In this document: positions 1-5,545 of the stretch, piece by piece | Position numbering within the stretch: the first letter of the stretch is position 1 | Layout: every line of letters starts with the position of its first letter | Origin: a virus | Taxonomy: Duplodnaviria > Heunggongvirae > Uroviricota > Caudoviricetes | Virus record (IMG/VR): IMGVR_UViG_2529292726_000016 | Strand: one strand, 5' to 3' | Length of the DNA stretch: 5,545 nucleotides | The notes under the pieces: model-generated | The model's input: only the letters and a program-made list of their open reading frames with translations | What the model was told of the DNA's origin: nothing | The model's database searches: none | Position numbers and translations under genes: made by a program

Positions 1-141
1 CAGCGAAGGCAGTAACAAGCGCGACTTGATGTCGCACTGAAGGGTGCGGCCAGTATAGTTGGCGCGAGTCGGCAAAACTAGTTGACGTCTAATATCGGCA
101 ACTTTGGCGGCTTCCTTTCCATTAACAAACTTTCGCAGTAA
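1..141 (+). other. Possible 3' remnant of the upstream tail gene (gpL-like tail tip protein); not open in any forward frame across this stretch
   Basis: Frame 1 has TAA at 13..15 and TAG at 79..81, then a 19-codon open stretch (LTSNIGNFGGFLSINKLSQ) ending at TAA 139..141, 5 nt before the K ATG. Frame 2 stops at 38..40, 56..58 and 83..85; frame 3 stops at 27..29 and 90..92. The terminal peptide resembles what I recall of the lambda gpL C-terminus, and frame 3 encodes CRTEGCGQ (gpL-type proteins have C-terminal cysteines), but I cannot verify either. Confidence 0.3.
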
Positions 142-146
142 ATCCC

Positions 147-890
147 ATGACACAGACAGAATCAGCGATTCTGGCGCACGCCCGGCGATGTGCGCCAGCG
201 GAGTCGTGCGGCTTCGTGGTAAGCACGCCGGAGGGGGAAAGATATTTCCCCTGCGTGAATATCTCCGGTGAGCCGGAGGCGTATTTCCGTATGTCGCCGG
301 AAGACTGGCTGCAGGCAGAAATGCAGGGTGAGATTGTGGCGCTGGTCCACAGCCACCCCGGTGGTCTGCCCTGGCTGAGTGAGGCCGACCGGCGGCTGCA
401 GGTGCAGAGTGATTTGCCGTGGTGGCTGGTCTGCCGGGGGGCGATTCACAAGTTCCGCTGTGTGCCGCATCTTACCGGGCGGTGCTTTGAGCACGGGGTG
501 ACGGACTGTTACACGCTGTTCCGGGATGCTTATCATCTGGCGGGGATTGAGATGCCGGATTTTCATCGCGAGGATGACTGGTGGCGTCACGGTCAGAATC
601 TCTATCTGGATAATCTGGAGGCCACGGGGCTGTATCAGGTGCCGTTGTCAGCAGCACAGCCGGGCGATGTGCTGCTGTGCTGTTTTGGTTCATCGGTGCC
701 GAATCATGCCGCCATTTACTGTGGTGATGGCGAGCTGCTGCACCATATTCCTGAACAACTGAGCAAACGAGAGAGGTACACCGACAAATGGCAGCGACGC
801 ACACACTCCCTCTGGCGTCACCGGGCATGGCGCGCATCTGCCTTTACGGGGATTTACAACGATTTGGTCGCCGCATCGACCTTCGTGTGA
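147..890 (+). CDS. K: Tail tip assembly protein K (JAB/MPN metallopeptidase plus NlpC/P60 cysteine peptidase), long form
   Basis: ORF 147..890, 247 aa, TGA stop at 888..890. Complete JAMM signature H68-x-H70-x7-S78-x2-D81 (HSHPGGLPWLSEAD, nt 348..389) with a candidate upstream Glu (E19). Downstream is an NlpC/P60-like region with candidate catalytic Cys121 (GVTDCYTLF) and His residues (PNHAAIYCGDGELLHH). Start is uncertain: ATG 147 has no clear SD but lies 5 nt after a TAA; internal ATG 291 (MSPEDW) has GGAGG at 275..279 and would give the 199-aa form annotated in lambda, which lacks the N-terminal part of the JAB fold. Confidence 0.9.
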   Translation: MTQTESAILAHARRCAPAESCGFVVSTPEGERYFPCVNISGEPEAYFRMSPEDWLQAEMQGEIVALVHSHPGGLPWLSEADRRLQVQSDLPWWLVCRGAIHKFRCVPHLTGRCFEHGVTDCYTLFRDAYHLAGIEMPDFHREDDWWRHGQNLYLDNLEATGLYQVPLSAAQPGDVLLCCFGSSVPNHAAIYCGDGELLHHIPEQLSKRERYTDKWQRRTHSLWRHRAWRASAFTGIYNDLVAASTFV

Positions 891-1459
891 AAACGGGGGC
901 TGAAGCCATCCGGGCACTGGCCACACAGCTCCCGGCGTTTCGTCAGAAACTGAGCGACGGCTGGTATCAGGTACGGATTGCCGGGCGGGACGTCAGCACG
1001 TCCGGGTTAACGGCGCAGTTACATGAGACTCTGCCTGATGGCGCTGTGATTCATATTGTTCCCAGAGTCGCCGGGGCCAAGTCAGGGGGCGTATTCCAGA
1101 TTGTCCTGGGGGCTGCCGCCATTGCCGGATCATTCTTTACCGCCGGAGCCACCCTTGCAGCATGGGGGGCAGCCATTGGGGCCGGTGGTATGACCGGCAT
1201 CCTGTTTTCTCTCGGTGCCAGTATGGTGCTCGGTGGTGTGGCGCAGATGCTGGCACCGAAAGCCAGAACTCCCCGTACACAGACAACGGATAACGGCAAA
1301 CAGAACACCTATTTCTCCTCCCTGGATAACATGGTTGCCCAGAGCAATGTTCTGCCCGTTCTGTACGGTGAAATGCGCGTGGGGTCACGGGTGGTTTCTC
1401 AGGAGATCAGCACGGCAGACGAAGGGGACGGTGGTCAGGTTGTGGTGATTGGTCGCTGA
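788..1459 (+). CDS. I: Tail assembly protein I (N-terminal ubiquitin-like beta-grasp domain ending in Gly-Gly, then hydrophobic Gly/Ala-rich segment)
   Basis: ORF 788..1459, 223 aa, TGA at 1457..1459, the same length as lambda gpI. RBS-like GAGAGG at 771..776. Residues 14-101 end in ...HIVPRVAGAKSGG (Gly-Gly codons at 1085..1090). Next comes a roughly 55-residue hydrophobic stretch with repeated GxxxG/AxxxG spacing (VFQIVLGAAAIAGSFFTAGATLAAWGAAIGAGGMTGILFSLGASMVLGG), then a polar C-terminal tail. The 5' end overlaps the K 3' end by 103 nt in a different frame. Confidence 0.9.
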   Translation: MAATHTLPLASPGMARICLYGDLQRFGRRIDLRVKTGAEAIRALATQLPAFRQKLSDGWYQVRIAGRDVSTSGLTAQLHETLPDGAVIHIVPRVAGAKSGGVFQIVLGAAAIAGSFFTAGATLAAWGAAIGAGGMTGILFSLGASMVLGGVAQMLAPKARTPRTQTTDNGKQNTYFSSLDNMVAQSNVLPVLYGEMRVGSRVVSQEISTADEGDGGQVVVIGR

Positions 1460-1477
1460 TGCAAAATGTTTTATGTG

Positions 1478-1500
1478 AAACCGCCTGCGGGCGGTTTTGT
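1478..1500 (+). promoter_or_regulatory. Stem-loop in the I-J intergenic region (weak terminator or attenuator-like, or an mRNA structural element)
   Basis: Perfect inverted repeat AAACCGCC (1478..1485) / GGCGGTTT (1490..1497) around loop TGCG, followed by T-rich sequence (ttttgtcgttt). It lies between the I stop (1459) and the J RBS (GGAG 1508..1511, ATG 1520). Confidence 0.4.
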
Positions 1501-1519
1501 CGTTTATGGAGCGTGAGGA

Positions 1520-2515
1520 ATGGGTAAAGGCAGCAGTAAGGGGCATACCCCGCGCGAAGCGAAGGACAACCTGAAGTCCACGCAGTTGCTGAGTGTGATT
1601 GATGCCATCAGCGAAGGGCCGATTGAAGGTCCGGTGGATGGATTAAAAAGCGTGCTGCTGAACAGTACGCCAGTGCTGGACAGTGAGGGGAATACCAATA
1701 TCTCCGGCGTCACGGTGGTGTTCCGGGCAGGTGAGCAGGAGCAGACACCGCCGGAGGGATTTGAATCCTCCGGCTCCGAGACGGTGCTGGGTACGGAAGT
1801 GAAGTACGACACGCCGATTACCCGGACCATCACGTCTGCAAACATCGACCGTCTGCGCTTTACCTTCGGTGTGCAGGCACTGGTGGAAACCACCTCAAAG
1901 GGGGACCGGAATCCGTCGGAAGTCCGCCTGCTGGTTCAGATACAGCGTAACGGTGGCTGGGTGACGGAAAAAGACATCACCATTAAAGGCAAAACCACCT
2001 CGCAGTATCTGGCCTCGGTGGTGGTGGATAACCTGCCGCCGCGCCCGTTCAACATCCGGATGCGCAGGATGACGCCGGACAGCACCACAGACCAGCTGCA
2101 GAACAAAACGCTCTGGTCGTCATACACCGAAATCATCGATGTGAAACAGTGCTACCCGAACACGGCACTGGTCGGCGTGCAGGTGGACTCGGAGCAGTTC
2201 GGCAGCCAGCAGGTGAGCCGTAATTATCATCTTCGCGGGCGCATTCTGCAGGTGCCGTCGAACTATAACCCGCAGACGCGGCAATACAGCGGTATCTGGG
2301 ACGGAACGTTTAAGCCGGCATACAGCAACAACCCGGCCTGGTGTCTGTGGGATATGCTGACCCACCCGCGCTACGGCATGGGGAAACGTCTTGGTGCGGC
2401 GGATGTGGATAAATGGGCGCTGTATGTCATCGGCCAGTACTGCGACCAGTCAGTGCCGGACGGTTTTGGCGGCACGGAGCCGCGCATCACCTGTAATGCC
2501 TGGCTGACCACGTAG
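1520..2515 (+). CDS. J: J N-terminal fragment (331 aa) ending at the in-frame amber codon
   Basis: ORF from the track, MGKGSSKGHTPREAKDNLKSTQLLSVIDAISEGPIEGP..., the conserved N-terminus of lambda-family J proteins. Terminates at TAG 2513..2515. Confidence 0.8.
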   Translation: MGKGSSKGHTPREAKDNLKSTQLLSVIDAISEGPIEGPVDGLKSVLLNSTPVLDSEGNTNISGVTVVFRAGEQEQTPPEGFESSGSETVLGTEVKYDTPITRTITSANIDRLRFTFGVQALVETTSKGDRNPSEVRLLVQIQRNGGWVTEKDITIKGKTTSQYLASVVVDNLPPRPFNIRMRRMTPDSTTDQLQNKTLWSSYTEIIDVKQCYPNTALVGVQVDSEQFGSQQVSRNYHLRGRILQVPSNYNPQTRQYSGIWDGTFKPAYSNNPAWCLWDMLTHPRYGMGKRLGAADVDKWALYVIGQYCDQSVPDGFGGTEPRITCNAWLTT

Positions 2516-4918
<2,403 letters not shown>

Positions 4919-4935
4919 ATTTTATAACCCAGAAC

Positions 4936-4963
4936 GGGCGTCAGAAATGACGCCTTTTTTATT
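4936..4963 (+). terminator. Rho-independent terminator between J and lom
   Basis: Perfect 7-bp GC-rich stem GGCGTCA (4937..4943) / TGACGCC (4948..4954) with GAAA tetraloop, immediately followed by TTTTTTATT (4955..4963). It sits 18 nt downstream of the J stop. Confidence 0.75.
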
Positions 4964-4984
4964 GCAGAAAAGCGAGAGGTAATT

Positions 4985-5545
4985 ATGCGTAAACTTTATG
5001 CCGCCATTTTGTCCGCAGCCATTTGTCTGGCCGTATCCGGTGCGCCTGCATGGGCGTCTGAACATCAGTCCACGCTGAGCGCTGGGTATCTTCATGCCCG
5101 GACGAACGTTCCCGGCAGTGATGATCTGAACGGGATTAACGTGAAATACCGTTATGAGTTTACGGACACACTGGGGCTGGTTACGTCATTCAGCTATGCA
5201 GGAGACAAGAATCGCCAGCTGACCCATTACAGCGATACCCGCTGGCATGAAGATTCCGTGCGTAACCGCTGGTTCAGCGTGATGGCGGGGCCGTCTGTAC
5301 GCGTGAATGAATGGTTCAGCGCGTATGCGATGGCAGGCGTGGCTTACAGCCGTGTGTCGACTTTCTCCGGGGATTATCTCCGCGTAACTGACAACAAGGG
5401 GAAAACGCACGATGTGCTGACCGGAAGTGATGACGGTCGCCACAGCAACACGTCTCTGGCGTGGGGGGCTGGCGTGCAGTTTAACCCGACCGAATCCGTG
5501 GCCATTGATATTGCTTATGAAGGCTCCGGCAGTGGCGACTGGCGC
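4985..5545 (+). CDS. lom: Lom outer-membrane protein (Ail/Lom/PagC/OmpX family beta-barrel), 5' partial, runs off the window end
   Basis: ATG at 4985 with SD GAGAGG (4973..4978). The frame is open to the window end (187 codons): MRKLYAAILSAAICLAVSGAPAWA|SEHQSTLSAGYLHARTNVPGSDDLNGINVKYRYEFTDTLGLVTSFSYAGDKNRQL.... It has a typical Sec signal peptide with an AWA-S cleavage site and alternating aromatic/hydrophobic beta-strand patterns, and matches lambda Lom as I recall it. It is absent from the ORF track only because no stop falls inside the window. Confidence 0.92.
   Translation, partial: MRKLYAAILSAAICLAVSGAPAWASEHQSTLSAGYLHARTNVPGSDDLNGINVKYRYEFTDTLGLVTSFSYAGDKNRQLTHYSDTRWHEDSVRNRWFSVMAGPSVRVNEWFSAYAMAGVAYSRVSTFSGDYLRVTDNKGKTHDVLTGSDDGRHSNTSLAWGAGVQFNPTESVAIDIAYEGSGSGDWR

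Follow-up and report, generated by a model that had tools for sequence, protein, structure and literature searches.

The first 94 nucleotides of the window (the whole 5,545-nt stretch of DNA that was analysed) belong to the insertion sequence ISEc10, and represent neither a degraded tail gene L nor a phage spacer. It is very probable that the window starts within a copy of this element which has inserted into gene L of a lambda-like prophage, an ordinary prophage-decay event which here falls at the very start of a draft contig. Downstream of the IS lies a short 3' remnant of L, after which come K (from position 147), I, J and the start of lom. The coordinates of these features, and of the loci with which they were compared, are collected in Table 1.

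The window is identical to draft contig APXK01000138.1 (assembly GCA_000356245.1, E. coli 2875150) over the full 5545 bp of that contig, and its J fragment has been given accession ENB14513.1 (Escherichia coli 2875150). Because short-read assemblers cannot resolve repeated insertion sequences the contig begins 94 bases inside the multi-copy ISEc10, and since the assembly breaks in this repeat the sequence upstream is unreadable from it. APXK01000088.1, from the same assembly, likewise terminates within an ISEc10 copy, 313 nt into it. Both ends of APXK01000138.1 lie at repeat boundaries. At the right end, in lom, the last 309 nt (window 5237–5545) match lom-region sequence of the other prophage described below (L010, 18192–18500) with 96.8% identity.

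Table 1. Features of the window and of the loci compared with it; positions are those of the window unless another record is named, and A and B are the two prophages of CP025886.1
Feature	Position	Strand	Remarks
ISEc10 right end	1–94	+	positions 2317–2410 of the 2410-bp IS21-family element; 100% identity, 94 nt
istB 3' end, frame 3	1–29	+	last 8 codons (AKAVTSAT) and TGA at 27–29; annotated istB ends at the same base
ISEc10 non-coding right terminus	30–94	+	inverted-repeat arm at about 47–94, ending ...GACGTCTAATA
TCGGCA, right-hand copy of the 6-bp target-site duplication	95–100	+	TCGGCA on both sides in CP025886.1
Severed 3' remnant of lambda-type minor tail gene L	95–141	+	last 47 nt, ...(V)GNFGGFLSINKLSQ; TAA 139–141 is the stop of L itself
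Stops in frame 1	TAA 13–15, TAG 79–81, TAA 139–141	+	translation of the window
Stops in frame 2	38–40, 56–58, 83–85	+	translation of the window
Stops in frame 3	TGA 27–29, TAA 90–92, TAA 123–125	+	translation of the window
Tail assembly gene K	147–890	+	247 aa, intact; JAB and NlpC/P60 domains (Pfam)
A/B alternation zone	441–728		18 informative sites; left of 441 purely B, right of 728 purely A
Informative sites	140–384		n = 9; window = B
Informative sites	441–517		n = 5; window = A
Informative sites	560–623		n = 4; window = B
Informative sites	626, 651		n = 2; window = A
Informative site	653		n = 1; window = B
Informative site	659		n = 1; window = A
Informative sites	707–728		n = 5; window = B
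Informative sites	779, 916 and beyond		n = 2+; window = A
Tail tip gene J with amber codon	1520–4918	+	TAG 2513–2515 (CAG in relatives); called as 331-aa and 795-aa fragments
Prophage A	CP025886.1, 2.55 Mb; 2.545–2.566 Mb		intact L, K, 190-aa I, J amber (331 + 795 aa), intact lom
Prophage B	CP025886.1, 3.95 Mb; 3.952–3.973 Mb		L::ISEc10, K, 180-aa I, intact 1159-aa J, split lom
ISEc10 insertions in prophage structural regions	L007 3095, L008 3095, L009 3095; L020 1–1886; L022 1–313

A similarity search with window 1–94/96 returned ISEc10 copies of 100% identity in 591 E. coli genomes, as well as on plasmids of E. coli and other Enterobacterales (560 records); the copies are annotated “IS21-like element ISEc10 family helper ATPase IstB.” The full IstB translation terminates in KTAKAVTSAT, in agreement with frame 3 of the window, and the protein matches PF01695 (Pfam, E = 9.5e-62). 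We set the boundary of the element at base 94 from five independent ISEc10 insertions with different flanks: the copies extracted always start TATGAGACG... and finish with the same ...GACGTCTAATA that ends at window base 94. The terminal inverted repeats of a full copy are imperfect, with 48-nt arms which are 71% complementary, the right arm being window 47–94. A 6-bp direct duplication is present at all four of the other ISEc10 insertions, one each in lom, a portal gene, the interval between D-like and E-like head genes, and an island.

Insertion of IS elements into prophage structural genes is a routine route of prophage decay. ISEc10 was found repeatedly in the structural regions of lambdoid prophages, namely in lom, in the portal gene, in the gap between the D-like and E-like genes and at the terminase gene of prophage A, with a clean 6-bp duplication at each such insertion of which both sides are visible. 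The element is able to transpose in E. coli under laboratory selection (PMC7482066).

The original prediction was built upon stop codons in all three forward frames of window 1–146, and these do occur at the positions that it gave. No forward ORF runs from the window edge toward the region upstream of K in any of the three frames of 1–146. A random frame of 48 codons has a chance of about 10% of being open, so that stops in three frames over 146 nt are ordinary for non-coding DNA; the notable point is that the reading frame expected for L is missing, rather than any statistical excess of stops. A complete reading frame matching PF05100 (Phage_tail_L) is absent, and the window possesses 47 nt of L, including 14 complete codons, directly upstream of K in the order L-K-I-J-lom. 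A promoter and terminator scan of window 1–400 found no sites.

In alignments, window 95–141 agrees at every base with the 3' end of intact L genes, that of lambda included. The alignments of intact L genes begin at base 95, and the similarity splits cleanly at 94/95. Upstream of base 95 intact L reads ...TGTAAGTTTCGCAATAACG, which is unrelated to window 76–94; where the window has the tip of the IS the native gene reads ...KFRNNVGNFGGFLSINKLSQ. The 19 codons at 82–138 (LTSNIGNFGGFLSINKLSQ) had been described as resembling a protein C-terminus. This description holds for 95–138, which derive from L and encode the last two bases of a Val codon and then GNFGGFLSINKLSQ, but not for the LTSNI portion, which is encoded by the tip of the insertion sequence and has a chance resemblance to the native L ...NNV.

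Two explanations had been offered for the missing frame. The first would have the 3' end of L extend over the whole of 1–141 and carry nonsense and/or frameshift point lesions, a view to which the L-frame stops TAG 79–81 and TAA 13–15, lying ahead of the C-terminus-like peptide, lend some appeal. We attach next to no credence to it: bases 1–94 are without any similarity to L and are 100% identical to ISEc10, and 95–141 do not contain a single mutation, that is, the lesions postulated for the end of L are absent. The second, which is highly improbable, would place the end of the upstream tail gene at or before the start of the window, leaving 30–141 as an unusually long non-coding phage spacer. 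A gene stop does sit at 27–29, and 30–94 are non-coding, but the gene that stops there is istB of the insertion sequence and not a tail gene. The supposed spacer is made up of the IS terminus (30–94) and of bases (95–141) which are L coding sequence in every intact relative, and the native gap between L and K is 4–5 nt.

Based upon the reading that we prefer, ISEc10 would have transposed into L of a lambda-like prophage 41 nt before the L stop codon, 47 bases from the end of the gene, and transposition would have duplicated the 6-bp target TCGGCA. Of this duplication only the right flank (95–100) lies within the window. The left junction to be expected under simple insertion would be ...AATAACGTCGGCA joined to TATGAGACGAC..., i.e. 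...CGCAATAACGTCGGCA/TATGAGACGACAATAAC.... To the left of the IS, L would read ...AAC GTC GGC A/TA TGA, so that residues 1–219 would be followed by Ile and by a TGA contributed by the left end of the IS (TA-TGA-G...). The predicted truncated product would thus be 220 aa in length, minus the last 13 conserved residues. PF05100 spans L to residue 230; intact L matches positions 1–206 of the profile, and the putative truncated product would match 1–193, with 194–206 lost. Judging from the sequence, loss of just 13 C-terminal residues might leave L functional, and transcription of K-I-J would presumably now have to traverse 2.4 kb of IS.

The predicted product, L(1–219) plus Ile, was built on four L alleles, each of which was searched by exact sequence in a collection of 15 billion proteins. 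The version constructed from the L004 allele (JAAPHT010000059.1) is present on exactly one contig, the closed chromosome CP025886.1, while the three other alleles (lambda, L003 and L006 types) gave versions that the collection lacks. The order of the locus in CP025886.1 is H - M - L' (220 aa) - istA (499 aa) - istB (251 aa) - K - I - J (1159 aa), and the IS within L is 2410 bp long with TCGGCA on both flanks. Compared with this insertion locus window 1–440 has no mismatches, the right junction being 100% identical. None of 5,426 complete RefSeq E. coli genomes covers the IS/L junction, nor did the exact 35-nt junction pattern have a match in GTDB representative genomes; support for the junction therefore comes from one closed genome and this draft. 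No useful literature was found on CP025886, APXK01 or the strain numbers.

In strain 2875150 itself the IS could instead mark the endpoint of a deletion or rearrangement, in which case the 5' part of L and the left arm of the prophage would not lie beyond it. The window shows one side of the IS only, and the 220-aa truncated L is on record for CP025886.1 and not for the source assembly. We nevertheless regard such an endpoint as very unlikely, since in the closed relative an identical right junction belongs to a simple insertion with a perfect 6-bp duplication; moreover, the truncated L could easily have been missed in the gene calls of the draft, the 3' 500 nt of L being a two-copy repeat. 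Given that the right junctions are identical and the two strains closely related, we infer a simple insertion with the same left junction in strain 2875150.

The two lambda-like prophages of CP025886.1 are in the same orientation, 1.4 Mb apart, and have in common an L-K segment of 1547 bp that is 96% identical. Prophage A has further lesions, its terminase gene adjoining ISEc10 and its H gene being split by IS21-like and IS66 elements; prophage B has in addition, close to its tail fibre genes, an IS66 element and one with a Y1 transposase. The same two prophages occur in a second closed relative, CP025851.1, without the L insertion and without the J amber, and their arms are paired alike. In the source assembly the left arm of prophage A is found with the same 619-aa H fragment (APXK01000088.1), and the B-specific 64-aa lom fragment is recorded under strain 2875150 (ENB16768.1, a protein accession alone), which suggests that both tail modules are present there. 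Source-assembly contigs for the A-type H fragment-M-L or for the B-type lom fragment were not among the matches listed (10 per look-up).

Beyond the tail fibre genes of prophage A in CP025886.1 (L003, 17873–20549) we observed a gene for a reverse transcriptase (RVT_1, 456 aa) adjoining a gene with a SLATT_5 domain, at the end of the prophage. The latter is split by IS1 in CP025886.1, and an intact version occurs in L025 (14024–15923). The RVT_1 and SLATT_5 pair looks like retron- or DRT-type defence cargo.

The amber codon in J results from a single C-to-T change (CAG to TAG) at codon 332. It is common to the closed genome CP025886.1 and to the draft JAAPHT010000059.1, and is therefore a real mutation of this lineage, not a read error. 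Close relatives (L011, L012, and CP025851.1 in L029) have CAG and a full 1132-aa J. It had been suggested that lesions in L, together with the J amber, would point to a prophage with multiple tail-gene defects. In so far as L is defective and the material is that of decaying prophages this is correct, but that the L and J lesions belong to one prophage is doubtful: in CP025886.1 the ISEc10 insertion in L and the J amber reside in separate prophages, although each of these has several lesions of its own.

We think it probable that the contig is a cross-join of co-resident prophages A and B through their near-identical L-K segment of about 1.5 kb, with K representing a mixed consensus. The IS-cut L would then belong to prophage B, whose J is intact, and the J amber to prophage A, whose L is intact. 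A repeat of 96% identity, such as that formed by the A and B L-K segments, is of the kind that short-read assemblers collapse. The window has no mismatches to B over 1–440 and none to A over 729–5545. A and B differ at 29 informative sites in 95–987, across which the window switches seven times from one allele to the other and has no private differences (Table 1). In every natural allele aligned sites 623/626/651/653/659 are linked as C-A-T-A-A or G-G-G-G-G; the window has C-G-G-A-G. The best match to window 430–740 among 14,635 places in 5,426 complete E. coli genomes is 98.7%, and that to window 95–1000 in complete E. coli genomes is 99.0%; the exact K mosaic is absent from all of the approximately 14,600 copies of K that these genomes contain. 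On the opposite side stands the K protein, which, unlike the K DNA, is common to other drafts. Taken with the distance of 1.4 Mb between L::ISEc10 and the J amber in the relative, the patchwork in K suggests that the link between the two defects is probably an artefact of assembly.

Alternatively, the contig may be faithful, with recombination or gene conversion between the resident prophages having placed a patchwork K, A-type I, the amber-bearing J and lom behind the IS-cut L, and having produced one prophage with both tail defects. A shared segment of 1.5 kb at 96% identity is a good substrate for recombination, natural K alleles are themselves mosaic (that of L011, for example, is B-like to 384 and A-like after), and APXK01000138.1 has been recorded in 2 samples. 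This we consider doubtful, since in neither closed genome of the lineage is the left arm of one prophage combined with the right arm of the other, and since, given the shared orientation of A and B in CP025886.1, reciprocal exchange would result in deletion or duplication of the stretch between them. The single-site alternation at 651/653/659 and 623/626 breaks a linkage seen in every natural allele examined, a pattern suggestive of mixed reads merged into a consensus column by column. The mosaic is, furthermore, unique among the K copies searched, and the source strain also has the B-right marker (lom fragment). A more specific form, namely that the contig is correct and that very fine gene conversion between the two co-resident prophages, with tracts ranging from a few bases to some 100 bp, rewrote K, is unlikely. 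If true, fine conversion would have brought together the IS-cut L and the amber J, and the contig would have captured conversion between prophages in the course of their decay.

A natural third allele of K was also considered, and was rejected on account of the absence of private substitutions together with the broken site linkages, which are kept in all natural alleles inspected.

The draft contig JAAPHT010000059.1 (L004, 1–14836), a short-read contig of 28.6 kb, carries a B-type head/tail left arm with an intact B-allele L, joined to A-type K-I-J(amber)-lom. This pairing of arms contradicts both closed genomes of the lineage, and the contig is probably a second cross-join at the same L-K repeat. 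The lambda record J02459.1 (L002) is one base short at window 281, in K, relative to the window and to all other lambda-type sequences aligned. It is because of this missing base that J02459 is annotated with a K of 199 aa, versus 247 aa elsewhere.

An apparent mutated gene end at the edge of a window or contig can thus be the tip of a repeat element, and defects which occur together on a short draft contig need not share one prophage. The biological weight of the insertion itself is small; ISEc10 is a known, active element of E. coli, and with gpL predicted to lose its last 13 residues only, inactivation of the tail tip of that prophage would be a minor question.

Set against known systems, the insertion of this IS21-family element into a lambda-type tail gene is a textbook case, an event of a type already known and with nothing new in kind. 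The window shares with ISEc10 the same terminal 94 nt, the istB stop and the imperfect inverted repeat, and the flanking TCGGCA fits the 6-bp duplication of the closed genome; there is no difference in sequence, the window holding just the last 4% of the element as the contig breaks there. The pair istA (DDE transposase) and istB (AAA+ helper) is complete at the insertion in CP025886.1, whereas the window has only the last 8 istB codons. With lambda gpL (PF05100) there is identity over the last 47 nt, the canonical L-K-I-J-lom order, and a K gene which starts 5 nt past the L stop; unlike that of lambda the gene is cut, and its putative product would be the 220-aa protein lacking the last 13 residues. 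Defective lambdoid prophages of pathogenic E. coli that are riddled with IS elements resemble the two of the closed relative in having several insertion sequences and point lesions (J amber, split lom), with no substantive difference. Collapsed-repeat or chimeric short-read contigs are likewise similar, in their start in a multi-copy IS, in the 1.5-kb, 96% identical two-copy segment and in the site-wise mixture of alleles.

Follow-up and report, generated by a model that had tools for sequence, protein, structure and literature searches.

A lambda-type tail gene K very likely yields a single 247-residue protein with two predicted peptidase domains, and its shorter annotated form stems from a base missing from the lambda reference

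Our analysis indicates, with high confidence, that positions 147-890 of the window (that is, the whole 5,545-nt stretch of viral DNA analysed here) are an ordinary lambda-type gene K, that the sole functional product of this gene is the 247-residue protein translated from ATG 147, and that the 199-residue K of the lambda reference arose from a single G missing from the reference sequence. The two-peptidase, 247-residue K is itself an already known and ordinary protein. Lambda K was recognised as having the JAMM motif in 2003 (PMC300881), the combination of JAB and NlpC/P60 domains was described by Iyer et al. 2006 with reference to a 2003 paper, PGAP labels the 744-nt coding sequence in E. coli prophages as a C40 family peptidase, a lambda record of 2025 (PV340536.1) gives K as 247 aa, and the lambda 247-aa sequence is found on at least 1000 contigs. 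What is added here is the missing G as the cause of the short reference K, together with the finding that there is no evidence for a second isoform, which a preliminary description of the same DNA had considered possible.

Judged by its sequence, the window from position 95 onward is the tail module of a lambda-like prophage, with 99.6% identity over 95-5545 to a prophage of E. coli 510016 and 98-99% identity to lambda-group phages. The end of L is followed by K (147-890), I (788-1459), J (1520-4918) and a lom homologue from 4986 (Table 1); that is, the L-K-I-J order of lambda-type TAPK loci is found, with L present only as a 47-nt remnant here and the order whole in relatives. Downstream of J, as in lambda, positions 4986-5545 hold the start of a gene for an Ail/Lom-family outer-membrane protein, preceded at about 4930-4960 by a GC-rich stem and T run resembling a terminator. 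At the other end, megablast found no match for positions 1-94, and blastn, which is more sensitive, showed them to be the end of ISEc10; istB stops at 27-29, and the terminal region of the element follows until lambda-like homology begins at 95. The L frame upstream of the remnant has stops at 13-15 and 79-81 by direct reading, and the idea that 1-94 might be a shuffled copy of the homologous L segment was tested and ruled out; none of the complete E. coli genomes searched spans the junction between the insertion sequence and L. Gene J carries an amber codon (TAG at 2513-2515, codon 332; CAG in E. coli 510016), which divides it into open reading frames of 331 aa and 795 aa. Because of the insertion element in L and the amber codon in J, the prophage is defective.

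Table 1. Features of the K region and its surroundings, in window coordinates.
Feature	Coordinates	Strand	Evidence
3' end of the IS21-like element ISEc10, replacing most of gene L	1..94	+	99% identity to many E. coli ISEc10 copies
Remnant of tail gene L (last ~15 codons)	95..141	+	Aligns with the 3' end of L in lambda and E. coli 510016; TAA 139-141
Gene K, full-length coding sequence (247 aa + TGA, ATG 147-149)	147..890	+	ORF list; same 744-nt CDS called by PGAP in E. coli prophages; lambda record PV340536.1
48 N-terminal codons missing from the reference annotation (helix 3-15, catalytic Glu, strands 21-27 and 30-36)	147..290	+	dN/dS; relatives
Predicted JAB/MPN (JAMM) metalloprotease domain, residues 3-98	153..440	+	Pfam PF14464; PDB profile matches; AF2; Foldseek; 99 distant relatives
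Inverted repeat CTCCGG-TGAG-CCGGAG, perfect over 6 bp	263..278	+	Direct reading; hairpin predicted in local fold
Internal GGAGG (275-279) and ATG 291-293 (Met49), the reference start	275..293	+	-9.5 kcal/mol anti-SD duplex; 10-11 nt spacer
G absent from J02459/NC_001416, between reference 14266 and 14267	281..281	+	Pairwise alignment; translation; pattern counts
Predicted NlpC/P60 (C40) cysteine peptidase domain, residues 114-224	486..818	+	Pfam PF00877; triad conservation; Foldseek
Gene I, which overlaps the 3' end of K and encodes the ubiquitin-like tail assembly protein, proposed as substrate or partner of K	788..1459	+	ORF list; Pfam Lambda_tail_I, 100 bits, I residues 14-97

The K protein of the window is identical to WP_001436386.1, and its predicted N-terminal peptide is MTQTESAILAHAR, or TQTESAILAHAR without the initiator Met. 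Pfam places Prok-JAB (PF14464) at residues 3-98 with 51.9 bits (cut-off 25) and NLPC_P60 (PF00877) at residues 114-224 with 48.2 bits (cut-off 23). In the 199-aa form, the NlpC/P60 domain is still above its cut-off, and Prok-JAB falls to 22.9 bits, under the cut-off, with just profile positions 63-103 of 114 remaining, which bears out the initial proposal that both domains are intact only when translation starts at ATG 147. The JAMM motif, E-x(n)-H-S/T-H-x7-S-x2-D, is complete, with the Glu upstream and the residues where they had been placed at the outset (E19, H68, S69, H70, S78 and D81); direct reading gives their codons as GAG 201-203 for E19, 348-350 for H68, 354-356 for H70, 378-380 for S78 and 387-389 for D81. 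The NlpC/P60 triad is encoded at 507-509 (C121), 705-707 (H187) and 741-743 (H199). By these comparisons, K is predicted to pair a zinc metalloprotease with a cysteine peptidase, both sets of catalytic residues being intact. An open reading frame on the minus strand (162-590) overlaps K; here, it is the plus-strand frame that shows codon-position-specific constraint and strong domain matches.

The 48 residues that the reference annotation lacks appear, from sequence comparison and structure modelling, to be both coding and part of the MPN fold. With regard to coding, dN/dS over codons 2-48 was 0.06-0.09 vs. 0.11-0.15 for codons 49-247, based on a codon alignment of 15 K copies and pairs with dS of 0.45-1.1, and in the N-terminal segment the third position was variable in 43 of 45 codons, vs. 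25 for the first and 21 for the second position. Twelve N-terminal residues (I8, L9, A12, P17, E19, S20, C21, G22, Y33, N38, S40 and F47) are invariant in 22 homologues sharing 67-95% identity, as are all six JAMM residues. Three copies, two in E. coli ECMA0423 (L056 and L057) and one in Shigella flexneri SFBU1023 (L059), have multiple frameshifts in the first 50 codons and are either pseudogenes or the result of indel errors in the assemblies.

Conservation of the segment extends well beyond the close homologues. A tblastn search found relatives of K in 1746 phage records (T1-like, HK022-like, phi80, Burkholderia, Rhizobium, Vibrio and Klebsiella phages included), 1718 of which span 80% or more of the 247-aa query, and most of the matches among the distant phages listed begin at K residue 3. 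From the 2750 relatives recovered by an exhaustive HMMER search, we took 99 cluster representatives below 62% identity as a distant set, and in every one of these the alignment begins no later than query residue 19. Glu is retained in 97 of the 99, after a median of 20 residues (18 in the K of the window); H68 and D81 are kept in all 99, H70 in 98, S78 (T being counted as well as S) in 98, and the JAMM residues overall in 90-99. The triad of the second domain is equally well preserved (C121 and H187 in 98/99, H199 in 97/99).

With regard to the fold, the profile searches were consistent with the expectation that residues 1-48 would lie within the MPN domain: the Pfam match starts at residue 3, residues 1-48 taken alone match Prok-JAB profile positions 3-41, and a family profile compared with PDB aligns with 2KKS, 2KCQ and 5LDA from position 4, with E19 on their catalytic Glu. 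The AF2 model predicts a helix at 3-15 and strands at 21-27 and 30-36, with pLDDT of 86-94 over residues 1-40, in a model that is moderate overall (mean pLDDT 73.9, pTM 0.58, residues 234-247 poor) and that we used for the N-terminal domain and for fold-level matches only. At that level, the best PDB matches by Foldseek were P. furiosus JAMM1 structures (5LD9/5LDA; 104-125 columns, target-normalised TM of 0.64-0.67), followed by Rpn11, CSN5 and DSY2949, and the C-terminal half of K matched MepS/Spr-type NlpC/P60 enzymes and Acd33800.

The preliminary description was correct in stating that the lambda reference starts K at an internal Met (MSPEDW): in J02459/NC_001416, K is annotated at 14276..14875 as 199 aa, which corresponds to a start at window position 291. 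The reason for this start is, however, not its better Shine-Dalgarno (SD) sequence, as had been supposed, but that the upstream ATG is out of frame in the reference, which is one G short. Alignment of the two sequences reveals a one-base gap, with GGAGGCGTATTTCC in the window and GGAGGCTATTTCC in NC_001416. Translation from the reference ATG that follows the L stop (14133) reads MTQTES...GEPEA before it leaves the frame and meets a stop, and the same ATG in lambda imm21 opens the full 247 aa. That is, the equivalents of ATG 147 and ATG 291 lie in different frames in the reference sequence, and ATG 14276 opens the longest reading frame left in the K frame because the missing G shifts ATG 14133 out of it; adding the G back gives lambda, too, this 247-codon reading frame. 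Hence, the 199-aa K is the part of the K frame left over in a reference lacking one base and not a biological isoform.

The records that lack the G are few. In a first count, the G was present in 31 of 64 loci, carried among others by lambda imm21, mEp460_4F5, phage Turner, HK629 and E. coli prophages, as well as by DE3-type records, and only two reference records were then found without it; in the final count of 74 loci, only four lambda records lacked it. These four are J02459 and its RefSeq copy NC_001416 (the same 1982 sequence), OR974322 and the unverified OR474059. Taken at face value, they could reflect a real polymorphism of some stocks, the lambda isolate of 1982 truly having had no G and having made a functional 199-aa K, with a dispensable JAB domain, and this is the reading to which we give the least credence of all those weighed here, with hardly any probability. 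The first two are one sequence, the coordinates of OR974322 and OR474059 are identical to those of the reference, from which both may derive, and nearly all of the 99 distant relatives have retained the JAB motif.

Further, about 20 independent assemblies that contain lambda DNA all have the extra G, which for most of them is the sole difference from NC_001416 over up to 1.7 kb. These contigs (loci L018-L029, L037, L039, L043, L044, L047, L048, L053 and L060), mostly of low coverage, came from a scan of species-representative genomes. The assemblies concerned are labelled Neobacillus, Pseudoxanthomonas, Pseudomonas, Shewanella, Bradyrhizobium, Kitasatospora and others, and the lambda-identical contigs in such unrelated assemblies are most likely contamination with control DNA; as such, they serve as independent resequencing of lambda. 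The base after a GC-rich hairpin is a classic site for gel compression, and the inverted repeat at 263-278 ends 3 nt before G281 and contains most of the internal GGAGG; the missing G may thus be a gel-compression artefact. The G is also present in lambda gt10: a variant table for the MutaMouse lambda-gt10 transgene lists 14266 C>CG (PMC6760142, Table 5). This entry was all that our literature search on an error in the start or frame of the reference K returned, with no explicit statement found, and Iyer et al. 2006 do not mention a truncation or a start problem of K.

Once the G is restored, ATG 147 and ATG 291 are in frame with each other, and the question becomes whether K is made in two programmed isoforms, the 247-aa protein with both domains and a shorter, NlpC/P60-dominated protein from ATG 291, each with a role in tail assembly. 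We consider this improbable. The SD comparison in the preliminary description was accurate: ATG 147, 5 nt after the TAA at 139-141, has no predicted SD pairing upstream (+0.7 kcal/mol), and the GGAGG before ATG 291 reaches -9.5 kcal/mol and by SD match ranks this codon among the best 1% of all NTG codons of the window. A product from ATG 291 would also retain a recognisable NlpC/P60 domain, and Iyer et al. 2006 report NlpC/P60-only versions of TAPK in some prophages. However, at 10-11 nt the spacer between the GGAGG and the ATG is long, the GGAGG is made up of the Pro-Glu-Ala codons and sits within a predicted hairpin of 6-7 bp, and the short product would be left with about 50 residues of MPN domain lacking helix 1, two strands and the Glu. 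The short annotation itself goes back, historically, to the frameshifted reference rather than to protein data.

The comparison with relatives also speaks against two isoforms, since neither the internal Met nor the GGAGG is conserved. At the Met49 codon, close prophage relatives already differ, Escherichia ruysiae (L035) having CTG, Escherichia albertii (L042) ATC, one E. coli copy (L069) ATT and one Salmonella copy (L065) ATA; copies from Citrobacter, Salmonella and Edwardsiella no longer have the GGAGG; and in the 99 distant relatives the column has Ile in 65, Met in 12, Leu in 12 and Val in 6. Met49 thus appears, from the substitutions seen in it, to be a buried hydrophobic position and not a conserved initiator. 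An internal start conserved together with its SD beyond the needs of the protein, as looked for in a dual-start gene, was not found among the relatives, and the suggestion of two isoforms is accordingly left without comparative support. Adventitious initiation at ATG 291, at a low level, may occur within the lambda clade. A narrower version, in which the GGAGG and ATG 291 drive some independent initiation in the lambda clade only and the resulting short, NlpC/P60-only gpK has, beside the full-length protein, a tail-tip role of its own, is if anything slightly less probable than the general one.

Annotation of the same reading frame as 199, 211, 224 or 247 aa in different records raises the further possibility that the true start is an intermediate in-frame codon, GTG 216 (224 aa) or a codon near 255 (211 aa). 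The phage mEp460_4F5 is annotated from the GTG equivalent to 216, which has a weak SD-like GGAG (-6.1 kcal/mol), and KT232076 has a coding sequence of 636 nt, as for a start near 255. Both starts would remove helix 1 and the Glu conserved in 97 of 99 distant relatives, purifying selection acts on the codons that precede them, which all relatives conserve, and the Pfam JAB match begins at residue 3, for which reasons we regard either start as very improbable. Hence, we favor ATG 147 as the start of the only functional product.

How K might be translated from a start with no SD is suggested by its position relative to L. In close relatives, the K start lies 4-11 nt after the L stop in nearly all copies (one Salmonella copy has 102 nt), and among eight divergent phages the spacing ranges from a 1-nt overlap to a 3-nt gap in seven, the exception being Burkholderia vB_E253 with 49 nt. 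That is, the close spacing of K start and L stop that a coupled gene pair would show is conserved in nearly all loci examined. Termination-reinitiation coupling is established for coupled bacterial genes. Since no SD precedes ATG 147 and the start follows the L stop by 4-11 nt in nearly all close relatives, K would be translated by ribosomes that terminate on L and re-initiate at ATG 147, and we conclude that translation of K is probably coupled to that of L in this way. Clades differ in this respect, with no SD before the K start in the lambda clade and an SD inside the L 3' end in several others. Re-initiation coupled to L would be expected to keep the output of K low, which would suit an assembly enzyme that is absent from the virion. 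In the prophage of the window, the disruption of L by the insertion sequence has probably abolished the coupling.

With respect to function, gpK is needed for tail assembly (PMC12617516) and was not detected in virions by mass spectrometry (PMC10721106), and Iyer et al. 2006 proposed that the peptidases of K process the ubiquitin-like protein I at a C-terminal glycine. Under this proposal, K would act on I during assembly of the tail tip, and we follow it in taking gpI as the probable substrate of the predicted K peptidase in tail-tip assembly. Only residues 135-223 of gpI are modelled in the virion, which is compatible with such processing, although it is no proof of it. The start of gene I itself has several candidates, namely ATG 788 (223 aa, as in the lambda reference), ATG 827 (210 aa), TTG 854 (201 aa) and GTG 887 (190 aa). 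PGAP uses GTG 887, which overlaps the K stop, in several genomes; this start drops 25 of the 83 profile positions of the ubiquitin-like domain of I, and the Pfam Lambda_tail_I match begins at I residue 14, which corresponds to ATG 827.

It is important to note that the error in the reference has practical consequences. J02459/NC_001416, the lambda reference in widest use, and the annotations copied from it still have K short by 48 residues, the catalytic Glu included, and a cluster of K calls of the 199-aa type has 3331 members. Any K clone, structure prediction or interaction screen that follows the reference annotation has a broken JAB domain. The lambda two-hybrid map, for instance, took its protein list from J02459 and reported no interaction of K with other tail proteins, for which a truncated K clone may be responsible. 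Likewise, the proposed processing of I by K needs a full-length K construct to be tested.

Finally, the K of the window can be placed among known systems at several levels of relatedness. Its closest counterpart is lambda gpK (NP_040598/AAA96551, annotated as 199 aa), with about 98% identity at the DNA level and with the L-K-I-J order, the JAMM motif and the NlpC/P60 triad in common. The lambda reference differs in the absence of G281 and in a K annotated 48 residues short, whereas the window copy differs from lambda in belonging to a defective prophage, with L cut by ISEc10 and an amber codon in J. At the level of the second domain, residues 114-224 share the papain-like fold and the Cys-His-His triad of E. 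coli MepS/Spr and other NlpC/P60 (C40) enzymes. Unlike MepS/Spr, K has no signal peptide or lipobox context and would act in cytoplasmic tail assembly, and a cell-wall role is unsupported because gpK was not detected in virions. The first domain has its best structural and profile matches, over K residues 3-105 and at about 20-25% identity, in minimal JAMM enzymes (P. furiosus JAMM1, 5LD9/5LDA; the Haloferax-type desampylase, NF041370; and DSY2949, 2KKS), which share the MPN+ fold and the E...HxH...S..D metal site with K. Against the desampylase equivalog NF041370, K reaches 29 bits, far short of the cut-off of 130, and it differs from these enzymes in being fused to an NlpC/P60 domain and in having a substrate that is only putative. 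Lastly, the TAPK family of Iyer et al. 2006 has the identical two-peptidase architecture beside the gene for the ubiquitin-like TAPI, with catalytic residues conserved family-wide, and the lambda-clade copies show no substantive difference from it apart from lacking the SD that several other clades carry in the L 3' end.

Follow-up and report, generated by a model that had tools for sequence, protein, structure and literature searches.

The Tail Tip Protein I of a Lambda-Type Prophage Contains a Ubiquitin-like Domain That May Be Removed by the Adjacent JAB Peptidase K

Organization of the Locus

The analyzed stretch of DNA, hereafter called the window, comprises 5,545 nucleotides of a tailed phage record (IMGVR_UViG_2529292726_000016). 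Its tail-module genes are arranged in the same order as in phage lambda: a remnant of L, followed by K, I, J, and lom. The window is part of a decayed prophage, in which L is interrupted by an IS and J, beginning at position 1520, contains an amber codon. All four tail-module ORFs subjected to a Pfam scan were assigned to tail-protein or peptidase families. K and I represent the tail-tip gene pair of phage lambda, and the counterpart of K in the closest E. coli prophage is a 744-nt ORF annotated as a C40 family peptidase. The features of the two genes are as follows:

147..890, + strand: gene K, encoding a tail tip assembly protein of 247 aa (counted from the first ATG), with Pfam Prok-JAB and NlpC/P60 domains
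153..440, + strand: JAB/JAMM metallopeptidase domain of K, residues 3-98 (Pfam PF14464 Prok-JAB, E = 8.3e-14)
486..818, + strand: NlpC/P60 papain-like domain of K, residues 114-224 (Pfam PF00877, E = 1.2e-12)
788..890, + strand: K/I overlap, 103 nt, with I in the -1 frame relative to K
788..1459, + strand: gene I, tail tip assembly/insertion (plug) protein, 223 aa plus stop
788..826, + strand: N-terminal extension of I, residues 1-13, specific to close lambda relatives
827..1078, + strand: ubiquitin-like beta-grasp domain of I, residues 14-97 (PF06805, AlphaFold2, Foldseek), ending in G96-A97 (nt 1073-1078)
1064..1090, + strand: flexible tail/linker R93-VAGAKSG-G101, connecting the last beta strand to helix H1
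1091..1258, + strand: residues 102-157, a hydrophobic hairpin of two helices (named H1 and H2 in the cryo-EM papers), rich in Gly and Ala and devoid of charge
1259..1456, + strand: C-terminal plug/insertion region, residues 158-223 (PDB 9E7M chains, residues 133-222; cryo-EM papers)

The overlap of the two genes is common to the window and phage lambda, and a GAGAGG sequence is located at 771-776, 11 nt upstream of the I ATG at 788. Since I lies in the -1 frame and fused ORFs exist, a programmed -1 frameshift giving a K-I fusion was considered; no canonical -1 slippery heptamer was found in the 103-nt overlap. Minus-strand ORFs spanning 788-1252 have no support as genes.

K Contains Two Conserved Peptidase Domains

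The first domain of K carries an intact JAB/JAMM motif, consisting of the catalytic E19 (nt 201-203) and H68-S-H70-x7-S78-x2-D81 (nt 348-389). The closest solved relative of this domain is PDB 2KKS (E = 1.3e-5). In the second domain, the NlpC/P60 triad is formed by C121 (nt 507-509), H187 (nt 705-707), and H199 (nt 741-743). To assess conservation, 13 K proteins were aligned; their hosts range as far as Acinetobacter, Vibrio, Ralstonia, Burkholderia, and Mannheimia. The JAMM residues E19, H68, H70, S78, and D81 were conserved in all 13, and so were, for NlpC/P60, the DC[YW] cysteine, the NH[AGS] histidine, and the HH pair. Judged by sequence, the N-terminal domain is a member of the JAMM/MPN+ metallopeptidase family with predicted activity, and the C-terminal domain is a member of the NlpC/P60 (C40) peptidase family. 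JAMM enzymes are known processing peptidases for prokaryotic ubiquitin-like tails, and most NlpC/P60 enzymes act on the cell wall as amidases or endopeptidases.

The association of K with I extends beyond the window. Distant I loci were gathered by tblastn against annotated phage genomes. In each of the 12 distant phage loci that were sampled and carry an I homologue, a K with JAB and NlpC domains was encoded as well, even when extra genes intervened, and the order with I between K and J was the same in 12/12 sampled phages. By tblastn, I was present in 1574 phage records and the JAB domain of K in 1490, with near-identical genus counts. Two single distant I proteins, used as queries against viral contigs, gave no confirmed relatives. 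PHROG also contains two fusion families, phrog_35166 of JAB with I and phrog_28576 of K with I. The K-I fusions P0009, P0013, and P0017 are single-member entries with differing junctions and were judged to be errors or pseudogenes. The JAB-I "fusion" P0029 is a deletion joining K residue 65 to I residue 43, not a designed fusion.

I Belongs to the Lambda gpI Family

The I protein is identical to gpI of PDB 8IYK chain I at 221 of 223 residues over the full length (E = 1.5e-140), and differs from it at I164T and G186S only. The latter substitution replaces a near-invariant glycine of the family, whereas lambda gpI keeps Gly. Residues 14-97 matched Pfam PF06805 Lambda_tail_I (E = 1.1e-28, 100 bits against a cut-off of 23.8), residues 133-222 matched chains of PDB 9E7M (E = 6e-51), and the PHROG search returned phrog_32 (E = 4e-82). 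The model match, the homology to the plug, and the position between K and J show that I belongs to the lambda gpI family (PF06805, PHROG 32). In most distant homologues of I, the protein begins at the position of lambda M14.

The N-Terminal Domain of I Has a Ubiquitin-like Fold

The structure of I alone was predicted by AlphaFold2 on a 57-sequence alignment. Residues 1-10 were modelled at low confidence (mean pLDDT 64), and pLDDT values of 94-98 were obtained over residues 11-90. The elements were predicted in the order E14-19, H21-26, E29-33, H37-47, H49-57, E60-64, H74-78, and E87-92. When the model was compared with the PDB by Foldseek, the best 50 matches were all beta-grasp ubiquitin-like proteins. 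SAMP1 was at the top (E = 5.8e-5), followed by CysO, MoaD, Urm1, ubiquitin, and SUMO, and target TM-scores of the best matches were 0.68-0.75. The complex of Caldiarchaeum ubiquitin with an Rpn11 homologue was also among the best structural matches, together with CysO and SAMP1. The family profile of I weakly matched the MoaD-related 1V8C and a ThiS/MoaD protein. On the basis of the Foldseek matches, the beta-grasp assignment is far beyond chance.

The original prediction, that residues of about 14-101 form a beta-grasp domain encoded beside the JAB peptidase K, was therefore borne out by PF06805, by the confident model, and by the overlap of I with a K gene whose JAMM motif is intact. It was also right that the pairing had already been predicted computationally: the reading of I as ubiquitin-like and of K as a JAB peptidase was first published by Iyer, Burroughs and Aravind in 2006 (PMC1779556; TAPI/TAPK).

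The domain has a ThiS/MoaD/SAMP/Urm1-type fold; as encoded, it does not qualify as a carrier or modifier of that family. It continues into about 120-125 more residues of the same ORF and thus has no free C-terminal glycine. No E1-like gene was found in the scanned tail ORFs of the window or among the genes annotated in the phage loci sampled. Within the domain, the invariant or near-invariant residues are P92 and otherwise glycines only.

Glycines at the Domain End and Candidate Cut Sites

Conservation was counted in 57 homologues with 33-60% identity to the query I. The family-wide motif at the end of the domain was P92-x-h-x-G96-[A/S]97. G96 was kept in 55/57 homologues, and position 97 was A, S or G in 56/57, mostly Ala or Ser rather than Gly. 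The glycine at position 100 was found in 28/57 homologues (about half) and that at position 101 in 48/57 (84%), so G100-G101 is not the most conserved glycine feature. As several homologues lack Gly-Gly at positions 100-101, a Gly-Gly site cannot be universal. By hhalign, G96 was placed in register with MoaD G80 and ubiquitin G75 (the penultimate Gly), although at a probability of 2-3% this alignment has low statistical weight and gives a hint of the register only. In that register, the conserved Gly-small pair of I is found at G96-97, four to five residues past the last strand and four residues before G100-G101.

The original prediction placed the end of the domain at a Gly-Gly at nt 1085..1090 and proposed a cut after Gly101. 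The pair is located there (S99, nt 1082-1084; G100, ggg, nt 1085-1087; G101, ggc, nt 1088-1090). As the main conserved glycine feature and the best-supported cut site, it gives way to the near-invariant G96-[A/S]97, which corresponds in the alignments to the Gly-Gly ending MoaD and ubiquitin. In the AlphaFold2 model, the mean pLDDT drops to 67 over residues 91-100, between the strand 87-92 and the helix 100-129. This suggests a flexible linker, whose residues 93-101 would include the two possible cut sites, one following G96-A97 and the other following G100-G101.

The Hydrophobic Hairpin and the C-Terminal Plug

Residues 102-157 of I contain zero charged residues, 25% Ala, and 20% Gly, and AlphaFold2 placed helices at 100-129 and 136-155. 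G108, G143, and G150 are invariant across the I family. The segment had been described as a glycine zipper. GxxxG occurred 2 times, compared with a mean of 1.83 in shuffles of the same composition, which is no excess. The small-xxx-small-xxx-small pattern occurred 9 times versus 5.7 in shuffles, and 10% of the shuffles reached 9. Zipper spacing was thus not demonstrated, and "glycine-rich hydrophobic hairpin" is the accurate label for residues 102-157.

The role of the hydrophobic part had been called poorly resolved, but cryo-EM has since 2023 put the hairpin in the lumen of the tail tip, and the C-terminal two-thirds of I is located in the virion. Residues 135-223 of gpI were modelled in the lambda tail tip (PMC10721106) and residues 134-222 in Ur-lambda by cryo-EM. 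For the closed state 8IYK, PMC11101478 cites gpI as resolved "from position 101 onward", and a cut upstream of G101 would likewise be consistent with a lambda gpI model whose first residue is 101. [quoted passage not shown] The C-terminal region of gpI threads through gpJ in virions by beta-sheet augmentation, which closes the tip (PMC10721106, PMC11101478). Upon LamB binding, the gpI helices vanish, and insertion into the outer membrane was proposed (PMC11101478). AlphaFold2 predicted residues 158-223 in isolation as coil, which is expected because this segment folds only inside the complex.

Loss of the N-Terminal Region in a Homologous System

The closest experimental data come from the F-type pyocin, in which PA0640 (PyoF9, tip plug or THIP) corresponds to I and PA0639 (PyoF8) is the gpK homologue (PDB 9L9P, 25VF). 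PA0640 is 30-35% identical to I, and shares with it the three-part architecture and the motif ...IRIVP-x-x-G-S-K-x-G-G-L-F-Q. Its C-terminal third alone is visible in particles. [quoted passage not shown] PA0639 is absent from particles and essential for tip formation, its deletion resulting in tip-less tubes (bioRxiv 10.64898/2026.02.24.707460). Similarly, gpK was absent from lambda virions by mass spectrometry (PMC10721106).

The loss was measured for PA0640, whereas for lambda it is predicted. The N-terminal domain of gpI is unseen in the lambda structures (PMC10721106, Ur-lambda, PMC11101478), as in two F-pyocin structures. Mass spectrometry of lambda virions gave one gpI peptide with 9.87% coverage, a figure that the C-terminal 22-mer 202-223 alone fits. 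A flexible domain that is still attached, together with poor detection of peptides, would account equally well for the absent density and the single peptide.

Proposed Processing of I by K

Taken with these data, the most likely mechanism is the removal of a prodomain by the JAB domain of K. We consider it probable, by a modest degree, that I is a three-part precursor whose ubiquitin-like prodomain is cut off by this peptidase and whose remainder forms the trimeric tip plug. The precursor would consist of the beta-grasp prodomain (14-97), a short flexible Gly-containing tail, the hairpin (102-157), and the plug (158-223). The prodomain would accompany the membrane-active hairpin during the loading of I into the J-L tip complex, and probably serves as a chaperone or shield that keeps the hairpin soluble and prevents the tape measure and tube from docking too early. 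The JAB domain of the non-structural K would cut the tail after G96-A97 or G100-G101 and so free the prodomain. Residues from about 98 or 102 to 223 would stay in the tip as a trimer, against the C-terminus of the tape measure, and plug the exit. Upon receptor binding, the plug would open and the hairpin would be released towards the outer membrane.

A wider form of this proposal stands slightly short of an even chance. It holds that the JAB domain of K is the protease of the F-pyocin "proteolytic checkpoint", and that the same step occurs in every lambda-like or T1-like siphophage tail and F-type tailocin. The cut would be made at G96-[A/S]97, not at the lambda Gly-Gly, and would license the docking of the tape measure and tube.

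It is unlikely, in our estimate, that removal of the ubiquitin-like domain is the work of the NlpC/P60 domain of K or of host proteases that attack an exposed linker, with the JAB domain having another substrate or only binding the ubiquitin-like domain. A dedicated protease may not be required, because the N-terminal region of PA0640 is lost to host proteases when the protein is produced alone in E. coli (bioRxiv 10.64898/2026.02.24.707460), and the linker of I is predicted to be flexible. The NlpC/P60 triad is, moreover, as conserved as the JAMM motif. With no K in virions, the NlpC/P60 domain has no access to peptidoglycan in the next host, so a substrate for it has to be present within the producing cell. 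Against an NlpC/P60 enzyme as the protease, however, stand the usual substrates of the two families and the JAB-to-I fusions of phrog_35166, which exist without NlpC. The N-terminal region is stable in the assembly-stalled pyocin tips, which argues for a regulated rather than a nonspecific cut.

That the ubiquitin-like domain of lambda stays attached but mobile, and hence invisible to cryo-EM, appears improbable. With a single gpI peptide recovered from virions, the missing N-terminal peptides are weak evidence for cleavage, and the Ur-lambda study names no protease for the cleavage of gpH. On the other hand, the homologous pyocin protein demonstrably loses the region. An attached domain would also require three ~10-kDa domains to share the lumen with the gpI trimer and the tape-measure coiled coil.

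There is very little to recommend the view that the released domain is a true modifier ligated to a phage or host protein. Its ThiS/MoaD/SAMP-like fold and the conserved Gly near the domain end are in agreement with such a role, but position 97 is usually Ala or Ser, and no E1- or E2-like enzyme was found among the four scanned tail-module ORFs of the window or the genes annotated in the phage loci sampled. The authors of PMC11101478 speculated that the lambda virion's missing enzyme for peptidoglycan cleavage is to be found in the N-terminal part of I. This is hardly tenable for a small beta-grasp domain whose structural neighbours are all ubiquitin-like carriers or modifiers, with no hydrolase among them, whose invariant or near-invariant residues besides P92 are glycines, and whose homologous region is absent from mature pyocin particles.

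Comparison with Known Systems

The removal of a prodomain by K can be compared with several pairs of a JAMM peptidase and a ubiquitin-like protein, namely QbsD-QbsE, Mec+-CysO, HvJAMM1-SAMP, and the Caldiarchaeum Rpn11 homologue with its ubiquitin, all of which have processing roles. As in K-I, a gene for a ThiS/MoaD/SAMP-type beta-grasp protein is found beside that for a JAMM protein with the full E...HxHx7Sx2D motif. Unlike them, K-I has no E1, E2 or sulfur-transfer partner, and the residue of I in the register of the terminal Gly is Ala or Ser. The JAMM pairs have an extension of a few residues, whereas in K-I the ubiquitin-like domain would be discarded and the C-terminal extension, of about 120 residues, would be the product. 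A similar logic is seen in the eukaryotic precursors Ub-L40 and Ub-S27a, in which ubiquitin is made fused to a ribosomal protein, aids its production or assembly, and is then clipped off. The analogy is in logic only, as usually cysteine deubiquitinases are involved and the cargo is not homologous. The plug domain of T5 pb3 has the same position in the tip lumen as gpI and seals the tube, and it has been suggested to extend to the outer membrane (PMC10721106). It differs in being an internal domain of the hub protein rather than the product of a separate gene, and no ubiquitin-like prodomain was reported for it.

The I and K proteins of the window are essentially those of lambda, from which the window differs in that its copy lies in a decayed prophage (IS in L, amber codon in J). 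As the proteins are lambda's own, the window adds little as a discovery. Prodomain clipping by K, an idea from 2006 that is now partly backed by experiments, is probably real but already known. Cleavage of I by the JAB domain of K, if it occurs, would confirm a prediction made twenty years ago, explain for the first time the role of K, which is essential yet absent from virions, and name the protease left open by the 2026 F-pyocin work. It would also be a clear case of viruses employing a domain of ubiquitin fold as a removable prodomain for assembly, relevant to the engineering of phage tails and tailocins. Should the checkpoint reading be true as well, ubiquitin-like processing chemistry would be widespread in viruses for the control of assembly, independent of conjugation machinery.

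Two points concern annotation. The conserved G-[A/S] motif marks the end of the ubiquitin-like domain of I, and truncated start calls of K and I remove catalytic or structural residues.

The Tail-Tip Module in a Decaying Prophage

The window spans 5545 bases and represents the tail-tip module of a lambda-like prophage. In megablast searches, lambda relatives matched it at 96-97% identity and one E. coli prophage at 99.6%, and phage homology started at base 95 in all matches. K, I and J were assigned by ORF calling and Pfam.

1..~105, end of an IS21-family element (ISEc10), downstream of istB, 96-98% identical to copies in CFT073 and other strains
147..890, + strand, K
788..1459, + strand, I (223 aa)
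1520..4918, + strand, J, interrupted by an amber codon

ISEc10 is inserted in gene L, of which only the last 47 nt (95-141) are left. An in-frame TAG at 2513-2515, which is CAG (Gln332) in the 99.6%-identical E. coli prophage, splits J into ORFs of 331 and 795 aa. The insertion in L and the amber codon in J therefore mark the locus as a decaying, defective prophage; K and I are both intact ORFs despite this decay.

The I protein differs from gpI of PDB 8IYK at two positions only, I164T and G186S. Codon 186 (1343-1345) is AGC (Ser), where lambda gpI has Gly. Glycine occupies this position in all 108 close homologues with the NMVAQxN motif and makes up at least 90% of the column among distant homologues. 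Codon 186 belongs to the stretch of I threaded through gpJ, and G186S may be a damaging change.

Peptidase Domains of K and Gene Starts

As originally predicted, a JAB peptidase adjoins I. Pfam placed Prok-JAB at K residues 3-98 and NlpC/P60 at 114-224, and all JAMM residues (E19, H68, H70, S78, D81) and papain-type residues (C121, H187, H199) are present. To include the full JAMM motif, K must be read from the ATG at 147 (247 aa), as a start at the internal Met49 loses E19. Start calls for both genes differ among records (window 147-290 and 788-889; 2292-2864 in the fetched locus L001). For I, PGAP starts at the GTG at 887 (190 aa) and so cuts off the first two beta-grasp strands; many E. coli records start at M14 (210 aa), and PDB entries have 223 aa.

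I lies in the -1 frame relative to K across a 103-nt overlap (788-890), in which no slippery heptamer was found. Fused K-I ORFs with junctions at different points occur in databases, and PHROG holds fusion families for JAB-I (35166), K-I (28576) and I-J (31). The individual K-I and JAB-I fusions examined (database proteins P0009, P0013, P0017 and P0029) look like frameshift errors or deletions.

Beta-Grasp Fold of I

The Pfam family Lambda_tail_I matched I residues 14-97 (E = 1.1e-28). A search of 1.84 billion representative proteins with I returned 3009 relatives; the window protein and 56 of these (33-60% identity to the query) were aligned and used as AlphaFold2 input. The model has pLDDT of 94-98 over residues 11-90, in the order strand-helix-strand-helix-helix-strand-helix-strand, falls to 67 over residues 91-100, and continues with predicted helices at 100-129 and 136-155 and a low-confidence C-terminus. 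In a Foldseek comparison with the PDB, the best 50 matches were all ubiquitin-like beta-grasp proteins, among them SAMP1, CysO, MoaD, Urm1, ubiquitin, SUMO, and Caldiarchaeum ubiquitin in complex with an Rpn11 homologue. At the level of the predicted structure, the proposed ubiquitin-like (Ubl) domain is thus confirmed and chance resemblance is excluded.

The search set also contained P0168, a highly repetitive 2783-aa protein in which 23 separate stretches align with I residues 10-63 (E = 3e-37). It resembles a translated repeat array and no phage protein, and is probably a spurious or out-of-frame prediction.

Glycine Register and Hydrophobic Segment

In the alignment of 57 I sequences, none departs from P92, G108, G143 or G150, and 55 keep G96; at position 97, 45 have Ala, 9 Ser and 2 Gly. 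Conservation is lower downstream, with Gly at position 100 in 28 and at 101 in 48, and several homologues lack the Gly-Gly. In statistically weak profile alignments, HIVPRVAGA of I pairs residue by residue with HLVLRLRGG of ubiquitin and FFPPVTGG of MoaD, and G96 lands on the penultimate glycine of both. The family profile also weakly matches the MoaD-related 1V8C and a ThiS/MoaD protein. This register points to G96-A97 as the true counterpart of the ubiquitin Gly-Gly. The Gly-Gly with which the Ubl had been said to end is indeed encoded at 1085-1090 (G100, G101), but four residues downstream of that pair.

Ala and Gly abound in residues 102-157 of I, none of which is charged. GxxxG is no more frequent there than composition predicts, and the label 'glycine zipper' is therefore not demonstrated. 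The I-family profile of the hydrophobic hairpin (~100-150) gave non-significant PDB matches (E = 0.1-2.4) to VirB2 pilin and to those regions of ClyA-family pore-forming toxins (MakA, VCA0883, NheL1) that insert into membranes. They are probably compositional, yet agree with a proposed membrane insertion.

Linkage of K and I across Phages

All 12 sampled distant phage loci with an I homologue encode K with both peptidase domains and I with the Ubl. They come from phages of Acinetobacter, Mannheimia, Ralstonia, Burkholderia, Klebsiella, Serratia, Pectobacterium, Vibrio, Shigella (phage Sd1) and Escherichia (HK106, CharmingMan), and from phiKO2. Both catalytic motifs are kept in every K protein compared. 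Among 50,697 phage records, 1574 gave tblastn matches to I and 1490 to the K JAB domain, with near-equal counts per genus (I/JAB), as in Ralstonia (60/60), Burkholderia (39/39) and Stx1a phages (45/45).

In 5 of the 12 loci, other genes separate K from I and K is still kept. Small unrelated genes and terminators lie between them in Mannheimia 535AP2, HK106, phiKO2, Vibrio pVa-2 and CharmingMan, including lipoprotein and zinc-ribbon protein genes and, on the opposite strand, anti-repressor and KilA-N genes. Morons appear to have inserted repeatedly at the K-I junction (L003 2263-2498, L008 2215-2477, L010 2108-2475, L011 828-2421 and L013 2022-2432 in the fetched loci).

Processing of I

The feature is real and was correctly read, but the two proteins are none other than lambda gpI and gpK, and the idea has been published before. 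The original interpretation, with its computationally predicted pairing, is that of Iyer, Burroughs and Aravind (2006), who identified the Ubl in lambda and T1 'TAPI' proteins, noted its conserved C-terminal glycine and glycine-rich linker, assigned JAB and NlpC/P60 domains to 'TAPK', and proposed that JAB frees the Ubl by cutting at its last glycine (PMC1779556). Our contribution is the register set by the conserved G-[A/S], the negative result for a glycine zipper, the data on K/I co-occurrence and catalytic-site conservation, and the connection of the 2006 prediction with a 2026 pyocin result.

In lambda cryo-EM, a gpI trimer modelled for residues 135-223 plugs the lumen of the tip (PMC10721106); residues 134-222 were modelled in Ur-lambda (PMC12617516). 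According to Ge and Wang, closed-state gpI is resolved from position 101 onward, without the N-terminal domain; once LamB is bound, H1 and H2 are no longer seen, and these helices were proposed to enter the outer membrane (PMC11101478). In the mass-spectrometry table for lambda virions, gpI is represented by a single peptide, at 9.87% coverage. The sole tryptic product that fits is 202-223, and therefore no N-terminal peptide was detected, which, with one peptide, is weak evidence. In the F-pyocin preprint of February 2026, which mentions neither ubiquitin nor JAB, the gpI homologue PA0640 is visible from residue 127 only, and its N-terminal region escapes detection in mature particles but is found in assembly-stalled mutants; PA0639, the K homologue, is essential for tips and absent from particles (bioRxiv 10.64898/2026.02.24.707460). 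In a second pyocin structure, residues 128-200 of the gpI homologue were modelled. The cryo-EM plug and the F-pyocin N-terminal loss partly outdate the earlier statement that the processing and role of I are not well resolved.

The best-supported account, which we consider somewhat probable, is that the Ubl is a removable prodomain and the JAB domain of K the candidate protease. The Ubl would stay with the hydrophobic hairpin and plug up to the point at which I has taken its place in the J-L complex; JAB would then cut the flexible tail of I and K depart, allowing the tape measure and tube to dock. The candidate cut is after G96-A97 or after G100-G101; the former fits the lambda model starting at residue 101 slightly better, too little to decide. 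Cleavage by the NlpC/P60 domain of K or by host proteases is unlikely; the trimming of PA0640 alone in E. coli supports it (bioRxiv 10.64898/2026.02.24.707460). Still less probable is that lambda I stays uncut and K acts on something else, such as gpH. Conjugation of the released Ubl to another protein is hardly credible, because E1 and E2 are absent from the tail-module ORFs of the window and the annotated genes of the sampled loci.

Follow-up and report, generated by a model that had tools for sequence, protein, structure and literature searches.

The 5,545-nt stretch of DNA analysed here, referred to throughout as the window, carries what would be a full-length lambda-type tail tip gene J were it not for one in-frame TAG codon, and this raises the question whether the codon is a lesion in a decaying prophage, a conditional allele of a working phage, the boundary within a gene that functions in two pieces, or an error of sequencing. 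The features of the window are as follows.

1-94, plus strand: right end of ISEc10 (IS21 family), with the istB stop at 27-29 and the terminal repeat ending in CGTCTAATA at 94.
95-141, plus strand: 3' end of L, its last 47 nt, ending in VGNFGGFLSINKLSQ and the stop codon; the rest of L is replaced by the IS or separated by it.
147-890, plus strand: K, a C40/JAB peptidase of 247 aa, intact; the other TAG carriers differ from it by 18 SNPs within 153-728.
788-1459, plus strand: I, 223 aa from ATG 788 as in lambda, intact.
1520-2515, plus strand: N-terminal fragment of J, 331 codons and the amber codon; N-terminal hub region with the FNIII-A domain (residues 86-207).
2513-2515, plus strand: amber TAG; CAG (Gln332) in lambda and in the nearest relative.
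2516-4918, plus strand: in-frame rest of J, codons 333-1132, with PF13550, two Ig/FNIII domains, the tail-tip fibre and the C-terminal receptor-binding domain.
4985-5545, plus strand: lom (Ail/Lom outer-membrane protein), 187 of 199 codons, ended by the contig edge and not by mutation.

The two open reading frames called in J, 1520..2515 (331 aa, starting with ATG) and 2531..4918 (795 aa, starting with GTG), lie in one frame (2531-1520 = 1011 = 337 x 3), and translation of 1520-4918 yields 1132 codons and a terminal stop, with the sole internal stop at codon 332. Positions 2504-2533 read acc acg TAG cgt aag gcg tgg gat GTG, with the TAG at 2513-2515. The J frame holds 2 stops, as against 55 and 69 in the other two plus-strand frames, and therefore represents a single coding frame broken once. 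The translation and the frame check agree with the first-pass annotation, which had described two open reading frames in one frame as a J of 1132 codons, the length of lambda J, split by one TAG. A functional lambda-type J has an uninterrupted frame; with an internal TAG at codon 332, the gene reads as a J pseudogene by standard annotation rules.

The minus strand of J also holds a 510-aa open frame (2612-4144) in phase with the J codons, the equivalent in lambda J being 564 aa long. It is probably not a gene, long antisense frames being expected wherever TTA, CTA and TCA are little used as sense codons. In gene I, automated calls begin at GTG 887 (887-1459, 190 aa). The upstream ATG 788 has a strong Shine-Dalgarno sequence (GAGAGAGG, −9.3 kcal/mol) and gives a product of 223 aa and a 103-nt overlap with K, both as in lambda.

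From base 95 onward the window matches lambdoid phages and prophages at identities of up to 97-99.6%, in the gene order L(3' end)-K-I-J-lom, so that J stands in the tail-tip block where a lambda-type J is found. Lambda J (NC_001416, 15505-18903) likewise has 1132 codons and, in the alignment, CAG at codon 332, the glutamine codon that the earlier annotation had given for this position; its context is AYLTTQRKAWDV, where the window reads AWLTT*RKAWDV. The read-through product aligns with lambda gpJ (NP_040600; PDB 8IYK, 8XCG) without gaps and collinearly from end to end, 987 of 1133 positions being identical, and its N-terminal half aligns residue by residue to the solved gpJ chains across 1-331. 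Identity per 100-residue block is 97-99% over residues 1-600 and 90-99% over 601-1000. The differences from lambda are the TAG at codon 332 and the last ~130 residues, the receptor-binding domain, which are only ~41% identical. The two fragments cover positions 1-331 and 339-1163 of the NCBIfam profile for lambda_TipJ (NF049904); neither reaches the curated cutoff of 1950 bits by itself (scores of 751 and 1556), and their sum of 2307 exceeds it. All six Pfam families of lambda J are found above their cutoffs in the read-through protein.

Residues 86-207: FNIII-A_GpJ.
Residues 330-496: Phage-tail_3 (PF13550).
Residues 610-714: Ig_J.
Residues 716-818: Ig_J_second.
Residues 845-972: Phage_Tail_Tip.
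Residues 1008-1132: Ig_GpJ_C.

Together, these matches indicate that the read-through gene belongs to the lambda TipJ family on each sequence criterion tested, save that of an uninterrupted frame, and that the Pfam architecture is the one seen in lambda. Published structures of the lambda tail tip (PMC10721106, PMC11101478) divide gpJ into an N-terminal hub, made up of the HDII-insertion (with the FNIII-A insert at residues 72-215), HDII, HDIII and HDIV (with an insert at 483-569), and, C-terminal to it, a pair of FNIII domains, the shaft, which is helical and spans ~809-861, the central fibre and, last, the domain that binds the receptor. From this layout, the 331-residue product would hold part of the hub only and would lack tube closure, fibre and receptor binding. 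The amber codon (2507-2515, J residues 330-332) lies two residues past the N-terminal edge of Phage-tail_3 (330-496), a domain boundary as defined by the profile.

The receptor-binding domain (4520-4915, J residues ~1000-1132) is ~41% identical to those of lambda and 434 alike. Several Stx1a- and Stx2a-converting phages have a far more similar domain, with 98-100% identity, and some of the Stx1a-converting ones match it at 100%. The receptor of this J is therefore probably one other than LamB.

An exact-sequence look-up of the 331-aa product retrieved three contigs.

APXK01000138.1: contig of E. coli 2875150, the same 5,545 bp as the window, with the two J products ENB14513.1 and ENB14514.1.
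CP025886.1 (locus L003): complete chromosome of 4,998,347 bp, with the same 331-aa and 795-aa products.
JAAPHT010000059.1 (locus L004): contig of 28.6 kb, with the same 331-aa and 795-aa products.

The context of the TAG is identical in all three carriers (ACCACGTAGCGT / TGGCTGACCACGTAGCGTAAGGCGTGG), and window positions 729-5545 (4,817 bp) are 100% identical to both CP025886.1 and JAAPHT010000059.1, the whole of gene I included. The flanks are different in each. The window is separated from both other carriers by 18 SNPs and one indel, confined to 140-728, and has an IS where they have L; L003 and L004 are in turn unalike upstream of mid-L. The three are therefore not copies of one data set, and the T at 2513 appears to be real, inherited or exchanged among strains. 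Furthermore, the locus in CP025886.1 is integrated, lying inside the 4,998,347-bp chromosome, and the carrier is thus a chromosomal prophage, as defective prophages are. A literature search on the accessions, the strain number and named J amber alleles found nothing useful.

The closest sequence among 5,426 complete E. coli genomes is a prophage of strain 510016 (NZ_CP025851.1, 3,278,757-3,284,206), at a locus adjoining prfC. It has CAG at codon 332 and an annotated full-length gpJ of 1132 aa, so that lambda and the nearest prophage, the two J genes that the first-pass annotation had proposed to consult, carry the same codon. Over 729-5545 its sole mismatch to the window is at 2513, C against T, and one C-to-T change, as suggested earlier, explains the stop. 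The comparison of CP025886.1 with 510016 gives the same C/T difference as the one mismatch in 19,088 aligned bases. The 510016 prophage differs from the TAG carriers in its CAG, and it too is defective: beside an IS100-type element, it has lost the head genes together with the upstream portion of H.

Searches for the T allele point the same way. A 32-mer around the codon occurs with C at 174 places in 153 complete E. coli genomes, which served as the positive control, and with T at none of the 174 comparable places. Upstream of a common downstream 28-mer, ACGTAG was found at 0 of 1,622 places in 1,205 of the 5,426 genomes; the full 61-mer with T gave no BLAST match in complete E. coli genomes, and exact and degenerate TAG-bearing patterns gave none in GTDB species representatives, JGI metagenomes or IMG/VR. 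From these comparisons C is clearly the ancestral state and, T being rare and the alleles differing by 1 base in 19,088, the TAG is therefore a derived, evolutionarily recent transition from CAG. Close homologs that are naturally split at 2513, which had been named as the observation that would speak against a lesion, were not encountered (0 of 174 and 0 of 1,622 places; CAG in 510016). A conserved split or programmed readthrough was likewise ruled out, with no TAG seen in the 61-mer, 32-mer and offset 32-mer BLAST searches or in the pattern scans. Deamination of 5-methylcytosine at a Dcm hotspot (CCAGG) was also rejected as the source of the change: the context, ACGCAGCG, is not CCWGG.

The amber codon is not the only damage in the carrier prophages. 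ISEc10 copies in 591 E. coli genomes share 98-99% identity with bases 1-100 of the window, and an independent copy in lom of strain Ecol_316 stops at the same nucleotide as window base 94. Homology to L of lambda, 510016 and CP025886.1 begins precisely at base 95, which places the IS/L junction at 94/95; L thus appears to be cut off by the IS from 15 or more of its terminal codons. The tape-measure gene H of CP025886.1 is split into three by IS21-type and IS66 elements, and 510016 has the same insertions in H and additionally lacks everything upstream of the first IS. In JAAPHT010000059.1 no lesion is visible in genes E to I, the 10 kb that precede J, and gene lengths there are lambda-like (among others, E 341 aa, V 246, H 853, M 109 and L 232; the lesion check covered 14.8 kb); in this prophage the J amber could be the sole defect. 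Lesions in virion-essential genes are therefore present throughout, as the J amber in 3 of 3 carriers, an IS in L of the window and IS in H of CP025886.1, and damage beyond the amber is demonstrable, at the level of sequence, in two of the three (the window and CP025886.1), so that the description of an already dead prophage would not extend to every carrier. The absence of other lesions in K, I, J and lom had been taken by the first-pass annotation as a sign that the event is recent; the recency stands, but its premise does not, as the IS junction at 94/95 is a second lesion. More generally, the edges of short draft contigs can conceal adjoining IS damage.

The ISEc10 copy in the Ecol_316 strain lies in lom of a related prophage (L007, 551-3566), so that this element strikes the tail/lom block recurrently. 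Elsewhere in these prophages, downstream of the side-tail-fibre genes, a reverse-transcriptase gene adjoins a SLATT-domain gene interrupted by IS1 (L001 21297-23973, L003 17873-20549), and the pair looks like a damaged defence-type cargo module.

The distribution of the two alleles indicates that the lesion has moved. Between the window on one side and 510016 and the two other TAG carriers on the other, all 18 SNPs and the single indel are confined to 140-728, which takes in the spacer between L and K and the beginning of K; from 729 on there is identity, and this implies a recombination breakpoint inside K. TAG occurs with a broken H in CP025886.1, with a different, intact H in JAAPHT010000059.1 and, in the window, with another K 5' region and an IS in L; the broken H of CP025886.1 recurs in 510016 beside CAG. 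A single mutation followed by vertical descent is thus insufficient to explain these combinations, which call for recombination or gene conversion between lambdoid prophages. Such exchange is plausible because these genomes hold several J copies; 510016 alone has six places matching the window. The amber may have arisen in an already broken prophage and later been copied into others, or it may have arisen in an intact phage with 510016 subsequently restored to CAG, and the data are ambiguous between the two scenarios. In either, the amber is a point lesion that travels in a block of 4.8 kb, the rest of which all carriers share unchanged.

The reading we favour, with a probability of roughly 0.88, is that of a CAG-to-TAG nonsense mutation in a lambdoid prophage, as one step of ordinary prophage decay and no designed feature. 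A spontaneous C-to-T transition in a lambdoid prophage of a clinical E. coli of the enterotoxigenic type would have made an amber codon, TAG, of the CAG (Gln) at J codon 332. RF1 would terminate translation at the UAG and release residues 1-331, the N-terminal hub/FNIII-A piece. The remainder of the hub, where PF13550 lies, would be missing, as would both FNIII/Ig domains, the helical shaft, the central fibre and the domain that binds the receptor. This fragment is expected to be unable to nucleate a tail tip or to bind a receptor, and induced cells would yield heads without functional tails. Judged by lambda genetics and structure, the prophage presumably cannot make adsorbing tails, because the gpJ trimer is the base of the lambda tail tip and its receptor binder. 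The first-pass annotation had offered a recent inactivating lesion in a prophage as one of three explanations, and this one is borne out by the near-identity of the alleles, which are the same but for the one base over 4.8 kb (window) and 19 kb (CP025886.1), and by the location in a chromosomal prophage.

Of the other explanations, a functional conditional allele fares best and is still very unlikely. Here the phage would go on propagating because the UAG is read through by an amber-suppressor tRNA of its hosts or, at a low level, by near-cognate tRNA-Gln, and each virion needs no more than three gpJ chains. The structural genes upstream of J do seem intact in JAAPHT010000059.1, the allele has, judging by its three contexts, survived at least two recombination or IS events, and readthrough by tRNA-Gln would presumably yield the wild-type protein. 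Indeed, a suppressible Jam-type allele had been among the earlier proposals, and it holds in the trivial sense that any UAG is suppressible and that here, as in an amber phage mutant, a UAG lies in an essential gene. It does not hold for the rest of the phage, which comes from a clinical E. coli genome and is otherwise broken in the window (L, by ISEc10) and in CP025886.1 (H, by two IS); since these IS lesions lie in essential tail genes, suppression alone could not rescue the two carriers. Amber suppressors are rare in natural E. coli isolates, and a UAG followed by C is reportedly a poor context for suppression. Furthermore, ARAGORN found no tRNA gene in the four loci scanned, and so no phage-borne suppressor tRNA, and the absence of the allele from phage records, IMG/VR and the 5,426 complete genomes fits a spreading phage poorly.

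A J that works in two pieces is very unlikely. Translation would stop at the UAG and restart at GTG 2531, and the 331-aa and 795-aa products would assemble non-covalently. This GTG, 15 nt downstream, is the earliest possible restart past the TAG and is preceded by a weak Shine-Dalgarno match (AAGG), with a predicted pairing to the 16S 3' end of −4.7 kcal/mol, compared with −6.8 at the start of J itself and −9.3 at the ATG of I (788). The protein would be broken where PF13550 (330-496) begins, and both pieces are called by automated annotation. However, the AAGG..GTG is the conserved RKAWDV coding sequence of all intact J genes and not an evolved start, no other J copy checked is split at this site, and residues 332-337 would be absent from the product. 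With zero other substitutions, selection on the pieces is not measurable. Either route, tRNA-Gln readthrough or restart at GTG 2531, might in principle make the amber non-lethal in a prophage of the JAAPHT010000059.1 type through infectivity at low efficiency, which we regard as highly improbable; if true, a leaky or two-piece J of this kind would be a natural 'leaky' host-range gene.

Least credible is a sequencing or assembly error over a true C and an intact J, an option that had also been raised at first and that a one-base difference in otherwise identical sequence from a short draft contig of 2013 might suggest, but that is effectively rejected by the T and the 331-aa product being common to three assemblies of separate accessions, one of them a complete chromosome, with differing flanks.

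Other J alleles show breaks of their own. A different 795-aa product (P0019), 94% identical and with the same GTG start, is encoded on 10 contigs, including a 4.86-Mb chromosome, and suggests that at least one further J allele may be interrupted within ~25 codons upstream of that GTG; for this allele, no TAG in the ACG-TAG context was found within the complete-genome set. The isolated phage PhiR29_2 (L002, 2426-5822) has J as two overlapping coding sequences, 2426-4417 and 4395-5822, a split of the frameshift type. It was considered as an instance of the same split and excluded, its break lying elsewhere, around J nucleotide 1970.

For annotation, the consequence of the favoured reading, nonsense mutation in a decaying prophage, is that ENB14513.1 ('putative host specificity protein J') and ENB14514.1 ('fibronectin type-III family protein') would be treated as the halves of one J pseudogene, and the prophage would not be counted as intact or inducible. 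The locus also offers an example of how a lesion can be dated, the amber and the intact allele differing by 1 base in 19 kb. The kind of event is already known and has little import past correct annotation.

Two known systems frame the case. The classical lambda J amber (sus) mutants belong to Campbell's suppressor-sensitive collection. Like them, the window has a UAG inside J, and tail-less, non-adsorbing particles would be expected in a non-suppressing host. Those mutants, however, were selected in the laboratory on suppressor hosts in a phage that was otherwise intact, whereas the carriers here are chromosomal prophages in clinical isolates, with IS damage in two of three. The closer likeness is to the cryptic prophages Rac, DLP12 and Qin of K-12, defective lambdoid prophages with damaged late genes that have kept lom-type and other cargo. 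In those as in the present carriers, chromosomal remnants bear IS insertions, deletions and late-gene point mutations; the difference is one of stage, as decay here appears to be early, with K, I, lom and, bar one base, J still intact.

Follow-up and report, generated by a model that had tools for sequence, protein, structure and literature searches.

The product of lom, an outer-membrane protein, is widely cited as being expressed from prophages, yet in the lambda-type tail context a conserved terminator directly precedes the gene and no promoter is recognizable. What the hairpin between the tail gene J and lom does, and where lom transcripts could come from, are the questions raised by one such junction, located in a 5545-nt stretch of tailed-phage DNA (IMG/VR record IMGVR_UViG_2529292726_000016; hereafter the window). 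An earlier note, made from the letters of the window alone, had described this hairpin, here called T1, as a terminator that parts the late tail operon from lom. Our analysis supports the hairpin but changes its place in the operon: T1 with its T-run (4936–4963) is probably a Rho-independent terminator of the plus strand that stops unmodified polymerase, is read through by Q-modified polymerase and insulates lom and stf.

The junction and its setting in a decaying prophage copy

The window, a piece of a lambda-like prophage, carries the distal tail genes, which all lie on the plus strand. The features referred to below are as follows:

1–94, plus strand: 3' end of ISEc10 (IS21-like), istB side, with a 100% match over 1–96 in many E. 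coli genomes
147–890, plus strand: K, with JAB and NlpC/P60 domains (Pfam)
788–1459, plus strand: I
1520–4918, plus strand: J, the tail-tip/host-specificity gene (3399 nt), with five gpJ domains and an in-frame amber codon inside
2513–2515, plus strand: in-frame TAG inside J (CAG to TAG), a single C-to-T change
4922–4930, plus strand: TTATAACCC block just after the J stop, nearly invariant among 31 aligned spacer variants
4936–4955, plus strand: predicted terminator hairpin T1, with 5' arm (G)GGCGTCA, loop GAAA and 3' arm TGACGCC(T)
4955–4963, plus strand: U-tract TTTTTTATT, the predicted RNA release region, with T6 at 4955–4960
4974–4979, plus strand: Shine-Dalgarno sequence of lom, GAGAGG, 5 nt before the ATG
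4985–5545, plus strand: lom, an Ail/Lom outer-membrane beta-barrel gene, of which the first 187 codons are present and which runs past the window end

The closest complete genome is that of E. coli 510016 (NZ_CP025851), in which an annotated gpJ is followed by an Ail/Lom family outer-membrane beta-barrel protein. Over 729–5545, the amber codon at 2513–2515 is the sole difference between this genome and the window. It splits J into two ORFs (1520–2515 and 2531–4918) that share one frame and both carry Pfam gpJ domains, gpJ also being the annotation of J in the nearest genome copies; J is thus broken in this copy. At the other end of the window, homology to the prophage begins at position 95, where ISEc10 is joined to the last ~16 codons of L, and no L reading frame is open across 1–94. 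The ISEc10 end therefore cuts gene L and breaks the late tail operon immediately ahead of K. With an ISEc10 end in L and an amber codon in J, this prophage copy is decaying, and whatever role T1 has in an intact phage, late read-through at this locus may have been lost. The J–lom region itself is very common and was matched in 4825 of 5426 complete E. coli genomes.

The assignment of Lom to the Ail/Lom family, proposed in the earlier note, is borne out by Pfam: residues 1–187 of the 199-position profile PF06316 (Ail_Lom) are matched at E = 2.9e-113 and 376.8 bits (cut-off 23). The full lom of 199 amino acids is annotated in the nearest genome, and the protein is 47% identical to lambda Lom. 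The gene also has its own ribosome-binding site, as had been noted, and diversity in the 30 nt before its ATG is low (pi 0.013), like that of codon positions 1 and 2 and below that of position 3 (0.075).

Anatomy of T1 and chance expectation

The J stop codon TGA (4916–4918) and the lom ATG (4985) are separated by a 66-nt spacer (4919–4984) that reads ATTTTATAACCCAGAAC-G-GGCGTCA-GAAA-TGACGCC-TTTTTTATT-GCAGAAAAGC-GAGAGG-TAATT. T1 starts 18 nt past the J stop codon and lies on the same strand as J. Its parts are GGCGTCA (4937–4943), GAAA (4944–4947) and TGACGCC (4948–4954), with an optional outer wobble pair between G4936 and U4955. The 7-bp stem, GAAA loop, T6 run, 66-nt spacer, GAGAGG motif and coordinates given in the earlier note all agree with the sequence. 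Its wording of a 'GC stem' is accurate for five of the pairs only, the seven Watson-Crick pairs being five G-C and two A-T, plus one G-U. The free energy of T1 is -13.0 kcal/mol, and the fold of the whole spacer is more stable than expected on both strands (z = -3.0 on the plus and -2.3 on the minus strand). In the opposite, minus-strand orientation the hairpin runs into CGTTCTGGG and has no T-run after it.

T1 was the top terminator-like match in a consensus scan (8 pairs, 5 GC, loop 4). A loose terminator scan as a whole was not above chance, with 6 sites in the window against 4.6 +/- 2.3 in shuffles, and strict criteria were therefore applied, namely a stem of 7 or more perfect Watson-Crick pairs with 4 or more GC, a loop of 3–8 and 6 or more T among the 8 positions that follow. 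Under these criteria T1 is the only match in the window on either strand, for an expectation of 0.006 matches per window on average (1000 dinucleotide-preserving shuffles).

Other identities for the spacer were considered as well. An Rfam search of the whole window with E values up to 1 matched no family, and the spacer therefore does not correspond to any described sRNA or riboswitch. The prophage sRNA HnrS was set aside, as it has been placed only within the late genes of prophages with no link made to the T1 site, and so was the 24B_1 RNA, which is located downstream of lom in a different phage type. An alternative fold acting as an anti-terminator or sequestering the ribosome-binding site was likewise rejected, the only such contact in the minimum-free-energy fold being 3 bp long (ACC/GGU).

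Conservation of the hairpin among J–lom junctions

Junctions were sampled independently of the hairpin sequence, by Lom protein similarity (80 viral contigs) and by an exact match to the 24-nt ribosome-binding block, which lies downstream of the hairpin (120 more stretches). This yielded about 210 J–lom junctions with 33 distinct spacer variants, 31 of which were aligned. Among these about 210 junctions, three perfectly paired stem types occur: GGCGTCA/TGACGCC, GGCGCCA/TGGCGCC and GGCACCA/TGGTGCC. Imperfect copies number only three or four: there are intermediates with a single mismatch, one copy looks recombinant, and one is a deletion where lom is decayed. Across the alignment of 31 variants, pairing holds in 98% of cells, and two pairs have changed on both sides (GC to AU and CG to UA). 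The observed pairing or covariation score was reached by 0 of 500 shuffles, and sliding the 3' partner by 1–3 columns brought pairing down to 32–62%. The pairing of T1 is thus under selection and the hairpin is a real structure, in keeping with the terminator-like hairpin after J that the earlier note had described; it lies on the plus strand and is kept by compensatory changes. The loop varies (GAAA, GGAA, GAGA and the reverse-complemented TTTC), and T6 is kept in nearly all of the about 210 relatives.

Lambda itself (NC_001416, about 18920–18944) has a hairpin at the equivalent place, past the J stop and ahead of the ribosome-binding site of lom, on the same strand. Like T1, it has a tetraloop and is followed by a T-rich run, and a second hairpin and stf lie beyond lom. 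The tail and the ribosome-binding segment look homologous to those of the window (TTTTATT...GAGAGGT). The lambda stem differs and is weaker, CGTCCG-GGAA-CGGGCG forming 6 pairs, one of them G-U, at -9.7 kcal/mol versus -13.0 kcal/mol for T1. It is followed by TTTTATTAT, where the U-tract is only T4 and then ATTAT, and the spacer is 61 nt versus 66 nt long. The TTATAACCC block is missing from it. The lambda-type spacer is invariant among 35 copies and, being without variation, gives no covariation data.

Compensatory changes would equally preserve a palindrome that works on DNA, as a protein-binding site or a recombination site, and two further observations suit such a role: the loop is flipped with the stem kept in three loci (L055 and L121 among them; GGCGCCA-TTTC-TGGCGCC), which looks like a palindrome inverted in place, and the repeat or its immediate flank has been hit by IS insertions. 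The wobble pairs argue against it. GGTGCCA/TGGCGCC in L147, the lambda stem CGTCCG/CGGGCG and the outer G-U pair are compatible with pairing in plus-strand RNA only; in DNA and on the minus strand such variants are mismatches. The same architecture is also built from another sequence in lambda, and the adjoining T-run and the position just after a stop codon are typical of a terminator. Chance is excluded by the shuffle tests of pairing and covariation and by the strict-criteria count, which bears on the related view that the repeat is a neutral relic. A function at the level of DNA, or none at all, is accordingly the least credible account of T1.

Two loci that had been taken for mosaic module junctions at the hairpin, L009 and L041, proved to be insertions of IS4- and IS66-family elements. 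In L009 (about 1441–1460) the IS4-family element stands in place of the 5' arm of the hairpin, and in L041 (about 1445–1480) the IS66-family element separates the T-run from the ribosome-binding site.

T1 within the late operon

Taking in relatives, whose sequence extends beyond the window end, the gene order is J–T1–lom–T2–stf–tfa on one strand. T2 is the hairpin between lom and stf (GCCCGCC-GGTTCA-GGCGGGC followed by T6) and, at -18 kcal/mol, is stronger than T1. It was found after lom in 198 loci as well as in lambda, with G-U variants of its own; its positions are, for example, 10086–10150 in L002 and 1587–1650 in L001 (lambda 19586–19649). The succession of lom, a second hairpin and stf is shared by lambda and by functional phages, PhiR46_1 among them. 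It also holds for the neighbour whose sequence is identical over 4500–5545, from the 3' end of J through the spacer into lom. Among the 198 stf junctions, lom is upstream of stf in 197, and the exception, L266, is a rearrangement with its breakpoint in T2 and not a lom-less J–stf junction; no lom-less J–stf junction was found within the same family. Because stf lies on the same strand beyond lom and T2, late transcription must pass both hairpins, and the late operon therefore cannot end at T1. The earlier note's statement that the hairpin separates the late tail operon from lom thus does not hold in the sense of closing the operon.

In lambda, production of the full late transcript depends on Q, and polymerase modified by Q passes terminators without stopping (PMC10695390; PMC7547250). 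By analogy, we infer that T1 terminates transcription conditionally, with read-through by Q-modified polymerase and an insulating role for lom and stf. An 8-pair hairpin of -13 kcal/mol with a GAAA loop would form in the RNA 18 nt past the J stop, and UUUUUUAUU directly after it would release ordinary RNA polymerase. Polymerase coming from the late promoter and modified by the Q antiterminator would, if lambda biology applies here, ignore both T1 and T2, and late lytic growth would then see expression of all four genes, J, lom, stf and tfa. Unmodified polymerase, in a repressed or decayed prophage, would be halted at T1, so that stray tail-gene transcription would be kept out of lom and stf. 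K-12 Rac is without J and T1, and K-12 3'-end data are therefore unusable for T1.

If Q-modified polymerase ignores the terminator in lytic growth, selection in functional phages could act on RNA stability instead. The hairpin might then work post-transcriptionally as a block to 3'-to-5' exonucleases after cleavage, stabilizing J and tail mRNA relative to lom and stf mRNA and thereby setting their ratio, with termination secondary. The presence of two similar hairpins at successive gene borders, and of a third just before the stf ribosome-binding site in Gifsy-2, would suit such a function. The T-run, in comparison, is as conserved as the stem, and a terminator requires a T-run but an exonuclease barrier does not. 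We consider a primary role in mRNA stability unlikely.

The same layout can be compared with the pR'/tR'/Q control region, in which an intrinsic terminator within the transcription unit is read through only by Q-modified polymerase, as proposed here for T1 (PMC7547250; PMC10695390). The two differ in that tR' is a promoter-proximal regulatory switch, whereas T1 is found at a gene border some 20 kb further downstream and, unlike tR', has no promoter or Q-binding site associated with it. The Q gene, its binding site and the late promoter pR' lie outside the 5.5-kb window.

T1 is a real and selected structure and, on our reading, an ordinary, unannotated intrinsic terminator, and its kind of element is thoroughly known. 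The classical lambda maps, reportedly those of Luk and Szybalski in 1983, are said to list late-operon terminators t'J1–t'J4 beyond J. The lambda records and the nearest E. coli and phage records that we inspected annotate coding genes only, with no terminator at J–lom, and our literature searches returned no paper specifically describing a J–lom terminator or a lom promoter. T1 adds a well-supported, unannotated terminator to the map of a very common E. coli prophage family.

Where lom transcripts could come from

Lambda lom has been reported in the literature to be expressed in lysogens and has been linked to adhesion; in an array study, lom was not detected in a lysogen (PMC2147009). Little is known of the lom promoter in the literature. 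In the window, a consensus scan found no sigma-70 site upstream of lom, and a position-weight scan of 4400–5030 found no promoter-like site within 500 nt upstream of the gene, the best score being 7.2 bits. For reference, the weak lambda pRM scores 9.7, lacUV5 13.7 and the consensus 18.4 bits with the same weights, which are approximate values after published compilations; the scans covered sigma-70-type promoters only. Both scans agree with the earlier statement that the spacer holds no convincing sigma-70 promoter. They do not favour its suggestion that the lom promoter lies inside the J 3' end, a location that is also awkward because transcripts started there would meet T1. Downstream of T1, only 24 nt lie between the T-run and the lom ATG, too short a distance for a promoter plus leader.

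An efficient T1 with no promoter beyond it would not account for the expression of lambda lom reported in lysogens. Two candidate sources of lom mRNA in a lysogen are left, namely leak-through at T1 and an atypical promoter. The origin of lom transcripts in lysogens is the one point of modest interest here.

The TTATAACCC block, nearly invariant in the 31 spacer variants and 7–10 nt upstream of the hairpin, bears on the second option. It contains the -10-like hexamer TATAAC (4923–4928), from which a weak promoter could start transcription at about 4935, and the hairpin would then be the 5' end of a lom-specific transcript. Such a start would account for lom expression in lysogens with no need of a promoter beyond T1. 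The stem-loop could protect the 5' end of the lom mRNA, or a short terminated RNA could be made as in pR'–tR', a pair of outcomes for which we see only a slim chance. The hexamer has no usable -35 element and no acceptable extended -10, scores poorly and is not among the best-scoring sites (top 7.2 bits). It ends in C instead of the critical T and is altered in some relatives (CATAAC in L055, and in L087). The block with its hexamer is also missing in lambda, though lambda keeps the hairpin. A promoter at this site, with T1 as the 5' end of its transcript, is therefore very improbable.

Related proposals take T1 to be the control point of lom in lysogens. We would give little credence to the version in which the TTATAACCC box drives a weak atypical promoter at the hairpin foot and read-through is conditional. 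It is equally doubtful that the region acts as a miniature pR'–tR'-like unit, yielding either a short RNA that is terminated or a lom mRNA with a hairpin cap at its 5' end. In the simpler form, lom in this prophage family would be a strictly Q-dependent late gene and not a lysogenic-conversion gene, which we likewise regard as highly unlikely. A conditional terminator read through by Q-modified polymerase remains our preferred reading of T1.

Comparison with accessory genes of other lambdoid phages

The morons of HK97 and HK022 (Juhala et al. 2000; Cumby et al. 2012, PMC3594210) resemble lom in that an accessory gene in the tail operon is flanked by terminator-like hairpins, and HK97 has annotated putative terminators beside the gp22 and gp23 morons of its tail operon, which are precedents for a terminator such as T1 in this setting. 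In HK97 itself, J is next to stf without lom, and the J–stf spacer is unrelated in sequence. A canonical moron consists of promoter, gene and terminator, whereas lom has a hairpin upstream, no detectable promoter and a GC content that is not distinct (0.50–0.59, compared with 0.46–0.56 in the J 3' part and 0.51–0.58 in the stf 5' part). The moron label attached to lom in the earlier note thus fits only partly: a downstream terminator is present in the form of T2, an own promoter of the sigma-70 type and a distinct composition were not detected, and the status of lom as a moron with its own promoter is unproven.

Members of the same Ail/Lom family occur in the tail or late regions of other lambdoid phages, such as Gifsy-2 (STM1043) and 933W-like Stx phages, where a terminator hairpin likewise lies downstream of the gene. 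The upstream spacers of these homologs differ from the J–lom spacer; they are AT-rich, 86–98 nt long and without a hairpin, and are promoter-like, as in the textbook moron layout. Their positions differ as well, the Gifsy-2 homolog lying between M and L and the 933W-like homologs after the tail-fibre genes. In Gifsy-2, J is followed by a small ORF and then by stf, with the Lom homolog elsewhere.

Directly before the stf ribosome-binding site of Gifsy-2 (L325, 38237–38289) lies the hairpin GCCTGCC-TGCG-GGCGGGC followed by T6, the upstream gene being the small ORF and not lom. A hairpin just ahead of stf thus recurs across genera.

Further observations on the loci sampled

The best sigma-70-like match of the window is antisense inside J, on the minus strand at 3897–3870 (TTCACA, a 16-nt gap and AATAAT; 10 of 12). 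In one viral contig, L154, the lom ribosome-binding block occurs twice, at 4289–4312 and 5785–5808, and these two copies 1.5 kb apart suggest that the lom region has been duplicated in tandem. A contig scan aimed at varied Lom loci yielded mainly lambda itself, present in unrelated genera, and added few contexts. Lambda-identical lom loci (L093–L104 and others) were found in assemblies of such genera as Neobacillus, Kitasatospora, Pseudomonas and Shewanella, some of them on contigs of low coverage and about 48.5 kb in length; these loci look like lambda DNA contamination or spike-in.
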